DNA from: Bacteroidota bacterium
Lineage (GTDB): Bacteria > Bacteroidota > Rhodothermia > Rhodothermales > UBA10348
Assembly (NCBI GenBank): GCA_029262855.1
Contig: JAJCYP010000115.1
Coordinates: 119-64,118, forward strand
Length of the DNA: 64,000 nt
Reading direction: 5' to 3'
Part shown: positions 1 to 64,000 of the stretch, piece after piece
How the letters are laid out: every line of letters starts with the position of its first letter
Numbering within the stretch: position 1 is the first letter of the stretch
Program-made: the position numbers and the translations under genes
The notes under the pieces: model-generated
Told to the model about the DNA's origin: nothing
Databases searched by the model: none
The model's input: the letters and a program-made list of their open reading frames with translations, nothing else

Positions 1-431
1 AGGTCGTGCTACGAGCGGAGACCATCTGGGCCATTGGTATCTGCTCACCGGCCGAGATCGATAGGTGGAATATCCTCCGCGCCTCGCTCGAGGCCATGAA
101 TCGGGCCATCACGGGACTGCGCCTACAGCCCGACTTCCTGCTGGTCGACGGCAATCAGGCGTTGCCCGCCGCGCATTGCCGGCAGCAGACGGTGATCAAG
201 GGCGATGCCCGGAGCCTCTCCATCGCGGCGGCGTCGGTGCTGGCCAAAGTGGAGCGTGACCGGATCATGGCCGAACTGGATGCCCAGCACCCGGAATTTG
301 GCTGGGCCTCGAATGTGGGATATCCCACTGCCGACCACTTCGACGCATTGACCAGACTGGGCCCGACCCCACACCATCGCCGGACCTTTCGCCTCAGGCT
401 TGAGGACAGGTCCCAGGGGAGCCTGTTTTGA
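1..431 (+). CDS. rnhB: Ribonuclease HII (5' end cut by window edge)
   Basis: Motifs EIDxxNIL, LLVDGN, IKGDxxSLSIAAASVLAKVERD, GYPTxxH, PHHRRTF; the N-terminal GxDEAG motif is absent, so the ORF is partial. Confidence 0.95.
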   Translation, partial: VVLRAETIWAIGICSPAEIDRWNILRASLEAMNRAITGLRLQPDFLLVDGNQALPAAHCRQQTVIKGDARSLSIAAASVLAKVERDRIMAELDAQHPEFGWASNVGYPTADHFDALTRLGPTPHHRRTFRLRLEDRSQGSLF

Positions 432-1450
432 CGGAGCATCCCAGGGTATCGGTCATCGTTGTCTCGTGGAACGCGCGTCCGCTGCTGGAGCGTTGCCTGC
501 CGAGCGTAGTCGCTACGGACTACCCCAACCTGGAGATCGTTCTCGCCGACAACGGGTCGACGGACGACTCGGTGGCCTGGGTAAAGGCTACCTACCCCTC
601 CGTCCGCGTTATTTCGATGGGCGAGAACCTGGGCTTCTGCCGCGGCAACAATCGGGCAATCGCGGAGACGGACTCGCCGTTCGTCGTCCTCCTCAATAAC
701 GACGTCGAGGTCGAACCGGACTGGCTGGGACACCTGATCACCAGGGCAGAGACGGACCGGGCCATCGCCGCCATTCAGCCGAAACTGCTCCAGTTCGAGG
801 ACCACGGGCGGTTCGAGTATGCCGGGGCCTCAGGGGGCCACATCGATCGGCTTGGCTATCCGTTTGCACGTGGCCGGGTCTTCTTCGAGTTGGAGGACGA
901 TGCGGGGCAGTATGACGATGCCACGGATGTCTTCTGGGCGACCGGTGCTGCGCTGCTGCTCAGACGCGATGCCCTGGACCGGGTAGGCCTCCTTGACGAG
1001 GCCTTCGAGTTCCACATGGAGGAGATCGACCTGTGCTGGCGATTGCGCTCGGCCGGCTACCGCGTTATGGTCGAGCCGCGATCGAGAGTCTTTCACATTG
1101 GAGGCGGATCCCTCCCCAAGGAATCGCTGCGGAAGACGGCCTACAACTTCCGAAACAGCCTGCTCATGCTGTACAAGAATCTCCCGCCGTCTCGGTGGAG
1201 GCGGGTGTTTCCGCAGCGTCTGGTCATGGACGGCCTGGCGCTGCTCCGCTTTCTGGGTCTTGGAGAGTTCGCACAGGCGGGCTCGGTTCTTAGGGCCTAT
1301 TGGCAGGCCCATCGGATGAAGTCCGCCTACACGCGCCCGGCTGAGGGCCAGGTTGTGGCCCCCTCCTATGCCAAGAGCATCGTCACCGACTACTACCTCC
1401 GAAAAAAGCGCCGCTTCACCGACCTGGCCCCCGAGGACTTCCGGCTTTAG
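428..1450 (+). CDS. Glycosyltransferase family 2
   Basis: VSVIVVSWN, DNGSTD, NLGFxxGNN, LLNND, EEIDLCWR; TTG start overlaps the rnhB stop. Confidence 0.92.
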   Translation: MTEHPRVSVIVVSWNARPLLERCLPSVVATDYPNLEIVLADNGSTDDSVAWVKATYPSVRVISMGENLGFCRGNNRAIAETDSPFVVLLNNDVEVEPDWLGHLITRAETDRAIAAIQPKLLQFEDHGRFEYAGASGGHIDRLGYPFARGRVFFELEDDAGQYDDATDVFWATGAALLLRRDALDRVGLLDEAFEFHMEEIDLCWRLRSAGYRVMVEPRSRVFHIGGGSLPKESLRKTAYNFRNSLLMLYKNLPPSRWRRVFPQRLVMDGLALLRFLGLGEFAQAGSVLRAYWQAHRMKSAYTRPAEGQVVAPSYAKSIVTDYYLRKKRRFTDLAPEDFRL

Positions 1451-2364
1451 ACCGCAACCACCGGATCCTCAGGCGCCGCAAGGGTGCTCCCCACGGCCAC
1501 CAGAATCAAGACCATCCCAACGACGGCAACGGGGCCGGGAATTTCGTCGAACAGCAGCATTCCGAGCGCCGCCGCGCCAATGGGCTCGAGCAGACTCACC
1601 AGGCCCAGGAAGGCGGCCGGGTAGAACTTGACGGCGAAGTTGAATGAGCCGTGACCCAGGATCTGCGGCAGCAAGGCCATCGCCCCGCAGAGCAGGTAGA
1701 TGTAAACGGGGTACCCGGTCAGCGGAGTCCCGCTTCCCACAGCGAAAATGACGGTGGTCATGCCGGCGACCACGTAAAGTGGGAACACGTAGGGTAACCA
1801 GTCTACCCGTCGCCGCACCACACGGCCGATCAACAAATACAGCGCCCAGACGACGGCCGCCAGCAGGGCGAGTGCGTTCCCCAGCATGGGATTCCCCGCG
1901 ATGGGTGGGTGCGATTCCGAGTCCGCCAGCCCCAACACAATGCTTCCAGCAACGGCCACAAAGATGGCTATGGTAGTCCTGCGACTCAGCCGTTCGCCCA
2001 GGAACAGGAATCCAAAGAAGGCCATGAAGATGGGGCCGGTCGAAACCAGAACAGCGGCGCTCGCTACGCTGGTGTAGTAGATGGACGAGATCCACATCAC
2101 GAAGTGGAGACCGAGAAGGGCGCCGGCCAGGATGATCAGCCAGACGTCTCGACGCCCCAGTCCCTCCCAGGCCCGAAGCGTGGCTCTGGTTCCAAAGGGG
2201 GCAAGAATCCCAATCGCGATCGAAGTCCGGAGGGCCGCCACGGCCAGGCCCGGCGCCGCCGAAGCATATCGAACCAGAATGGCGCTGCCCGCAAAAGAAA
2301 GCACGCCGGCCATGACCAGCCAGAGAACCCAAGGCGGGCGGCTCTCAGGCCCGGGATGGTTCAC
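1447..2364 (-). CDS. DMT/EamA family transporter
   Basis: About 10 hydrophobic segments in two repeats, with FLGERLS and LLEPIGAA motifs; GTG at 2364 overlaps the upstream stop (GTGA), so the track start at 2673 is over-extended. Confidence 0.88.
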   Translation of the reverse strand: MNHPGPESRPPWVLWLVMAGVLSFAGSAILVRYASAAPGLAVAALRTSIAIGILAPFGTRATLRAWEGLGRRDVWLIILAGALLGLHFVMWISSIYYTSVASAAVLVSTGPIFMAFFGFLFLGERLSRRTTIAIFVAVAGSIVLGLADSESHPPIAGNPMLGNALALLAAVVWALYLLIGRVVRRRVDWLPYVFPLYVVAGMTTVIFAVGSGTPLTGYPVYIYLLCGAMALLPQILGHGSFNFAVKFYPAAFLGLVSLLEPIGAAALGMLLFDEIPGPVAVVGMVLILVAVGSTLAAPEDPVVAV

Positions 2365-2777
2365 CTGAGTCTGTCTACTGACTTCAGCAATTTGATGTCC
2401 GCATCCACCCCGCGACGGGCCAGCCAGAAGAACACGTACCCGACCAGGGGGAAAACGAGGATCAGCCAGCCGTCGATGGCCACCTCCTGAGTGCTCGGGA
2501 GCGTCCCGCTGGCGTTGAGCCCCAGCAGGACGACCACAAGGCAGACCAGCGTGACGTATTGGGTGAGCACAATCACTCGGCGCTGCCGACTGCGTCGGCT
2601 GTAGAGGAAAAGCGCCACAAGGCCCATCAAGGCCGCAAGGCCCATGGCGCCCGCAGCAGCGGGTACAAACCACGCGACAGCCTCGTGTGCTTCGCGGGTC
2701 AAATCGCCCAGGAGGAATGCCCCTGCGAGGGCAAGGACTCCGAGGATGAGGTAGACGCTCTGAATGCGCTGAATCAT
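2361..2777 (-). CDS. DUF4293 family membrane protein
   Basis: Characteristic termini MIQRIQSVYL and DIKLLKSVDRLR; 4 TM segments. Confidence 0.85.
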   Translation of the reverse strand: MIQRIQSVYLILGVLALAGAFLLGDLTREAHEAVAWFVPAAAGAMGLAALMGLVALFLYSRRSRQRRVIVLTQYVTLVCLVVVLLGLNASGTLPSTQEVAIDGWLILVFPLVGYVFFWLARRGVDADIKLLKSVDRLR

Positions 2778-2797
2778 GCCTTGTCGCTCAGGTTTGG

Positions 2798-3814
2798 TCA
2801 GACGTGCGCGGCAACGCGAGCCGCAAGATGGTCGGCAAATTCGGTGGTACTGCAGGGTCCACCCAGATCGCCCGTCAGGTACTTACCCTCGGTATATATC
2901 TCCATGATTCCCGCGTGCAGCGCCTCCGCCGCGGCGAACTCGCCCAGGTGAAGAAGCATCATCTCGGCGCTCCGGATGAGGGCCGTCGGGTTCGCTTTGT
3001 TCTGACCGGCGATGTCGGGCGCCGAGCCGTGTACGGCCTCAAACACCGCGTAATCCTCGCCGATGTTGGCGCCCGCGATTACGCCCAGGCCGCCGACCAG
3101 CCCGGCTGCGAGATCGCTGAGGATGTCGCCGAACAGATTGGTGGTGACGAGGCAGTCATACCGCTGGGGATGCATCACCAACTGCATGCACATGTTGTCG
3201 ACGATCCGGTCGTTGAACTCTATGCCGGGATACGCAGCGGCGACTTCCCGAGCCAGTCGCAGAAACATGCCCGATGTCAACTTGAGGATGTTCGCCTTGT
3301 GCACGACGGTCACCTGCTTGCGTCCCTGCCGCTTGGCGTATTCAAAACAGAAACGGATGATGCGCTCCGAGCCTACTTTGGAGATGCGCGCGATGGAGTC
3401 GGCGATGCCGTGGCGCTCATCGTAGGACTCGAGTCCGGAGTAAAGCCCTTCCGTGTTCTCACGGAAGATCACCATGTCGATATCCTTGAAGGGCGTCTTC
3501 AACCCCGGGAGCGACTTGGCTGGCCGGACATTCGCGAACAGGTCGAGCTTCTGACGAAGCTGGACGTTTACGCTCTTGAAGCCCTTTCCAACGGGCGTCG
3601 TCACGGGACCCTTGAGCGCCGTCTTGTTCCTGCGGATCGACTCCAGGACGGATTCCGGCAGGGGCTCGCCTCCTGCCTCGACGGAATCCGCACCCACCTT
3701 ATCCTGATGATCCCAGTGAAACGCACAGCCCGTGGCTTCGAGGACCTGAACGGTGGCGGCCGTCACCTCAGGACCGATGCCGTCGCCGGGAATCAGAGTA
3801 ATACGATAGGCCAT
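2798..3814 (-). CDS. Isocitrate/isopropylmalate dehydrogenase family, probably NAD-dependent isocitrate dehydrogenase
   Basis: [67 protein letters not shown]. Confidence 0.9.
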
Positions 3815-3857
3815 GAATCAGTCGGATTGAGGTTCGAAACGGGAGAAAACAAGCTAG

Positions 3858-3892
3858 CAAAAGAAAAGGCCCTACCGGAGCAGGGCCTTTTC
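3858..3892 (-). terminator. Intrinsic terminator of the exbB-exbD operon
   Basis: Inverted repeat AAAAGGCCCT-N8-AGGGCCTTTT (3864-3891); on the minus strand the stem is followed by TTTTCTTTT. Confidence 0.8.
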
Positions 3893-3936
3893 AATTCTGA
3901 GCCAATCTTGCGGTGGGCTGCCTGGCGGCACCCGGG

Positions 3937-4389
3937 TCAGGTTCTGACCAGCCGCTTGGTTGAGTAATTGATGCGAAGCGTTCCGGCCTCCCGCAGCTCC
4001 TGCTGCACATCCAGAACCGTACCCATCTCCGACTCCTGATCGACACGCAGCGAGACAATCAGACGCGGCTGCTCGACGAGCTTCCGGTACATGATGGTCC
4101 GCACGTTGGTAACGTCCTCCACGAGGGCATCGTCAATCTGGACCATGGTCTCACCAATTCGGACCGCATCGAGCTTCCGGGGACCGATCCAGATGTACGA
4201 CACGAGCCGCTTCTGATCGATCTTGGTGATGGCTTCCGCCTGCGGCAGAAGCGTACGAACCTGGACCGTTTGCTCCCTCAACACGGTAGTGACCATGAAG
4301 AAGATCAACAGCATGAAGATGATATCCGGGAGCGAAGCGGTTGGGATTTCCTGCTTCGTGGTAGCCTTCTTCTTAAAGTGCCCCGACAT
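3937..4389 (-). CDS. exbD: Biopolymer transporter ExbD
   Basis: IPTASLPDIIFMLLIFFMVTT TM motif with the conserved Asp; LRVDQ...V..ELR periplasmic domain. Confidence 0.9.
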   Translation of the reverse strand: MSGHFKKKATTKQEIPTASLPDIIFMLLIFFMVTTVLREQTVQVRTLLPQAEAITKIDQKRLVSYIWIGPRKLDAVRIGETMVQIDDALVEDVTNVRTIMYRKLVEQPRLIVSLRVDQESEMGTVLDVQQELREAGTLRINYSTKRLVRT

Positions 4390-4428
4390 ATATCGCGGTA
4401 GTCAAAAGATTATTGAGGGATTCCGAGG

Positions 4429-4992
4429 TCAGCCGGCGGCAGCATCAGGCTCGGCAATTGAAATGGCCGGCTTGATCTTGTCACGGATCTGATTCTCAGC
4501 GCCGTTTATTTCGATGGCCTCGACGTACGAGGTGTAGTCGGAATAACCGAGCGCGCGTGCTTCAGAATCCCACATCTCGAAATACGCCATCCACACCTCG
4601 TCGAGAACCTCGACGTAGTTGTTGTAGGGCGTCTGTCGAGCCGTCTTGATCGAGACCAACGCCTTGTTCGGAGCCTCCGAGTAGGCGATATCCTGACCGT
4701 TGTTCAGGACGTGTTTCTTGACTTCGCCACGAACCTGGTCAGCGGCAGACGGCTTGTCCTCCAGGAGGACCATGCCGGTCTCGTTGACCAGAATCTTGAG
4801 GACGTTGCGCTCCTTGATCGGCGGCGGCTCCACGTCTTCTTCCAACTTCGGCGGAAGCACCATACCAATGCCGGTGTCGACATCGATCGTGGTGGTCACC
4901 AGGAAGAAGATGAGCAGCAGAAACGCGATATCCGCCATCGATGACGTCGGAATCTCCGGCTCGGTGCGCCCCTTTTTCTTTAATAGTGCCAT
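4429..4992 (-). CDS. exbD: Biopolymer transporter ExbD (second paralogue)
   Basis: [22 protein letters not shown] motif. Confidence 0.9.
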
Positions 4993-5039
4993 GAGTCGTA
5001 GTGGATGTGAATGCTAACTGATGAGACTCAGGGGTACGA

Positions 5040-5312
5040 TCAGTTGATGATACCCCGAAGTCCCGACAGCAGGAGTGACCCCGTGGCCAACACCAAAGCA
5101 ATCAGAACCGTGTAGATAGCGGCTGCTGACCAGTCGCCCAACACAAACCCGAGCACACCAAGCAGGACGATCGGGATGCCCGACAGAACTACCGTCATGA
5201 GGTTGACTTTGCCGTGGGCGAGGTTCCGAATGCCGAAGACGACAATCGCGAGCAATCCCAGCCCGACCAGGGCAAGCACCAGATAGATGGTGTAGGGAAC
5301 CATGGTTTCCAT
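5040..5312 (-). CDS. Small 3-TM membrane protein of the exbB-exbD-exbD operon
   Basis: Very hydrophobic 90 aa ORF with AAGGAGG SD upstream, lying between exbB and exbD. Confidence 0.8.
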   Translation of the reverse strand: METMVPYTIYLVLALVGLGLLAIVVFGIRNLAHGKVNLMTVVLSGIPIVLLGVLGFVLGDWSAAAIYTVLIALVLATGSLLLSGLRGIIN

Positions 5313-5343
5313 AAAGGACCTCCTTGGTTTAGATGGTTCGTGA

Positions 5344-6045
5344 TTAGGCGCTTTCGGTCACTGGGCGACCTGCCTGCATGAGAACGAGAGAATCGATCAG
5401 CTCAATCGAAGCCTCTTCCATGTCAATCACGATGCGATCCACCTTGGACACCACGTAGTTGTAGAAGAACTGCAGGATGATGGCCGTGATCAGACCGAAC
5501 ACCGTGGTGAGCAGCGCGACCTTGATACCACCAGCCACGAGGCTTGGAGAGATATCACCGGCCTGCTCAATGGCGTCAAAGGCCTCGACCATTCCAACAA
5601 CCGTCCCGAGGAACCCGAACATGGGTGCAATGGAAATGAACAGAGACAGCCAAACCAGGCCTCGCTCGAGGAAGCTCATCTCGATGGAGCCGTAGGAAAC
5701 GACAGCCTTTTCGACGGCTTCGATTCCTTCGTCGTGACGAAGAAGGCCGGCCTGGAAGACGGCCGCAACCGGTCCACGCGTGTTGGCGCAGACTTCCTCG
5801 GCAGCAGAGATACCACCCTCTTCGAGGGCGCCCTTCACGTTGACAATGAACTTACGCGTATTGATATCCGCGCGGTTGAGCGTGATGATGCGCTCGAAGG
5901 CGATCGCGAGGCCGACGATCAAACAAATGAGAACCGGCCACATGTACTCGCCGCCCTCATTGAACCGGCCTACGAGTACGTTGACGAAGCCGTCGTCGGC
6001 AGCCACTTCCTGTGGCAGCATGAGGAGCAGACTGTAAAGATTCAT
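5344..6045 (-). CDS. exbB: MotA/TolQ/ExbB proton channel protein
   Basis: APMFGFLGTVVGM and GIKVALLTTVFGL motifs; AGGAGG SD upstream. Confidence 0.93.
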   Translation of the reverse strand: MNLYSLLLMLPQEVAADDGFVNVLVGRFNEGGEYMWPVLICLIVGLAIAFERIITLNRADINTRKFIVNVKGALEEGGISAAEEVCANTRGPVAAVFQAGLLRHDEGIEAVEKAVVSYGSIEMSFLERGLVWLSLFISIAPMFGFLGTVVGMVEAFDAIEQAGDISPSLVAGGIKVALLTTVFGLITAIILQFFYNYVVSKVDRIVIDMEEASIELIDSLVLMQAGRPVTESA

Positions 6046-6191
6046 GGACGCTTTCCCTCCTGGAGCGTGATTTTGATTTGCGTTCCGAAAGCCAAGCGGC
6101 TCTGACCGATGCTTGGCCGGGCCGAACTTAACTGGCTCATCCTTGAATGTAAGCCTCAGACGTTGTGGGTGGGGTGCCGAGGCGGTCCAAA

Positions 6192-6220
6192 ATGATATTC
6201 AACGTTTGAGGAATTGTCAA
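6192..6220 (-). promoter_or_regulatory. Sigma70-type promoter of the exbB operon
   Basis: Minus strand TTGACA (6220-6215), 17 nt spacer, TATCAT (6197-6192), about 145 nt upstream of the exbB ATG. Confidence 0.7.
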
Positions 6221-6417
6221 TCGAACGAAGGGAACCAGATCTGGAACTTCGGCCGGCGGCAATATTCGGCGCTCGAGCTCCCTGCCCCGGCCCTTCAATT
6301 ACTAGACACGCGACATCGGATCGAGTTGCCGTGCGTCGGGACCACGAAACACGGGCACCTGATTTATTGGCGGCCCTGATCCCGCGGCAAGCCCGTAAAC
6401 TAGGGGAGTGACCCCGG

Positions 6418-8073
6418 TTACCGCGCGGTGTAGGAATCCGCCAGATCTCCGGCGGCACCCCAATAATTCGTGGCGGTCTGGAGCGTCTGGTCGACAGGAT
6501 GGAAGGCCGGGTACCACCCGGACTGATCGAAGAGTCTCCGGGCGATTCTCCCTTTCAGGAGGGCCTTGAGTCCTTCTTCGTCGATTTCTTCGCGTGAAAT
6601 TTCACCCCCTGACTCCTGGGTGTCCCCCAGAAGATCCCGCTTCCGGGCGAACGCGTAGAGGTCATCGAGGTCTTTCGATGTGATCTGGAAGCCGGCTGTA
6701 AACGCCCAGAGGTCGCGGTCGAACGCGTCGTAGACCCGGCGTCCATTCAAGTCCAGCCAACCGCGAACGAAGTCGCGCTCGTGTGCGCCCCGGAGGATCG
6801 CCCTGGTGAACGTGTCCAGCGTGTCCTCGCGGATGATGTAGTCCGGCAGAATTCCTCCCCCGGCAATGACGGTCCGCCCGGATGACGTCCGGTACTTGAG
6901 GGAATCGGCCACCTCGGCGATCAAATCGGCGAGTGCCAGCGCTCCATCGTGCCGCTGCAGCTCTCTCTTTTCCTCCAGATAGGCAGAGCGGTCTCCGCTC
7001 TCATAGGCCGTTTGGATGAGCCGCCCCGAGGGCGTGTAGTAGCGCGCGACGGTCACCCGCAGCGCACTGCCGTCATTCAGGGCGAACTGGTTCTGAACCA
7101 GCCCCTTCCCGAACGTCCGCTTGCCCACAATCAAGGCGCGGTCGTGATCCTGCAGGGCGCCGGCGACAATCTCGCTTGCCGAGGCAGAGGTCGGACCGAC
7201 GAGCACAATAACGGGACCCTCCTCCCATAACCCCCCGTCGGTGGCGTGGAAGGCATCGTTCGTATCCGCAGTGCGGCCCTTCTGGGACACAATCAGTTGC
7301 CCGTCGGAAAGGAATTCGTCACTTACACGGACCGCCATGGACATATATCCGCCACCATTGCCACGGAGGTCCAGAATCAGCCGTTCCATCCCTTGCGACT
7401 TCAGCGTCCGAAGTGCCCTGCGGAATTCGGAATGCGTCGTGCGGGCGAAGCGGTTCAGCTTGATGTAGCCGGTCTCGCCGTTCATCATGTAGGCGATGTC
7501 CAGTGTGACGATGGGCACCTTGTCCCGGACGATCCGAACGTTGAAAGGCTCGGCGATGCCAGGCCGACGGATGGTGACTTCCACCTCGGAACCCCCCGGA
7601 CCCTTCAAATTGTTTCGCACCTGCTCATCGTTGAAGCCTATCGCGGATTGGCCGTCGACCGCAATGATGCGATCGCTTGTAAAGAGACCAGCCGCCTCGC
7701 TGGGCCCACCGGGAATCACAGACACCACCGAGATGGTGTCCTGTCCTTCCGACTGCTCAATCAGGTCATAGGAAATTCCGATACCCTCGAAGGAAGCATC
7801 GAACTGCTCAGTCTCGCGTCGCATGCGCTCGGCATCGAAGTACAGGGAATGCGGATCTAGCGCTCCCAGCATGCCAGTGATGGCGTCTTCGGCCATCTTT
7901 TCGTGATCCACATCCTCCACGTATCGCTGGGCGATGAGCACGAAGGCATCCTCGACCTTTCTGAGCGATTTCGAAAGATCGCTGTCGAACACCACCGAGC
8001 CCAGCTGCACACCAGCCAGTATTCCAGCCGTGAGAATCAACAATCCGAACGTAAGGAGGCGACGCGTGGTCAT
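6418..8073 (-). CDS. S41 family carboxy-terminal processing protease
   Basis: LDPHS, FEGIGI PDZ motif, LILDLRGNGGG, SASASEIVAGALQD, TFGKG, YYTPSGR. Confidence 0.95.
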   Translation of the reverse strand: MTTRRLLTFGLLILTAGILAGVQLGSVVFDSDLSKSLRKVEDAFVLIAQRYVEDVDHEKMAEDAITGMLGALDPHSLYFDAERMRRETEQFDASFEGIGISYDLIEQSEGQDTISVVSVIPGGPSEAAGLFTSDRIIAVDGQSAIGFNDEQVRNNLKGPGGSEVEVTIRRPGIAEPFNVRIVRDKVPIVTLDIAYMMNGETGYIKLNRFARTTHSEFRRALRTLKSQGMERLILDLRGNGGGYMSMAVRVSDEFLSDGQLIVSQKGRTADTNDAFHATDGGLWEEGPVIVLVGPTSASASEIVAGALQDHDRALIVGKRTFGKGLVQNQFALNDGSALRVTVARYYTPSGRLIQTAYESGDRSAYLEEKRELQRHDGALALADLIAEVADSLKYRTSSGRTVIAGGGILPDYIIREDTLDTFTRAILRGAHERDFVRGWLDLNGRRVYDAFDRDLWAFTAGFQITSKDLDDLYAFARKRDLLGDTQESGGEISREEIDEEGLKALLKGRIARRLFDQSGWYPAFHPVDQTLQTATNYWGAAGDLADSYTAR

Positions 8074-8117
8074 GAGGAGGCGTGTTTATGCAATTGGCGT
8101 AACGGGATCTCCGGTCC

Positions 8118-9995
8118 GTGGGATCCCCGAATGACGCACTTCAGGCGACCGTCCACGCCGTACCTTTCGCGACCCACCGCGTCCAGCCTTCGAGATCAGA
8201 CTCCCCGCCCTTGCGAACCGTACTGCTGACATTCTTTTGGACGCTGCTCGGTCTTGTTGTGGTTGTAGCCGCTGCCTGGCACCTGGCCTTTCAGCGTGGC
8301 GATGAGCCCGCATCGCGAATAACGGCCCCTGTAATGGGCGAGGCCACTATATCATGGATCGACGGTCCGGACGCCGTCATTAGTCTCGCCTCGGCTCAAG
8401 ACGGCGAAACGGCACTCGGAGTTGCGCACGCCCTTGAAAGGCCCTGGCTGATGGCGCTCTACCGCCAGGCGGCATTGGGACGCCTCTCGGAATGGTTTGG
8501 GCCCGAGACCGTTGGACTGGACCGACACGTCCGGCAGTTGGGGATTCCCGACGTCATACCAGATTCACTCGACAGCCAGACACGGCTGGCTCTTCAGCGC
8601 TATGCGGCGGGCGTCCGGGCTGGCCAGTCCGAGCAGAGCTGGGACCTCCTTCCAGCCGCGGTGGCTGCCGGGTTCTCACCTGAACCCTGGCAGGAAGGTC
8701 ACACACTCGCCGTTGAGCGGCTCTTTTCCTGGCTGTCAACGGTCCTTGTCGCGAGCGACTCCGTTGGTACGGCCCCTTTTGAAATTCGGCGCGACTCCCT
8801 GGCCGCCTTTCTGGGCCTCGGGGATATGGACCAGGCCGTGGTTTGGATTACAGAACAGGAGGGCCTGTACGCGCGACTTCCCGTTGGGAACTCAGGGCTG
8901 CCTCCGATCATGTCCGTCGCCATCAGCGTCGGCCAGCGACTGGTGTACGAAGGCGCCACGCTTCCGGGCCTTCCCTACCGCTTCTGCGGGCGGAGCGAGA
9001 CCGACTCGTGGTGCAAGCCGCTCACGTCAGAAGCGACGGTGGCCCGGGATTCCACGGTGATCCCGGCCGAGTACTTCGCCATTGATCTCGCGGACGGCAG
9101 CCGAGCCATCGGCACACGGCGCCGGACCGCCCGTGGGTTGGTTGACGCCGGGGTCCATCTTGAGTGGCCGGGCCTCTCCGTTCAATCGGATGCCGCCGCC
9201 TGGACGCGCCTGCCCGAACCCGGCTCGTTCGCCCTCGCCACCACTTCCGGGCTCCTCCTTTCCCCGGCTGGGATGCGGATTCTCGGGACCTCATCCATTC
9301 AGACAGGCACGGTCCTGGCCACGGGTCTTGCCGATGGCATCGAAGAACTGGTGGCCCGCATCGATGCGGTAGATGACACACTGACGAGAGCCGAGTACCT
9401 GCTCCTGGACACGGGCAGCGTCCTCACGGAGGCTCGATCCAGGGTTGCGCCTGGACAGGCGCCGGCAGGCGTCGACTCGCTCTCGGGCCTCCCTATAACA
9501 GATCCCGGATCACTGTCTTACGTCCGGAACTGGGACGGCCGATTCGCTTCTGCGTCCATTGCCGCGACGCTCTACGACGCCACCGCGGCCTTTGGCCCCG
9601 CGGCAAGCGATTCCCTGCTCCGCTGGTTTGGGTCAGACCGGAGGGTCTGGCGATGGGAGTTGGACCCGCTCCTCCGATTGCAGTATCCCGGGGCGAAAGC
9701 CGGAGGCCTGCCGATCCGATATGGAGAGGTGGAGTGGCGGCGAAACGGACACCCGACCGCACCGTCCTGGGGGCCGAGCCGGAGTTTCGAGCCCGGCCGA
9801 CAGATTCCGTTCAGCGCGGCCTGGGAGGCCTATCTGGGTCGGCCGCAGGTGCCTGCCCCAGTCAGATACCGGCGGCCCACCGTGCCATACGGCCAGTTTC
9901 TTGGCCGATCGCGGGCTGCTCCGGTTCGGACGGACATGACCACGCTGTCTGGCCGGCCGATTACTTCTCAAACACGGATTCGCCCGGGACGCTGA
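8118..9995 (+). CDS. Penicillin acylase-like (Ntn-hydrolase family) protein, apparently degenerate; start uncertain
   Basis: N-terminal TM, then ALGVAHAxER...RQAALGRLSEWFG...LDRHVRQLG (acylase alpha-chain-like), GATLPGLP, and RNWDG...SIAATLY; no GSNxW autoproteolysis motif. Confidence 0.65.
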   Translation: MGSPNDALQATVHAVPFATHRVQPSRSDSPPLRTVLLTFFWTLLGLVVVVAAAWHLAFQRGDEPASRITAPVMGEATISWIDGPDAVISLASAQDGETALGVAHALERPWLMALYRQAALGRLSEWFGPETVGLDRHVRQLGIPDVIPDSLDSQTRLALQRYAAGVRAGQSEQSWDLLPAAVAAGFSPEPWQEGHTLAVERLFSWLSTVLVASDSVGTAPFEIRRDSLAAFLGLGDMDQAVVWITEQEGLYARLPVGNSGLPPIMSVAISVGQRLVYEGATLPGLPYRFCGRSETDSWCKPLTSEATVARDSTVIPAEYFAIDLADGSRAIGTRRRTARGLVDAGVHLEWPGLSVQSDAAAWTRLPEPGSFALATTSGLLLSPAGMRILGTSSIQTGTVLATGLADGIEELVARIDAVDDTLTRAEYLLLDTGSVLTEARSRVAPGQAPAGVDSLSGLPITDPGSLSYVRNWDGRFASASIAATLYDATAAFGPAASDSLLRWFGSDRRVWRWELDPLLRLQYPGAKAGGLPIRYGEVEWRRNGHPTAPSWGPSRSFEPGRQIPFSAAWEAYLGRPQVPAPVRYRRPTVPYGQFLGRSRAAPVRTDMTTLSGRPITSQTRIRPGR

Positions 9996-10014
9996 TCAGC
10001 AACGCGCTGATCAG

Positions 10015-11601
10015 TCAGGCCTTGGGTCCCGCGTTCCTTATCGCCTCCGAACTGCCGTCGGCAAACTGCTCGAAATTCTTCTGGAACAGACCAGCCAGCT
10101 TTCGTGCCGTCGCGTCGTACGCGGACTTGTCTGCCCAGGCATTCTGCGGCGTCAGCAGGCTCTGGGGTACACCTGGAACTGAAGTAGGCACGCCCACGCC
10201 AAAGATCGGGTCCGCGACCGTGCTCATGTCATCCAATTGCCCGGCATGAATGGCGTTGATGATCGCCCGCGTGTCCTTCAGGCTCATCCGCGTGCCTGTG
10301 CCGTAGGCCCCACCGGTCAGTCCGGTGTTTATGAGCCAGGCCTTGGCGTGGTGCTGCTCCATTTTTTGGGCAAGCAACTCCGCGTAACGGCTCGGGTGCA
10401 TGATCAGGAACGCAGCCCCGAATCCGGCTGAGAAGGTCGCCTGCGGCTCGGTGACGCCCATCTCGGTCCCGGCCACCTTGGCGGTATAGCCCGAGATGAA
10501 GTGGTACATCGCCTGCTCAGGCGTGAGCCGGCTAACCGGCGGGAGTACACCGAATGCGTCGTAAGTCAGAAAAATGATGTGGTTCGGATGCCCGCCCACA
10601 CAGGGAATCTTCGCGTTGTCGATGTATTCGATCGGGTACGAGGCCCGCGTGTTCTGCGTAATCGAGACGTCATCGTAGTCCACGACCCGCGTCTCGGCAT
10701 CGTAGACCACGTTCTCGAGCACCGTGCCGTAGCGAATGGCGCCGAAGATCTCCGGCTCCTTCTCGGCAGACAGACCGATGGCCTTTGCGTAGCAACCGCC
10801 CTCGATGTTGAACACCCCATCGTCCGACCAGCAATGCTCGTCATCGCCGATGAGGTGGCGATCCGCGTCCGCAGACAGCGTGGTCTTGCCGGTGCCGGAC
10901 AGACCGAAGAACAGCGAAACCGAGCCATCGTCTCCTTCATTCGCGCTGCAGTGCATGGACAGCACGCCCTGCTTCGGCATGATGTAGTGCATCACACTGA
11001 AGATGCCTTTCTTCATCTCGCCCGCGTACTCGGTGCCGAGGATCACGAACTCCTTGCGCTCGAAGCACAGGTCCACACTCGTCTTTGACGTCATGTGGCT
11101 GGTATGGCGGTTCGCCGGAAACTTGCCCGCGTTGTATACCACGTAGTCGGGATCGCCGAAGGTCTCCAGCTCCTCTGCCGTGGGCCTGATCAGCATGTTG
11201 TGCATGAACAGGGCATGGTAGGCCCGGGTGCAGATGATCCGGACTTTGATGCGGTATTTGGGGTCCCATCCTGCGAACCCGTCCATCACATAGATGCGAT
11301 CACAGGTATTCAGGAAGTCCACGGCCCGCTCGCGGTTTACATCGAACGTTCGCTCATCGAGCCGAACGTTAATCTTGCCCCACCAGATATCATCGCTGCT
11401 GGCTGGCAGATCCACGATCCGCTTGTCCGATGGGCTTCGGCCGGTCTTGGCACCGGATCGGATCATCAGCGCACCCGTGTTCGAGATGGCGGCTGTCCGA
11501 TCGTGATGGATGGCGTACTCGTAGAGCGCACCGGGAGGCGCGTTGCGAATCACCTCTGCCGTGTCGATGCCGTATTGCTTGAGATTGAATGATTCAGCCA
11601 T
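10015..11601 (-). CDS. pckA: Phosphoenolpyruvate carboxykinase (ATP)
   Basis: [47 protein letters not shown]; start taken at MAESFNLK. Confidence 0.97.
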
Positions 11602-11727
11602 TGCAAAGCAACTCTGTATGCATGATGTGGATCCGGTGGTAGCCCTTCCGGGGCAGCCCAACTCGAAAGCTAGCCACGCAGGTTTCGCACTTGGTGAAGA
11701 TGGTCGAAAAAGGCCGTGTTGTTTGCG

Positions 11728-13677
11728 TTATACGCGATTTTTCCGGTTGGCGATCAGTTCATCGACCACGGCCGGATCGGCCAGTGTGGAGATGTCTCCC
11801 AGATTGGCGTGCTCGTTGGCGGCAATCTTTCTCAGCAGGCGGCGCATGATTTTTCCGCTCCGTGTTTTCGGGAGTCCCGGCGAGAACTGGATGAAGTCCG
11901 GGCTGGCGATGGGCCCGATCTGCACCCGGACCTGGTGCACGAGCGCCCTTCGGAGATCATCCGAAACCTCGACCCCTGCGTTGAGGGTCACGTAGCAGTA
12001 GATGCCCTGCCCCTTGATCGAATGGGGATATCCGACCACCGCGGCTTCGGCCACGGACGCATGCGCGACGAGCGCACTTTCGACCTCGGCCGTGCCCATT
12101 CGGTGGCCAGAAACGTTGATCACGTCGTCCACGCGGCCGGTGATCCAGTAGTACCCGTCCCGGTCCCGCCGGGCGCCATCGCCCGTGAAGTACTGCCCTT
12201 CGAATGCGGTGAAATAGGTCTTGATGAATCGGGGGTGGTCCTTGTAAAGCGTTCTCGCCTGACCCGGCCAGGAGCCCGCAATGGTCAGCAGGCCCTCGGC
12301 CTCGCCTCGCAGCTCCTTTCCTTCGGCGCTCAGGATCATCGGCCGGATGCCGGGGAACGGCAGCGTGGCACTACCGGGCTTCGTATCGACGGCACCGGGC
12401 AGGGGCGTAATCATGATGCCGCCCGTCTCGGTCTGCCACCACGTATCGACGATGGGGCACCGGCCGTCTCCCACCACCTCGTGGTACCAGCGCCAGGCTT
12501 CGGGATTGATGGGCTCTCCGACCGTTCCCAGAAGACGGAGCGAGCTCCGACTGGTCTCTCTTACGAACTCGTCGCCCTGGCGCATGAGCGCGCGAATCGC
12601 GGTCGGGGCCGTGTAGAACTGATTGACCTCGTGGGCATCCACCACCTGCCAGAAACGCGATGCGTCGGGATAGGTGGGGACGCCTTCGAAGAACACCTGG
12701 GTCGCCCCGTTGAGCAGCGGGCCGTACACCATGTACGAATGCCCGGTAATCCACCCTACGTCGGCGGTGCACCAGAAGACATCGCCCTCGTGGTAATCAA
12801 ACACCAGTTCGTGGGTCAGCGAGGTATAGACCTGATAGCCGCCCGTGGTGTGAAGCACGCCCTTCGGTTTCCCGGTCGATCCGCTCGTGTACAGAATGAA
12901 GAGCGGGTCTTCGGCGTCCATGGGCTCGGCAGGGCATTCGGCACTGACCCGTTCACGGGCCTCGTGGTACCAGAGATCCCGGCCATCCTCCCAACCAACA
13001 TGGCCACCGCTACGGCGCACCACGACCACGGTGTCGACGTCAGGGCACTGCTTCAGCGCCTCGTCGGCATTTGACTTGAGGGGTACCCTCCCCCCGCCGC
13101 GGAGGCCCTCGTCGGCAGTCAGGAGCACCGTGGAATCGCAGTCCTTGATGCGATTCGCCAGCGCCTCGGGAGAGAATCCGGCAAACACAACCGAGTGGAC
13201 CGCTCCAATCCGCGCGCAGGCCAGCATGGCCACCGCCGCCTCGGGGATCATCGGCAGGTAGACGGTGACCCGGTCTCCCTTCTTGACGCCCCGCGATTTC
13301 AACACGTTCGCGAAGCGGCACACGTCCTCGTGGAGTTCGCCGTAGGTGACATGACGGGCCGCCTCGCTGGGATCGTCAGGCTCGAAGATCAACGCGGTCT
13401 GGTCCCGCCGAGTCTCCAGATGGCGATCCAGGCAATTGTAGGCTGCGTTGGTCTTTCCTCCCAGGTACCACTGGATCGAGACGCTATCTGATGCAAAAGA
13501 CACGTCCCGCACCTGCGTGAACGGCTCAAACCAGTCTATCCGTTTGGCCTGCTCAGCCCAGAACGAGTCGGGGTCGGCGACGCTTCGCCGGTACAGCGCA
13601 TCATAGGCCGCACGCGAACTCAGGTGGGCGCCGGCACGGAACGAAGATGGGGGCGGGTAAGACTTGGACATCGGCAC
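11728..13677 (-). CDS. acs: Acetyl-CoA synthetase
   Basis: [54 protein letters not shown]. Confidence 0.97.
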
Positions 13678-13967
13678 TCAGTTGGTGTCTCGGCAGAATA
13701 CTCCCGGCGGACGGTTGGACTCAAGCTTGGATAAGACTTGCCGGTGCGCGTGACGGGGGGTAATCTGAGCCTGAACTCGCCAGCTGGTCAGAGGCGGACG
13801 CAGCACCGGCCTCCCCCGAGGACTGAGAACGAATCAACGAGATCGGTCGAAGGTTTGCCGAATTGGGGGGCACCGGGGAATCAACTCCGATCCGGGGATC
13901 GGGAAAAGCGTAAGAATGGGCTATTGATTCGAATTGAACCGCAGTGCGGTTTATACAGCCAAGCAAC

Positions 13968-14678
13968 ATGAAGCGCGAACACCTCAATTGGTGGAGTCCG
14001 AGTCTGGGAAGACAGATGGAACTCCTGGCTTTCGGCTACGCAGGCATCCCCATCCTGGCCTTCCCCAGCAGCATGGGTCGCTATTTTGAATGGGAGGATT
14101 TCAAAATGGCCGAGGCGCTCAGCCATCAGTTGGAGAACGGATACAATCAGCTGATCTGCGTGGATTCGGTTGACTCCGAGTCGTTCTACAACAAGCATGT
14201 GGACCCATTCGTCCGCATCAAGCGCTATCAGCAGTACGAGGCCTACATCATCAGCGAGGTGGTGCCCTTCATCCGCGAGCGTAGCGAGAACGGGTTCATC
14301 ATCGCGGCGGGTGCCAGTTTCGGCGCGTATCACGCCAGCAACATGGTGTTCAAGCATCCCCATCTCTTTGGGAAGCTGATCGCGCTCAGCGGTGCGTTTG
14401 ACATCAAGTCCTTCATGGACGGTTTTTATAACAACGATGTCTATTTCAACAACCCGATTGACTACATGTCCGGACTCGGCGACGCGGACATGATCAAGGC
14501 CATCGATGCCAATTCGATCGTGCTTACTATTGGAGAAGGCGACCCCTGCAAGGAGGCAAATTTCTCGATGAGCCGCATCCTCGACGCCAAAGGCATCAGC
14601 CACAACCTGGATATGACGCCCGGATTCGGCCACGACTGGCCCTTCTGGCGGGATCTCATTCGCAAACACGTCGCCTGA
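13968..14678 (+). CDS. Esterase family alpha/beta hydrolase
   Basis: WWSPSLGRQMEL N-terminus, GASFG nucleophile elbow, GHDWPFW catalytic His; start taken at MKREHL. Confidence 0.85.
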   Translation: MKREHLNWWSPSLGRQMELLAFGYAGIPILAFPSSMGRYFEWEDFKMAEALSHQLENGYNQLICVDSVDSESFYNKHVDPFVRIKRYQQYEAYIISEVVPFIRERSENGFIIAAGASFGAYHASNMVFKHPHLFGKLIALSGAFDIKSFMDGFYNNDVYFNNPIDYMSGLGDADMIKAIDANSIVLTIGEGDPCKEANFSMSRILDAKGISHNLDMTPGFGHDWPFWRDLIRKHVA

Positions 14679-14701
14679 ACAGGCCGAGAAGACCAGCAAC
14701 C

Positions 14702-15664
14702 ATGGCGAAGAAGCAGCAGCAAAAGAAGAAGACCAACCGCCGCATCGGCATCCTCCGCGGGATGGAGACCACGTTCCCCGATGCCCTGATACCGTACATC
14801 AACGAGACCTACGGGCATCTCGGCGTGAAGGCGGACTTCGTGATGCTGGACAGTATCACGACGGATTCCGAGCGGGAGTACGACGTCATTCTCGACCGGA
14901 TCTCGCACGAAGTGCCTTTCTACCGATCGTTCCTCAAGTGGACCGCGATCAAGGGCACGTACGTGGTGAACAACCCCTTCTGGTGGAGTGCCGATGACAA
15001 GTTCATCGACAATCTTATCGCCGAGGAGGTCAAGGTTGCCGTACCCAGGTCGGCCATCGTCCCCCACAAGGACCATCCGCCGAATACGCAGGCCGCCTCC
15101 TTCCGCAATCTGAAGTATCCCATCAACTGGGATTCTCTGTTCGAATATATCGGCTGGCCGGCCTTCCTGAAGCCGCATGATGGTGGCGGATGGCGCGGTG
15201 TCACCCGCTGTGAAACGCCGCAGGAGGTGTTCGATGCCTACGACGAGTCTGGCGACGATTGCATGATGCTCCAGGAGGGCATCGAGTTCGAGTCCTATTT
15301 CCGCTGCTACTGTGTTGGTCAGAAGGAAGTCCGCATCATGCGGTACAACCCGCTCGCAGAGCCACACCGGCGGTATCACGATGTGCCAACCGAGCCCATT
15401 TTTCCGGATCTGTACAAGAAGATCGAGCGCGACGTCCTGGCCATCTGCACGGTGCTCGGCTACGACCTGAACACGGTGGAATTTGCCGTGCGTGACGGAG
15501 TCCCGTACGCGATAGACTTCATGAATCCGGCTCCCGACGCGGACTACCACGCCGTCGGACTTGAGAACTTCGAGTGGATCGTCAAGACCATGGCCGAGTT
15601 CCTGGTCAAGAAGGCTCGCCAGCCCAACCGGAAGCGTCAGTGGTCCGGGACAATCATCGACTAA
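14702..15664 (+). CDS. ATP-grasp amide/peptide ligase (RimK/glutathione synthetase-like)
   Basis: DDKF, FLKPHDGGGWRGV, MLQEGI, VEFAVRDGVPYAIDFMNP. Confidence 0.85.
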   Translation: MAKKQQQKKKTNRRIGILRGMETTFPDALIPYINETYGHLGVKADFVMLDSITTDSEREYDVILDRISHEVPFYRSFLKWTAIKGTYVVNNPFWWSADDKFIDNLIAEEVKVAVPRSAIVPHKDHPPNTQAASFRNLKYPINWDSLFEYIGWPAFLKPHDGGGWRGVTRCETPQEVFDAYDESGDDCMMLQEGIEFESYFRCYCVGQKEVRIMRYNPLAEPHRRYHDVPTEPIFPDLYKKIERDVLAICTVLGYDLNTVEFAVRDGVPYAIDFMNPAPDADYHAVGLENFEWIVKTMAEFLVKKARQPNRKRQWSGTIID

Positions 15665-15685
15665 TGTCCTACGGAGCTTCCGCGC

Positions 15686-17044
15686 ATGCGAGCTGACATC
15701 ACACCGGCCATCGCCTACTATCACAGCCTGATCGAGAAGGATCTGGCTGGTGCTGACGACCAGCTCAAGCAGCTGGTCGGGCTGCAGCACGACCGGCGGG
15801 CCATGTTCGGTGACCGGCCGATGTCGCATAGCCTTCGCCCGACATTTCTGGCGGATACGATGTACTCCGAAGTCCAGGACACGGTCTACCTGATTCGGCA
15901 GGCGGTTCTGCGCATCGCGGCCCGGTTCTTTGCGGACCCGACCCTGCTCCGGGAGGAGTTGGGACTTCAGGAGTGGGAAATCGAACTCGCCTCGATTCCG
16001 ACCAACGTCATCCGGCTGTCGGCGACGTCGCGGATGGACTCCTTCCTGACGAAGGACTCGTTCAAGTTCGTCGAGATCAACGGGGAGTCCCCGGCCGGCA
16101 TCGCGTACATCCACGAACTGGCCGCGATCTACCGCGAGCTGCCGGTCTTCCGGGAGTTCACCAAGCGGTACCCGGTCCGATTCGTCTCGCCGCTCTTCCA
16201 CACGGTGGATGGGCTCCTGCGGGCATATCACGAGGAATTTGAGGGCACCGAAGAGCGGCCGACCTTCGCGATCGTGGATCACCTGGACGTGCCCACCATC
16301 CACGAATTCCACCTGGTCAAGGAGTACCTCGAACGCGTGGGAATGGAATGCGAAATCTGCGCCCCTCAGGAGCTTGAGTGCAAGGATGGATGGATCTACG
16401 CCAATGGCAAGAAGATCGATATCCTGTATCGGCGCCTGCTCCTGAATGAGTACTACGCCATGCGGGACGAATGCCCTGCCTTCCTGGAGGGCTACAAGGC
16501 CCAGAAGACGTGTTACCTGAATACGTTCAGGACCAAGCTCGTCCACAAGAAGGCGCTGTTCGCCATTCTGACGGATTCGAAATACACAGACTTCCTGTCG
16601 CCCGAACAGAAGTACGCCATCGGAGCCCATATTCCCTGGACGCGGCTACTTCGTCCCGAGCGGACGTCGTTCCGCGGCCTGCCGATTGATCTGGTAGAGT
16701 TCGTCCGTGCGAACCGACAGTTCTTCGTCCTCAAGCCGAACGACGAGTACGGCGGAACGGGCGTATCCCTCGGTTTTGCGTCCACCCAGTCAGAATGGGA
16801 TGACGCAATTGCCATCGGACTCAGGGATCGGCATGTCGTGCAGGAGACGGTGGATATTCATCGCGAGCCGTTCCTGATGCAGACCGGGTCGGACTGGAAG
16901 TCTGTGCCGTCGGTCATCGACCTGGATCCGTACCTGAACGGACCGCTTCTGGGTGGCTGCCTCACCCGTACGTCGGCCACCAACCTGGCGAACGTAACCG
17001 CCGGCGGCGGGACCCTTCCCATGTTCATCCTGCGTTACCACTGA
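15686..17044 (+). CDS. Circularly permuted ATP-grasp ligase (CP-ATP-grasp type 2-like)
   Basis: RMD...FKFVEINGESPAG lies N-terminal to DILYRR, IPWTR, VLKPNDEYGGTGV, VVQE and a terminal ANVTAGGG, i.e. the permuted motif order. Confidence 0.82.
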   Translation: MRADITPAIAYYHSLIEKDLAGADDQLKQLVGLQHDRRAMFGDRPMSHSLRPTFLADTMYSEVQDTVYLIRQAVLRIAARFFADPTLLREELGLQEWEIELASIPTNVIRLSATSRMDSFLTKDSFKFVEINGESPAGIAYIHELAAIYRELPVFREFTKRYPVRFVSPLFHTVDGLLRAYHEEFEGTEERPTFAIVDHLDVPTIHEFHLVKEYLERVGMECEICAPQELECKDGWIYANGKKIDILYRRLLLNEYYAMRDECPAFLEGYKAQKTCYLNTFRTKLVHKKALFAILTDSKYTDFLSPEQKYAIGAHIPWTRLLRPERTSFRGLPIDLVEFVRANRQFFVLKPNDEYGGTGVSLGFASTQSEWDDAIAIGLRDRHVVQETVDIHREPFLMQTGSDWKSVPSVIDLDPYLNGPLLGGCLTRTSATNLANVTAGGGTLPMFILRYH

Positions 17045-17084
17045 GTTCGCAGTCCACCCTGCCTGACACCAGACGGAATTATCG

Positions 17085-17939
17085 ATGGCGCTTTCGCCGC
17101 TGCGCATTGCAGTAATTGATCTCTACAATCGTTTTCCGGGCGAGGGCATGCGGGCCATCCGCGAGCTCCTTGAGGCGAACGAGCACCTGGCCGGCGAGGC
17201 CGGATTCGAGGTAGAGATTTTCGAGACCCGGTTCGACGGGTCGATTCCCGACACCTCGTTCGACGTCTATATCTCTACCGGTGGGCCGGGGAGTCCCTTT
17301 GACGGTCAGGGTCAGGACTGGGAGAAGCGGTACTTCGATTGGCTGGACGCCATTCGCGCGCACAACACCACGCCGGGAAATACACCGCGCAGCGTGCTGT
17401 TCATCTGCCACTCCTTCCAGATGATGGTGCGCCACTTCGGTCTCGGATCCGTGATCCCCCGCGGAAGCCGCTCGTTCGGAATCTTCCCTGTGCACCCCAC
17501 GGCAACCGGCCTCCGCGATCCGCTTTTTGACGGGATTGGGAATCCTTTTTTTGCGGCGGATTTTCGCGACTGGCAGGTGGTTCAGCCCAACATGGAGGCC
17601 ATCGAGGAATTGGGCGGCTCGGTGCTCGCCATCGAAAAAAGGCGTGACAATGTGCCACTGGAGCGGGCCGTGATGGCGATTCGGGTTTCGCCGCACCTTG
17701 TCGGAGTACAGTTTCACCCCGAGGCCGACCCTCCGGGTATGGGCCGCCACTTCCGCAAGCCGACCCTCGAAGACAAGATTGTCATGGAGCACGGCAAGGA
17801 GAAGTATGACCGCATTCTGAAGCGCCTGGATGACCCGGCCTTCCTCAAACGGACCCATGACGCCGTGATACCGCGATTCCTTCGCGACGCTGTGGCCAAA
17901 TCCAGACCGGAACTGGCCGCGGTCCTGCGGGGAGCGTAG
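17085..17939 (+). CDS. Class I glutamine amidotransferase-like protein
   Basis: STGGPGSP oxyanion strand, ICHSFQ nucleophile Cys, GVQFHPE His-Glu. Confidence 0.88.
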   Translation: MALSPLRIAVIDLYNRFPGEGMRAIRELLEANEHLAGEAGFEVEIFETRFDGSIPDTSFDVYISTGGPGSPFDGQGQDWEKRYFDWLDAIRAHNTTPGNTPRSVLFICHSFQMMVRHFGLGSVIPRGSRSFGIFPVHPTATGLRDPLFDGIGNPFFAADFRDWQVVQPNMEAIEELGGSVLAIEKRRDNVPLERAVMAIRVSPHLVGVQFHPEADPPGMGRHFRKPTLEDKIVMEHGKEKYDRILKRLDDPAFLKRTHDAVIPRFLRDAVAKSRPELAAVLRGA

Positions 17940-18289
17940 TGACCCGCTTCGATCATCCCGAAGAGCCAGACTATGAGGTACTGGTCGAGGAGGTCGTTGA
18001 CAGCGAAGTGCGACCCATCCACGTGCCGCCCTACCACGTGATCCTGTTCGATGACGACTCGCACACGTACGAGTACGTCATCGAAATGCTCATCGACATC
18101 TTCGGGCACTCGCTGGAGCGGGCCTTCACCATGGCCCGGAAGGTCGACGCCGCGGGTTGGGTGGTGGTAGACACGACTACCCGGGAACGGGCCGAGCTGA
18201 AGCGCGACCAGATCCACGCCTATGGCGCTGACTGGCGGATAGAGCACTGCAAAGGGTCGATGTCGGCCACGGTAGAAGAGGCAGAATAG
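17939..18289 (+). CDS. clpS: ATP-dependent Clp protease adaptor ClpS (divergent pocket)
   Basis: PPYHVILFDDDSHTYEYVIEML..IFG..LERA...AELK, ending in SATVE; GTG start shares a base with the upstream TAG. Confidence 0.85.
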   Translation: MTRFDHPEEPDYEVLVEEVVDSEVRPIHVPPYHVILFDDDSHTYEYVIEMLIDIFGHSLERAFTMARKVDAAGWVVVDTTTRERAELKRDQIHAYGADWRIEHCKGSMSATVEEAE

Positions 18290-18384
18290 AGACCTTGGGG
18301 CCTTTTGGGCGGTTATTCTCAGTGACCCGGGTCGGGAGGCTCTATCTTGGGACGTTGCAGTAACCAACCAAAATGGGGGGAATC

Positions 18385-18606
18385 ATGGGTACCAAGAGTA
18401 TTGTAGGCATCGTGCTGATTGTCGTCGGCATTCTCGGGTTCGTGTTCGGAGGCATTCCATTCACATCACAGGAGACCATCGTGGATATCGGGCCGCTCGA
18501 AATGACGGCCGAACAGGACAAGACGTTTCCGCTCGCTCCGATCGCGTCGGGCCTCATCCTGATCGGCGGGGTCTATCTGGTGGCAACCGGCAGAAAAGAA
18601 GGCTGA
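18385..18606 (+). CDS. Small 2-TM membrane protein (DUF3185-like)
   Basis: IVGIVLIVVG...VDIGPLE...PLAPIASGLILIGG; an alternative start at 18373 is possible. Confidence 0.7.
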   Translation: MGTKSIVGIVLIVVGILGFVFGGIPFTSQETIVDIGPLEMTAEQDKTFPLAPIASGLILIGGVYLVATGRKEG

Positions 18607-18736
18607 GTCCAAGGGGCAGCGCCCCTTCACCACCGGATCATGCTCTACCGGCCTCACCCGCGTCTCCTCCCCCCGAGGCGCGGGTGAATCCTTTTCAGGG
18701 CTGATCCGTCTTCTGATGTAGCCCAACCCGACCCCT

Positions 18737-20278
18737 ATGCGCCGGATTCTACCCGCCCTTTTGATGACGCTCCTGATTGGCCCGGCCCGGGGCCAGTCTT
18801 CCAGTGTGGTGGAAGCCATCTACCAGGAAGGTACCGAGCGGTCCCAAATCGTGGACCTGGCGCAGTACCTGGCGGACGTCATCGGGCCGCGATTGACCGC
18901 TTCACCCGGCCACGAGCGGGCCATTGACTGGGCGATGGCACAGCTTGGCAATTGGGGAATCAGCTCCACACGCGAAGCGCAGGGCACATGGCGGAGTTGG
19001 CGGCGCGGACTGGTGAGCCTCGATCTCATTGAGCCGCGCCTTCGATCACTCGAAGGCCAGCTATTGTCCTGGAGTCCAGGGACGGAAGGATCCGTCGAGG
19101 GGGGTGTGATCACGCTGCCCGACCTGCGTGGTGCCGAGCAGTTCCGCAACTGGCTGGCGATGGCGGAGGGCCAGTTCGTCCTGCTCTCAGCCTACGAGCC
19201 TACTTGTCGACCAGCGGCCGTTTGGGAGGAATACGGAGGCGCCGCCGCCCGTTCCGAGTTTGAGGCCCGAAGAAAGGCCGCTCGGGATGCATGGCAGACT
19301 CGCGTCAGTAATCTCGGACTCACCAATCAGGAGATCGTCGACGAGTTGGAAGCGGCCGGAGTCGCGGGCTTCTTCACCAACCTGTGGACCGGCGAGCGAG
19401 GGACTGACCGGGTATTTCCCCTTTCGTACTCATTCCGCGGCGCCATGAATCACCGGGCCGCCGCGTTCAATCTGAGCTGCGAGGACTACGGACTCCTGTA
19501 CCGACTCGCCGAGAGAGGTCAAGGGCCGGTGGTTCGGGCGTACGGGGAGGCAGAACATCTGGGTGAAACCGCGGCCCACAACCTGATCGCCGTGATCCCT
19601 GGCAGGGAGTTGCCGGGCGAATACGTGCTGCTCTCCGCGCATTTCGATGCGTGGGACGGTTCGAGTGGCATGACCGATAACGGGACGGGAAGCGTCACCA
19701 TGATGGAGGCGGCCCGCATTCTGAAGCTGCATTATCCCAACCCCCGACGCACGATCATTGTCGGCCTCTGGAGCGGCGAGGAGCAGGGACTCAACGGATC
19801 GAGAGCCTATGCAGCCGATCATCCGGAGGTGATCGATGGGCTGCAGGCCCTGTTCAATCAGGACAACGGCACCGGGCGCATCGCACGCATCGACATGCAG
19901 GGGCTGACTGGTGCCCTACCGCACTTCAAGCGCTGGTTCAACCGGATTCCTCGCGGTCTGGTCGAGGGCATCGAACTCGTCGCCCCCGGATCACCTGGGC
20001 AGGCCGGATCTGACTATGTCAGCTTTGTCTGCGCGGGTGCACCGGCTTTCAACCTGGCCTCCGACGAGTTTGACTATCGCGACGGAACGTGGCACACCAA
20101 TCGCGACACGTTTGACAAGATCTCTCCCGACGATCTTCGCGACAATGCGACGCTGGTTGCGCTTCTGGCCTACCTGGCAGCGGAGGGCGAACGGTTGCCG
20201 CGCGCGCGTGACTCCCGCGATGAATGGCCGACGTGCCAACTCCCCGACCGATCCACCGGCGACCGATTCCGGGAGTAG
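18737..20278 (+). CDS. Exported M28 family metallopeptidase (carboxypeptidase Q-like), copy 1
   Basis: Signal peptide; [42 protein letters not shown] zinc-ligand motifs. Confidence 0.9.
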
Positions 20279-21750
20279 TGCCCGTCATTCCTTCGTGCCT
20301 TCATGCGAACTTTCACGCTGAAGGTACTGCCTGTCCCTGGCGTGCTTTCCAGGCTCAACCCGCCGCCCATCGCCTTGGCAAGCTGATCAGAAATTGTAAG
20401 ACCCAGGCCCGTTCCGCCATACTCGCGCGAAGCGGATGTGTCGGCCTGAGCGAAAGCATCGAACAAATGGGCCCGCCGGTCAACCGGGATGCCGATCCCG
20501 GTATCTCGGACATCGAACACCAGCTGATGCATTCGATTGCCTTCATCCTCCACGATGCCGTCCGACCTTACGCGAACATGAATCTCCCCGCGCTCAGTGA
20601 ACTTGACCGCGTTCGCCAGCAGGTTGACCAGAATCTGGCGCAATCGGACGTTGTCACCCATCACTTCCTCGGGCACGTTGTCGTCGAGTTCCAGGACCAG
20701 CTCCAGACCTTTCTCGCTCGCCCGCCCGCTAACCAGGTCAATGGCCTGTTCCGCGCATTCCCGCGGAGAAAACCGAACCGTCTCCAACTCCAGATGACCG
20801 GACTCGATCTCCGAGAAGTCCAGAATCTCGTTGATTATGGTCAGGAGATGGTTGCTCGAAGATCGGATGATCGAGGCGAACTCCGACTGTTCTGGGGTAA
20901 GCGCGGTGTCCATCATGAGCTCGCTCATGCCTACGATGGCGTTCATCGGAGTTCGGATTTCGTGGCTCATGTTTGCCAGAAACTCGCTCTTGGCACGGGT
21001 GGCCATTTCGGCGGCATCCCGGGCTACAAGCAAGGCGTCGTTCTGGGCGGAAATCTCTCCATGGGCGCTGGAGAGACTCGTCACCATGTGGTTGAACGAC
21101 CTTGCCAATTCGCCGATCTCTCCGGAACCGGTCGCCGACACCCGTAGACTTAGATCTCCGGCGGCAACGCCGGTGGCAGTCTCCCTGATTCTTACGATGG
21201 GTCGCGCAATGAACGCACCCAGTCCGATGGCCAATATCCCGCCAAAGACAAGCAGGACTAACGCAACAATGGCGACCGCGCGACGGCTTTGTGCTGCATT
21301 GGCCTGGATGAATCGTGTTGAGAATCCGGCCACTATCTGACCGATTTCCACACCCTGAGCAAGGACCGTTTTTGTAACCAGGAGTTCGCCTGTCTTCAGC
21401 ACGGTCTGGTCAGCCGGGAGATCGTCAAGGCTCAGGTCTCCTGGCAGGCGACCGGCAACAATCCTTCCCTCTGCGTCGAGTATGGCCACGAACCGCAGGT
21501 CATCCATGGATCGAATGGCCTCCAGCGCCTCGTCGACGCTGGACGCATCCTCAAAATAGAGGCCCGGCGAAACGGAGAACGCCGTCATATGCACCACGGC
21601 CGAGGCTTTTTCCAGCGCACCCCGCTCTGCACTTTTTTCAAATGCAGCCGGGAAGTAGGCGTAGACGAATATGGCGATCCCGGCGACGAGGATCGCGGCG
21701 CCCGCTGTGAGACGCGCCTGAATTCCGGTTGCGATGGCCAGCTTCATCAT
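20170..21750 (-). CDS. Membrane sensor histidine kinase (periplasmic sensor-HAMP-HisKA-HATPase), no receiver domain
   Basis: 2 [31 protein letters not shown]-box, [23 protein letters not shown]; the tail overlaps the convergent peptidase gene. Confidence 0.9.
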
Positions 21751-22328
21751 CCGTCGTCTCCAACCACCTGGGCAAGTCGAAGCAATTGCGAACTGAAGTC
21801 GGCCCCCTCGGCACGGGCCGCCGGAAGGTTCAGGACAATCTTCGGACGACCGTCCTTCATGTCCAGGGCCAGCGTCAGGCCACCGGCCAGTTGCTCCGGC
21901 GAAACGGCGATGGTGCGAATCGAGGCCTCGCGAGAGATCTCAACGATTTTCTCCAGGGAGAAGGCCCTGAGCGGCATCACGTACAAGACGTCGAGTCTGG
22001 TCACGTCCACGGCCTGCGAAACTGACCCGCTTGAGGTTACGGGCACTCGGACATACTTCACAGGATACCCCGCGAGCTGTGTCTCAACCTCTCTGCCGGC
22101 CGTGACCACCTCGTTGGCAGCCGCAATCGAACTGCGGTTGCCCGGTTGGTAGACAACCCCAATCGTCAGCGTTTCACCCGACCGTGCCTCCAGAGCGCGG
22201 TCGAACTCCAAAACCTTTTGAAGGATCTTGAGCTGACTCTGAACGGGGACTACAATGTCCTGGGCCGCGGTGCCGCGCGGCACCATCCAGATCAGGGCCA
22301 GAAGCAGTATTGAGTAGCCTCGGTTCAA
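21747..22328 (-). CDS. YfiR-like periplasmic protein
   Basis: Signal peptide; C-terminal ...[27 protein letters not shown] typical of YfiR/HmsC; lies between the TBDR and the kinase. Confidence 0.8.
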
Positions 22329-22334
22329 GACGAC

Positions 22335-24326
22335 TTAGAGGCTGGTGCGAATTTCAAAACGCACCGAGCGGCCGGGCTGGATAATCGCTGCCTGCGTGTG
22401 CTCGTAGCCGCCCGGCAAGAAGATCTGCGCGTCCAGAGCGTTCTGAAGCTTGACGGCCAGGCGCACGCCTCTGATGAGGTCCGGAGTACGCAGCATCAGG
22501 TCCAAACGCGTTGAACCGTCCAGTCGATCTCCCCAGATAGTGAAGCGACTGCTTTCGCCAAACAGCTGTGCCCCTCCAGACCAGCCCGTGCGGCCGATCA
22601 CCGCGCCCGCCTTGAAGAGGATCTCCGGCGCGTTCGACAGATGCTCCTTGCTGTCCAGGTAGATTGAATGCTGGTAGGCCACGCTGGCGAACCCGCTGAG
22701 CGTGCCAGCTGTGCGCACCTCCAACTCCGCGCCGTGAGAACGAACCGAGCCGACATTGTCAAACTGGGTTTCACCGGAGTCTATCAGGTCACTGACCACC
22801 GTCCGGTAGACTGAAGTCGCGACCGTGCCCCGCGAAGAAATCTGGTGTTCCCAGACTGCCTCGAGCGTGCTGACTCGTTCGCGAAGCAGCGAGGGGTTTG
22901 CCACAAAGTCGAGCACGGGATCGGCATAGAAAAGCTCGTAGGCGGTCGGAACGCGGAAAGCCGCTCCATACAGAAACTTCAGTACGTGGCGCGACCAGGG
23001 AGACACAACCAGAGCAGCGCGGGGCGTGAAACCGGAACCCGTGGTTGAATACTGATCGTATCGCCCACCCACCACCATCGAGGCGGCCGGGGATATATCG
23101 AATGCCCCCTGCAGGAAGGCGTAGCCCACCGTTAACGGCTCGTTGAAACTGGAGTACTCCTCCCACTCGTCGTAGTAACGGTATGAGGCTCGGACATGCC
23201 TGACCATACCGACTCCGCCAACCATGACGGACCTGGGACTCAGGTCCCACTGGATCTGGCCATCGGCACCGTAATTGGTTCCGACCGCCTCATCAAACGA
23301 ATCGTAGTAACTCCCCTCTTCGTCATCATAAGGGAAGGAACCCTCGTAGCCGTGGCGACTGAGATTGGCGCCTACGGTGGCTGACCAGGAACGCGGAGTT
23401 TGAGTGCGATAGGAGACCCCCAGATACTGACGTGAATCGGCCGTCCACTCCTCGCCCATCCCAAAGGTGGTTTCATAGGACGCCGTGGGTACTCCCTTCC
23501 GCCGATGAGCCACTCGCCCCTCGAGGCGAAGCCCTCCTCTTGAAAGAACCGAGTGAACACCCGAAGAGCGCTCCCAGTCGGCATCAACCGCCATTCCCCC
23601 ATTTGAGTCGGAAAATTCGTCGAAGTAGAGGCTCTCGCCGGCTGCGCGGAAATGCATCGCCGACACACTGAGTCGCGTGCCCGCACCCAGATCCTCGTTG
23701 ACAAACGCGCTGACCTGCCTGCCCCCGTAGTTGCCGGCAGCTACGCTGACACCGCCACCCTGGTCTTGCCTTTCATCCTTGGTGATGATGTTGATGACGC
23801 CGAACATCGCGCTGGTCCCATACAGCACCGACCCGGGACCGCGAATGATCTCGATTCGATCAACGTTCTCCATGGACAGACCCAAGTCCCATCCGATGGC
23901 CGCTGAACCAAAGACGTATTCGTTCTGCGGAATGCCGTTCAGAAGAACGAGAATTCGGTTGTTGTAGTCGGTAGGCCGGCTGAAACCGCGCACGCCCGCG
24001 TATTCGTAGTTACGGTCGTTGGTGATGTACAGACCGCGGACACTGCGGAGCACATCGGCCAGAGTCTTATAGCCAAATGATTCGATCTCCACTGCTGAAA
24101 CTACCGACACCGAAGCCGGAGCCTGCCGGGCCGTTTGACGATAGCGGGACGCGGTTTCGACGGGTACGTCCAACAGCGACTCAAGGGAAATGTCTTGAGC
24201 CCCAACGCCGTTCGAGACCAGGGCTGTCAGTGCCATGACTGACAGTGCTGCGATACGCATGACCAGGACTCTTCGATTGCGTGAAACAGACGCCCTCGGT
24301 ATCGGCTGGCGGACCGTCCAATTCAA
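22335..24326 (-). CDS. TonB-dependent receptor (plug + barrel); true start may be downstream (MRIAAL...)
   Basis: ISLESLLDVPVETASR...APASVSVV, VRGF, RILVLLNG, RIEIIRGPGSVLYG..AMFGVINIITK, terminal PGRSVRFEIRTSL. Confidence 0.9.
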   Translation of the reverse strand: MNWTVRQPIPRASVSRNRRVLVMRIAALSVMALTALVSNGVGAQDISLESLLDVPVETASRYRQTARQAPASVSVVSAVEIESFGYKTLADVLRSVRGLYITNDRNYEYAGVRGFSRPTDYNNRILVLLNGIPQNEYVFGSAAIGWDLGLSMENVDRIEIIRGPGSVLYGTSAMFGVINIITKDERQDQGGGVSVAAGNYGGRQVSAFVNEDLGAGTRLSVSAMHFRAAGESLYFDEFSDSNGGMAVDADWERSSGVHSVLSRGGLRLEGRVAHRRKGVPTASYETTFGMGEEWTADSRQYLGVSYRTQTPRSWSATVGANLSRHGYEGSFPYDDEEGSYYDSFDEAVGTNYGADGQIQWDLSPRSVMVGGVGMVRHVRASYRYYDEWEEYSSFNEPLTVGYAFLQGAFDISPAASMVVGGRYDQYSTTGSGFTPRAALVVSPWSRHVLKFLYGAAFRVPTAYELFYADPVLDFVANPSLLRERVSTLEAVWEHQISSRGTVATSVYRTVVSDLIDSGETQFDNVGSVRSHGAELEVRTAGTLSGFASVAYQHSIYLDSKEHLSNAPEILFKAGAVIGRTGWSGGAQLFGESSRFTIWGDRLDGSTRLDLMLRTPDLIRGVRLAVKLQNALDAQIFLPGGYEHTQAAIIQPGRSVRFEIRTSL

Positions 24327-24399
24327 GCTCAGAGCCCCTGGCGAACAGGATTTTCACTTCACCTATTCTGCACCGAAATGGTCATTCTTGAACGGTCTA

Positions 24400-25785
24400 C
24401 TAATACCGGTCGTCCATTGCAAAATCCTGCCTCCGCTTCATCCACAGTCCCCGCGTGAAATCAGGGAACGCCTGAGGTGCGTTGCCGGCGGCAATTGACA
24501 TCTCGGAAAGCGGTGTCACCGCACTCCAGGCAGCGGCATCATAGGCATCGAGCGGAGTCTGAACCTGTGCCTTGCAGGCCTCCACGAAGGCGTGAAGGAC
24601 GAAGAAGTCCATGCCCCCGTGACCGGCTCCGGTGGCGCGTTCCTCGTATTTCTTCCACAGTGGATGATCGTGCTCCTGCAGCAGCGGCGCGGCCTCCTGC
24701 CAGGAGTGGGCAGGCTCCATCCCCTCCAGGTAGATGCTCTTGTTGATATCCATCCAGATACCCTTCGTCCCCTGGACCCGGAATCCCAGCGAGTAGGGCC
24801 GGGGCAGGTTCGTGTCGTGACTGACGATGATCGACTCGCCATTCTGGGTGCGGATCACGGTGGTCACCACATCGCCCAGCTTGAATCGCTGGTTCGCGTT
24901 CGGATGGTCCGGTCCCCCTTGCGGATGGTTCACGATGTAGTCGTGCAAACCGCGGGATTTGGTGCTTGTGGACGTCAGGCTGACAAAGCGGTTGCCCCGG
25001 TTGATGTCGAGATACATTCCGACCGGGCCCAGGCCATGGGTTGGGTACACGTCGGCGTCACGGTGGACCGAGTGCGCGGTTCGCCACCTGGCCTCACTGA
25101 AGCCCTTCTCGCCGAACTCCACTCCGCCACCGTAGGCCTGCTTGCCGTCATTGAACTTGACGAAGCGCAGGTCATGTTGGTAGCCGCACTCGGTGTGAAT
25201 GAGTTCGCCGAACATGCCCTTCCGGACCATGTTCAGAACGGCCATGACGTCGCGCCGATAGTTCACGTTCTCGAGGATCATCACCGGCACGCCGGTGGCC
25301 TCGTGCGTGTTGACGAGGTCCCAGCATTCCTCCAGCGTGTTGGCGGCAGAAACCTCGACGCCGGCGTACTTGCCCGCCTTCATCGCCTTGACGGCCATCC
25401 GCGTGTGCCAGAGCCACGGCGTCGCAATGATGACGGCGTCCAGGTCGTCCCGCGCGAGGAGTTCTTCAAAGGCGAAATCGCTCCCGGTGTACTCTACGGC
25501 CTTCGGCCATCCCGCGTCCGCGATCAGCTTGGAAGCACGGCCGAGAGCGTCCGGATCCGTGTCGCAGATGGCGCTGACGGTTACATCATCCCGCTTCAGG
25601 GCCAGGCCGATGTGGGAGCGTCCACGGAGGCCCGTGCCGATGAATCCCAGCCGAACGGTGTCCGAGGGAAGTCGATTCCCGATGATCGATGGGGCCTTTC
25701 CCGTGGCGGGGTTGGCGGCAGCCCCGACTGTGGCGGCCCCCATTCCTGCGATGGTGGTTGTGGCGAGGAATTTTCGGCGGTCCAT
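24400..25785 (-). CDS. Gfo/Idh/MocA oxidoreductase fold, GH109 NAD-dependent alpha-N-acetylgalactosaminidase-like, Tat-exported
   Basis: MDRRKFL Tat motif, IGTGLRG, IATPWLWH, LENVNY, GYQHDL, YPTHG and GHGGMD GH109 motifs. Confidence 0.88.
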   Translation of the reverse strand: MDRRKFLATTTIAGMGAATVGAAANPATGKAPSIIGNRLPSDTVRLGFIGTGLRGRSHIGLALKRDDVTVSAICDTDPDALGRASKLIADAGWPKAVEYTGSDFAFEELLARDDLDAVIIATPWLWHTRMAVKAMKAGKYAGVEVSAANTLEECWDLVNTHEATGVPVMILENVNYRRDVMAVLNMVRKGMFGELIHTECGYQHDLRFVKFNDGKQAYGGGVEFGEKGFSEARWRTAHSVHRDADVYPTHGLGPVGMYLDINRGNRFVSLTSTSTKSRGLHDYIVNHPQGGPDHPNANQRFKLGDVVTTVIRTQNGESIIVSHDTNLPRPYSLGFRVQGTKGIWMDINKSIYLEGMEPAHSWQEAAPLLQEHDHPLWKKYEERATGAGHGGMDFFVLHAFVEACKAQVQTPLDAYDAAAWSAVTPLSEMSIAAGNAPQAFPDFTRGLWMKRRQDFAMDDRY

Positions 25786-25907
25786 CCTGAAGCGGGTTTC
25801 GTGAGACGGGCAATATCGGAGCGGCGGGTTATGGATGCTCTGTTGGGGCGTCTTTCCCCTACCCGCCCAGCCATTACCTTCGGCGCGCACCAGCCCTTCA
25901 AGCGCGC

Positions 25908-27686
25908 ATGCAGCTCTCCGGAATCGACTGGGTCATCATGGCCGTCTACTTTGCGCTTTCCCTCATCGTGGGAATCGCGGTGGCCCGCAAGTCGGGACAG
26001 AACTTCAGTTCGTTCTTCCTCGCCGGCCGGTCCCTGCCGTGGTGGCTCCTGGGGATCTCGATGGTAGCCACGACCTTTTCCACGGACACGCCGAACCTGG
26101 TTACGGACATCGTCCGCTCCAGCGGCACCTTCGGCAACTGGACCTGGTGGGCCTTTCTCCTGACCGGACTCCTGACCGTCTTTCTGTATGCCAAGCTGTG
26201 GCGCCGATCCGGTGTGCTGACCGACGTCGAGTTCTATGAACTCCGCTACTCGGGAAAGATGGCCGCCTTCCTGCGCGGCTTTCGGGCGGCGTATCTCGGC
26301 ATCCTTTTCAATGTGCTCATTATGGCGTCGGTCACGCTGGCGGCCATCAAGATCGGGTCGGTGATGCTGGACTGGTCGCCACTACGAACGGTCACGGTGG
26401 CCGCGACCGTCACGATGATCTACTCGGCTGCCGGCGGACTCCGCGGCGTGGTCCTCACCGATATGGTTCAGTTTGGCCTGGCGATGATTGGTTCGATCGG
26501 CTCGGCCTACTACATCCTCGGACTGCCTCAGGTGGGCGGCCTGGACGGGCTGCTGGCGAATCCCGAGGTGCAGTCGGCGATGGAATTCCTGCCCGACTTC
26601 GCGACGATGAGTTGGGGCGAACTCATGCCCGTGTTCCTCATCCCGCTGGCCGTCCAGTGGTGGGCCTCCTACTACCCGGGCGCCGAGCCCGGTGGGGGGG
26701 GCTACGTGGCGCAGCGCATGCTCTCGGCTCGCAATGAGAAGGAAGCCGCCGGTGCGGTTCTCCTGTTCAACGCTCTGCACTACGCACTCCGTCCCTGGCC
26801 GTGGATCCTGGTCGCCCTCGCCTCACTGGTGGTTTTCCCGGACCTGGCGTCCATCGCCTCGCAGTTCCCGAACGTGCCCGAACACGTAGTCCGAAACGAC
26901 CTCGCCTATCCGGCCATGCTCACCTTCCTGCCAGCCGGTTTGCTGGGGATCGTCGTGACTTCGCTCGCAGCCGCGTACATGTCCACAATGTCGACGCAGG
27001 TGAACTGGGGCTCGTCCATTGTCGTGAATGACATCTACCACCGGTTCATCAACCGCGACGCCTCCGAGTCCCAGCAGGTCTGGGTCGGGCGGGTGTCGAC
27101 GGTGGTTCTGATGGTCGCCGCGTGCGGGCTGGCCCTCCTGCTGGAAAACTCCCTGCAGGTGTTCAATATCATCCTGCAGATAGGCGCCGGGACCGGTCTC
27201 CTGTTCATCCTCCGCTGGTTCTGGTGGCGTGTCAATGCCGAGACGGAGTTCACGGCGATGCTGGTCTCTTTCCTTGTGGCCATCTACTTCCAGCTGATCA
27301 ACGACCACGGAATGGCCGACTGGACCCAACTCTCCGTCGGCGTCGCGATCACGACGGTGGCCTGGATGCTCGTGGCCCTGGTTACGCCCTCGACGGAGCG
27401 GTCCAAGCTGATCTCGTTCTACGAGAAGGTGCGACCCGGCGGGCCGGGCTGGGAGCCCATCGCCCAGGAAGCTGATCCTGCGGTTCGGGATGCGACCAAT
27501 CGGGAGAGTGACCTCGGGCCGTCGCTGCTCGCGGTTCTGGCCGGTGCGGCCGCCATCTACGGGATTCTGTTCGCGACTGGATTCGTGCTGTACGGGCGCA
27601 TGGGGCCGGCGGCGATTTCGGCAGCGGTCAGCCTGGCGGGCACTCTTCTGCTGGTTCGGCTGTGGCCACGGTTGTCCTTCAGCTGA
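25908..27686 (+). CDS. Sodium:solute symporter (SSS family)
   Basis: FFLAGRSLPWW, SMVATTFSTDTP, GGLRGVVLTD, YVAQRMLSA, AAYMST; many TM segments. Confidence 0.92.
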   Translation: MQLSGIDWVIMAVYFALSLIVGIAVARKSGQNFSSFFLAGRSLPWWLLGISMVATTFSTDTPNLVTDIVRSSGTFGNWTWWAFLLTGLLTVFLYAKLWRRSGVLTDVEFYELRYSGKMAAFLRGFRAAYLGILFNVLIMASVTLAAIKIGSVMLDWSPLRTVTVAATVTMIYSAAGGLRGVVLTDMVQFGLAMIGSIGSAYYILGLPQVGGLDGLLANPEVQSAMEFLPDFATMSWGELMPVFLIPLAVQWWASYYPGAEPGGGGYVAQRMLSARNEKEAAGAVLLFNALHYALRPWPWILVALASLVVFPDLASIASQFPNVPEHVVRNDLAYPAMLTFLPAGLLGIVVTSLAAAYMSTMSTQVNWGSSIVVNDIYHRFINRDASESQQVWVGRVSTVVLMVAACGLALLLENSLQVFNIILQIGAGTGLLFILRWFWWRVNAETEFTAMLVSFLVAIYFQLINDHGMADWTQLSVGVAITTVAWMLVALVTPSTERSKLISFYEKVRPGGPGWEPIAQEADPAVRDATNRESDLGPSLLAVLAGAAAIYGILFATGFVLYGRMGPAAISAAVSLAGTLLLVRLWPRLSFS

Positions 27687-27706
27687 GGTGAAGGGGATTC
27701 CCGGCA

Positions 27707-27759
27707 TACGAATCGTACTAGTATAATTGCACCAGAAACTTCTTAACGTACTATTACGT
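27707..27759 (+). promoter_or_regulatory. AT-rich promoter/operator region upstream of mobile mystery protein A
   Basis: TATAAT at 27722-27727; inverted repeats TACGA-A-TCGTA (27707-27717) and ACGTA-CTAT-TACGT (27746-27759). Confidence 0.45.
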
Positions 27760-27802
27760 ACATACGATAACTGAATACAAACAGAACGGGACGAGGCAGG
27801 TC

Positions 27803-28264
27803 ATGGGCAACATGGAGGATTTGAGGGTTCGTCAACTGGACGATACTCTGATCGCGGTCAAAGCTCTCTGGACCTCTCCATCGCCCTTGGATGGATGGGT
27901 GAAGACTATCCGGGAGGCGCTGGGAATGTCCATGCGGCAACTGGCCTCGCGTACCGGGATGTCGAAGACTGGCGTCGCCAGCGCGGAAAAGTCTGAAGCC
28001 CGAGGCTCGATTCAGTTGGAGACGCTGCGTCGACTGGCCGATGGGCTCGACTGCGAGGTGGCCTATGCACTCGTGCCACGCACATCCTTGCGGGCCTCAC
28101 TTCAGGCCCAGGCTGCAGATAAGGCTGGGCATCTGGTTGCTCAGGTCTCGGATTCCATGGATCTCGAAGCTCAAGGCATAGGAGACCACGAGCGCCAGCT
28201 TCAACTGGAGAATTTGGCTGAGGACCTACTCCGTTCTCGAGGCCGCGATTTCTGGGATGACTGA
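27803..28264 (+). CDS. Mobile mystery protein A (XRE-type HTH)
   Basis: GWVKTIREALGMSMRQLA...E..E.RGSIQLETLRRLA..LDC...YALVP...SM.LE.Q..., ending FWD; overlaps the Fic gene. Confidence 0.88.
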   Translation: MGNMEDLRVRQLDDTLIAVKALWTSPSPLDGWVKTIREALGMSMRQLASRTGMSKTGVASAEKSEARGSIQLETLRRLADGLDCEVAYALVPRTSLRASLQAQAADKAGHLVAQVSDSMDLEAQGIGDHERQLQLENLAEDLLRSRGRDFWDD

Positions 28265-28844
28265 GGGGGATCCGATTGGAGCGACTACGGTCAGTCCTGA
28301 TGAGGCGCGCGACCTGCTACCCGGACACATTCAGTCCAGGGCAGATCTCAACGTTTGGGAGCAGCAAAACATTCTTGAGGCGGCACGGTGGGCGAAAACC
28401 AATCGAGCCGACCCGCTTGAGGAGTCGTTCGTCCGGGAACTGCATCGCCGGATGTTTGACCAGACTTGGAGTTGCGCAGGACGATATCGCCTTTCCGACA
28501 AGAACATCGGTGTCACCTGGCCGGGCATTCCATCGGAAGTCCGGAATCTGCTGGACGATGGAAGATATTGGTTCCTACACGGGACGTATCCGGTGGACGA
28601 AGCTGCCCTTCGCCTGCATCATCGGATGGTCAAGATCCATTTGTTTCCGAACGGCAACGGCAGACACGGCCGGCTATGGTGCGACACCCTGTTGCGAAAC
28701 TTGAAACGACCTCCATTCGCATGGAAGGCTCGGGACCTTGATAACGATGGAGACGCGCGCTCGGAGTACATCCATGCACTTCGACGCGCGGACAGCGGTG
28801 ATTACACCAGGCTGATTGACCTATTCCTGAGCGGGCGCGAATGA
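28257..28844 (+). CDS. Mobile mystery protein B (Fic domain)
   Basis: LNVWEQQNI, LHRRMF..TW..AG.YR, Fic motif HLFPNGNGRHGR, YIHALRRAD. Confidence 0.9.
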   Translation: MTEGDPIGATTVSPDEARDLLPGHIQSRADLNVWEQQNILEAARWAKTNRADPLEESFVRELHRRMFDQTWSCAGRYRLSDKNIGVTWPGIPSEVRNLLDDGRYWFLHGTYPVDEAALRLHHRMVKIHLFPNGNGRHGRLWCDTLLRNLKRPPFAWKARDLDNDGDARSEYIHALRRADSGDYTRLIDLFLSGRE

Positions 28845-28894
28845 CTTGGACCCTCCTGCGATATATTCGACACCCTCACCAATCCGATTCGACC

Positions 28895-30469
28895 GTGTCC
28901 AGACTTCCCCTGATTCTCCTCGCGCTGGTCCTCGTCCGCCCCGCCTCAGCCCAGACGTTTCCGACCGGCGACGAAACGCTGAAGGCCATCTGGACGGAGA
29001 CCAATGACAACTCCCATCTCTATGGGCTGGCGCAGACCCTGGCGGACTCCATCGGGCCGCGTCTGACGGCATCTCCGGCCCACCTGGCGGCTGTCAACTG
29101 GGCAGTCGACACATTCCGGGGATGGGGCATCGACGCGGACAAGGAATCCTACGGCACGTGGCGAGGCTGGGAGCGTGGCGTCTCGCACATGGATCTGGTT
29201 GCCCCACGCGTCCGATCCCTGGAAGCCGTCATGCTCCCCTGGAGCGTCGGCACAGGCGGGCTGAAATCGGGCGGCGTGGAGGTCCTCCCCGCCCTCGAGG
29301 GTCGCGCGGCCTTCGACGCGTGGCTGGCGAACGCCAGCGGCAAGTTCATACTTCTCTCGGCGCCTGAAGCCAGCTGCCGCCCAGCCGATGTCTGGGATGA
29401 AGTCGGACGCGACGGCGCGACCGAGGCGTTCAATGATGCCCGGCAGGAGGCCCGCTCGGCGTGGACCCGCCGGATCGCGGATCTCGGATACTCGACGCAA
29501 GAAATTGTCGACGCCCTGGAGGCCGCTGGCGCTGCCGGCTTCATTACCAACTATTGGACCGGAGCCCGCGGCACGGATCGTATTTTCCCGCTGACCTACT
29601 CGTTCCGCGGCGCGATGAACCGTAAGGCCGCCGCATTCAATCTGAGCTGTGAGGACTACGGGCTCGTCTATCGGCTGGCCGAGAATGGCGATGCCCCCAT
29701 GCTGCAGGCGAGGGCCGTGTCCCGCGATCTGGGCGAAGTGCCGGTCTATAATGTGGTGGCGAAGATTGAGGGCTCCGATCTGGCCGGCGAAGTCGTGCTC
29801 CTTTCGGCCCACTACGATGCCTGGGACGGCGGCTCGGGGATGACAGACAACGGCACGGGCTCCGTGGTGATGATGGAGGCCCTTCGCGTTCTCAGGAAGG
29901 TGTTACCGAATCCACGGCGCACGATCATGGTGGGCCTCTGGAGCGGCGAAGAGCAGGGACTCAACGGCTCCCGCGCCTTTGCCGCGGACCATCCGGAGAT
30001 CGTCGAGAACCTTCAGATTGTGCTCAATCAGGACAACGGCACGGGTCGCGTTCAGAGCATCTCGACGCAGGGACTCGTGGATGCGGGCGGGCGGTTTGCC
30101 AACTGGTTCGCCCGTATGCCCTCCGAACTGGTCGGCGACATTGATCTGAACGTGCCGGGCTCACCCGGAAGCGGTGGCAGCGACTACGCCGCGTTCATCT
30201 GCGCCGGCGCACCGGCGTTCAGCCTCTCCTCACACCGGATGGATTATTTCAACGCCACATGGCACACCAACCGCGACACGTTCGACAAGGTGGCGTGGGG
30301 TGACCTCAGAGGCAATGCCACGCTGACGGCCATGCTGGCTTATCTCGCGTCTGAAGGCGAGGCAATGCCTCGGACCCGCCGCGACCTTGGGCTGACCCAG
30401 GCGGGCGCCGCCCGTGCATGGCCTGAGTGTCAGGACGGAGCGCGGGAAACGAGCGATCGTTTTCGCTAG
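28895..30469 (+). CDS. Exported M28 family metallopeptidase, copy 2
   Basis: Signal peptide from GTG 28895; [31 protein letters not shown]; close paralogue of 18737-20278. Confidence 0.9.
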   Translation: MSRLPLILLALVLVRPASAQTFPTGDETLKAIWTETNDNSHLYGLAQTLADSIGPRLTASPAHLAAVNWAVDTFRGWGIDADKESYGTWRGWERGVSHMDLVAPRVRSLEAVMLPWSVGTGGLKSGGVEVLPALEGRAAFDAWLANASGKFILLSAPEASCRPADVWDEVGRDGATEAFNDARQEARSAWTRRIADLGYSTQEIVDALEAAGAAGFITNYWTGARGTDRIFPLTYSFRGAMNRKAAAFNLSCEDYGLVYRLAENGDAPMLQARAVSRDLGEVPVYNVVAKIEGSDLAGEVVLLSAHYDAWDGGSGMTDNGTGSVVMMEALRVLRKVLPNPRRTIMVGLWSGEEQGLNGSRAFAADHPEIVENLQIVLNQDNGTGRVQSISTQGLVDAGGRFANWFARMPSELVGDIDLNVPGSPGSGGSDYAAFICAGAPAFSLSSHRMDYFNATWHTNRDTFDKVAWGDLRGNATLTAMLAYLASEGEAMPRTRRDLGLTQAGAARAWPECQDGARETSDRFR

Positions 30470-30471
30470 AC

Positions 30472-31752
30472 CTATCCCCGAATCGGCCGTCCGTCGAGCA
30501 TGAACGCCCCTGGACCGGCCGCCTCAACCAGGGCGGCGCCCGCGAGTCCATGCCGGGCTTCGTAGTCCCTGAGGATGCCGGGCATGCTGTCCTCGGTGCC
30601 AACGGGCATGAGCGCCAGGACAGCGCCTCCAAACCCCGCCCCAAATGACGTGGCTGCAAGCGCACCGTGCTCCCGCGCAAGCCGGCAGAGCGTGATGGTC
30701 TCGGGGATCTGATTTCCGAGGAGCATCTCCTTGCCTTCCTGACTGGCGTTGATGGCTGCTGCGAACCCAGCAACATCTCCGCGTTCCATCGCCGTTGTGG
30801 CCGACTCAACGGCCGCCCGCTCGGCGCGAAAGGCAGCCAACCGCTGGGCCAGCGCTCCGCGAACCCGCCCATCCAAGAGGTCCAGGTCCGCTTCGGACAG
30901 GAGTCCGATACCGGCCGTGGCAGGCTGGGTGGCGTTCCAGAGGTCCCGCAGCGCAGTCGCCAGGTTCACGGCCGCGTTGTACTCCCCCAGCGCGTCCCCG
31001 GCCTTTTCAGCTACCACCCCGCTGACCAGTACCACAGGCCGAACGTCCGCCGGCCAGGCCCAAAGCCCCTCCCTCCGCGGATTGATGTACCGGTAGCGCC
31101 CAATCTGCCCCGGCCGACTTCGCACGATGGCCGTGTGATCCTGCGAACCACCGGCCGTCCCGACGCCAAGCCTTCCCACCAGGGCTCCGAAGTCGCGCCC
31201 GTTCTCGATGGTCGCCACGTAATCAGCCAGTGCCTGGTCGTCAGGGAGGCGCTCTTGCAATAACGGATCCTGAATCCAGCCGGAAGCGTGACCCCAGGCC
31301 AAGAAAAGCGCAATCAGGAACGCGGACGAACTGGACAGACCGGATGCCAGCGGGAGGTCGCTGTAAATGTGGACACATGCGCCGCCAGCCGCGGCCGCCG
31401 AGGGAACGTTCGCGAGAACACGCCGGATCAGCGTCGCCGGATAGGTGGCCCAGCCCTCCCCCATGATGCTCGTCTCAAGCGGGAAGTCGGCCGAGAGGCC
31501 CTGCGAATCCACTTCGATACGCAGGGCCGACTCTGCAATCGGCTCGGCCACGACCGCCAGCCCCCGCGTGGTCGCCATCGTCAGACTGCTCCCACCGGCA
31601 TAGTCCACGTGATTCCCGACGAGCTCGATCCGGCCGGGCACAAAGAGACGCACCCTGCCGGGGCCCAATCGACCAAAATGGCCCGACAGGCGCTCTGACT
31701 GTTCGCTCGAACAGCCACGCTCCTTCAGCAATGAAATCAACGCATCGGTCAT
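30472..31752 (-). CDS. Galactokinase-family (GHMP) sugar kinase
   Basis: PGRIELVGNHVDYAGG, LPLASGLSSSSA, GAGFGG; start taken at MTDALIS. Confidence 0.85.
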   Translation of the reverse strand: MTDALISLLKERGCSSEQSERLSGHFGRLGPGRVRLFVPGRIELVGNHVDYAGGSSLTMATTRGLAVVAEPIAESALRIEVDSQGLSADFPLETSIMGEGWATYPATLIRRVLANVPSAAAAGGACVHIYSDLPLASGLSSSSAFLIALFLAWGHASGWIQDPLLQERLPDDQALADYVATIENGRDFGALVGRLGVGTAGGSQDHTAIVRSRPGQIGRYRYINPRREGLWAWPADVRPVVLVSGVVAEKAGDALGEYNAAVNLATALRDLWNATQPATAGIGLLSEADLDLLDGRVRGALAQRLAAFRAERAAVESATTAMERGDVAGFAAAINASQEGKEMLLGNQIPETITLCRLAREHGALAATSFGAGFGGAVLALMPVGTEDSMPGILRDYEARHGLAGAALVEAAGPGAFMLDGRPIRG

Positions 31753-31819
31753 GTGCGAGGATACCGCGCCTGCGAGTAGTTTGGCATCCCTGCCACACTC
31801 TCCTCTCTGCATTTTCGAC

Positions 31820-33505
31820 ATGCGACGCCTGCACCTCCTCCTGCCCTTTCTCCTGCTCGGCTGCGCACAGCAGACCGATTCTGATCACTTTGACGTCGTA
31901 ATCGAGAACGGACGAGTCGTCGACGGTACGGGAAACGCCTGGTTCTACGGAGACGTCGGCATCGTCGCGGACCGTATCGCCGCCATCACACCGGCGGGGA
32001 TGTTGGCGAATGCCGAGGCTGCAGAGCGCGTGGACGCCACCGGCCTCGTGATCGCTCCGGGTTTCATCGACATACAGAGTCACTCGCGCAGCGCACTGCT
32101 CTACAATGACGGACGCGTCATCAGCAAGGTGACACAAGGCGTGACCACGGAGATCATGGGCGAGAACGTCTCGAACGCTCCGGTCAACGCGAACACGATC
32201 GCCGCCGACGGGATCACAAGTCCCGGGCGATTGGCGGTCGCGCGGACTTTCGCCGGTGAACACGGCTTCGACCGCTGGCTCACCGCGATGGAGGCCCACG
32301 GCATGTCAGTCAATGCCGGCTCCTTCCTGGGCGCCGCTACCGTGCGGGTCTACGCCAAGGGCGAGGCCGAGGGACCGGCCACACCGGCCGAGCTCGATAC
32401 CATGCGCACCATCATGCGGCATGCGATGCGGGACGGCGCGTTTGGACTGGCCTCGGCGCTCATCTACCCGCCGGCCAGTTTCATCGGCACCGATGAACTG
32501 GTCGAGGTCGCCTCGGCCATGGCACCATACGGCGGACTGTACATCACCCACATGCGGTCCGAGGCCGACAAGCTGCTTGAGGCCATCGACGAGTCCATCG
32601 AAATCGGCCAACGGGCCGGCGTCCCGGTGGAGATCTATCACCTCAAGGCGGCCGGGCAGCGAAACTGGTACAAGGCCGCCCTCGCCGTGGATCGCATCCA
32701 GGCGGCGCGGGATGCGGGGATGGACGTTCAGGCGGACATGTACCCGTACACCGCCGGGGGCACGGGGCTGACGGCCGCGTTGCCGCCCTGGGCCTCGGCG
32801 AACGGTCTGCTTTTCAAGAATATCTCCGACCCTGCCACGCGAGCGCGTATCCGTGCCGAGGTGGCGAACCCTACCTCGGACTGGGAGAATCTCGCGGAGC
32901 TGGCCACACCGGAAGGGGTCCTCCTGGCCGGTTTTGACAAGGAGGAAAACCAGAAATACCAGGGACGCCGCCTGTCGGATGTCGCCGCCGAAATGGGCAC
33001 GGATTGGGTGACCGCCGCCATGGATCTCATCCTGGCCGATTCGTCCGGCATCAGTACCATCTACTTTCTGATGAGCGAGGACAACGTGGAATACCAGATG
33101 CGTCAGCCGTGGATGAAGTTCGGCACCGACGCGGGCGGCTGGGATCCCGAGACGGCTGAGGGCTTGACCCATCCGCGTTCCTACGGCACATATCCCCGCA
33201 TCCTCGGACGCTACGTTCGGGAACGGGGCGTCATGACGCTGGAAGAGGCGGTTCGAAAGATCACCTCGGCCGTGGCGACCCGCCTGTCAATTCAGGATCG
33301 CGGCGTTCTGCGGGAAGGCCTCTTTGCGGACATCGCCGTCTTCGACCCCGAGACCATCCTCGACAACGCCACCTACGAGAACCCGCACCAGGTCTCGACC
33401 GGCGTCCGGCACGTATTCGTCAACGGCACAGCCGTCCTGAGCGACGGCAACCACACCGGCGCCAGGCCCGGCCGTGCCGTTCGCGGCCCGGGCTACTCAA
33501 ACTGA
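31820..33505 (+). CDS. N-acyl-D-amino-acid deacylase (D-aminoacylase family), lipoprotein
   Basis: LLGC lipobox, VVDGTG, APGFIDIQSHS, QGVTTE, THMRSE, IYHLK, HPRSYGTYPR. Confidence 0.9.
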   Translation: MRRLHLLLPFLLLGCAQQTDSDHFDVVIENGRVVDGTGNAWFYGDVGIVADRIAAITPAGMLANAEAAERVDATGLVIAPGFIDIQSHSRSALLYNDGRVISKVTQGVTTEIMGENVSNAPVNANTIAADGITSPGRLAVARTFAGEHGFDRWLTAMEAHGMSVNAGSFLGAATVRVYAKGEAEGPATPAELDTMRTIMRHAMRDGAFGLASALIYPPASFIGTDELVEVASAMAPYGGLYITHMRSEADKLLEAIDESIEIGQRAGVPVEIYHLKAAGQRNWYKAALAVDRIQAARDAGMDVQADMYPYTAGGTGLTAALPPWASANGLLFKNISDPATRARIRAEVANPTSDWENLAELATPEGVLLAGFDKEENQKYQGRRLSDVAAEMGTDWVTAAMDLILADSSGISTIYFLMSEDNVEYQMRQPWMKFGTDAGGWDPETAEGLTHPRSYGTYPRILGRYVRERGVMTLEEAVRKITSAVATRLSIQDRGVLREGLFADIAVFDPETILDNATYENPHQVSTGVRHVFVNGTAVLSDGNHTGARPGRAVRGPGYSN

Positions 33506-33519
33506 TCAGGCCAGGCACC

Positions 33520-35274
33520 ATGCAAAAACTCCCGCTTCTCGCCCTCTGTGGCCTGACCGCGCTGCCTTTGGCGGCACAAGCCCAGGATGGACTCGAAACC
33601 GTCCCCGATCTCGATGCCCTCGTCGCCTTCGATCAGGGTCAGAGCGACTTCCGCGTGACGGTGGAGCGCTATCGAGCGGACCGGTCGGCACTCCTCCGGC
33701 GCTATGACGTGCCACTCTCGGCGGCCCGTCGGGACCGGCTCCGGACGTTTTATGGCGAGTGGCTCGCGGCGCTTGAGGCCTCAGATTTCGATGCGCTGAA
33801 CCACGAGGGTCAGGTGGACTATGTCCTGTTGCGAAACAGGCTGGAGTTCAACCTCGAGATGCTTCGCCAGGAGGAAGCCATGCGGCGCATCATGACGCCG
33901 CTCATGCCCTTCGCCATTGAGCTCGAGCAGCTTCAGATTGACCGGCGCGACCGGATCGGCGTGGATGCCCGGCAAGTAGCGGGACAGCTGGACCGAATCG
34001 CCTCAGAGATCGAGGCGCTGAGTCTCCAGTTTGCGACGGGCGATGAGGGCCTGCCCGAGACGAAGTCGGTCGACGCCGAGCGGGCCGCGAGTCATCTGGA
34101 AACCCTCTCTCGAATCCTGGGCGGCTGGTACGGCTACCACAACGGGTATGACCCCCAGTTCACGTGGTGGGTCGCCAGGCCCTACGAGCGACTCGGCGAG
34201 GCCCTTCGCGGCCACATTGCTGCGATTCGCGATCGATTCGTCGGTGGCACCGACGGACCCGTGATCGGAGACCCCATCGGAGAGGATGGACTCCGCGCCC
34301 ATCTGGCCCATGAGATGATTCCGTACTCCGCCCGCGAGTTGATCGCCATCGCGGAGGCCGAGTTCGCCTGGATGGAGGAGGCGCTCGTGAAAGCATCGCG
34401 CGAAATGGGGTTTGAAGACGATTGGCGGGCCGCGCAGGAGGCCGTTAAGAATCTCGCGGTCGAGCCGGGTGAGAAGCCGGGTGTCGTGCTCGATCTCGAG
34501 CGCCAGTCCATCGACTTCATCGAGGCCCGCGATTGGATCACGCTGCCGCCGATGGCCGGCGAGGTATGGCGCATGGAAATGATGTCACCGGAGCGGCAGC
34601 GAATTGCGCCCTTCTTCCTCGGCGGGGAGGTCATCCAGATTTCGTATCCGACGGACGAGATGACCCATCAGGAAAAACTCATGAGCATGCGGGGCAACAA
34701 TCCGCACTTCAACCGGGCCACGGTGCATCACGAACTCATCCCCGGACATCACCTGCAGGGATTCATGACGTCGCGCTTCAACGAACACCGCGGCATGTTC
34801 TCCACCCCGTTCTGGGGCGAAGGCTGGGCGCTGTACTGGGAGATGGTCCTTTGGGATGCCGGCTTTCCGCGCGGTCCGGAGGACGAGATCGGGATGCTGT
34901 TCTGGCGGATGCACCGGGCCGCCCGAATCATCTTCTCCCTCAAGTTTCACCTGGAAGAGATGTCGCCGCAGGAGGCGGTGGATTTCCTGGTGGATCGGGT
35001 CGGCCACGAACGGGCGAACGCGGAGGCCGAGGTACGCCGATCGTTCGCCGGCAATTACTCGCCGTTGTATCAGGTGGCCTACATGATGGGCGGCATCCAG
35101 TTCAGGGCGCTGTACGCCGAACTGGTGGACTCCGGCCGAATGACAGCGCGCGAATACCACGACGCCGTCATGAAGGGCGGCCGGATGCCGGTCGAAATGG
35201 TGCGGGCGCGGCTGACCGGACAGGCCCTGACGCGCGACTACACTTCGAACTGGATGTTTGCGGGAGAGCGCTAG
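33520..35274 (+). CDS. DUF885 family protein (putative metallopeptidase)
   Basis: Signal peptide; HHELIPGHHLQ, EGWALYWE, WRMHRAARI, YMMGG. Confidence 0.88.
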   Translation: MQKLPLLALCGLTALPLAAQAQDGLETVPDLDALVAFDQGQSDFRVTVERYRADRSALLRRYDVPLSAARRDRLRTFYGEWLAALEASDFDALNHEGQVDYVLLRNRLEFNLEMLRQEEAMRRIMTPLMPFAIELEQLQIDRRDRIGVDARQVAGQLDRIASEIEALSLQFATGDEGLPETKSVDAERAASHLETLSRILGGWYGYHNGYDPQFTWWVARPYERLGEALRGHIAAIRDRFVGGTDGPVIGDPIGEDGLRAHLAHEMIPYSARELIAIAEAEFAWMEEALVKASREMGFEDDWRAAQEAVKNLAVEPGEKPGVVLDLERQSIDFIEARDWITLPPMAGEVWRMEMMSPERQRIAPFFLGGEVIQISYPTDEMTHQEKLMSMRGNNPHFNRATVHHELIPGHHLQGFMTSRFNEHRGMFSTPFWGEGWALYWEMVLWDAGFPRGPEDEIGMLFWRMHRAARIIFSLKFHLEEMSPQEAVDFLVDRVGHERANAEAEVRRSFAGNYSPLYQVAYMMGGIQFRALYAELVDSGRMTAREYHDAVMKGGRMPVEMVRARLTGQALTRDYTSNWMFAGER

Positions 35275-35309
35275 GCCACGGCCCTCGCGGTCCGAGGTGG
35301 CCAGACCGG

Positions 35310-36461
35310 CTAATTCGTACCCGTCACCGGATCCATCCGAAGAATCGACTTGCCGCCGGCGGCATCGATCGCGATGTAAATGTGCCCATCAGGCCCCTGG
35401 CGAATGTCCCGAACCCGGCCAATGCCCTTGACCAGGGTCTCTTCCAGATCCACGGACTGGCCATCCAGTTCGAGCCTGGCTATCTGGGCTCCCGCCAACC
35501 CGCCAACAAACGCGCTGCCCTTCCACTCCGGGAAGACATCGCCGCTGTAGATAAGCAGTCCGGATGTCGCGATTGAGGGGACCCAGAAGTGCTTCGGCTG
35601 CTCCATCCCGTCGCGATGGGTGCCCTCGTGAATGACAGTCCCGCTGCGGTAATTGACGCCGTAACCAATGACGGGCCATCCGTAGTTCTTGCCGGGTTCA
35701 ATCAGATTGAATTCGTCGCCGCCCTGAGGACCGTGCTCATTGGCCCAGAGGTCTCCTGTCTCCGGATGGAAGGCCAGACCTTGTGGATTGCGATGACCGT
35801 ATGACCAGATGGACGGCTGCACGCCGGCGGTGCCCACGAACGGGTTGTCCGTCGGAATCCGTCCATCGTCGTGGATGCGGTTGATGGTCCCGTGGTGGTT
35901 GGACCGATCCTGCGCGGGATGCGTCTCCAGATTGCCCGATGGCGGCGCCTGCCGATCGCCGACCGTGATGAAGAGGTATCCGTTGCCGTCGAAGGCCAGG
36001 CGACTGCCATAGTGGCCTCGGCCCTCGGACACGGCCTCGAAGATTTCCTCCACACCGGTCAGGGCGCCATTCTCGTACCGACCACGGATCACGGCCGTCG
36101 TCGAAGCCGTCCCACCCTGAGGTTTGGAATAGCTGATGTAGAGCATCCGGTTCGTGGCAAAGTCCGGATGTGGGACGACATCAAGCAGACCGCCCTGGCC
36201 CCGCGCATGCACGTCCGGAAGTCCCGTGACAGCCGAATCCTGAAGGCGGCCGTTCTTGATGACCCGGAGGCGTCCCGGCCTCTCGCTCACCAACATCTCG
36301 CCGCCCGGCAGAAACGCGATGGACCACGCGTTCTCAAGGCCTTCGGCGATTGTGGTGACCTCAAAGTCGTAGTCGGCCGATTTGTACTGTCCACAGGCTG
36401 TGGTGGTCAGCACGGCCAGAGACAGCGCGGTGAGGATCAATGTTGGAAAGAGTCTGGGCAT
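35310..36461 (-). CDS. PQQ-dependent sugar dehydrogenase (GSDH/YliI family)
   Basis: WSIAFLP, ERPGRL, GQGGLLDV..HPDF, HYGSRL, YGHRNPQG, EHGPQGGDE, NYGWP, RVRDI. Confidence 0.92.
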   Translation of the reverse strand: MPRLFPTLILTALSLAVLTTTACGQYKSADYDFEVTTIAEGLENAWSIAFLPGGEMLVSERPGRLRVIKNGRLQDSAVTGLPDVHARGQGGLLDVVPHPDFATNRMLYISYSKPQGGTASTTAVIRGRYENGALTGVEEIFEAVSEGRGHYGSRLAFDGNGYLFITVGDRQAPPSGNLETHPAQDRSNHHGTINRIHDDGRIPTDNPFVGTAGVQPSIWSYGHRNPQGLAFHPETGDLWANEHGPQGGDEFNLIEPGKNYGWPVIGYGVNYRSGTVIHEGTHRDGMEQPKHFWVPSIATSGLLIYSGDVFPEWKGSAFVGGLAGAQIARLELDGQSVDLEETLVKGIGRVRDIRQGPDGHIYIAIDAAGGKSILRMDPVTGTN

Positions 36462-36533
36462 GGCGGCGGAAGAGATTGGTGTCGGGCGACAGTTAATGGC
36501 GACGGCGACCGCTGGTTTCCGTCGGCGGCGGCA

Positions 36534-37946
36534 TCAAACCACCTTGCGCTTCCAGATGCCCTTCCGAAACAGGACCACGCCGATGATCGCCAGCACGACT
36601 TGCGCAATGCCGATCACGATGAACACGCCGGTTGGCCCCATCCCCAGCGGTATGGCCATGTACCAGGCGAGGGGAATCTGAATGATCCAGTAGGCGCCGA
36701 GATTGATCCAGGTCGGGGTGGTCGTGTCCCCGGCGCCGTTGAAGGCCTGCACCGTGATCATGCCCACAGCCCAGATCGGGAAGGACAGGGCCATGATCCA
36801 GAGGGCGCGCGAGCCTATTCGAATCACCTCGGGATCGCTGCTAAAGAGCTCCATGATCGGCTTGTTCGCGACGATGATCAGCAGACCGAGCAGGCCGAGA
36901 AAGACGGCATCGACCACGACGCAGATCCAGACGGACCGCTCTGCCCGGTCCGGCTTGAGCGCACCCAGGTTCTGGCCCACCATGGTAGCGGCCGCGTTGG
37001 AGACACCCCAGGAGGGCAGGAGGGCGAAGACTATCACACGAATACCAATCGTGTAGCCGGCGAGCGCCTCGCTGCCGAATTCCGCCATGATCCGCATCAA
37101 GGCCATCCAGGAGGCCGTGCCTACGAGGTACTGGAGCATCCCCGGGCCCGAAATCCGGAGCAGCCGGGCGATGAGAGCCCGGTCGATGCCGAAGTGACGC
37201 AGCGCGAGCTTCAGATTGCCGGTACCACCGAACAGAATCTTCAGCTGATAGGCTACGCCCACGCTGCGGCCAATGGCCGTGGCCACCGCTGCACCGGTCG
37301 CACCCATCGCCGGAACCGGACCCAGACCAAATATGAAAATGGGGTCCAGCGCGATGTTGAGCAGGTTCGCCATCCAGAGCGCACGCATGGCGGATGCCGC
37401 ATCCCCGGCGCCCCTGAAGATGGAGTTGATCAGGAAGAGTAGAATGATGGTGATGTTCGACCCGAACAGGACGGCCGTGTACCCGGTCCCGATCTCGATT
37501 ACGGAAGCGGACGCGCCCATGAGGGCCAGGAGCTCGGGAGCGTACCAGGCGCCCGCAATGCCAATCGGTATCGATACCGCCACCGAGGCCAGGATCGCCT
37601 GGGCGGCGGAGTGCGCCGCGCCTTCGTGGTCCTTCTCGCCCATGCGCCGCGCGACCACGGCCGCAGCGGCCATGGCCAGTCCCAGCCCAATCGCGAACAC
37701 CAGGATGATCAGGGAGGCCGAGAGCCCGACTCCGGCCACGGCATCCGCACCGAGCCTGCCGACGAAGTAGATGTCCGCCACCTCGAAGACGGACTGCATG
37801 AGCATCTCCAGGACCATCGGAACGGCGAGGACCAGGATGGCGCGACCGATTGAACCGGTGGTGTAGTCGCGACGACTCCCTCGAATGGAATCGCGGATGT
37901 CAGACCAGAGGGACGCCTCAACGGAGGCGGGAGACAATTCAGACAT
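36534..37946 (-). CDS. MATE family efflux transporter
   Basis: LAVPM.LEM, D.YFVGRLG, RGAGD, N..LDP.FIFG, GQNLGA; about 12 TM. Confidence 0.92.
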   Translation of the reverse strand: MSELSPASVEASLWSDIRDSIRGSRRDYTTGSIGRAILVLAVPMVLEMLMQSVFEVADIYFVGRLGADAVAGVGLSASLIILVFAIGLGLAMAAAAVVARRMGEKDHEGAAHSAAQAILASVAVSIPIGIAGAWYAPELLALMGASASVIEIGTGYTAVLFGSNITIILLFLINSIFRGAGDAASAMRALWMANLLNIALDPIFIFGLGPVPAMGATGAAVATAIGRSVGVAYQLKILFGGTGNLKLALRHFGIDRALIARLLRISGPGMLQYLVGTASWMALMRIMAEFGSEALAGYTIGIRVIVFALLPSWGVSNAAATMVGQNLGALKPDRAERSVWICVVVDAVFLGLLGLLIIVANKPIMELFSSDPEVIRIGSRALWIMALSFPIWAVGMITVQAFNGAGDTTTPTWINLGAYWIIQIPLAWYMAIPLGMGPTGVFIVIGIAQVVLAIIGVVLFRKGIWKRKVV

Positions 37947-38326
37947 GGATCAGGAGCCGGAAGGGGAGCGAAGAAAACACAAAGCGCTCGACCCATCCGG
38001 GGAGCGCATCAGGCGACGGGTTGGGCGTCGGTATGCGGCTTCGTCATAAGTCCTGACCGTTGATCTTTGTGGGTTCCGGGCGATTCGGGCCGTGTTTCCT
38101 ACGGCCGCTCATCGAAAGGGATACAGGTCAAGTGTACGTTCTACCCAGGAGACCGCGCAAATCGCCGTTTTCAGGGCGTTTTGGGGCGTTCTCTTTATGC
38201 GATCTTTTCTTGCCGGGGGAAACGTGCGTACCTAATTTCGACCTGCTTCCCGGATTGTCGGCGCCGTTCTATTTGACCCTCCGGACCCGGCCGCGCCTTC
38301 CACTGCATCATCCACACCTCCCTTCA

Positions 38327-38836
38327 ATGATCGGGCCGATCCTTTTCTCTGTGTTCGCCGTCGCTGCTATTGCCGGCGCACTGGGAATGCTGATTTCCAA
38401 GAACCCGGTATCGAGCGCCCTGTGGCTGATCATGACGCTCTTTTGCGTCGCCGGACTGTACCTGACCCTGAATGCCACGTTCATCGCGGTCGTACAGGTG
38501 CTGGTTTATGCCGGAGCCATCATGGTGCTCTTTCTGTTCGTCATCATGCTGCTCAACCTGGCCGAGTTGCCAAAGCTCAACGCCGGTGACGGCAAGCGAT
38601 TCCTGGGCTATGTAGGTGCAACCGGCGTGTTCGCAGCCCTCATGATTGCCACATCCAGCGCCTTGGGGGTTCTCCCCGAGCCGGTCAGCGTTCAGGTGGC
38701 CGCCGACACGGGATCCGCCGTGAATCTGGCCACGCTGCTATTTACCAGGTATGCCCTCCCTCTGGAAGTCATAGGCATTTTGCTGCTGGTTGCCACGATT
38801 GGTGCCGTCATGCTCGCCAAACGACGCTTCGTCTAG
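38327..38836 (+). CDS. nuoJ: NADH-quinone oxidoreductase subunit J
   Basis: KNPVSSAL, QVLVYAGAIMVLFLFVIMLLN, EVIGILLLVATIGAV; start taken at MIGPIL. Confidence 0.95.
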   Translation: MIGPILFSVFAVAAIAGALGMLISKNPVSSALWLIMTLFCVAGLYLTLNATFIAVVQVLVYAGAIMVLFLFVIMLLNLAELPKLNAGDGKRFLGYVGATGVFAALMIATSSALGVLPEPVSVQVAADTGSAVNLATLLFTRYALPLEVIGILLLVATIGAVMLAKRRFV

Positions 38837-38839
38837 TCC

Positions 38840-39145
38840 ATGGAAATCACCATCAACTGGTACCTCTCGCTGAGCGCGATTCTGTTCGTGATCGGCGTCC
38901 TGGGGGTCCTGTTCCGGCGCAACGTGATCGTCATCCTCATGTCGATCGAGTTGATGCTCAACGCCGTCAACCTGACACTCGTCACCTTCAGCCAGTCCTT
39001 GGGCGATGCGGCCGGGCAGATCCTGGTCTTCTTCGTGATGGCAGTCGCCGCGGCCGAGGCCGCTGTGGGACTGGCCATCGTCATTGCCATCTTCCGCAAC
39101 AAGCTGACGGTGGACGTGACCCAGATCAATCTCTTCAGATACTAA
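38840..39145 (+). CDS. nuoK: NADH-quinone oxidoreductase subunit K
   Basis: RRN...[25 protein letters not shown]. Confidence 0.97.
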
Positions 39146-39160
39146 GAGGCCGTTCGCCCC

Positions 39161-41143
39161 ATGGAAGTTGATCTCGCAGTCCGATTGATGATTCTGCTGC
39201 CGCTCGCCGGCGCCGCCATCAATGGACTCCTCCCCCTTTTCCTTCCGAATCTCCGGAAGAACGAGCGTCTCATCGCGGCAATCGGAACGGCCGCGGTCGC
39301 GATACCCTTCGGGATCGCCCTGTCGCTTTTCGTGGCGGACGCGGGCGGTATCGCCACGTGGTTCACCTGGATGGCCGCCGGAGACTTTTCGGTTGACTTC
39401 GCCTACCGAGTCGATCACCTGTCGCTGTTGATGACGCTGGTCGTCACGGGTGTCGGGAGTCTGATCCACCTGTACTCGGCCGGCTACATGCACCGCGACC
39501 CGGGTTACTGGCGGTTCTTCGCCTACCTGAACCTGTTCATCTTCGCGATGCTGAACCTGGTTCTGGGTGACAACCTGCTGGTGCTGTTCCTGGGCTGGGA
39601 AGGTGTGGGACTCTGCTCCTACCTGCTGATCGGATTCTGGTACACGGATCTGAAGAACTCGGCCGCCGCCAGCAAGGCGTTCATCATGAACCGGGTCGGA
39701 GACTTTGCCTTCCTGATGGCGATGTTCATCTTCGTCAAGGAGCTCGGCGCCATCGACTTCGACACGCTGCTCACGCAGGGACCGGGCATGGATCCGACCA
39801 TGCTCAACTGGGCCGTCCTGCTGATGTTTATCGGCGCCACGGGCAAGAGCGCGCAGATTCCCCTGTTCACGTGGCTGCCCGATGCCATGGCCGGGCCGAC
39901 TCCGGTTTCGGCACTGATCCACGCCGCCACAATGGTCACGAGTGGGCTCTACCTGCTGGCCCGGATGTCACCGGTCGTGCTGCAGGCCCCGGACATCATG
40001 ATGGTGATCACGGTGGTGGGTGCCCTGACGGCGATTGTGGCCGCGACCATCGCCATCACGCAGAACGACATCAAGAAGGTGCTGGCCTATTCGACCGTGT
40101 CCCAACTGGGTTACATGTTCGTCGCCGCCGGCGTGGGCGCGTTCTTCGTGGCCATCTTCCACGTGATGACGCACGCCTTCTTCAAGGGCTGCCTCTTCCT
40201 GGGCTCAGGGTCAGTCATCCACTCCATGCACCATGTGGAGCACGAACTGGAGCACGACGGACACGGGCATCATCTGGATCCCCAGGACATGCGCACCATG
40301 GGCGGCCTGAAGCGGTTCATGCCGACCACGCGGTGGACGTTCCTGGCTTCCACACTGGCCATTGCGGGCATTCCCCTTCTGGCAGGCTTCTTCTCGAAGG
40401 ACGAGATCCTGTTCAAGGCGTTCGAGGCCGGCTTCAATGGCGTTCCGACCGCGTGGTTTGCCTGGGGCGTTGGCATCGTGACCGCGCTCCTGACGGCTGT
40501 CTACATGATGCGCTGCTACGTGCTGACCTTCGAGGGCGAGCCGCGCTGGCCGCACGCCGAGACGATCAAGCCGCACGAGAGCCCCTGGACGATGACCGTC
40601 CCTCTCCAAGTGCTTGCCGTCCTTTCCATTTTCGCCGGCTTCCTCGGCATCCCCGCTGTCATCGCACACGGGGACCTGAACTGGATTCACCACTACCTGG
40701 GTGCGGACTACGGTGGCCCCGTTGCGGAAGCGCACTTCGAGGGCCACGTCACTCTCGCCATGGAGTGGGCGCTAATCATCCTGGGCGGCTCCATTGCGGT
40801 CATCGGTGTATTCCTGGCCCGCAGGTGGTACCTGGCCGATGGGCCCGCCTTCGACGCCAAGGTCGAAGCTCGTTTTGGTGGCCTCTACAAGCTGTGGCAG
40901 GGCAAGTACTTCGTAGACGAGGCCTACGAGCGGGCCATTGTCCGCCCTGTGGTCGGTGGGTCAGAAAAGGCCTTCGCTCCCTTCGACAAGTATTTCGTGG
41001 ATGGGCTGGTCAACCTGGTTGGCTACCTGACGCGCGGCATCAGCTACCTGCTTCGCTACATGCAGAACGGAATCGTTCAGTCCTATGCTGTAGCGGTGGT
41101 ATTCGGTGTTCTTCTCGTGGTTGGCCTTCTGCTATTCGGCTGA
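39161..41143 (+). CDS. nuoL: NADH-quinone oxidoreductase subunit L
   Basis: [67 protein letters not shown]. Confidence 0.97.
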
Positions 41144-41300
41144 CACTCCCCGCACTGAAGCGCGAGGATTCTTCCTTCATCTCAAGCCGCCTTGCCAACC
41201 GTGGTTGACATCGGTCTTCCGCTCGATCCAGAAGCATTACACGGCGTGTCCCGCCGCAACACATTGATGGCCGCATTCACATCACGATCATGCGCACTGC
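41120..41300 (-). ncRNA. Predicted TnpB omega/reRNA (right-end scaffold plus flanking guide); 5' limit approximate
   Basis: Inferred from known TnpB biology (scaffold from the tnpB 3' end and right end, guide from the adjacent flank); the right-end hairpin is visible. Confidence 0.55.
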
Positions 41301-42396
41301 CGCAGGCAGGGCATTCCCATCTTCGGATGTGGAGGGGCAGTGATCCCGTCCGGTGGCCACAGTCGGAGCAATCCCGACTCGTGTACTGCGGAGCGACAAG
41401 GACCACCTCCTTGCCGTACCACGCGGCCTTGTACTGGAGCATGCGCACGAACTGCCCCCAACTCGCATCGCTGATCGCTTGTGCAAGCGTGTGGTTCTTG
41501 ACCATGTTCGTGACCCGCAGGTCCTCGACCACGATGCGGTCATATCGCCGCACCAGTTCCGTCGAGCACTTGTCGAGCCAGTCCTTGCGGGCGTCTGCAA
41601 TACGGGCATGGATCTTTGCCACCTTCACGCGCGCCTTCTGCCTGTTGGCCCCGCCCTTTTGCTTCCGTGACAGGGAGCGTTGGGCGCGTTTCAACGTGGC
41701 TTCCAGGTGCTTGAGGTGCCGAGGATTGCCGCTCTTGAATCCGTCGCTCGCGACGAAGATGTCATTCAGACCCAGGTCAATCCCTACCGCCTTGGCTGTC
41801 AGCGGCAGGGGCTTGGGGTTGAACGCAACGACGAACGAGGCGAAGTACCGGCCTGCCGTATCCCGCTCCACCGTAACAGTGGTGGGTTCAGACGGCAAGT
41901 CTCTCGACCAACGGATTCTAACAAGGCCAGGCACCTTGCCCAAGAACAGTCTGCCGTCCCGGAGGCTGAACGCACTCCGGGTGAACTCGGCAGACTGCCT
42001 GTCGTGCTTGCGCTTGAACGACGGGAATCCTGACCGCCTCTCTTTCAGGTTCTTGAAGGCCGTTTGCAGGTGGCGCAAGGACTGCTGGACGGGGACGCAT
42101 GACACCTCGTTCAGCCACGGCACCTCTTTCTTGTGTGCCGTGAGGCGACTGCTCGACTCGTGGTACGACATGGGCTCTTCCTTTCTCAAGGCGAGCGCCC
42201 AGTTGTACGCATACCGGGCGCAACCAAACGTCTGCGCCAGCGAGGTGCGCTGGTCAGCATTCGGATACAGGCGGTATTTGAATCGTGCGGTTGCCACTCA
42301 CACATACATATGCATCATGTGTAACCCTGTTCCCTTAATCACGCGGAGCGCGTTCCTCCCCGCACTAAAGCTGCGGGGTTTCCCGCTTGTAACCGG
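41140..42396 (-). mobile_element. IS200/IS605-family element, tnpB only (IS1341-like, non-autonomous)
   Basis: Related subterminal hairpins on the minus strand: left GAAA-CCCCGCAGCTTTAGTGCGGGGAG (about 42355-42382), right GAAT-CCTCGCGCTTCAGTGCGGGGAG-TGTCAG (about 41140-41171); no tnpA, no TIR or TSD; removing it restores the nuoL end GGA TGA. Confidence 0.88.
41182..42297 (-). CDS. tnpB: RNA-guided endonuclease TnpB
   Basis: FKYRLYP...FGCAR..YN HTH, RuvC-I GIDLG, RuvC-II VVEDL, Zn finger CSDC/CPAC, RuvC-III DRDVNAAIN. Confidence 0.95.
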   Translation of the reverse strand: MATARFKYRLYPNADQRTSLAQTFGCARYAYNWALALRKEEPMSYHESSSRLTAHKKEVPWLNEVSCVPVQQSLRHLQTAFKNLKERRSGFPSFKRKHDRQSAEFTRSAFSLRDGRLFLGKVPGLVRIRWSRDLPSEPTTVTVERDTAGRYFASFVVAFNPKPLPLTAKAVGIDLGLNDIFVASDGFKSGNPRHLKHLEATLKRAQRSLSRKQKGGANRQKARVKVAKIHARIADARKDWLDKCSTELVRRYDRIVVEDLRVTNMVKNHTLAQAISDASWGQFVRMLQYKAAWYGKEVVLVAPQYTSRDCSDCGHRTGSLPLHIRRWECPACGSAHDRDVNAAINVLRRDTPCNASGSSGRPMSTTVGKAA

Positions 42397-42452
42397 ATGA
42401 ATCCATGGGAAAGGACTGTTCGTGGTCCGGAAGCGCAACATCGACACCTGAG

Positions 42453-44783
42453 TCAGCGCCCAAGCAGTTTTCCTACCAGACCATAGTACTCGACGGTAAT
42501 CAAGGGCTCGAATTGCCCAAGTCTGCTGGCGAGGTTCACCCGGAACGGGAGATTGAACGGCTTGGACCACGCAATGCCGACCTCGTCGCGCCGCGTGGTT
42601 TCCCCGTGCCAGGCCGTACCGTGCGCACCGAACACCACGAGACCCAGGTTGGTCTCCCCAAACCCGATACGCTCCGCCAGAGCCGATCCGAAATCGTGCT
42701 CCCAGAACACGGCCACCCATCGACGGGCCACCAACCTCGCATCACGCCGGCTGCGAAAGGCCACCGCTCTGGCAACCGGACCCGTGGCAACATCCAGGAC
42801 TCCCTGACGCTGGGGTGGGACCCCTGAACTCCCGCCTCCCGCCACGAAGTCCAGACGGAGGTGCGCAGGGATGGCCCGCCTGCGAAGCAGGGTCGGGATG
42901 CGAATCGATGCCGAGCCCTGCCATCGGCCAAAACTGAAGTTGGATCCGGCGATGCCCTCCCCAGCGCCCTCCGCAGCGAGATCCAGATAGCCGGCCCATC
43001 CGGCCCGGGCCATCTCCACGTCTCCCACCGTCACCCGACCGCCCAGCGCAGCGAGCGTCCCCTCGTCAACGGCCGGATTCTCGCGCTGGACGTTCCTCCG
43101 AAGCCACCCCTCGTAGTCGTCATTCTTGGTGGCCGAACGGTGCTCCTCGTGAGAAGCCGTCACCTCGACCCGAACCCGGCCGGGCATGGCTCCAAGAGTG
43201 ACCCACCGGCGAGCGCGATCGTAGTAGTCGAAATAATCATCATATCCGGCGTAGGTCGCCATTCCGGCCAGGAAGCGATCGTACCGGGAGCCGATCCCGG
43301 AAACTGCCGTGAGTCGCTCCGCTCCGGCCTCAAGATCCCATCGCGCCCCCGGATCCCATCGCCCCGAGGCGGTCCAGGAGACGCGATCCGGGGCTTCATC
43401 GAATGCAATCCCCGGTCTCAGAGTCACCGTTTGAGACAGGGGAATGAGCGGCTTGAGTCCAACGTGCCAGCCATCCACCCGATTGAACCAGACCCAGGGC
43501 TTCCACCACTGAGGCTTCGGAACGCCGAGGATCACCGGCGCCGCGCGCGGCTCGGCCACGGGAATGGCCGCGTACTGAGCAAGTATGCCCACTGGTCGAA
43601 AGAACTGACTGACCGCGCGATCGGTCCGCATCTCCTGAATGTCACGGGTCTCTTCCTCGGAGAGCGGAATCATGCCCGGATTCCAGTCAAACAACCAGGA
43701 TCCGGCGGCCACGGCCGGATCGTCCCGCTGGACGCGCGAAGAGGTGAAGAGGGAGTCCTGGGGGGGCACCTGCGTGGCATGCAGGGACAGGCCTGAGACC
43801 TGCCGGTACCGCGCTCTCGGATAGTTGACGCCGGCCCTTCCGATGCGCACCCAGCCGTCCGCCTCAAAGTAGAGCGGGAGCATGGCGCCGCCCCTCCGAA
43901 TGAACCGCTGCGCCATTCTCACCGTCCGTTCCAGGATCGGCGGCGGACCGACCCGATCCACCGTCGGCCGGGCCGTGATCGACAGCACGTCGAACGTGCT
44001 GTCCTCCACGGCCAGTGAGCCGACGAAGCCCGCGCGAGAGACGTCGGCCGGCGTAAAGGCGATGTCGTGAATCAGCCGACCGTCCTGCGATCGCCGCTGC
44101 GTGAGCCTGAATTCGTAGAGCGCCACGGCGTCCGGGTGGAGCGGTGACACGAACCGCGTCCCCTCCAAAGCCACCTCGTCGTCGTAGAAATTGGGAACCG
44201 CGAGCGGGCCGGCGTAGAGAAACCTGTCCGACCGCTCCGGCTGAAGCCTCCGGGCCCGGATGATTTCCCGAACCCCGCGGCCTGCTTTCCACCAGGAGGC
44301 CCCAATCGTCTCCTCCACCTGAACGAGGTCAAACTCGCGGTACAGAAAGAAGCGGGAATAGACCTCGGCATAGGCCGTGGAAACCGAGTCCCGCCAGGCC
44401 GCCTTGGTCCGGAGCACTGAGCGCATGATTCCGACGCCCTGGTCCTCGCCCGAAATCACCAGTTCATCCAGCACCACCGGATCCGGCTCGAGCAGAATCA
44501 ACAGTGGCCCCGCGGGTGCCTGGCCGACACGGATGGTCCGCGACCGATATCCGATGTGGCGCACCACGATCTCAGCGGGCAGGCGGGCGACGGGCAGCGA
44601 AAAACGTCCATCCCTGTTGGTGACCGTCCCTACCAGGGTCCCCTCGATCTGGAGTGTGGCCCATACCAGCGCTACCCCGGTGTCCGCCTCCTCGACGGTG
44701 CCGGTGACCAGCACCTGCGCGGACGCCTCCACGCAGGTGGCCAAACCAAGCACGCCGAGCAGGAGTATGGTTCGGGTATCCAA
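42453..44783 (-). CDS. Outer-membrane protein with N-terminal carboxypeptidase-like regulatory domain (DUF5686-like)
   Basis: Signal peptide, VTGTV.EADTG.AL..ATL...GTVTN.DGRFSL...IGY, VSPLHPDA..LYEF, FNRVDG; beta-rich C-terminus. Confidence 0.7.
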   Translation of the reverse strand: MDTRTILLLGVLGLATCVEASAQVLVTGTVEEADTGVALVWATLQIEGTLVGTVTNRDGRFSLPVARLPAEIVVRHIGYRSRTIRVGQAPAGPLLILLEPDPVVLDELVISGEDQGVGIMRSVLRTKAAWRDSVSTAYAEVYSRFFLYREFDLVQVEETIGASWWKAGRGVREIIRARRLQPERSDRFLYAGPLAVPNFYDDEVALEGTRFVSPLHPDAVALYEFRLTQRRSQDGRLIHDIAFTPADVSRAGFVGSLAVEDSTFDVLSITARPTVDRVGPPPILERTVRMAQRFIRRGGAMLPLYFEADGWVRIGRAGVNYPRARYRQVSGLSLHATQVPPQDSLFTSSRVQRDDPAVAAGSWLFDWNPGMIPLSEEETRDIQEMRTDRAVSQFFRPVGILAQYAAIPVAEPRAAPVILGVPKPQWWKPWVWFNRVDGWHVGLKPLIPLSQTVTLRPGIAFDEAPDRVSWTASGRWDPGARWDLEAGAERLTAVSGIGSRYDRFLAGMATYAGYDDYFDYYDRARRWVTLGAMPGRVRVEVTASHEEHRSATKNDDYEGWLRRNVQRENPAVDEGTLAALGGRVTVGDVEMARAGWAGYLDLAAEGAGEGIAGSNFSFGRWQGSASIRIPTLLRRRAIPAHLRLDFVAGGGSSGVPPQRQGVLDVATGPVARAVAFRSRRDARLVARRWVAVFWEHDFGSALAERIGFGETNLGLVVFGAHGTAWHGETTRRDEVGIAWSKPFNLPFRVNLASRLGQFEPLITVEYYGLVGKLLGR

Positions 44784-44883
44784 GGTCAGCGGCTGAGTGG
44801 TTTGATTGTGTCGCTTGCGGGTCTGTCGCGCCGCCGGTCGTCGGCCCGGTAACTCTCCGGCCGTTCACTCGTTGAAGAACGCA

Positions 44884-45594
44884 ATGGAATCGACATTCAG
44901 TATACGGTCGGCCTTGGAGTCGGCCGCCGACCTCTTCGCCGAGAAAACCCGCTTTGTCAGTTTTACTGAACTGGCGGAGGCCACCGGCATTTCCGAGGCC
45001 GCTCTGTGCGATGAGTTCGGGACCGTGGACCAACTCATAACTCGCTACTACGCCGATCTCGTCGAGCGGTGTGTGGAACTGCTCCTGGAGCTTGATCCGG
45101 CGACAGCCGAAGAGCGCGCCGGCGCGTTCGTCTTCATCATGCTTGATCTCCTTGAAGAGCGCTCTGCCTTCGTAGACATGACGTTCCGCTCTTATGCGGC
45201 CGCCTGGGGAAGTGCCTTTCGATCGCGTCTGGCAGACGCGGCCGGGAGCGTGTTGGATGCCCCGGACGTCCCCGGGATCAATCAGGCGGCTCTGGCCTCG
45301 GGACCCCTTGCGGTGCCTGCCGCGGAGGTCTTTGTGCGGCTCGTCACAACGTGGTTGGGCGACGAGACCGAAGGCCGGCAGCGATCCACCGCTCTTATCG
45401 ACAAGGTGGTACGCCTCTACGGGAGCCTCGCCACCAACTCGACCGCCAATGACGGGGTTGACGTGATTCGGTACGCCGTCGAGGCCGAGTACCTGCCAAG
45501 AATCCCGTTCCTGAGCGACTGGCTCTTCGGATCCGAACCTGCCGAACCCGAACCCGAACCCGAACCCGAAGCTGCCGAGCCTGAATCCGAATGA
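44884..45594 (+). CDS. TetR-like transcriptional regulator (divergent)
   Basis: N-terminal ELAEATGISEAAL...FGT HTH; C-terminal WLGDETEG.QRSTALIDKVV; overlaps the kinase start. Confidence 0.65.
   Translation: MESTFSIRSALESAADLFAEKTRFVSFTELAEATGISEAALCDEFGTVDQLITRYYADLVERCVELLLELDPATAEERAGAFVFIMLDLLEERSAFVDMTFRSYAAAWGSAFRSRLADAAGSVLDAPDVPGINQAALASGPLAVPAAEVFVRLVTTWLGDETEGRQRSTALIDKVVRLYGSLATNSTANDGVDVIRYAVEAEYLPRIPFLSDWLFGSEPAEPEPEPEPEAAEPESE
45542..45570 (+). repeat. In-frame hexamer tandem repeat (CCGAAC)x4.8 encoding a Glu-Pro tail
   Basis: ccgaac ccgaac ccgaac ccgaac ccgaa read directly. Confidence 0.9.
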
Positions 45595-46931
45595 GCAGGA
45601 ACGACCACTCCGAGGAGTTTCCGGATACCCCCCTGAAGCGCGGCGCCATTGCCGCCAAGGCCGGTCTCAAGGTTGGAGCCAACTATGCACGGTACGCAGC
45701 CCGCCGTGCGGTGAACGGAAAATCAGAATCTGCCACACGGGAGCTGCACGACCGGAACGCGAAGGACGTTTTCAAGCAGTTGACCAAACTGCGTGGTACT
45801 GCCCTGAAGATGGCCCAGGGTCTCAGCATGGATCCGGGAATCATTCCGGCCGAGTTCATAGAGGTGATGAGCCAGGCGCAGTACAGCGTCCCCGCGATGA
45901 ACCCGGCTCTGGTGCGGCGACTCGTCAAGCAGTCCCTGGGGGCTCCGGTCACCGAACTGTTCGCCGAGTTTGAGTCCGAGGCCATGGCCGCCGCGAGCAT
46001 CGGACAGGTTCACCGGGCCGTCTTGAAGGACGGCCGCGTGGCTGCCGTCAAGATTCAGTACCCCAATATTCGGGAGACCATTGAGGCCGATCTAAGAATG
46101 GCGCGGGGCCTCGCCCGGCGTGTGGTCAAGGGTGACATCGACCCCTTCATCGACGAGGTCCGCTCCATGATGATGAGGGAGACCGACTACCGCCAGGAGG
46201 GCGAGAGTATCGAGTTCTTCGCGGGCCAGTATTCGGATGAATCGCTCATAACTCCGCGCTGGATTCCTGAACTCAGCAGCGAAAGCGTGCTGACCATGAC
46301 CTTCGTGGAAGGCCGGCACCTTCCGGAGTTTCTTCAGGAGATCCCGGATCAGGAGGCATGCGATCATTTTGGGCAACTGCTCTTCGACTTTTCCCACCGT
46401 CAGGTGGCCTCGGGATCGCTGAAGATCCACGCCGACTTCCATCCCGGCAATTTCTTGTTTCAGGACGGCGGTTCGCTGGGTGTGATCGACTTCGGGTGCG
46501 TGAAGACGATGCCCGCGGAGTTCATGGCTGACTTCCTGCGGGTCTTCCGCGCCACGCTGGAAGGCGACCGCGCTCTGCTCAGGTCCCTGTATGAGCGGCT
46601 GGATATTCTCAATCCGGACGGACGGCCGGAGCTGCAGGACAGAATCTTTGCCTTCTTCCTTCGCATGGGGGAGGTGATTGTAAGGCCCTACCGAACCGGC
46701 ATCTTCGATTTTGGCGACCCGGCCTTCCTGGAGGAGATCCGGGCCATCGGGCTGGAGGCCATGGAATTCCGGGAACGGGAGGTGATCGGCAGTCCTCACT
46801 TCATTTTCGTGAACCGCGTGGTCTTCGGCCTGTTGAGCATGCTGAGTGGCTTGAAGGCGCGAGTCTCGACCAAGGTCGCGCTCGCCAATATCAACCTTGC
46901 CATCGATCAGTCAGAGAGCAGAGCCGCGTGA
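45591..46931 (+). CDS. AarF/ABC1/UbiB family atypical kinase
   Basis: LRGTALKMAQ, AAASIGQVHRA, VKIQYP, ETDY..E, HADFHPGNF, DFGCVK. Confidence 0.93.
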   Translation: MSRNDHSEEFPDTPLKRGAIAAKAGLKVGANYARYAARRAVNGKSESATRELHDRNAKDVFKQLTKLRGTALKMAQGLSMDPGIIPAEFIEVMSQAQYSVPAMNPALVRRLVKQSLGAPVTELFAEFESEAMAAASIGQVHRAVLKDGRVAAVKIQYPNIRETIEADLRMARGLARRVVKGDIDPFIDEVRSMMMRETDYRQEGESIEFFAGQYSDESLITPRWIPELSSESVLTMTFVEGRHLPEFLQEIPDQEACDHFGQLLFDFSHRQVASGSLKIHADFHPGNFLFQDGGSLGVIDFGCVKTMPAEFMADFLRVFRATLEGDRALLRSLYERLDILNPDGRPELQDRIFAFFLRMGEVIVRPYRTGIFDFGDPAFLEEIRAIGLEAMEFREREVIGSPHFIFVNRVVFGLLSMLSGLKARVSTKVALANINLAIDQSESRAA

Positions 46932-47827
46932 TGCCTGAACCACTGCGACGATTCCTCATCGCAGCTTTTGCCGTCTTGACCGCGGTCTCCGAAAGGGCAG
47001 CGGCGGCAGCGGCCTTTCGACTCTTTACCACGCCTTTGGGCGGGCGCAGCGTGCGAATCGAGGGCCGGCGACTCAAGCGCGCGGAGACCACGCTCAAGAC
47101 TGCCGGGCGGGAAGACCGCGATGGCGTTGCCACGTGGGTGTGGGAGACTGGCGACGAGGTCTCCACGGTGATCCTGGTCCACGGTTGGACGTCGCGGGCT
47201 CTGTACATGACTGGCTTTGTCGCACCGCTCAGGGAGGCGGGCTACCGGGTCGTCGCCTTTGATTTTCCGGGACATGGCGAGTCTTCCGGAAACCGGTTGA
47301 CCTTCGACCGCGCAGGCCGCATCGCCGTGAATCTGGCCGACCAGTATGGAAACGTCGTGCTGATTGGCCACAGTTTCGGGGCGTCCATGTCGGTGCTGGC
47401 CGCTGCCGGCGCGCCTACCCTTGAGCCAAGCCGGGAGGTCCGTGCACTGATTCTCGTGTCGGGCGCCGATGAGCTCTCGGACGTCACGCAGCGATTCGCG
47501 GATACGCTCGCACTGAAGCCCGGGGTCAAGGCGCTGATTGACCGTCGTCTGGAGGACCTCGGTGGTGACACGATCGACAGATTCTCCGGCGTGGTCGGCG
47601 TAGGATTGGCAGGGCTGCCGACTCTCCTGATCCACGACCCGGCCGATTCCATCGTTCCGTTCTCCGATGCCGAGCGCATCGCCAGCGAAACCCACGCCGA
47701 ACTCGCTCAGGTGACCCGACTCGGTCACAACAGGATTCTCTACGCGAGCGAGGTGCATGATCAGGTGGTCCGCTTCCTGGCTATCCACCTCCCCGTGAAC
47801 GAGGACCCGGCACGGATCCCGGCGTAG
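46928..47827 (+). CDS. Alpha/beta fold hydrolase
   Basis: LVHGW, DFPGHGES, GHSFG, HDPAD, LGHNRIL. Confidence 0.88.
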   Translation: MMPEPLRRFLIAAFAVLTAVSERAAAAAAFRLFTTPLGGRSVRIEGRRLKRAETTLKTAGREDRDGVATWVWETGDEVSTVILVHGWTSRALYMTGFVAPLREAGYRVVAFDFPGHGESSGNRLTFDRAGRIAVNLADQYGNVVLIGHSFGASMSVLAAAGAPTLEPSREVRALILVSGADELSDVTQRFADTLALKPGVKALIDRRLEDLGGDTIDRFSGVVGVGLAGLPTLLIHDPADSIVPFSDAERIASETHAELAQVTRLGHNRILYASEVHDQVVRFLAIHLPVNEDPARIPA

Positions 47828-47849
47828 ATTGCCGGGCAACCTGCCAGCC

Positions 47850-48458
47850 ATGTCCAGAATTTTTGTAGTCAGCGATTGGCATCTCCACCATCGCAACATT
47901 CTTCGCTACTGCCCGCAGCGATTGGACATCTGGCGTGACGTGGAAGAGATGAATGCGGGTCTGCTTGAGGCAGCACTGACTACGGTCGCCGAGGGTGACC
48001 GGCTCTTCTTCCTCGGGGATCTGACCTTTCAGATCGGCAGCCGCCGCCATGAGGTGCTGGAAAATCTGCGGCCCTTGGCCGACCGGCTGGGCGAGTTCCA
48101 CTGGATTGTCGGTAACCACGATGAGCCCGCCCGAATGCCGGAAGTAGCCGCCCTGTTTGACTCGGTGGTGGATGCTGTTCAGTTTCGGGTCGGGCCGCGT
48201 CATGTGTTTCTGTCGCACTACCCCGTCGAGGTGGCGCACCGCGATCTGCTGCGGCTCGTTTCCGTCCACGGCCATCACCACGGGACCCTCGACAACCCGC
48301 TCGGCAGGATCGATGTCAGCGTGGACAACCTGTATGGGATCCGAGAGCGCTTCAACCCGGCATATCGGGGAGAACCGATTCGGCTTGAGACGGCCCTGGC
48401 GCTTGCGGATGAGGAGATTGCCGCTCCGTACGAATCGGAAGGGCAACCGGAAAACTGA
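47850..48458 (+). CDS. Calcineurin-like metallophosphoesterase
   Basis: SDWHLHH, LGDL, GNHD, LSHYP, HGHHH, IDVSVD. Confidence 0.88.
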   Translation: MSRIFVVSDWHLHHRNILRYCPQRLDIWRDVEEMNAGLLEAALTTVAEGDRLFFLGDLTFQIGSRRHEVLENLRPLADRLGEFHWIVGNHDEPARMPEVAALFDSVVDAVQFRVGPRHVFLSHYPVEVAHRDLLRLVSVHGHHHGTLDNPLGRIDVSVDNLYGIRERFNPAYRGEPIRLETALALADEEIAAPYESEGQPEN

Positions 48459-48612
48459 CCTCGCGCAAGGCGTGCTTCGATTTAAGTTTCCCCCTGAGCG
48501 GCCGATACCGGTGCCGAGGGTGTTATGCGTTCAGCGTTCAGCAACGCTCCAACCCTAATCTCACTGATATCCAGAAGACCAACAGGTTCTGAAGCCAGAA
48601 CCACTCCTGGTC

Positions 48613-48648
48613 GGGGCCGTCCGCTTATGCGGGCGGTCCCTTCTTTTT
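48613..48648 (+). terminator. Strong intrinsic terminator in the intergenic region upstream of nirK
   Basis: 12-bp stem GGGGCCGTCCGC-TTAT-GCGGGCGGTCCC (2 G-U pairs) followed by TTCTTTTT. Confidence 0.8.
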
Positions 48649-48783
48649 GAACCGCGGTAGTGCGGCTCCCGAACCAGCGTAGTGGTCTCCCCGGCAGGCA
48701 ATCGTGGGAGGCCGACAATAGGTTGTCAGCGGGTGACACCCGATACTTGGGAAAACGTAGAACCCAAGATCATTTCCCCGATT

Positions 48784-50199
48784 ATGACCTCCCCAATACA
48801 TTTCCTTCGCGGTCTCGCCGTGGTGACTCTCGTCACCGTTCTGACCGCCTGCAACACCGAGCCCGCGGTAACCGGAGAGGAGCAAGCGATTCTCACGCAC
48901 GCTCCCGTCGTCCCGGCTGCCATTACCCGGAATCACCCCACCAAGGTCATCGTCGAGCTTGAGACCACCGAAGAGGTCAAGCGCCTCGCCGATGGCGTTG
49001 AGTACACATTCTGGACCTTTGGTGGCGAAGTCCCCGGCAAGTTTATCCGGGTCCGGGAAGGCGATCAGGTGGAATTCCACCTGAACAACCGGCCCGACTC
49101 GAAGATGCCGCACAACATCGATCTGCATGCCGTGACCGGAGCCGGCGGTGGCGCCGCCTCATCGTTCACTGCACCCGGGACGGGATCGACATTCTCGTTC
49201 ACCGCGCTGAACCCCGGACTGTATGTCTACCACTGCGCCACGGCCCCAGTCGGCATGCACATCGCCAACGGCATGTACGGCCTGATCCTGGTCGAGCCCA
49301 AGGGCGGCCTGCCTCCCGTCGACAAGGAGTACTACGTGATGCAGAGTGAGTTTTACACCGGCGGCACCTACGGTGAGGCCGGACTGCAGCCTTTTGACAT
49401 GCAGAAGGCCATCAACGAAGAGCCCGACTATGTGGTATTCAACGGGGCTGTCGGATCCTTGGTGGGCGACAACGCCATCACCGCTGAGGTCGGCGAACGG
49501 GTCCGCCTGTATGTCGGCAACGGCGGTCCAAACCTGGTGTCCTCCTTTCACGTGATCGGAGAAATCTTCGACCTGGTATATACCGAGGGCGGGACCATAG
49601 CCAACCAGAAGAACGTCCAGACCACGCTCGTCCCGGCCGGAGGGTCAGCCATCGTTGAGTTCACGGTCGATGTACCGGGGACATTCATCATCGTTGACCA
49701 CTCCATTTTCCGGGCCTTCAACAAGGGCGCGCTGGGCATGCTGACCGTCTCGGGCGAGGAGAATCTGGAGATCTACTCCGGCAAGCAGGAAGAGACGGTT
49801 TATCTCCCCGAGGGTGGTGGCATCCAGGAAATCGCGGCAGCTCCGGCTCCACCTGCAGACCTGTCGTTTGAAGAACGCCTGGAGGCCGGTGGTCGCGTCT
49901 TTGCCCAGAACTGCGCTGCGTGTCACCAGCCCGAGGGACAGGGTATGACGGGAGCCTTTCCTCCACTTGCTGGCTCTGACTTCTTGCTGGCGGATCGCGA
50001 CCGTGCGATCGGCGTCGTAATCAACGGCCTCAGTGGACCCATCACGGTCAATGGCACCGACTACAATGGTGTGATGCCGGGCGTTCGCTTGTCGGACGCT
50101 GATGTGGCGAACGCGCTGACGTTCGTGATGAAGTCCTGGGGCAACAACGGACCCGAAGTTACCAGTACAGATGTAGCCCGGGTCCGCAGCCAGCACTGA
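48784..50199 (+). CDS. nirK: Copper-containing nitrite reductase with fused C-terminal cytochrome c, lipoprotein
   Basis: LTAC lipobox; [33 protein letters not shown] Cu-ligand/catalytic motifs; CAACH heme site and distal GVMP. Confidence 0.95.
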
Positions 50200-50201
50200 T
50201 C

Positions 50202-51029
50202 GTGTTGCGTCTAACACGGGCGATTGAGATCGTGGTGCTCGGGTCGGTACTTCTGGTACCGACCCGAGCTTTCGCTCGTCAGGCCCCAGGCCCGGCAGCG
50301 AGTACGCCATCTGGGATGGCGCACATCGCGGAGGGGCAGTACGCGGCACTCTACCGAAGTCCCAATGAGTCGGACACCGTAAGCGTCGAGTCCTTCTATC
50401 TCGATCGCGATCCAGTGACGAACGGCGAGTACCTCGCGTTTGTGCGCGAGAATCCGAAATGGCGTCGCTCCAGCGTCCCGCGCCTTTTCGCGAGCGAGGG
50501 TTATCTGCGTCACTGGGCCTCTGACCTTACCCTGGGCCGAGCCCGGCCCGACCAACCGGTCACCAACGTGTCCTGGTTCGCCGCCCAAGCCTATGCCCGG
50601 TGGAGGGGAAATCGCCTCCCCACCGTTGCCGAATGGGAGTTTGTAGCCAGCGCGAGTGTCACCTCCCCGAATGGCCGTTCCGATCCGGAGTTTTTGGCCG
50701 AGGTCCTGGCGATGACTACGAAGTCGACACCCTCCACCCTTGGGGTTGTGGCTTCTTCCGCACCCAACTACTGGGGAGTGAGAGATCTTCACGGCCTGGT
50801 CTGGGAATGGACGGCCGACTTCAATTCCGCGTTGGTAACCGGGGAGTCGCGAGGAGACGCCGGGCTCGAACGCAAACTCTTCTGCGGCGCCGGCGTGATC
50901 GGGGCTTCGGACTTTACCGACTACGCTGCGTTCCTGCGGTTCTCCTACCGAGGTGGACTTTCTGCTGCCTACACGGGCGCAATCCTGGGCTTCAGGACGG
51001 CCCGCTCCGTGCCGCCTCTTTCGCTATGA
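50202..51029 (+). CDS. FGE-sulfatase domain protein (NirV-like)
   Basis: PVTNGEY..FV, PVTNVSWF.A.AY, RLPTVAEWE, PNYWG..DLHG.VWEW, GFR; directly after nirK. Confidence 0.85.
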   Translation: MLRLTRAIEIVVLGSVLLVPTRAFARQAPGPAASTPSGMAHIAEGQYAALYRSPNESDTVSVESFYLDRDPVTNGEYLAFVRENPKWRRSSVPRLFASEGYLRHWASDLTLGRARPDQPVTNVSWFAAQAYARWRGNRLPTVAEWEFVASASVTSPNGRSDPEFLAEVLAMTTKSTPSTLGVVASSAPNYWGVRDLHGLVWEWTADFNSALVTGESRGDAGLERKLFCGAGVIGASDFTDYAAFLRFSYRGGLSAAYTGAILGFRTARSVPPLSL

Positions 51030-51664
51030 CCCGACTCATCCCGATTTTTCTACTGACGCTGGTGGCGTGCGCGCAGCCGGACTCCGATGCACAGCCGGAT
51101 CCCGAAATGGAGGCCATGCCAGGCGTGGACCACTCGGTTCACGCGGCCCAGCCGGCACCCGAACCCGGGCAGCCAGCGTTGGGAGACCTCTCTCTCTATC
51201 AACTCGAATCCGCCTGGACGGATCAGAACGGGCAGAGCCGCTCGCTCGTCTCGCTGGCAGGACAACCGCAGCTGGTGGCCATGACCTATACCTCCTGCCA
51301 GGTATCCTGTCCGGTCATTGTCGCCGACCTGAAGCGGATCGAGGCGGCGCTCGACCAGAAATCCGTGGCGGCCGGCATTGTCCTGTTCTCACTGGATCCC
51401 ACCCGCGACACGCCGGAGAAGCTGGCCGCGTACGCGCTTGAGCAGGGGCTATCGTCCAGATGGACCCTCTTGCGCGCACCCGACGACCAGGTTCGCGAGA
51501 TGGCCGCCCTCCTGGGCGTCCGGTACATCCGCTCCCAGGACGGCGAGTACGCCCATTCGAACATGATCTCGGTGCTGGACGAAGAGGGTGCCCTGGCCTT
51601 CCAACAGAAGGGGCTTGGACCCGATCTCGTCACATCGACCGTTGACTTCTTGACCGGTCGATAG
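51026..51664 (+). CDS. SCO family copper chaperone, lipoprotein
   Basis: LVAC lipobox, YTSCQVSCP (CxxxC), SLDP.RDT, HSN; ATGA overlap with the upstream gene. Confidence 0.9.
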   Translation: MTRLIPIFLLTLVACAQPDSDAQPDPEMEAMPGVDHSVHAAQPAPEPGQPALGDLSLYQLESAWTDQNGQSRSLVSLAGQPQLVAMTYTSCQVSCPVIVADLKRIEAALDQKSVAAGIVLFSLDPTRDTPEKLAAYALEQGLSSRWTLLRAPDDQVREMAALLGVRYIRSQDGEYAHSNMISVLDEEGALAFQQKGLGPDLVTSTVDFLTGR

Positions 51665-51687
51665 ACCAGTCCAACACCCTTTGTCCC

Positions 51688-52890
51688 ATGCGCCTTCTTT
51701 CGGTTCTACTCCTCTTCGGTTTCGCGCTTCCGGTCTCGAGTTCCGCCCAGGAAGCCACAGACCTTCTCCAGGCCTTCCGATCCGGAACACCCGTTGTGGA
51801 TTTTCGACTCCGGGGCGAGCAGGTTGAATCTGATGCCCTCGACGACGCGGCCCAGGCTCTTACCCTGAGGACGATCCTGGGCTACCGTACCGCCGGACTC
51901 CAGGGTCTGAGCCTCTACCTGGAGGCGGAAGCCGTCAGCGCCCCCTTGGGAGATGACCGCTATGCCAACGCCGGGGCCGGAGCCCTGAACAACGGAGTGA
52001 CCGGACGCCCTGTTATTGCCGACCCTGTCGGTACCCAGGTCAATCAGGCTTACCTCCGCCTGGATCGTGAACAGGGCCGGTTGACTGTTGGTAGGCAAGA
52101 GATCGTGCTGTCTGACGCCCGCTTTGTCGGAAATGTGGGCTGGCGGCAGAATCATCAGAGTTTCGATGCCGCACGAGTCGACCTGTCGGCCTCGAAGACT
52201 CTCAAGGGGACCTACGCCTTCATCTGGGAGGCTCAGCGAATCACAGGCCAGCAGGCCGCCATGCGATCGCACGTGGCAGAAGGCACGGTGACGATTGGCT
52301 CGCTTGGTAGCGTCACGGCCTTCGGCTTCCTGCTGGACTATCCCGATGCGGCGGCTCTCTCCACGTCAACACTGGGCGCCCGGTTCGTTGGCGACCGCCC
52401 CTTGTTTGATGGAGCGACGGGACAGTTCGAGGCGTCCTACGCCATGCAGACTGACGCCTACCAGAATCCGGCAGACCACCAGGCCGACTACCTCAATATC
52501 GCCGCACGGGTCAGCGGCAGCCATGTGGGCGTGTCTGTGGCCTACGAACTCCTGAGCGGATCTCCGGAGGACGGTGCCTTTGCAACACCCCTTGCCACCT
52601 TGCACAAATTCAACGGGTGGGCCGATCAGTTTCTGGGCACGCCCGTCAACGGCTTGACCGACTTCCAACTTGGTGTATCCGCGTCCATCAAGGGGGCGAA
52701 GCTGGCCGTGGTCTTTCACGACTTCTCTGCCGACTCGGGAGGCGATCACTATGGATCGGAAATTGATCTTCAGTTGACCTACGCCACCCAGGACAGGTTG
52801 GGCCTCGGCGTCAAGGCCGCCCGGTATATGGCCGACGATCGGGGCAGCTCGACCACCAAGCTCTGGCTCTGGACGAGCCTGGGATTATAA
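51688..52890 (+). CDS. Alginate export family outer-membrane beta-barrel
   Basis: Signal peptide, IADP..TQVNQAYL, GRQ.I...RFVGNVGWRQN.QSFD, PLATLHKFNGWAD.F, YGSEID. Confidence 0.8.
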   Translation: MRLLSVLLLFGFALPVSSSAQEATDLLQAFRSGTPVVDFRLRGEQVESDALDDAAQALTLRTILGYRTAGLQGLSLYLEAEAVSAPLGDDRYANAGAGALNNGVTGRPVIADPVGTQVNQAYLRLDREQGRLTVGRQEIVLSDARFVGNVGWRQNHQSFDAARVDLSASKTLKGTYAFIWEAQRITGQQAAMRSHVAEGTVTIGSLGSVTAFGFLLDYPDAAALSTSTLGARFVGDRPLFDGATGQFEASYAMQTDAYQNPADHQADYLNIAARVSGSHVGVSVAYELLSGSPEDGAFATPLATLHKFNGWADQFLGTPVNGLTDFQLGVSASIKGAKLAVVFHDFSADSGGDHYGSEIDLQLTYATQDRLGLGVKAARYMADDRGSSTTKLWLWTSLGL

Positions 52891-52953
52891 GTATGGCCCG
52901 GTGGCAGCCGGAATGCGTATGATGCGGTCGAACTTTCCCACCGCTCGACCCGC

Positions 52954-53619
52954 ATGATCGACCCGGCAACGCTCGCGTTCATTTCGGACCTCACGGCCAA
53001 CAACAACCGCGACTGGTTCAGCGCGCATCGCGCTCGCTACGAGGCTGCGCTGGCCAACGCGAAGGCCTTCGCCGACCGGGTGGTGTTTGAGATGAACCAG
53101 GGAGACGACATTGAGGACTACCGGATGTATCGCATCTACCGCGATGTCCGCTTCTCCAGGGACAAGACGCCCTACAATCCCCGGTTCGGTTTTTCTCTCA
53201 CGCGACGAAAGCCGCACTTGCGGGGCGGGTGCTTCGTTGATCTGGAGCCAACCGAAACCCGGGTTGTCGTCGGATTCTGGAGTCCCAACCGGGATGACAT
53301 GACGCGGATACGCGCCCACATCGACTCGGATGGAGATCGACTGCGGGAAGTGGTAGGGTCTCCGCAGATCCGCTCCATTCTTGGACCGCTGGTGGGCGAC
53401 GCCCTCAAGACAGCACCGCGCGGCTTCACGCAGGACCACCCCGACATCGACCTGTTGCGAATGAAGCAGTTTCTGTTCCGTACGTCATTCTCCACCGAGG
53501 AGACCCTGGCACCCGATTTCGTGGATGAGGTGGTGTTCACGCTCCGCTCCGTTCGCCCCTTCTTCGACCACATGGGCGAGGTCCTTGCACACGACGTGAA
53601 TGGGGTCCGCCTGTACTGA
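52954..53619 (+). CDS. DUF2461 family protein
   Basis: FISDL.ANNNRDWF..HR.RY, RIYRDVRFSRDKTPY, LKTAPRGF..DHP.IDLLR.K. Confidence 0.9.
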   Translation: MIDPATLAFISDLTANNNRDWFSAHRARYEAALANAKAFADRVVFEMNQGDDIEDYRMYRIYRDVRFSRDKTPYNPRFGFSLTRRKPHLRGGCFVDLEPTETRVVVGFWSPNRDDMTRIRAHIDSDGDRLREVVGSPQIRSILGPLVGDALKTAPRGFTQDHPDIDLLRMKQFLFRTSFSTEETLAPDFVDEVVFTLRSVRPFFDHMGEVLAHDVNGVRLY

Positions 53620-53645
53620 TTGGCGACTGCCGGCGATCCGGTTCG

Positions 53646-56600
53646 ATGTTTGTCAGACGGGAGGCTATCTCCCAACTGACGCCGATTCTTCGGCCGATCA
53701 ATCGCATGCGACCAAGCGTTTTCTTGAAGCCAAACCGGCTTTTTGTCCTTCTTTCGGCTGTTATGCTCGCTCAGCCGTCCCTCACTTCGGTGGCCCTTGC
53801 CCAAAGCGGCAGCGTGACCGTGGACCGGGTTGTCGTAATTTCGATAGACGGTTTGAGTTCCGAATTGATACAATCCGTCGATTCCGATGACCTTCCGGGA
53901 TTCTACCGTTTGATGAGCGAAGGAGCCTTCACGCTCAACGCCCGCGTCGATCCGGACGTCTCAGTGACCCTGCCGAATCACACGTCCATGATCACCGGCC
54001 GATTCGCCGCGGGAGACGGTGGTCACAACTGGTTTCAGAACGTGGACCCCAACCCGGGAGAGACGCTTCACCTGCAGAACGGGGCGTACGTGGCGAGCGT
54101 TTTCGATGGCGTTCACGACCGCGGTGGTCGCACGGGCCTCTTTACGACGAAGACCAAATTCTCTCTTTTCGACGAATCCTACGGCCCCCAGAACGGCGCG
54201 GCAGACGTCACCGGTACCGACGACGGGAGGGACAAGATCGACACCTTCGTTTTCCGGCGATCCTCAGCCTCATTGGTTGACGCGTTCCGAAGCTTCGATG
54301 GGGGACAAGGCTTCGAGTTCTCGCTGATTCACTTTTCCGAGCCCGACGTGGCAGGACATGCTCTCGGATGGAGCACATACTCGGTCTCTGGGTACGCCTA
54401 CGCCGTTCGTCTGGCCGACCACCTGGTTTCGGACGTCCTCGACTTCGTGAGCACAGACGCCGCGTACGCCGGACGCACGGCCGTCATTGTCACGGCCGAT
54501 CACGGAGGCCTTGGCTTCGAACACAGCACTCCGACCAGCCCATCAGTCTACACCATCCCCTTCTTTGTCTGGGGTGCCGGCGTTTCGCCCGCCGCGGACC
54601 TGTATCAGATGAACCCGGGCAGAACAGATCCGGGCGCTGGCTACGTAAGCAGAGTTGCCGCTGAATCGAGTCCACCGATCTTCAACGGAGACGCCGGCAA
54701 CCTTGCGCTCTCGTTGCTGGGCTACCCGGCTATTTCTGGCTCGACGGTGAACGCGGACCAGGACCTCAGTGCGGGAAGCAACGGCGGCGGTGATGATGGC
54801 GGATCCCAGACCGTTACGCTCACACTTCAGGATGGCGTCTCGCCATCCACGGCCTACCGCGGGACCATCGACACCAAGCTTCGCTCCGATGAGCCGCAGA
54901 TCCCGTTTGGCGGAGCGCCAATCCTGGAGGCCGACGGACTTCCGGCGTATCGCGTGCTTCTGGGGTGGGATCTCGCGGCCATCCCGCCCACGGCGGTCAT
55001 CCAGTCTGCGACCTTCAGCCTGAACGTGACGGATGTCTCGTCGGACACCTATGGCCTCTTCGCCATGAGCCGCAGCTGGTCTGAGTCGGAGGCTACCTGG
55101 CTTCGCGCCGATGGCGTGTCGAACTGGGACCAGGAGGGCGCATCCGGATCGGATCAGGATTATGACGTGCTGGCCTCGTTCAACCCCGGGGGACTGGGAC
55201 AGCTTTCCGTGCCTATGAATGCTGCCGGAATTGCAGCCGTACAGGAATGGACACGATATCCCTCGACCAACTTCGGATTCGTCCTCGGCAATATCTCGGG
55301 GGGTGCGGATGGGGTTGATTTCGCATCCAGGGAGTCGTCCCCAGCCACGTCCAGGCCCCGCCTCACTGTGGTGTACACGCTCGACTCCGGAGAGGCTACG
55401 AATCTCCCCCCGTTGGCATCTTTCAGCCTGACCCCGGACACGCCAGCCATTGGAGAGACCGTCTCCTTTGACGCCGGCGCGTCCACGGATCCAGACGGCT
55501 CCGTGGTCTCTTACGCGTGGGATTTTGGCGACGGGACCCAGTCAACCGGTGCACAGACCACACACGCCTATTCCAATGTCGGCCAGTACCCGGTTTCCCT
55601 GACCGTTACCGACAATGAGGGCTCCCAGGCCACCCTCCAGCAATCCGTTGTCGTACTTGGCGAGACGACAGTCCGCGTGGGCTTTCAGGATGGGATCAGT
55701 CCTTCTCCAGCCTATGCCGGGACGGCGGACACGAAGATGAGCGTGAATGACCAGAGCGCGAATTTTGGGGGCGTCGACAATATGGAAGTCGATGGGTCGC
55801 CCGACCTCGGCGTGCTCCTTCGCTGGGATATCTCCGATGTCCCTGCTGGGGTCACGGTGCTGTCGGCTTCGATTACGCTCTCCATGTTCGACTCCTCACC
55901 CGATACCTACGAGATTTACGGCCTGCTCCGACCATGGAACGAGCAGGAGGCCAACTGGCTCAGTGCCTCTGCCACGACACCCTGGGCAAAAGCAGGAGCC
56001 GAGGGCCTGGCAGATCATGACAACACCGTAGTTGGTCTGCTCCACTCCCTGTATACCGGCCGCAGGACCTTCCAGCTCAACGAGAACGGGATCGCGCTCG
56101 TTCAGGACTGGATCGATCGCTCTGAGGGCAATCATGGGTTGGTCATGAAGGACTACAACCAGTCCTCTGACGGGATCGACTTCTTCTCCCGTGAGGCCAC
56201 GGACCCGGCCCAGCGACCCCGCCTCGAAATCGAGTACACGGTCCAGCCCTCCGCCGGGCGTGTGTCCATCGTCTCTGACTCGGGCAGCCCGGTCTTGCTT
56301 CAGGTGGCCAATGCCGTCGGGTTTTCCGCGGACCCCGCCGCGCCAGTTCTGGCGCCCATAGCGGGCCGATATATCACCGCACCGACCCAGATTGATGCCC
56401 AGGCCTCGTTCTCTGATCGCGAGTACCGGGTCCTTACCGGAAGCAACACGCAGGCTCTACTCATGATGGAGGCTACCGACTCCCTTCGCGTGGACCGGAG
56501 CATGGGCTCCTTCGCCCTGGATCAGGTTCTGGAAGTTGACGGGAAGTCGTGGGGTGTCTTTCGAAGGACCATCGGCCGGGGTGCAACCGCCCTGGATATC

Positions 56601-56927
56601 CCGTCAGGCGGACGATTGTATGTGCCTGGAGAGAATGGATCAGCCACATCGACGGGGAGCGTTCCCGTGGACCGCCGAGTTGGGCTGGAGTCAGGACTGC
56701 GCGCGTATCCGAACCCATTCACCTCGGCACTTCAGGTAGAGTTTCCGGGCGGAGGTTCGGCGCGGGTGGATCTCGTGGATGTGTTGGGCCGGAAGCTGGC
56801 CACCATCCAGTTGGTGGACGGCCGAGCCGACGTCCCCACCGCTCAACTGGGATCGGGCACCTACGTTCTGCGGATGCAGCGCGCCGGTCGGCCTGATGAG
56901 TCCATTCTGGTAACCAAGGGATCCTGA
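53646..56927 (+). CDS. T9SS-secreted alkaline phosphatase/phosphodiesterase superfamily protein with DNRLRE-PKD-DNRLRE modules; start uncertain
   Basis: ISIDGL, SVTLPNHTSMITG, PDVAGH, TADHGG; two related ...QDG.SP..AY.GT.DT...WD...W.E..A.W...F.SRE...RP.L modules; PKD SYAWDFGDG; CTD AYPNPF...DVLGR...GTYVLR. Confidence 0.82.
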   Translation: MFVRREAISQLTPILRPINRMRPSVFLKPNRLFVLLSAVMLAQPSLTSVALAQSGSVTVDRVVVISIDGLSSELIQSVDSDDLPGFYRLMSEGAFTLNARVDPDVSVTLPNHTSMITGRFAAGDGGHNWFQNVDPNPGETLHLQNGAYVASVFDGVHDRGGRTGLFTTKTKFSLFDESYGPQNGAADVTGTDDGRDKIDTFVFRRSSASLVDAFRSFDGGQGFEFSLIHFSEPDVAGHALGWSTYSVSGYAYAVRLADHLVSDVLDFVSTDAAYAGRTAVIVTADHGGLGFEHSTPTSPSVYTIPFFVWGAGVSPAADLYQMNPGRTDPGAGYVSRVAAESSPPIFNGDAGNLALSLLGYPAISGSTVNADQDLSAGSNGGGDDGGSQTVTLTLQDGVSPSTAYRGTIDTKLRSDEPQIPFGGAPILEADGLPAYRVLLGWDLAAIPPTAVIQSATFSLNVTDVSSDTYGLFAMSRSWSESEATWLRADGVSNWDQEGASGSDQDYDVLASFNPGGLGQLSVPMNAAGIAAVQEWTRYPSTNFGFVLGNISGGADGVDFASRESSPATSRPRLTVVYTLDSGEATNLPPLASFSLTPDTPAIGETVSFDAGASTDPDGSVVSYAWDFGDGTQSTGAQTTHAYSNVGQYPVSLTVTDNEGSQATLQQSVVVLGETTVRVGFQDGISPSPAYAGTADTKMSVNDQSANFGGVDNMEVDGSPDLGVLLRWDISDVPAGVTVLSASITLSMFDSSPDTYEIYGLLRPWNEQEANWLSASATTPWAKAGAEGLADHDNTVVGLLHSLYTGRRTFQLNENGIALVQDWIDRSEGNHGLVMKDYNQSSDGIDFFSREATDPAQRPRLEIEYTVQPSAGRVSIVSDSGSPVLLQVANAVGFSADPAAPVLAPIAGRYITAPTQIDAQASFSDREYRVLTGSNTQALLMMEATDSLRVDRSMGSFALDQVLEVDGKSWGVFRRTIGRGATALDIPSGGRLYVPGENGSATSTGSVPVDRRVGLESGLRAYPNPFTSALQVEFPGGGSARVDLVDVLGRKLATIQLVDGRADVPTAQLGSGTYVLRMQRAGRPDESILVTKGS

Positions 56928-56930
56928 TGG

Positions 56931-56958
56931 CCGGCAGGCTCGAAACTCCGCCTGCCGG
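56931..56958. terminator. Hairpin between convergent genes (possible bidirectional terminator)
   Basis: CCGGCAGGC-N10-GCCTGCCGG, with no U-tract. Confidence 0.4.
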
Positions 56959-56969
56959 GGCGACCCGAG

Positions 56970-57833
56970 TCACTTGCCGAAGTTCTTGTACATCTCGGTT
57001 GGCGTTCCCACCAGCCGCGGATCGGGCGGACCAGCGACCTCGGCGTCCTTGAAGGCATAGGGCAATTCGTGCAACACGTGTCGAATCGTGTTCAGTCGGG
57101 CGCGCTTCTTCCCGTCCGATCGGACAATGGTCCACGGGGCATAGAGCCGGTGAGTCCGCTTCAGCATGGTGTTTTTGTAGGCAGTCACCTCATCCCACAT
57201 CCCCAACACCTCCTGGTCTACCGGACTGAGTTTCCATCGGCGCAGGGGATCATTGTCCCGTTTCTTGAAACGGCGGTACTGCTCTTCCCGGCTCACTGAA
57301 AACCAGAACTTGAAGAGGTGCGTACCGCTCTCAACCAGACTGCGCTCGACACCGTGCACCTGGTCCAGAAACTCCTTGTATTGGGGTTCGGTGCAGAACC
57401 CCATCACTGGCTCAATCACGGCGCGGTTGTACCAGGACCGATCGAACAGGACAATCTCACCGGCTGTCGGTAGCTGCTGGATGTAGCGCTGGAAATACCA
57501 CTGCCCCCGCTCAGTCTCGGTTGGGACCCCCAACGCGACAACGCGTGCCCCGCGCGGATTGATGTGCTCCATGAACCGCTTGATAGTCCCACCCTTCCCT
57601 GCAGCGTCCCTGCCCTCGAAGATCATGACCACCTTTTGGCCCGAATCCTTGACCCATTTCTGGAGCTTCAGGAGCTCGATCTGCAGGGTCCGCTTCTCCG
57701 CTTCGTACTGCTTGCGGCCCATCTTCGTACGGAAGGGATAGTCGGCGCCTATCAGGTCATTCGGTAATGCCGAGGCTACCTTTTCCTCGATCTCCGCGGG
57801 TACGAGATCTTTTAGTTTGCTTTCCGGGGTCAT
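56970..57833 (-). CDS. ppk2: Polyphosphate kinase 2
   Basis: FEGRDAAGKGGTIKR, QWYFQRY, FDRSWYNR, WKLSPVD. Confidence 0.96.
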   Translation of the reverse strand: MTPESKLKDLVPAEIEEKVASALPNDLIGADYPFRTKMGRKQYEAEKRTLQIELLKLQKWVKDSGQKVVMIFEGRDAAGKGGTIKRFMEHINPRGARVVALGVPTETERGQWYFQRYIQQLPTAGEIVLFDRSWYNRAVIEPVMGFCTEPQYKEFLDQVHGVERSLVESGTHLFKFWFSVSREEQYRRFKKRDNDPLRRWKLSPVDQEVLGMWDEVTAYKNTMLKRTHRLYAPWTIVRSDGKKRARLNTIRHVLHELPYAFKDAEVAGPPDPRLVGTPTEMYKNFGK

Positions 57834-57991
57834 GGGCGCTCGGGGGCTGGCGAATACTCGGGAAATCTTGGTCGGGACAAACTACTGCAGCCGTTTGAGG
57901 ATTCTTTCCCTCGTGCCTAAGTAGTCATGCCCCATTGGGGTTTGGCCCTGCTCTTCCTGTAGCTTCGCGAAGACACCTTCGCAAACTGACT

Positions 57992-58969
57992 ATGCCTGAA
58001 ATCGAGAACGGTCTGATCGTCGCGTTCCGCCTGGACGGTAAAGGTGGGGGTACCCGGACAGACTGGTCGGGAGTCCACGCCTGGGAACCCGGGTCGGAAG
58101 TCTTGTGGATCCACCTTGACTATGCCGATCCGGCAGCCGAACGTTGGCTGCTCGAGGAAAGCGGCCTCGAGGCCACGGTCGCGCAGGCCCTGCTTGCCGA
58201 GGAGACGCGTCCTCGCAGCCTCTCAGTGCAGGGGGGGCTCCTGGTGATCCTCCGGGGAGCCAACTTCAACTCGGGGGCCGAACCCGAGGACATGCTGGCC
58301 ATCCGCGTGTGGCTGGCAGGGAATCGGATCATCACCACCCGGCACCGGCCACTCCGGACGATCGACGCCATCAAGGATGCACTGCTTGCCAGCAAGGGCC
58401 CTACCGATCCGGGCGACTTCCTGGTGCGCCTTGTGGACGGACTCACGACTCGGATGGGTACGGTCCTGACGGATCTCAGCGATGAGATCGATGCCCTGGA
58501 GGACGACGTCATCAGCGCAGAGAGTTACGAACTGAGGATCAAGATCGGTGCATTCCGGCGGAGTGCGATTCGGTTTCGCCGGTATCTGGCTCCTCAGAAG
58601 GACACCATCCTGCATCTGCAAAATGAACGCGTCAACTGGCTGACCGACGAGCAGCGCGCCGTGTTGAGAGAGATTGGCGACCGGACTCTTCGATTCCTGG
58701 AAGATCTCGATTCCGCAAGGGATCGCGCCGCCGTGGCTCAGGATGAGCTCAATGGGCGCCTGTCAGACAGCATGAACAAGACGATGTATGTCCTGTCCAT
58801 CGTGGCGGGCATATTTCTGCCATTGGGGCTGCTGACCGGCCTTCTGGGAATCAACGTCGGTGGAATGCCGGGCGTGGAGAGCCCCTGGGCCTTCGCCATT
58901 GTCTGCATCATCCTGGTTGCCACGGCCATTTTTCTGACGTGGTTCTTCAAGAAGAAAGGCTGGATCTAG
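57992..58969 (+). CDS. zntB: CorA-superfamily zinc transporter ZntB
   Basis: WIHLD, ETRPR, LRG.N.N.GAEPEDM, RRYLAPQ, FLPL..LTGLLGINVGG (GIN motif); start taken at MPEIEN. Confidence 0.85.
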   Translation: MPEIENGLIVAFRLDGKGGGTRTDWSGVHAWEPGSEVLWIHLDYADPAAERWLLEESGLEATVAQALLAEETRPRSLSVQGGLLVILRGANFNSGAEPEDMLAIRVWLAGNRIITTRHRPLRTIDAIKDALLASKGPTDPGDFLVRLVDGLTTRMGTVLTDLSDEIDALEDDVISAESYELRIKIGAFRRSAIRFRRYLAPQKDTILHLQNERVNWLTDEQRAVLREIGDRTLRFLEDLDSARDRAAVAQDELNGRLSDSMNKTMYVLSIVAGIFLPLGLLTGLLGINVGGMPGVESPWAFAIVCIILVATAIFLTWFFKKKGWI

Positions 58970-59088
58970 ATCTGGAGCATACCGCCAGGGTTAAGCTTCA
59001 GGAATTGACTCCGAAACCTAAGTGGCCATGGCCCCTCGCGCGCTCGTTTCGCGTGTGCGGGCCTTCAAATTCGCTAATCAAAGGCGCC

Positions 59089-59553
59089 ATGTCCGACGTA
59101 ATGCCACAGCAAGGCGATTTCGCCCACCCGCTCCAGTCCGTACTGGATGCCATGGGGAGTGACCCCAGCTTTGACCGCGAACGTAGACGCATCAGAGAGT
59201 ACATATCCAAGAGTTCCGTCGTCATGTCCGGGACGGAGCCCGATCGGCCCGAAAACCAGGCTGTCCGCATCGACGAAATCAGGAAGCAGGTCCGGGCCGA
59301 AGTCGCCCAGATCCAGATGGCGGCACCGCTATCGGATCGGGATAGGGAATGGCTTCAACTGACCACCGAACTGCTGCGTGTTCTGACCGGTCCCGGGAAT
59401 GTCGCTGAACACATCCATTCCGAGCAAGGAGCATTCTTCAGCGCGCTGCTCAAAGGGGCCTTCGCGCGGCTGGCTCCCGACGAGTTGGTGGAGAACTTGG
59501 TTCGGGAGAGGGAGGCGCTAGCGGCTTCCCGTGAGAACCTGGAACAGGCGTGA
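59089..59553 (+). CDS. Hypothetical protein
   Basis: The only substantial ORF in the gap, with helical protein-like composition, followed by hairpin GCCTGGG-GATCAA-CCCAGGC (59555-59574); no family recognised. Confidence 0.55.
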   Translation: MSDVMPQQGDFAHPLQSVLDAMGSDPSFDRERRRIREYISKSSVVMSGTEPDRPENQAVRIDEIRKQVRAEVAQIQMAAPLSDRDREWLQLTTELLRVLTGPGNVAEHIHSEQGAFFSALLKGAFARLAPDELVENLVREREALAASRENLEQA

Positions 59554-59599
59554 CGCCTGGGGATCAACCCAGGCAGGCTCCCGCTCCCCCAGCGGACTG

Positions 59600-61402
59600 T
59601 CAGAATCCCTGTGGCCGCTCCTCCCACGCACTGGTTGCCCGCTCCAGCGCGAGACCCACTCGTCCAATCGTACCCTCATCGAAGAGTCGTCCTACCAGCG
59701 TGACGCCGTGCGGAACGCGGCGGGGTGGAGAGAAATCCGGCGTCGGGATGTCCGGGCCGGGTGCCCAGTCACTTCGGGCCCTCGAGACCTCCAAAAATCC
59801 GGTGCGAATCGTCAGGGACGGGTGACCACACGCGTTTCCGAGGACCAGCATTTCGTCGCGAAGCGAAGGCACCAGCAGCAGATCGACCTCCTCGAAGATG
59901 CGGGCCATCTCCAGGCATGCCATCCGGCGCATCCGGTCAGCCTGCACGAAGTCCACCGCCGAGAGGAAGCGTGCCTCACGAAAGAGGTTCGGCCAGGCGT
60001 CGGGACGCTGCACTTTCATGGTGGCATCGGCACCACTCAGGGTAAGATCCTCAAAGGCGGCCGCGGCCTCGGCAAACACCAGCAACCAGAGCGATTGATA
60101 CGGCCAGTCGGGTAGGGAGACCTCGACCGTGTCCAGGCCCAGTTCGCGCAGCCCCTCCAGAGCCGCCCGGTCCACATCTGTCGCCGGCGCCTCGTTCATC
60201 CACGCGGGGAAGTAGCCTACCCGGAGCCCCCTCACCTCAGCTCCGGCGTCGTAATCCAGGGTACTCGCTACTGACGAGGCATCCCCGGCATCGAACCCCG
60301 AAATGGCCTGCAGCACCAACATGGCGTCCTCGGCGGTCCGCGTCATCGGGCCCAGTTTGTCAAACGACCAGCACAGGGTCATCGAGCCCGATCGCGGCAC
60401 GCGGCCGAATGTGGGCCTGAGTCCGGCGACCCCGCAACGCATGGCAGGGCTGATGATGGAGCCGCCCGTTTCGCTGCCGATGGAGAATCCAACCAGCGCG
60501 GCCGTGGTCGCAGCGCCGGGGCCCGCGCTGGAGCCTGATGCGCCCTCCTCGGGAAGCCAGGGGTTGACGGTTTCGCCGCCGAACCAGATGTCGTTGAGCG
60601 CCAGGGCACCAAGGCTGAGCTTGGCGATGAGGACCGCGCCCGCTGCCTCGAGTCGCGTTACCACCGCAGCGTCCGTCTCTGGAACACGGTCACGGAATGG
60701 TTCGGCACCGTAGGTCGTGGGAATGCCCGCTGTGTCGATCAGGTCTTTCGCACCCCAGGGAATCCCGTGGAGAGGGCCTCTGTACTTGCCCGCTGCGATT
60801 TCGGCATCAGCCCTTCTGGCCGCAGCCAGGCCTTCCTCCCGGAGCAGGGTTATCACACACTCAAGCTGACCGTCGAACCGGTCGATTCGGTCCAGATGGA
60901 TTTGCGTCAGCCGCTCAGACGTGAGTTGCCGTGACTCAATCCACCGCGAAAGCCTGGAGACCGGAGCGTAGGCGATGTCCTCATCCGAATCGGGAAGCGG
61001 CCCGGGGTCGACGTCGGATCGAATGAACCGGTCCTCCAGATCCGGCACACTGACTCCCGGAAGCACCGGATTCCAAACGTGCGCGGGTGAAATCTCCGGA
61101 CCGATGGCCAACGTGCGCGGCCCGGTCCGTCGCTCCAGCATCGCCGCCATCGAGCGACCCCACGCCTCGGACGCCATCTCTCGCTCCGGGGCGCCCATGC
61201 TGACCTGCATCAGTTTCTCCGCCTCGGCGAACGTCCGGGGAGTCACCTCGGGACCCGTCTCCCGCATGGTCCCAAAGGTGGGCGGAGCGCCCGGCGTGGC
61301 CGTGTCCTGATTGCCGGTCGGTGGCGCTGGCGAACTGCAGGCGGCGGCCGCTCCAAGAAGCGCGAGGGGGGCCTTGGCTACAAACTGTCGACGTGTACTC
61401 AT
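59600..61402 (-). CDS. Amidase signature family enzyme, Tat lipoprotein
   Basis: TRRQF Tat motif and AAAC lipobox; GPLHGIPWGAKD, GSSAG, GSETGGSI. Confidence 0.92.
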   Translation of the reverse strand: MSTRRQFVAKAPLALLGAAAACSSPAPPTGNQDTATPGAPPTFGTMRETGPEVTPRTFAEAEKLMQVSMGAPEREMASEAWGRSMAAMLERRTGPRTLAIGPEISPAHVWNPVLPGVSVPDLEDRFIRSDVDPGPLPDSDEDIAYAPVSRLSRWIESRQLTSERLTQIHLDRIDRFDGQLECVITLLREEGLAAARRADAEIAAGKYRGPLHGIPWGAKDLIDTAGIPTTYGAEPFRDRVPETDAAVVTRLEAAGAVLIAKLSLGALALNDIWFGGETVNPWLPEEGASGSSAGPGAATTAALVGFSIGSETGGSIISPAMRCGVAGLRPTFGRVPRSGSMTLCWSFDKLGPMTRTAEDAMLVLQAISGFDAGDASSVASTLDYDAGAEVRGLRVGYFPAWMNEAPATDVDRAALEGLRELGLDTVEVSLPDWPYQSLWLLVFAEAAAAFEDLTLSGADATMKVQRPDAWPNLFREARFLSAVDFVQADRMRRMACLEMARIFEEVDLLLVPSLRDEMLVLGNACGHPSLTIRTGFLEVSRARSDWAPGPDIPTPDFSPPRRVPHGVTLVGRLFDEGTIGRVGLALERATSAWEERPQGF

Positions 61403-61403
61403 T

Positions 61404-63431
61404 TTATTCTGGATTGGCTAAAGGGGACACAGGCGCCCGGAACAGATCTGCGCACTCGGCAAATTTCTGCGCTGTCCCGACCAGCACAAGGCGATCGCCC
61501 GTATGAACCAGAAAGTCGCCGGCCGGACTCGCGATAGTCCTCCCCTCCCGCCGAACGGCCAGCACGGTCAGTCCGTGGTCCCTGCGAAGGGCCAGATCCG
61601 CGAGCGTGCGCTCCGCCGCCGGGGAGCCCGCCCTGACCGCCACCGCTCGGGTATGCATGCCATCCTCGTCCAGGCCCTGAAGCACCATAAGGTGGGCTTC
61701 CTGGATGCTTCCTCGCATCACTCCGTAGTCGTGTGCTCGTAGCATCTTGACCTGGCGGTCAATCTCTTCAGCAGGAATCAGGTAGGCACCGAGTACGTGA
61801 GAGAAGATCCGGACCGTTGTCTCCAACTCTTCGGGGACAATAATGTCAGCGCCGAACTTCTGCAGGCGCTCCATGTCTCCCAGGTAGCGTGTCCGGGCGA
61901 TGATCTGAAGGGTCGGATTCAGGAAGCGTGCCTGCTGGATAATCCTCGGAGCAATCTTGCTGTCGTTGATCACCACCACGCAGAGTTTGGCCTCGCTCAT
62001 GTGCGCGGCCTCGAGGATCCCTGCCCGAGACGCATCGCCGTAGATGGCGTGGATGCCCTCTTCGTGCATGGTGTTCACGGCTTCGGGATTCATTTCGATC
62101 ACCACAAACGGAATCCCGCGGTCCTGCATGACGTGCACCAGTCGCTGGCCGGCCGGGCCGTATCCGACGACAACCACGTGGTCTTCGAGGTCGACATTCT
62201 CCTGATCGCCTTCCAGTTCGATGTCATCGCCAAGCCTCCCCAGCGGACCACTGGCGGCGAAAGCTCCAAACCGGTGGGCAAACGCCATTTGCAGGGGCGT
62301 CAGCAGCATCAGCAGGACGGTTGCGGCGATGAAGGTCTGCGCACCCGCCTCGCCCAGCCCTCCCGGAGACAGGCCAGCCAATCGTCCGGCCCTCTCCAGC
62401 ACAAAGGAGAACTCACCGATCTGCGCCAGTACCAGTCCGGTGGCTGCTGCAATCCGCATCGGATACCCCAGAATCAGCACACTGCCGGTCGTGGTGAGGA
62501 TCTTGACCACGATCACGATGCCTGCCGCCGCGAGAACCAGCAGAGGCCGTTCGACCAGAAATCCAAGGTCCAGCAGCATCCCGACCGAGACAAAAAATAC
62601 CGCGTTGAATATGGTCCGGAGCGGGAGCACCTCGCTGAGTGCCTGCTCACTGTAGTGACTCTCACTTACGACAAGACCCGCCAGGAAGGCCCCCAGAGCG
62701 AGGCTTACACCCGCCAGACTGGACACGGCTGCAGTCCCAAAGCAGATGGCAACGACCGTGAGTAGAAACAGCTCTTGTCTGCGGGTATGGGCAACCTTTT
62801 CAAGGATCCACGGCACGACCCGGCGAGCGAGCACAAGTACCCCGGCGATCAACGCTACGGCCTTGGCAAGGACACCCAGCAGCTCGCCGGTGCTTCCACC
62901 AGATCCCGCAAGAATGGGCACCATCAGCACCATCACAATGATGGCCAGGTCCTGAAATATGAGGACCGCGAGCGAGAGTCGGCCCACCGGCGTATCGGTC
63001 TCGTCGCGTTCTGCCAGAAGCCCGAGGACAATGGCTGTGGAACTGAGGGCGATCAGACATCCTGTATAGATCCCCGCGCGGACGTCCACTCCCAGTCCCA
63101 CGAGGACGCCGGTCACGATCGAAACGGTTAGCGCGACCTGCAGCCCCCCGCCCACGAAAATGGCCCTTCCGATCTTCGAGAGCTTCTCCAGGCTGAACTC
63201 AAGGCCGATCGTGAAGAGCAGCAGGATCACGCCGATCTCCGCCAACATGTCTACCAGTTCCTGATTCTGGACCAGACCAAGCGCACTCGGACCTATCACC
63301 ACGCCGGCGATGAGGAATCCGGCAATCGGCACAAGGCGGAGCCGGTAGCAGACGTAGGCTATGGCGACGGCGGCGACGAAGAGCGCCACCATCTCGTTCA
63401 GGAAGGGAAGGGTTACGGCGAGCACAGGCAC
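61404..63431 (-). CDS. CPA2 cation:proton antiporter with TrkA-N and TrkA-C domains
   Basis: GVILLLFTIGLEFS, LSSTAIV, LIFQD, LGAFLAG, QIGEFSFVL; VVGYG, YGDA (RCK-N); LAVRR...GDRLVLVG (RCK-C). Confidence 0.92.
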   Translation of the reverse strand: MPVLAVTLPFLNEMVALFVAAVAIAYVCYRLRLVPIAGFLIAGVVIGPSALGLVQNQELVDMLAEIGVILLLFTIGLEFSLEKLSKIGRAIFVGGGLQVALTVSIVTGVLVGLGVDVRAGIYTGCLIALSSTAIVLGLLAERDETDTPVGRLSLAVLIFQDLAIIVMVLMVPILAGSGGSTGELLGVLAKAVALIAGVLVLARRVVPWILEKVAHTRRQELFLLTVVAICFGTAAVSSLAGVSLALGAFLAGLVVSESHYSEQALSEVLPLRTIFNAVFFVSVGMLLDLGFLVERPLLVLAAAGIVIVVKILTTTGSVLILGYPMRIAAATGLVLAQIGEFSFVLERAGRLAGLSPGGLGEAGAQTFIAATVLLMLLTPLQMAFAHRFGAFAASGPLGRLGDDIELEGDQENVDLEDHVVVVGYGPAGQRLVHVMQDRGIPFVVIEMNPEAVNTMHEEGIHAIYGDASRAGILEAAHMSEAKLCVVVINDSKIAPRIIQQARFLNPTLQIIARTRYLGDMERLQKFGADIIVPEELETTVRIFSHVLGAYLIPAEEIDRQVKMLRAHDYGVMRGSIQEAHLMVLQGLDEDGMHTRAVAVRAGSPAAERTLADLALRRDHGLTVLAVRREGRTIASPAGDFLVHTGDRLVLVGTAQKFAECADLFRAPVSPLANPE

Positions 63432-63628
63432 TGCTGGGGTTGTGGGGCGCTCTAATATGGAGATCCTGAGTCGGCCATCAATGACGCCTCAAGGATTTCA
63501 CAAGAGGGGCGGGTTGCTGAGCCTGCTCCGGCGGGACGGGCTCAAGTTGCGGCGCGTCGACTTCGATCCTCTATGGACATGGAACACGAGTTCTCGATTG
63601 TTATAAGTAATACAAGTAAGAGTAATAC

Positions 63629-63970
63629 ATGACTGAAATGCGCGTAACCTCGAAGGGGCAGGTAACCATCCCGAAACCGATCAGAGATCGCCTCGGCATC
63701 TTTGAAGGTGCGGAAGTTTCGTTTGAAGAGGACACTGACGGTCGCGTGTACTTGGTCAAGCGCGACGACTACGAGCAGAGTCTGGCCATCGTCAAGAGCG
63801 TCGCTGGGACGCGGGATTCCAGCCTGAGTACGGCGGACATCATGAGAATGACTCGAGGAGACGATTGGATTGATGTCCCCATTCGGCCGGGTTCGCCAGA
63901 TCTGAAGAAGCTCAGAGCCATCCTGAAGTCCCACGACGACCGGAAGAATGCAGAACGCCGTACTTCTTGA
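63629..63970 (+). CDS. AbrB/MazE/SpoVT family antitoxin
   Basis: MRVTSKGQVTIPKPIRDRLGI..G..V.F swapped-hairpin motif. Confidence 0.88.
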   Translation: MTEMRVTSKGQVTIPKPIRDRLGIFEGAEVSFEEDTDGRVYLVKRDDYEQSLAIVKSVAGTRDSSLSTADIMRMTRGDDWIDVPIRPGSPDLKKLRAILKSHDDRKNAERRTS

Positions 63971-64000
63971 TTCAAACGTTATGATCGACATCACGGGCCC
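63948..64000 (+). CDS. PIN-domain (VapC-like) toxin, N-terminus only (cut by window edge; not in the ORF track)
   Basis: ATG at 63948 reads MQNAVLLDSNVMIDITG, matching the PIN hhDsNhh motif, and overlaps the antitoxin 3' end. Confidence 0.72.
   Translation, partial: MQNAVLLDSNVMIDITG

Follow-up and report, generated by a model that had tools for sequence, protein, structure and literature searches.

An esterase, two-ligase and GATase cassette conserved in Rhodothermales and adjoined by clpS in a single genus

The locus lies in a 64,000-nucleotide stretch of DNA (the window) from a Bacteroidota genome of the order Rhodothermales, where five co-oriented open reading frames (ORFs) occupy positions 13968 to 18289 (Table 1). 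Their arrangement is as the original prediction described it, with intergenic gaps of 23, 21 and 40 nt separating est1, the classic ATP-grasp ligase gene, the circularly permuted (CP) ligase gene and the GATase gene, followed by a 1-nt overlap into clpS. The longest ORF for est1 opens at a GTG at 13944. At the other end, the GATase stop codon TAG spans 17937-17939 and its last base is the first base of the earliest possible clpS start, the GTG at 17939. An alternative in-frame GTG, 66 nt further downstream, would leave a 65-nt gap and could be the true clpS start; with either start the two genes stand close together on the same strand. No signal peptide was apparent on the cassette proteins when their N-termini were judged by eye. 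A 722-aa minus-strand ORF at 14462-16630, the pick of a greedy ORF caller, was set aside as a high-GC shadow artefact, as it is the plus-strand genes that have homologues and folds.

Table 1. Features of the cassette and of its flanks, in window coordinates.
Feature	Position	Strand	Assignment
est1	13968..14678	+	small cytoplasmic alpha/beta-hydrolase, esterase D / CE1 type (PF00756); opens the cassette
Classic ATP-grasp amide ligase	14702..15664	+	predicted RimK / LysX-ArgX / Ddl-like fold
Circularly permuted ATP-grasp ligase (CP_ATPgrasp_2-like)	15686..17044	+	predicted eukaryotic glutathione-synthetase-like fold
Stand-alone class I GATase-fold protein	17085..17939	+	PF00117, Cys-His-Glu triad
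ClpS-family adaptor, divergent, highly conserved subfamily	17939..18289	+	PF02617; not counted as a cassette component
Small ORF, hydrophobic 77-aa protein	18373..18606	+	weak TctB-like Pfam match, E 0.0087
Terminator-like hairpin, strong, then T-rich tail	18654..18687	+	13-pair stem, 9 G-C pairs
M28 family peptidase	18737..20278	+	PF04389, E 1.6e-34; not part of the cassette
Acetyl-CoA synthetase, divergent upstream neighbour	11728..13677	-	NF001208, 1056 bits

Downstream of clpS, a stretch of ~390 nt (about 18295-18685) that contains the small ORF has no counterpart in three close relatives (L012, L013 and L041) when the DNA is aligned, and the hairpin sits between this ORF and the M28 peptidase gene. 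The peptidase, whose N-terminus resembles a signal peptide by eye, is a syntenic neighbour that comes after clpS in the four close relatives; a paralogue of it is found within the window at 28841-30469. Upstream, synteny of the acetyl-CoA synthetase gene extends to the same family of the order (L004, L013, L040 and L044), and the gene lies within 3 kb in L062 and L063.

The product of the second gene has no Pfam match, and it scores 28.1 bits against the RimK-family model TIGR00768 of NCBIfam, far below the cut-off of 143.4 for membership of that family. Its profile matches the ATP-grasp cores of biotin carboxylase and of Ddl. All 13 sequences in the alignment share K157, the glycine loop G161-G163 (GGG), D272 and N275, and in a profile alignment the lysine, the loop and the D272/N275 pair fall on the Lys, the Gly loop and the Glu/Asn of D-Ala-D-Ala ligase, with one residue extra in the D272-N275 spacing. 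A structure model of the 320-aa protein (pLDDT 80.6) retrieved at least 500 PDB matches at E <= 0.001, with RimK, Ddl and ArgX at the head of the list. TM-scores to the model were 0.65-0.72 for RimK and 0.66-0.74 for ArgX (0.65-0.75 for RimK and LysX/ArgX together), Ddl scored about equal to RimK, and the RiPP macrocyclases MdnB and MdnC were also among the top matches. In its modelled fold and its motifs, the product of the gene at 14702-15664 is confirmed as a member of the ATP-grasp superfamily with classic topology. RimK and LysX/ArgX modify protein C-termini; the window enzyme is like them in fold, but it falls short of the family cut-off and has no S6-like or LysW-like partner nearby.

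The third gene encodes a ligase that scores 23.4 bits against PF14403 (CP_ATPgrasp_2), under the gathering cut-off of 32, and a PF14403 search of the whole genome returned no match. We classify it from its sequence as a borderline, divergent member of this family because many of its orthologues carry PF14403 as a precomputed domain despite the sub-threshold score of the window protein; among the orthologues, PF14403 or PF04174 is common as such a domain. The sequence profile matches 3n6x, Cp1B, GspS and YgiC/YjfC with E-values of only 1e-5 to 1e-9. The structure model (pLDDT 95.1) matches the human, soybean and yeast glutathione synthetases best, with TM-scores of 0.66-0.74 over the whole chain, and next Cp1B, 3n6x, YgiC/YjfC, GspS and trypanothione synthetase; matches to 2hgs, 3kal, 9cjn, 3n6x, 7uk8 and 2io7 had a probability of 1.00. 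The model confirms a fold of the glutathione synthetase / GspS type, and the catalytic residues are invariant in the alignment. We take the matched entries of this type to be permuted ATP-grasps, and the assignment of a permuted fold is read from these entries.

All of the characterised enzymes at the top of this fold search are small-molecule ligases, glutathione and homoglutathione synthetases among them. Eukaryotic-type glutathione synthetase, a permuted ATP-grasp, extends a gamma-glutamyl dipeptide by one amino acid. Although the eukaryotic-type glutathione/homoglutathione synthetases (PDB 2hgs, 3kal and 1m0w) are the best structural match, they are only 13-16% identical to the CP ligase, and the likeness is one of overall fold. 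The acid-amine ligases GspS, YgiC/YjfC and fungal Cp1B (PDB 2io7, 7uk8, 7uk6 and 9cjn) are matched both by profile and by fold. These enzymes are described as linking spermidine or an amino acid to a small carboxylate, which can be glutathione, a peptide or epoxysuccinate; Cp1B couples epoxysuccinate to an amino acid, and YgiC/YjfC are cited as peptide-spermidine ligases (PMC12568646). Unlike GspS, the CP ligase has no CHAP amidase domain, and its operon partners differ from those of GspS, YgiC/YjfC and Cp1B.

The two hydrolases are recognised by their Pfam models, est1 with 27 bits against PF00756 (cut-off 22) and the GATase with 28.9 bits against PF00117 (cut-off 22.8). The catalytic triad of est1, formed by Ser117 (in GASFG), Asp192 and His222, is invariant in 13 of 13 aligned sequences, and that of the GATase, formed by C108 (in ICHS), H211 and E213 (in QFHPE), in 12 of 12. 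By profile, the closest solved relatives of est1 are putative and ferulic-acid esterases, none of them an informative close relative, and the profile search against solved structures found no close relative of the GATase. From its sequence, the GATase-fold protein would be either a gamma-glutamyl or amide hydrolase or an ammonia donor. The enzymatic content of the original prediction, namely two amide ligases of unrelated topology with intact motifs, a Cys-His-Glu GATase and a Ser-nucleophile esterase, is upheld by the fold searches and by the invariant residues and triads.

We compared the locus with 30 distinct loci in which the ligase is at least 57% identical to that of the window; they come from Rhodothermales, from Balneolales and from MAGs that carry the label Chitinophagales or Deferribacteres. 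The wider set of homologues numbers about 3700. Est1, the ATP-grasp ligase, the CP ligase and the GATase are retained together in most of the 30 loci while the flanks vary, and est1 usually stands ahead of the ligases. The position following the GATase gene is taken by a second esterase gene (est2) at 18 loci, by clpS at 4 and by neither at 8; two of these eight were checked and have a PBP1C or transglycosylase gene at that position. At the four clpS-linked loci the ligase is always at least 84% identical to that of the window. The conserved unit is therefore est1, the ATP-grasp ligase, the CP ligase and the GATase, usually with a second esterase, and not clpS. In the genome of the window, which is 98.95% complete, est2 was not found with a Chitinophagales query, and tblastn with six est2 proteins gave only paralogues of 26-31% identity on two other contigs. 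Around 34 cassette loci there is no conserved small ORF of a precursor, carrier or LysW-like kind, in agreement with the reported lack of a precursor peptide gene.

A computational study by Iyer, Abhiman, Burroughs and Aravind (Mol Biosyst, 2009) reportedly predicted neighbourhoods built around CP_ATPgrasp_2 (PF14403). The cassette is like these in combining a permuted ATP-grasp ligase with further amide ligases and hydrolases for an uncharacterised product, and unlike them in having no GCS2/YbdK ligase, its partners being a classic ATP-grasp enzyme and a GATase together with either one PF00756 esterase or two. As had been noted for the window, and as we now find for the related loci, no carboxylate-amine ligase belongs to the cassette; the genome has a single GCS2-like gene, which encodes a GCS2-CBS fusion and lies unlinked on a different contig. 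A distant acidobacterial homologue of the CP ligase (41% identical) lies two genes from a GCS2 carboxylate-amine ligase. Our literature search found no paper linking a circularly permuted ATP-grasp with ClpS and none for PF14403, and among the listed papers citing the work on ATP-grasp amidoligases, none concerns the cassette.

The distribution of clpS linkage does not support a conserved ClpS-linked operon, which had been the central proposal: clpS adjoins the cassette at 4 of 30 loci, and the two are adjacent in only 3 (all of one genus) of the 20 Rhodothermales genomes that hold both the cassette and the ClpS subfamily. The CP ligase has a patchy distribution and is present in 57 of the 151 genomes surveyed from the order, and the cassette is carried by two complete genomes in this survey; 37 genomes have the cassette with no ClpS of the subfamily detected, and 8 the reverse. 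At the genome level co-occurrence exceeds the expectation under independence (20 observed against 10.6), but the excess is gone at the family level, where 9 of 27 families have both and 9.1 are expected by chance. No cassette gene was found near ClpS in 14 Rhodothermales ClpS loci, nor in 80 metagenome loci of the window's ClpS subfamily. An adjacency confined to this genome had been named as grounds against the proposal, and the observed pattern comes near to it: the linkage is restricted to one genus, though within it close relatives share it. ClpS is a neighbour in that genus only and is probably not a functional part of the cassette. Because clpS abuts the GATase gene (with a 1-nt overlap or at most 65 nt between them) and lies within a few bases of it in three of the four close relatives too, co-transcription, and hence a local functional tie, is plausible, and judging from this spacing the two genes are probably co-transcribed in the window's genus.

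The ClpS protein itself is distinctive. It scores 63.2 bits against PF02617 (cut-off 23), while all 10 NCBIfam ClpS equivalog models stay below their cut-offs (best 37.6 against 143), and its subfamily has 6015 matches. The N-degron pocket of E. coli ClpS comprises N34, D35, T38, M40 and H66 (PMC8346999); another ClpS paper yielded no information on this pocket (PMC6274998). When the window protein is aligned to E. coli ClpS, these five positions read D, D, H, Y and D, so that it lacks the canonical pocket. Among 18 members of the subfamily, D35 and His38 are invariant, Tyr40 and Asp66 nearly so, and position 34 is variable. From these residues, N-degron binding by the window ClpS may be altered. 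We do not discount binding, because the UBR1 N-domain binds N-degrons and likewise has Asp at the position of H66 (PMC8346999).

We hypothesize, and consider fairly probable, that the four-gene cassette is a cytoplasmic pathway that makes and recycles a small glutathione-like peptide or amide. Beyond the observed gene order, conservation, folds and catalytic residues, we infer a reaction order, substrates and a small-molecule product as follows. The two ligases would work in turn, each activating a carboxylate as an acyl phosphate and coupling it to an amine, and what they build may be a small compound of a glutathione-like, gamma-glutamyl or peptide-amine type. The Cys-His-Glu enzyme would cleave the amide bond of this product, as do PuuD and the gamma-glutamyl hydrolases, or else supply ammonia, and the serine esterases might hydrolyse an ester or thioester form of it. 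A clpS gene from a separately conserved subfamily would have landed after the GATase gene in one genus, at the place where others have est2 or PBP1C. Since the genome carries bshC and no PF04262 gshA was found in it, neither the role of main cellular thiol nor a housekeeping glutathione role is likely for the product, and an accessory glutathione-like compound is what we retain. As a separate observation, two PF02955 matches lie elsewhere in the genome.

Three other accounts were weighed against this pathway. Because the fold of the classic ATP-grasp enzyme is about as near to RimK and LysX/ArgX as to Ddl, a protein or peptide substrate encoded elsewhere has to be considered: much as RimK, LysX and the RiPP ATP-grasps do, the cassette would modify the C-terminus of such a protein or ribosomal peptide, with ClpS uninvolved. 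RimK, ArgX/LysX and MdnB/MdnC among the top folds and the weak match to the RimK-family model are consistent with this account, but we regard it as unlikely, since the surroundings of the 34 loci contain no conserved small ORF, precursor or LysW-like carrier, the RimK cut-off is missed widely (28 against 143 bits), Ddl scores much as RimK does in the fold search, and the CP ligase beside it is a glutathione-synthetase-type enzyme. Alternatively, the cassette would build and degrade a non-ribosomal storage or osmoprotective polymer, cyanophycin- or polyglutamate-like, with the ligases extending backbone and side chains and the hydrolases mobilising it. Two different ligases and up to three hydrolases in one operon would suit a polymer, RimK as a top fold match is a maker of poly-alpha-glutamate, and the patchy distribution is that of an accessory trait; however, no profile or fold search showed similarity to cyanophycin synthetase, CapB or PgsB, and every structural relative of the CP ligase carries out just one ligation, on small substrates, so that we think this quite doubtful.

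The least favoured account is the one originally preferred, in which the ligases would attach a peptide tag to proteins, for example at the N-terminus, the GATase and esterase would remove this tag, and ClpS would recognise it and bring tagged proteins to ClpAP. In proteobacteria, the placement of aat next to clpS-clpA pairs clpS with an enzyme that creates N-degrons, and the window clpS is likewise directly downstream of peptide-bond-forming enzymes; unlike in those operons, there is no adjacent clpA, the adjacency is not kept beyond one genus, and the ClpS is of a divergent subfamily. The placement of clpS immediately downstream of the GATase gene and co-oriented with it (overlapping by 1 nt if the longest ORF is correct), the retention of this arrangement in four close relatives, the modelled resemblance of the classic ATP-grasp enzyme to the protein-modifying RimK and LysX/ArgX, and a ClpA-like gene on another contig of the genome all speak for a tag. 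Yet the clpS adjacency on which this account rests does not extend beyond one genus or close relatives (4 of 30 loci and 3 of 20 two-gene genomes), which weakens it, and the 37 genomes with the cassette but no detected ClpS of the subfamily, the 8 of the reverse kind, the absence of cassette genes at the 80 metagenome ClpS loci, the chance-level co-occurrence among families (9 against 9.1), the esterase or PBP1C gene that other lineages place where clpS stands, and the small-molecule nature of all characterised structural relatives of the CP ligase make it very improbable. Of the original interpretation, the gene identities stand and the option of a glutathione-like or storage peptide fits the evidence, while a protein tag read by ClpS fits it poorly.

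A narrower role for ClpS can be imagined within the one genus, where est2 would have been lost and the divergent ClpS would have become the last gene of the operon, later recruited to hand either an N-terminal or side-chain adduct made by the ligases, or the ligases themselves, to ClpAP. We hold this to be a slim chance; if true, it would tie a peptide-ligase system to N-degron proteolysis in a lineage-specific way.

Taken together, the comparative genomics does not uphold a built-in tie between the cassette and ClpS-dependent proteolysis. The ClpS subfamily, large and strongly conserved, has an altered N-degron pocket, and its specificity may merit study of its own. For the cassette, we return to the small-molecule pathway as the preferred reading: widespread in Rhodothermales and neighbouring lineages and with its active sites intact, it is a candidate source of a new small peptide or amide metabolite.

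The five closely packed plus-strand ORFs of the original prediction were recovered as claimed from the ORF coordinates, with gaps of 23 nt (est1-grasp), 21 nt (grasp-cp) and 40 nt (cp-gat). The GATase stop codon overlaps the first possible clpS start (GTG) by one base, and a second in-frame GTG 66 nt further 3' could be the true start. The acs and pckA genes lie upstream on the opposite strand, and an M28 peptidase gene is found 447 nt downstream of clpS. A 722-aa antisense open frame overlapping both ligase genes (14462-16630, minus strand) had length as its sole support and was rejected as a high-GC shadow ORF.

The est1-grasp-cp-gat cassette and the adjoining clpS gene in window coordinates
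Gene	ORF	Coordinates	Strand	Family match
est1	esterase	13968-14678	+	PF00756
grasp	classic ATP-grasp	14702-15664	+	RimK family, sub-threshold
cp	permuted ATP-grasp	15686-17044	+	PF14403, below cut-off
gat	GATase	17085-17939	+	PF00117
clpS	ClpS	17939-18289	+	PF02617

The gene identities were right, because the five ORFs match the expected families, with three of the assignments weak from sequence alone (Pfam/NCBIfam scores). Pfam scores were 27 bits for the esterase, 28.9 bits for the GATase and 63.2 bits for ClpS; the permuted ligase scored 23.4 bits against a cut-off of 32, and the classic ATP-grasp gave no more than a sub-threshold match to the RimK family. The catalytic residues are invariant in alignments: in the GATase, the nucleophile Cys108 together with His211 and Glu213 (12 of 12 sequences); in the esterase, Ser117 (GASFG), Asp192 and His222 (13 of 13); and in the classic ATP-grasp, K157, the GGG loop and D272/N275, which align with the residues that bind ATP and Mg in D-Ala-D-Ala ligase and pyruvate carboxylase.

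To model the permuted ligase, a 54-sequence alignment was used (mean pLDDT 95.1). The predicted fold most resembles human, soybean, yeast and potato glutathione/homoglutathione synthetases (TM 0.66-0.74). Next come Cp1B from fungi, 3n6x (a structural-genomics protein), YgiC/YjfC from E. coli, GspS and trypanothione synthetase; a sequence profile retrieved the same set. Passages of PMC12568646 describe Cp1B as coupling epoxysuccinate with an amino acid and cite YgiC/YjfC as peptide-spermidine ligases. The modeled fold of the classic ATP-grasp (pLDDT 80.6) resembles RimK, ArgX/LysX and Ddl about equally, so it does not decide between a protein and a small substrate.

Conservation of the cassette was examined at 17 loci from a one-genome-per-species scan and 22 from genomes of the same order, Rhodothermales. 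After removal of three duplicates, 30 distinct loci had a ligase at least 57% identical to that of the window, and most of these retained the order est1, grasp, cp, gat. The gene directly after gat was a second PF00756 esterase (est2, ~315 aa) in 18/30 loci and clpS in 4/30; neither was there in the other eight, where two checked loci had a PBP1C or transglycosylase gene. These PBP1C-type transglycosylase/transpeptidase genes (L044:2839-5217, minus; L045:8700-9500, plus) belong to two genomes of different families. A search of the window's own genome did not find est2. At three loci with 35-37% identical ligases, est1 and grasp were present and a GATase was not detected. A 41% identical acidobacterial homologue of the permuted ligase (L017:3301-6725) has partners unlike those of the window cassette: after it come genes for a PilZ protein, an unknown protein of 180 aa and a GCS2 ligase. 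The earlier statement that no precursor peptide ORF is evident held at 34 cassette loci, where no conserved small ORF was found and recurrent "small ORFs" were only shadow frames of neighboring genes. As for a YbdK-like ligase elsewhere in the genome, a GCS2-like gene does exist, but as an unlinked fusion: a 642-aa protein (G000:C71:9690-11618; L064:1366-3294) with a GCS2-like carboxylate-amine ligase region and two CBS domains.

The proposed linkage of clpS to the cassette did not withstand the neighborhood survey. When a ClpS HMM was run over all 39 loci (36 distinct), it matched only L004 (same contig as L041), L012, L013 and L040, whose ligases are 84-94% identical to the window's. Among 151 sampled genomes of the order, 57 had the permuted ligase, 28 a window-type ClpS orthologue (E <= 1e-31) and 20 both. 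The two genes were adjacent in only three of these 20, all of the window's genus; they were ~0.89 Mb apart in one complete genome and on different contigs in the remaining 16. Co-occurrence was 20 versus 10.6 expected by genome, where relatives are not independent, and 9 of 27 versus 9.1 expected by family. No cassette gene lay within ~6 kb of ClpS at 14 Rhodothermales ClpS loci, whose neighbors vary (DinB_2 in four, elsewhere thioredoxin, Dus and others). Cassette genes were likewise missing from all 80 metagenome loci of the ClpS subfamily (53 with at least 1 kb of upstream sequence, 30 with at least 3 kb). The four DinB_2 genes directly adjoin ClpS (L031, L037, L042, L043), in genomes that are probably interrelated. 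In the nearest genome outside the genus, the order is pckA, acs, est1, grasp, cp, gat, PBP1C, M28. Given this order and the distribution of clpS, its position after gat looks like a local replacement.

The surroundings of the M28 gene showed further features. Two M28 paralogues (18737-20278 and 28841-30469) are 58% identical and 8.5 kb apart, and a third copy, 44% identical, lies on another contig. Some 390 nt (18295-18685) have no counterpart in the close relatives L012, L013 and L041; within it lies a small ORF for a hydrophobic protein of 77 aa (18373-18606), and at its end a strong hairpin resembling a terminator (18654-18687). The sequence shared with L012 begins at the 3' arm of this hairpin. 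The motif GAATCCTTT (18686-18694), ~45 nt 5' of the M28 start, is identical in the window and these three relatives while its flanks diverge, and may be a promoter element.

The genome encodes two ClpS genes, and a ClpA-like gene is on another contig. The second ClpS (97 aa; G000:C29:13575-13868, L002:1429-1722) lies beside purS, overlapping its end by 4 nt, and retains the Asn and His corresponding to N34 and H66 of E. coli ClpS. In the window ClpS, positions 34, 35, 38, 40 and 66 align as Asp, Asp, His, Tyr and Asp. Passages of PMC8346999 give N34, D35, T38, M40 and H66 as pocket residues and place an Asp at the H66 position of the UBR1 N-domain; the window pocket thus appears altered, not necessarily dead. 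Its subfamily (6015 matches; KSB1 and Calditrichota records still 59-76% identical) shares the Asp at the H66 position, nearly invariant in 18 members, and a conserved extension at the C-terminus whose consensus reads AYGADWRI, then HC.GSMSA. At 9/94 loci window-type ClpS immediately follows, in the same orientation, a gene from a single neighbor cluster; three of the four Pfam-scanned members of that cluster are FHA-GAF-PP2C (SpoIIE) phosphatases.

The original prediction that the cassette writes a protein tag read by ClpS is very improbable, as conservation of the clpS adjacency does not support such a reader; only the tight gat-clpS spacing in the window's genus and the predicted RimK-like fold of one ligase speak for it.

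CP_ATPgrasp_2 gene neighborhoods were reportedly predicted computationally in 2009, and searches of full-text literature yielded no paper linking permuted ATP-grasp enzymes to ClpS or naming PF14403. The cassette thus adds one more example to a system known from computation and, to our knowledge, experimentally untouched, with clpS as a genus-specific neighbor.

The best-supported reading is that the cassette is a cytoplasmic accessory pathway for a small compound. The presence of bshC, together with our finding no PF04262 gshA in the genome, counts against its product being the main cellular thiol. The two ATP-dependent ligases would build this small compound, whether glutathione-like, gamma-glutamyl or peptide-amine in nature, and the Cys-His-Glu enzyme and the esterases may trim, amidate or recycle it.
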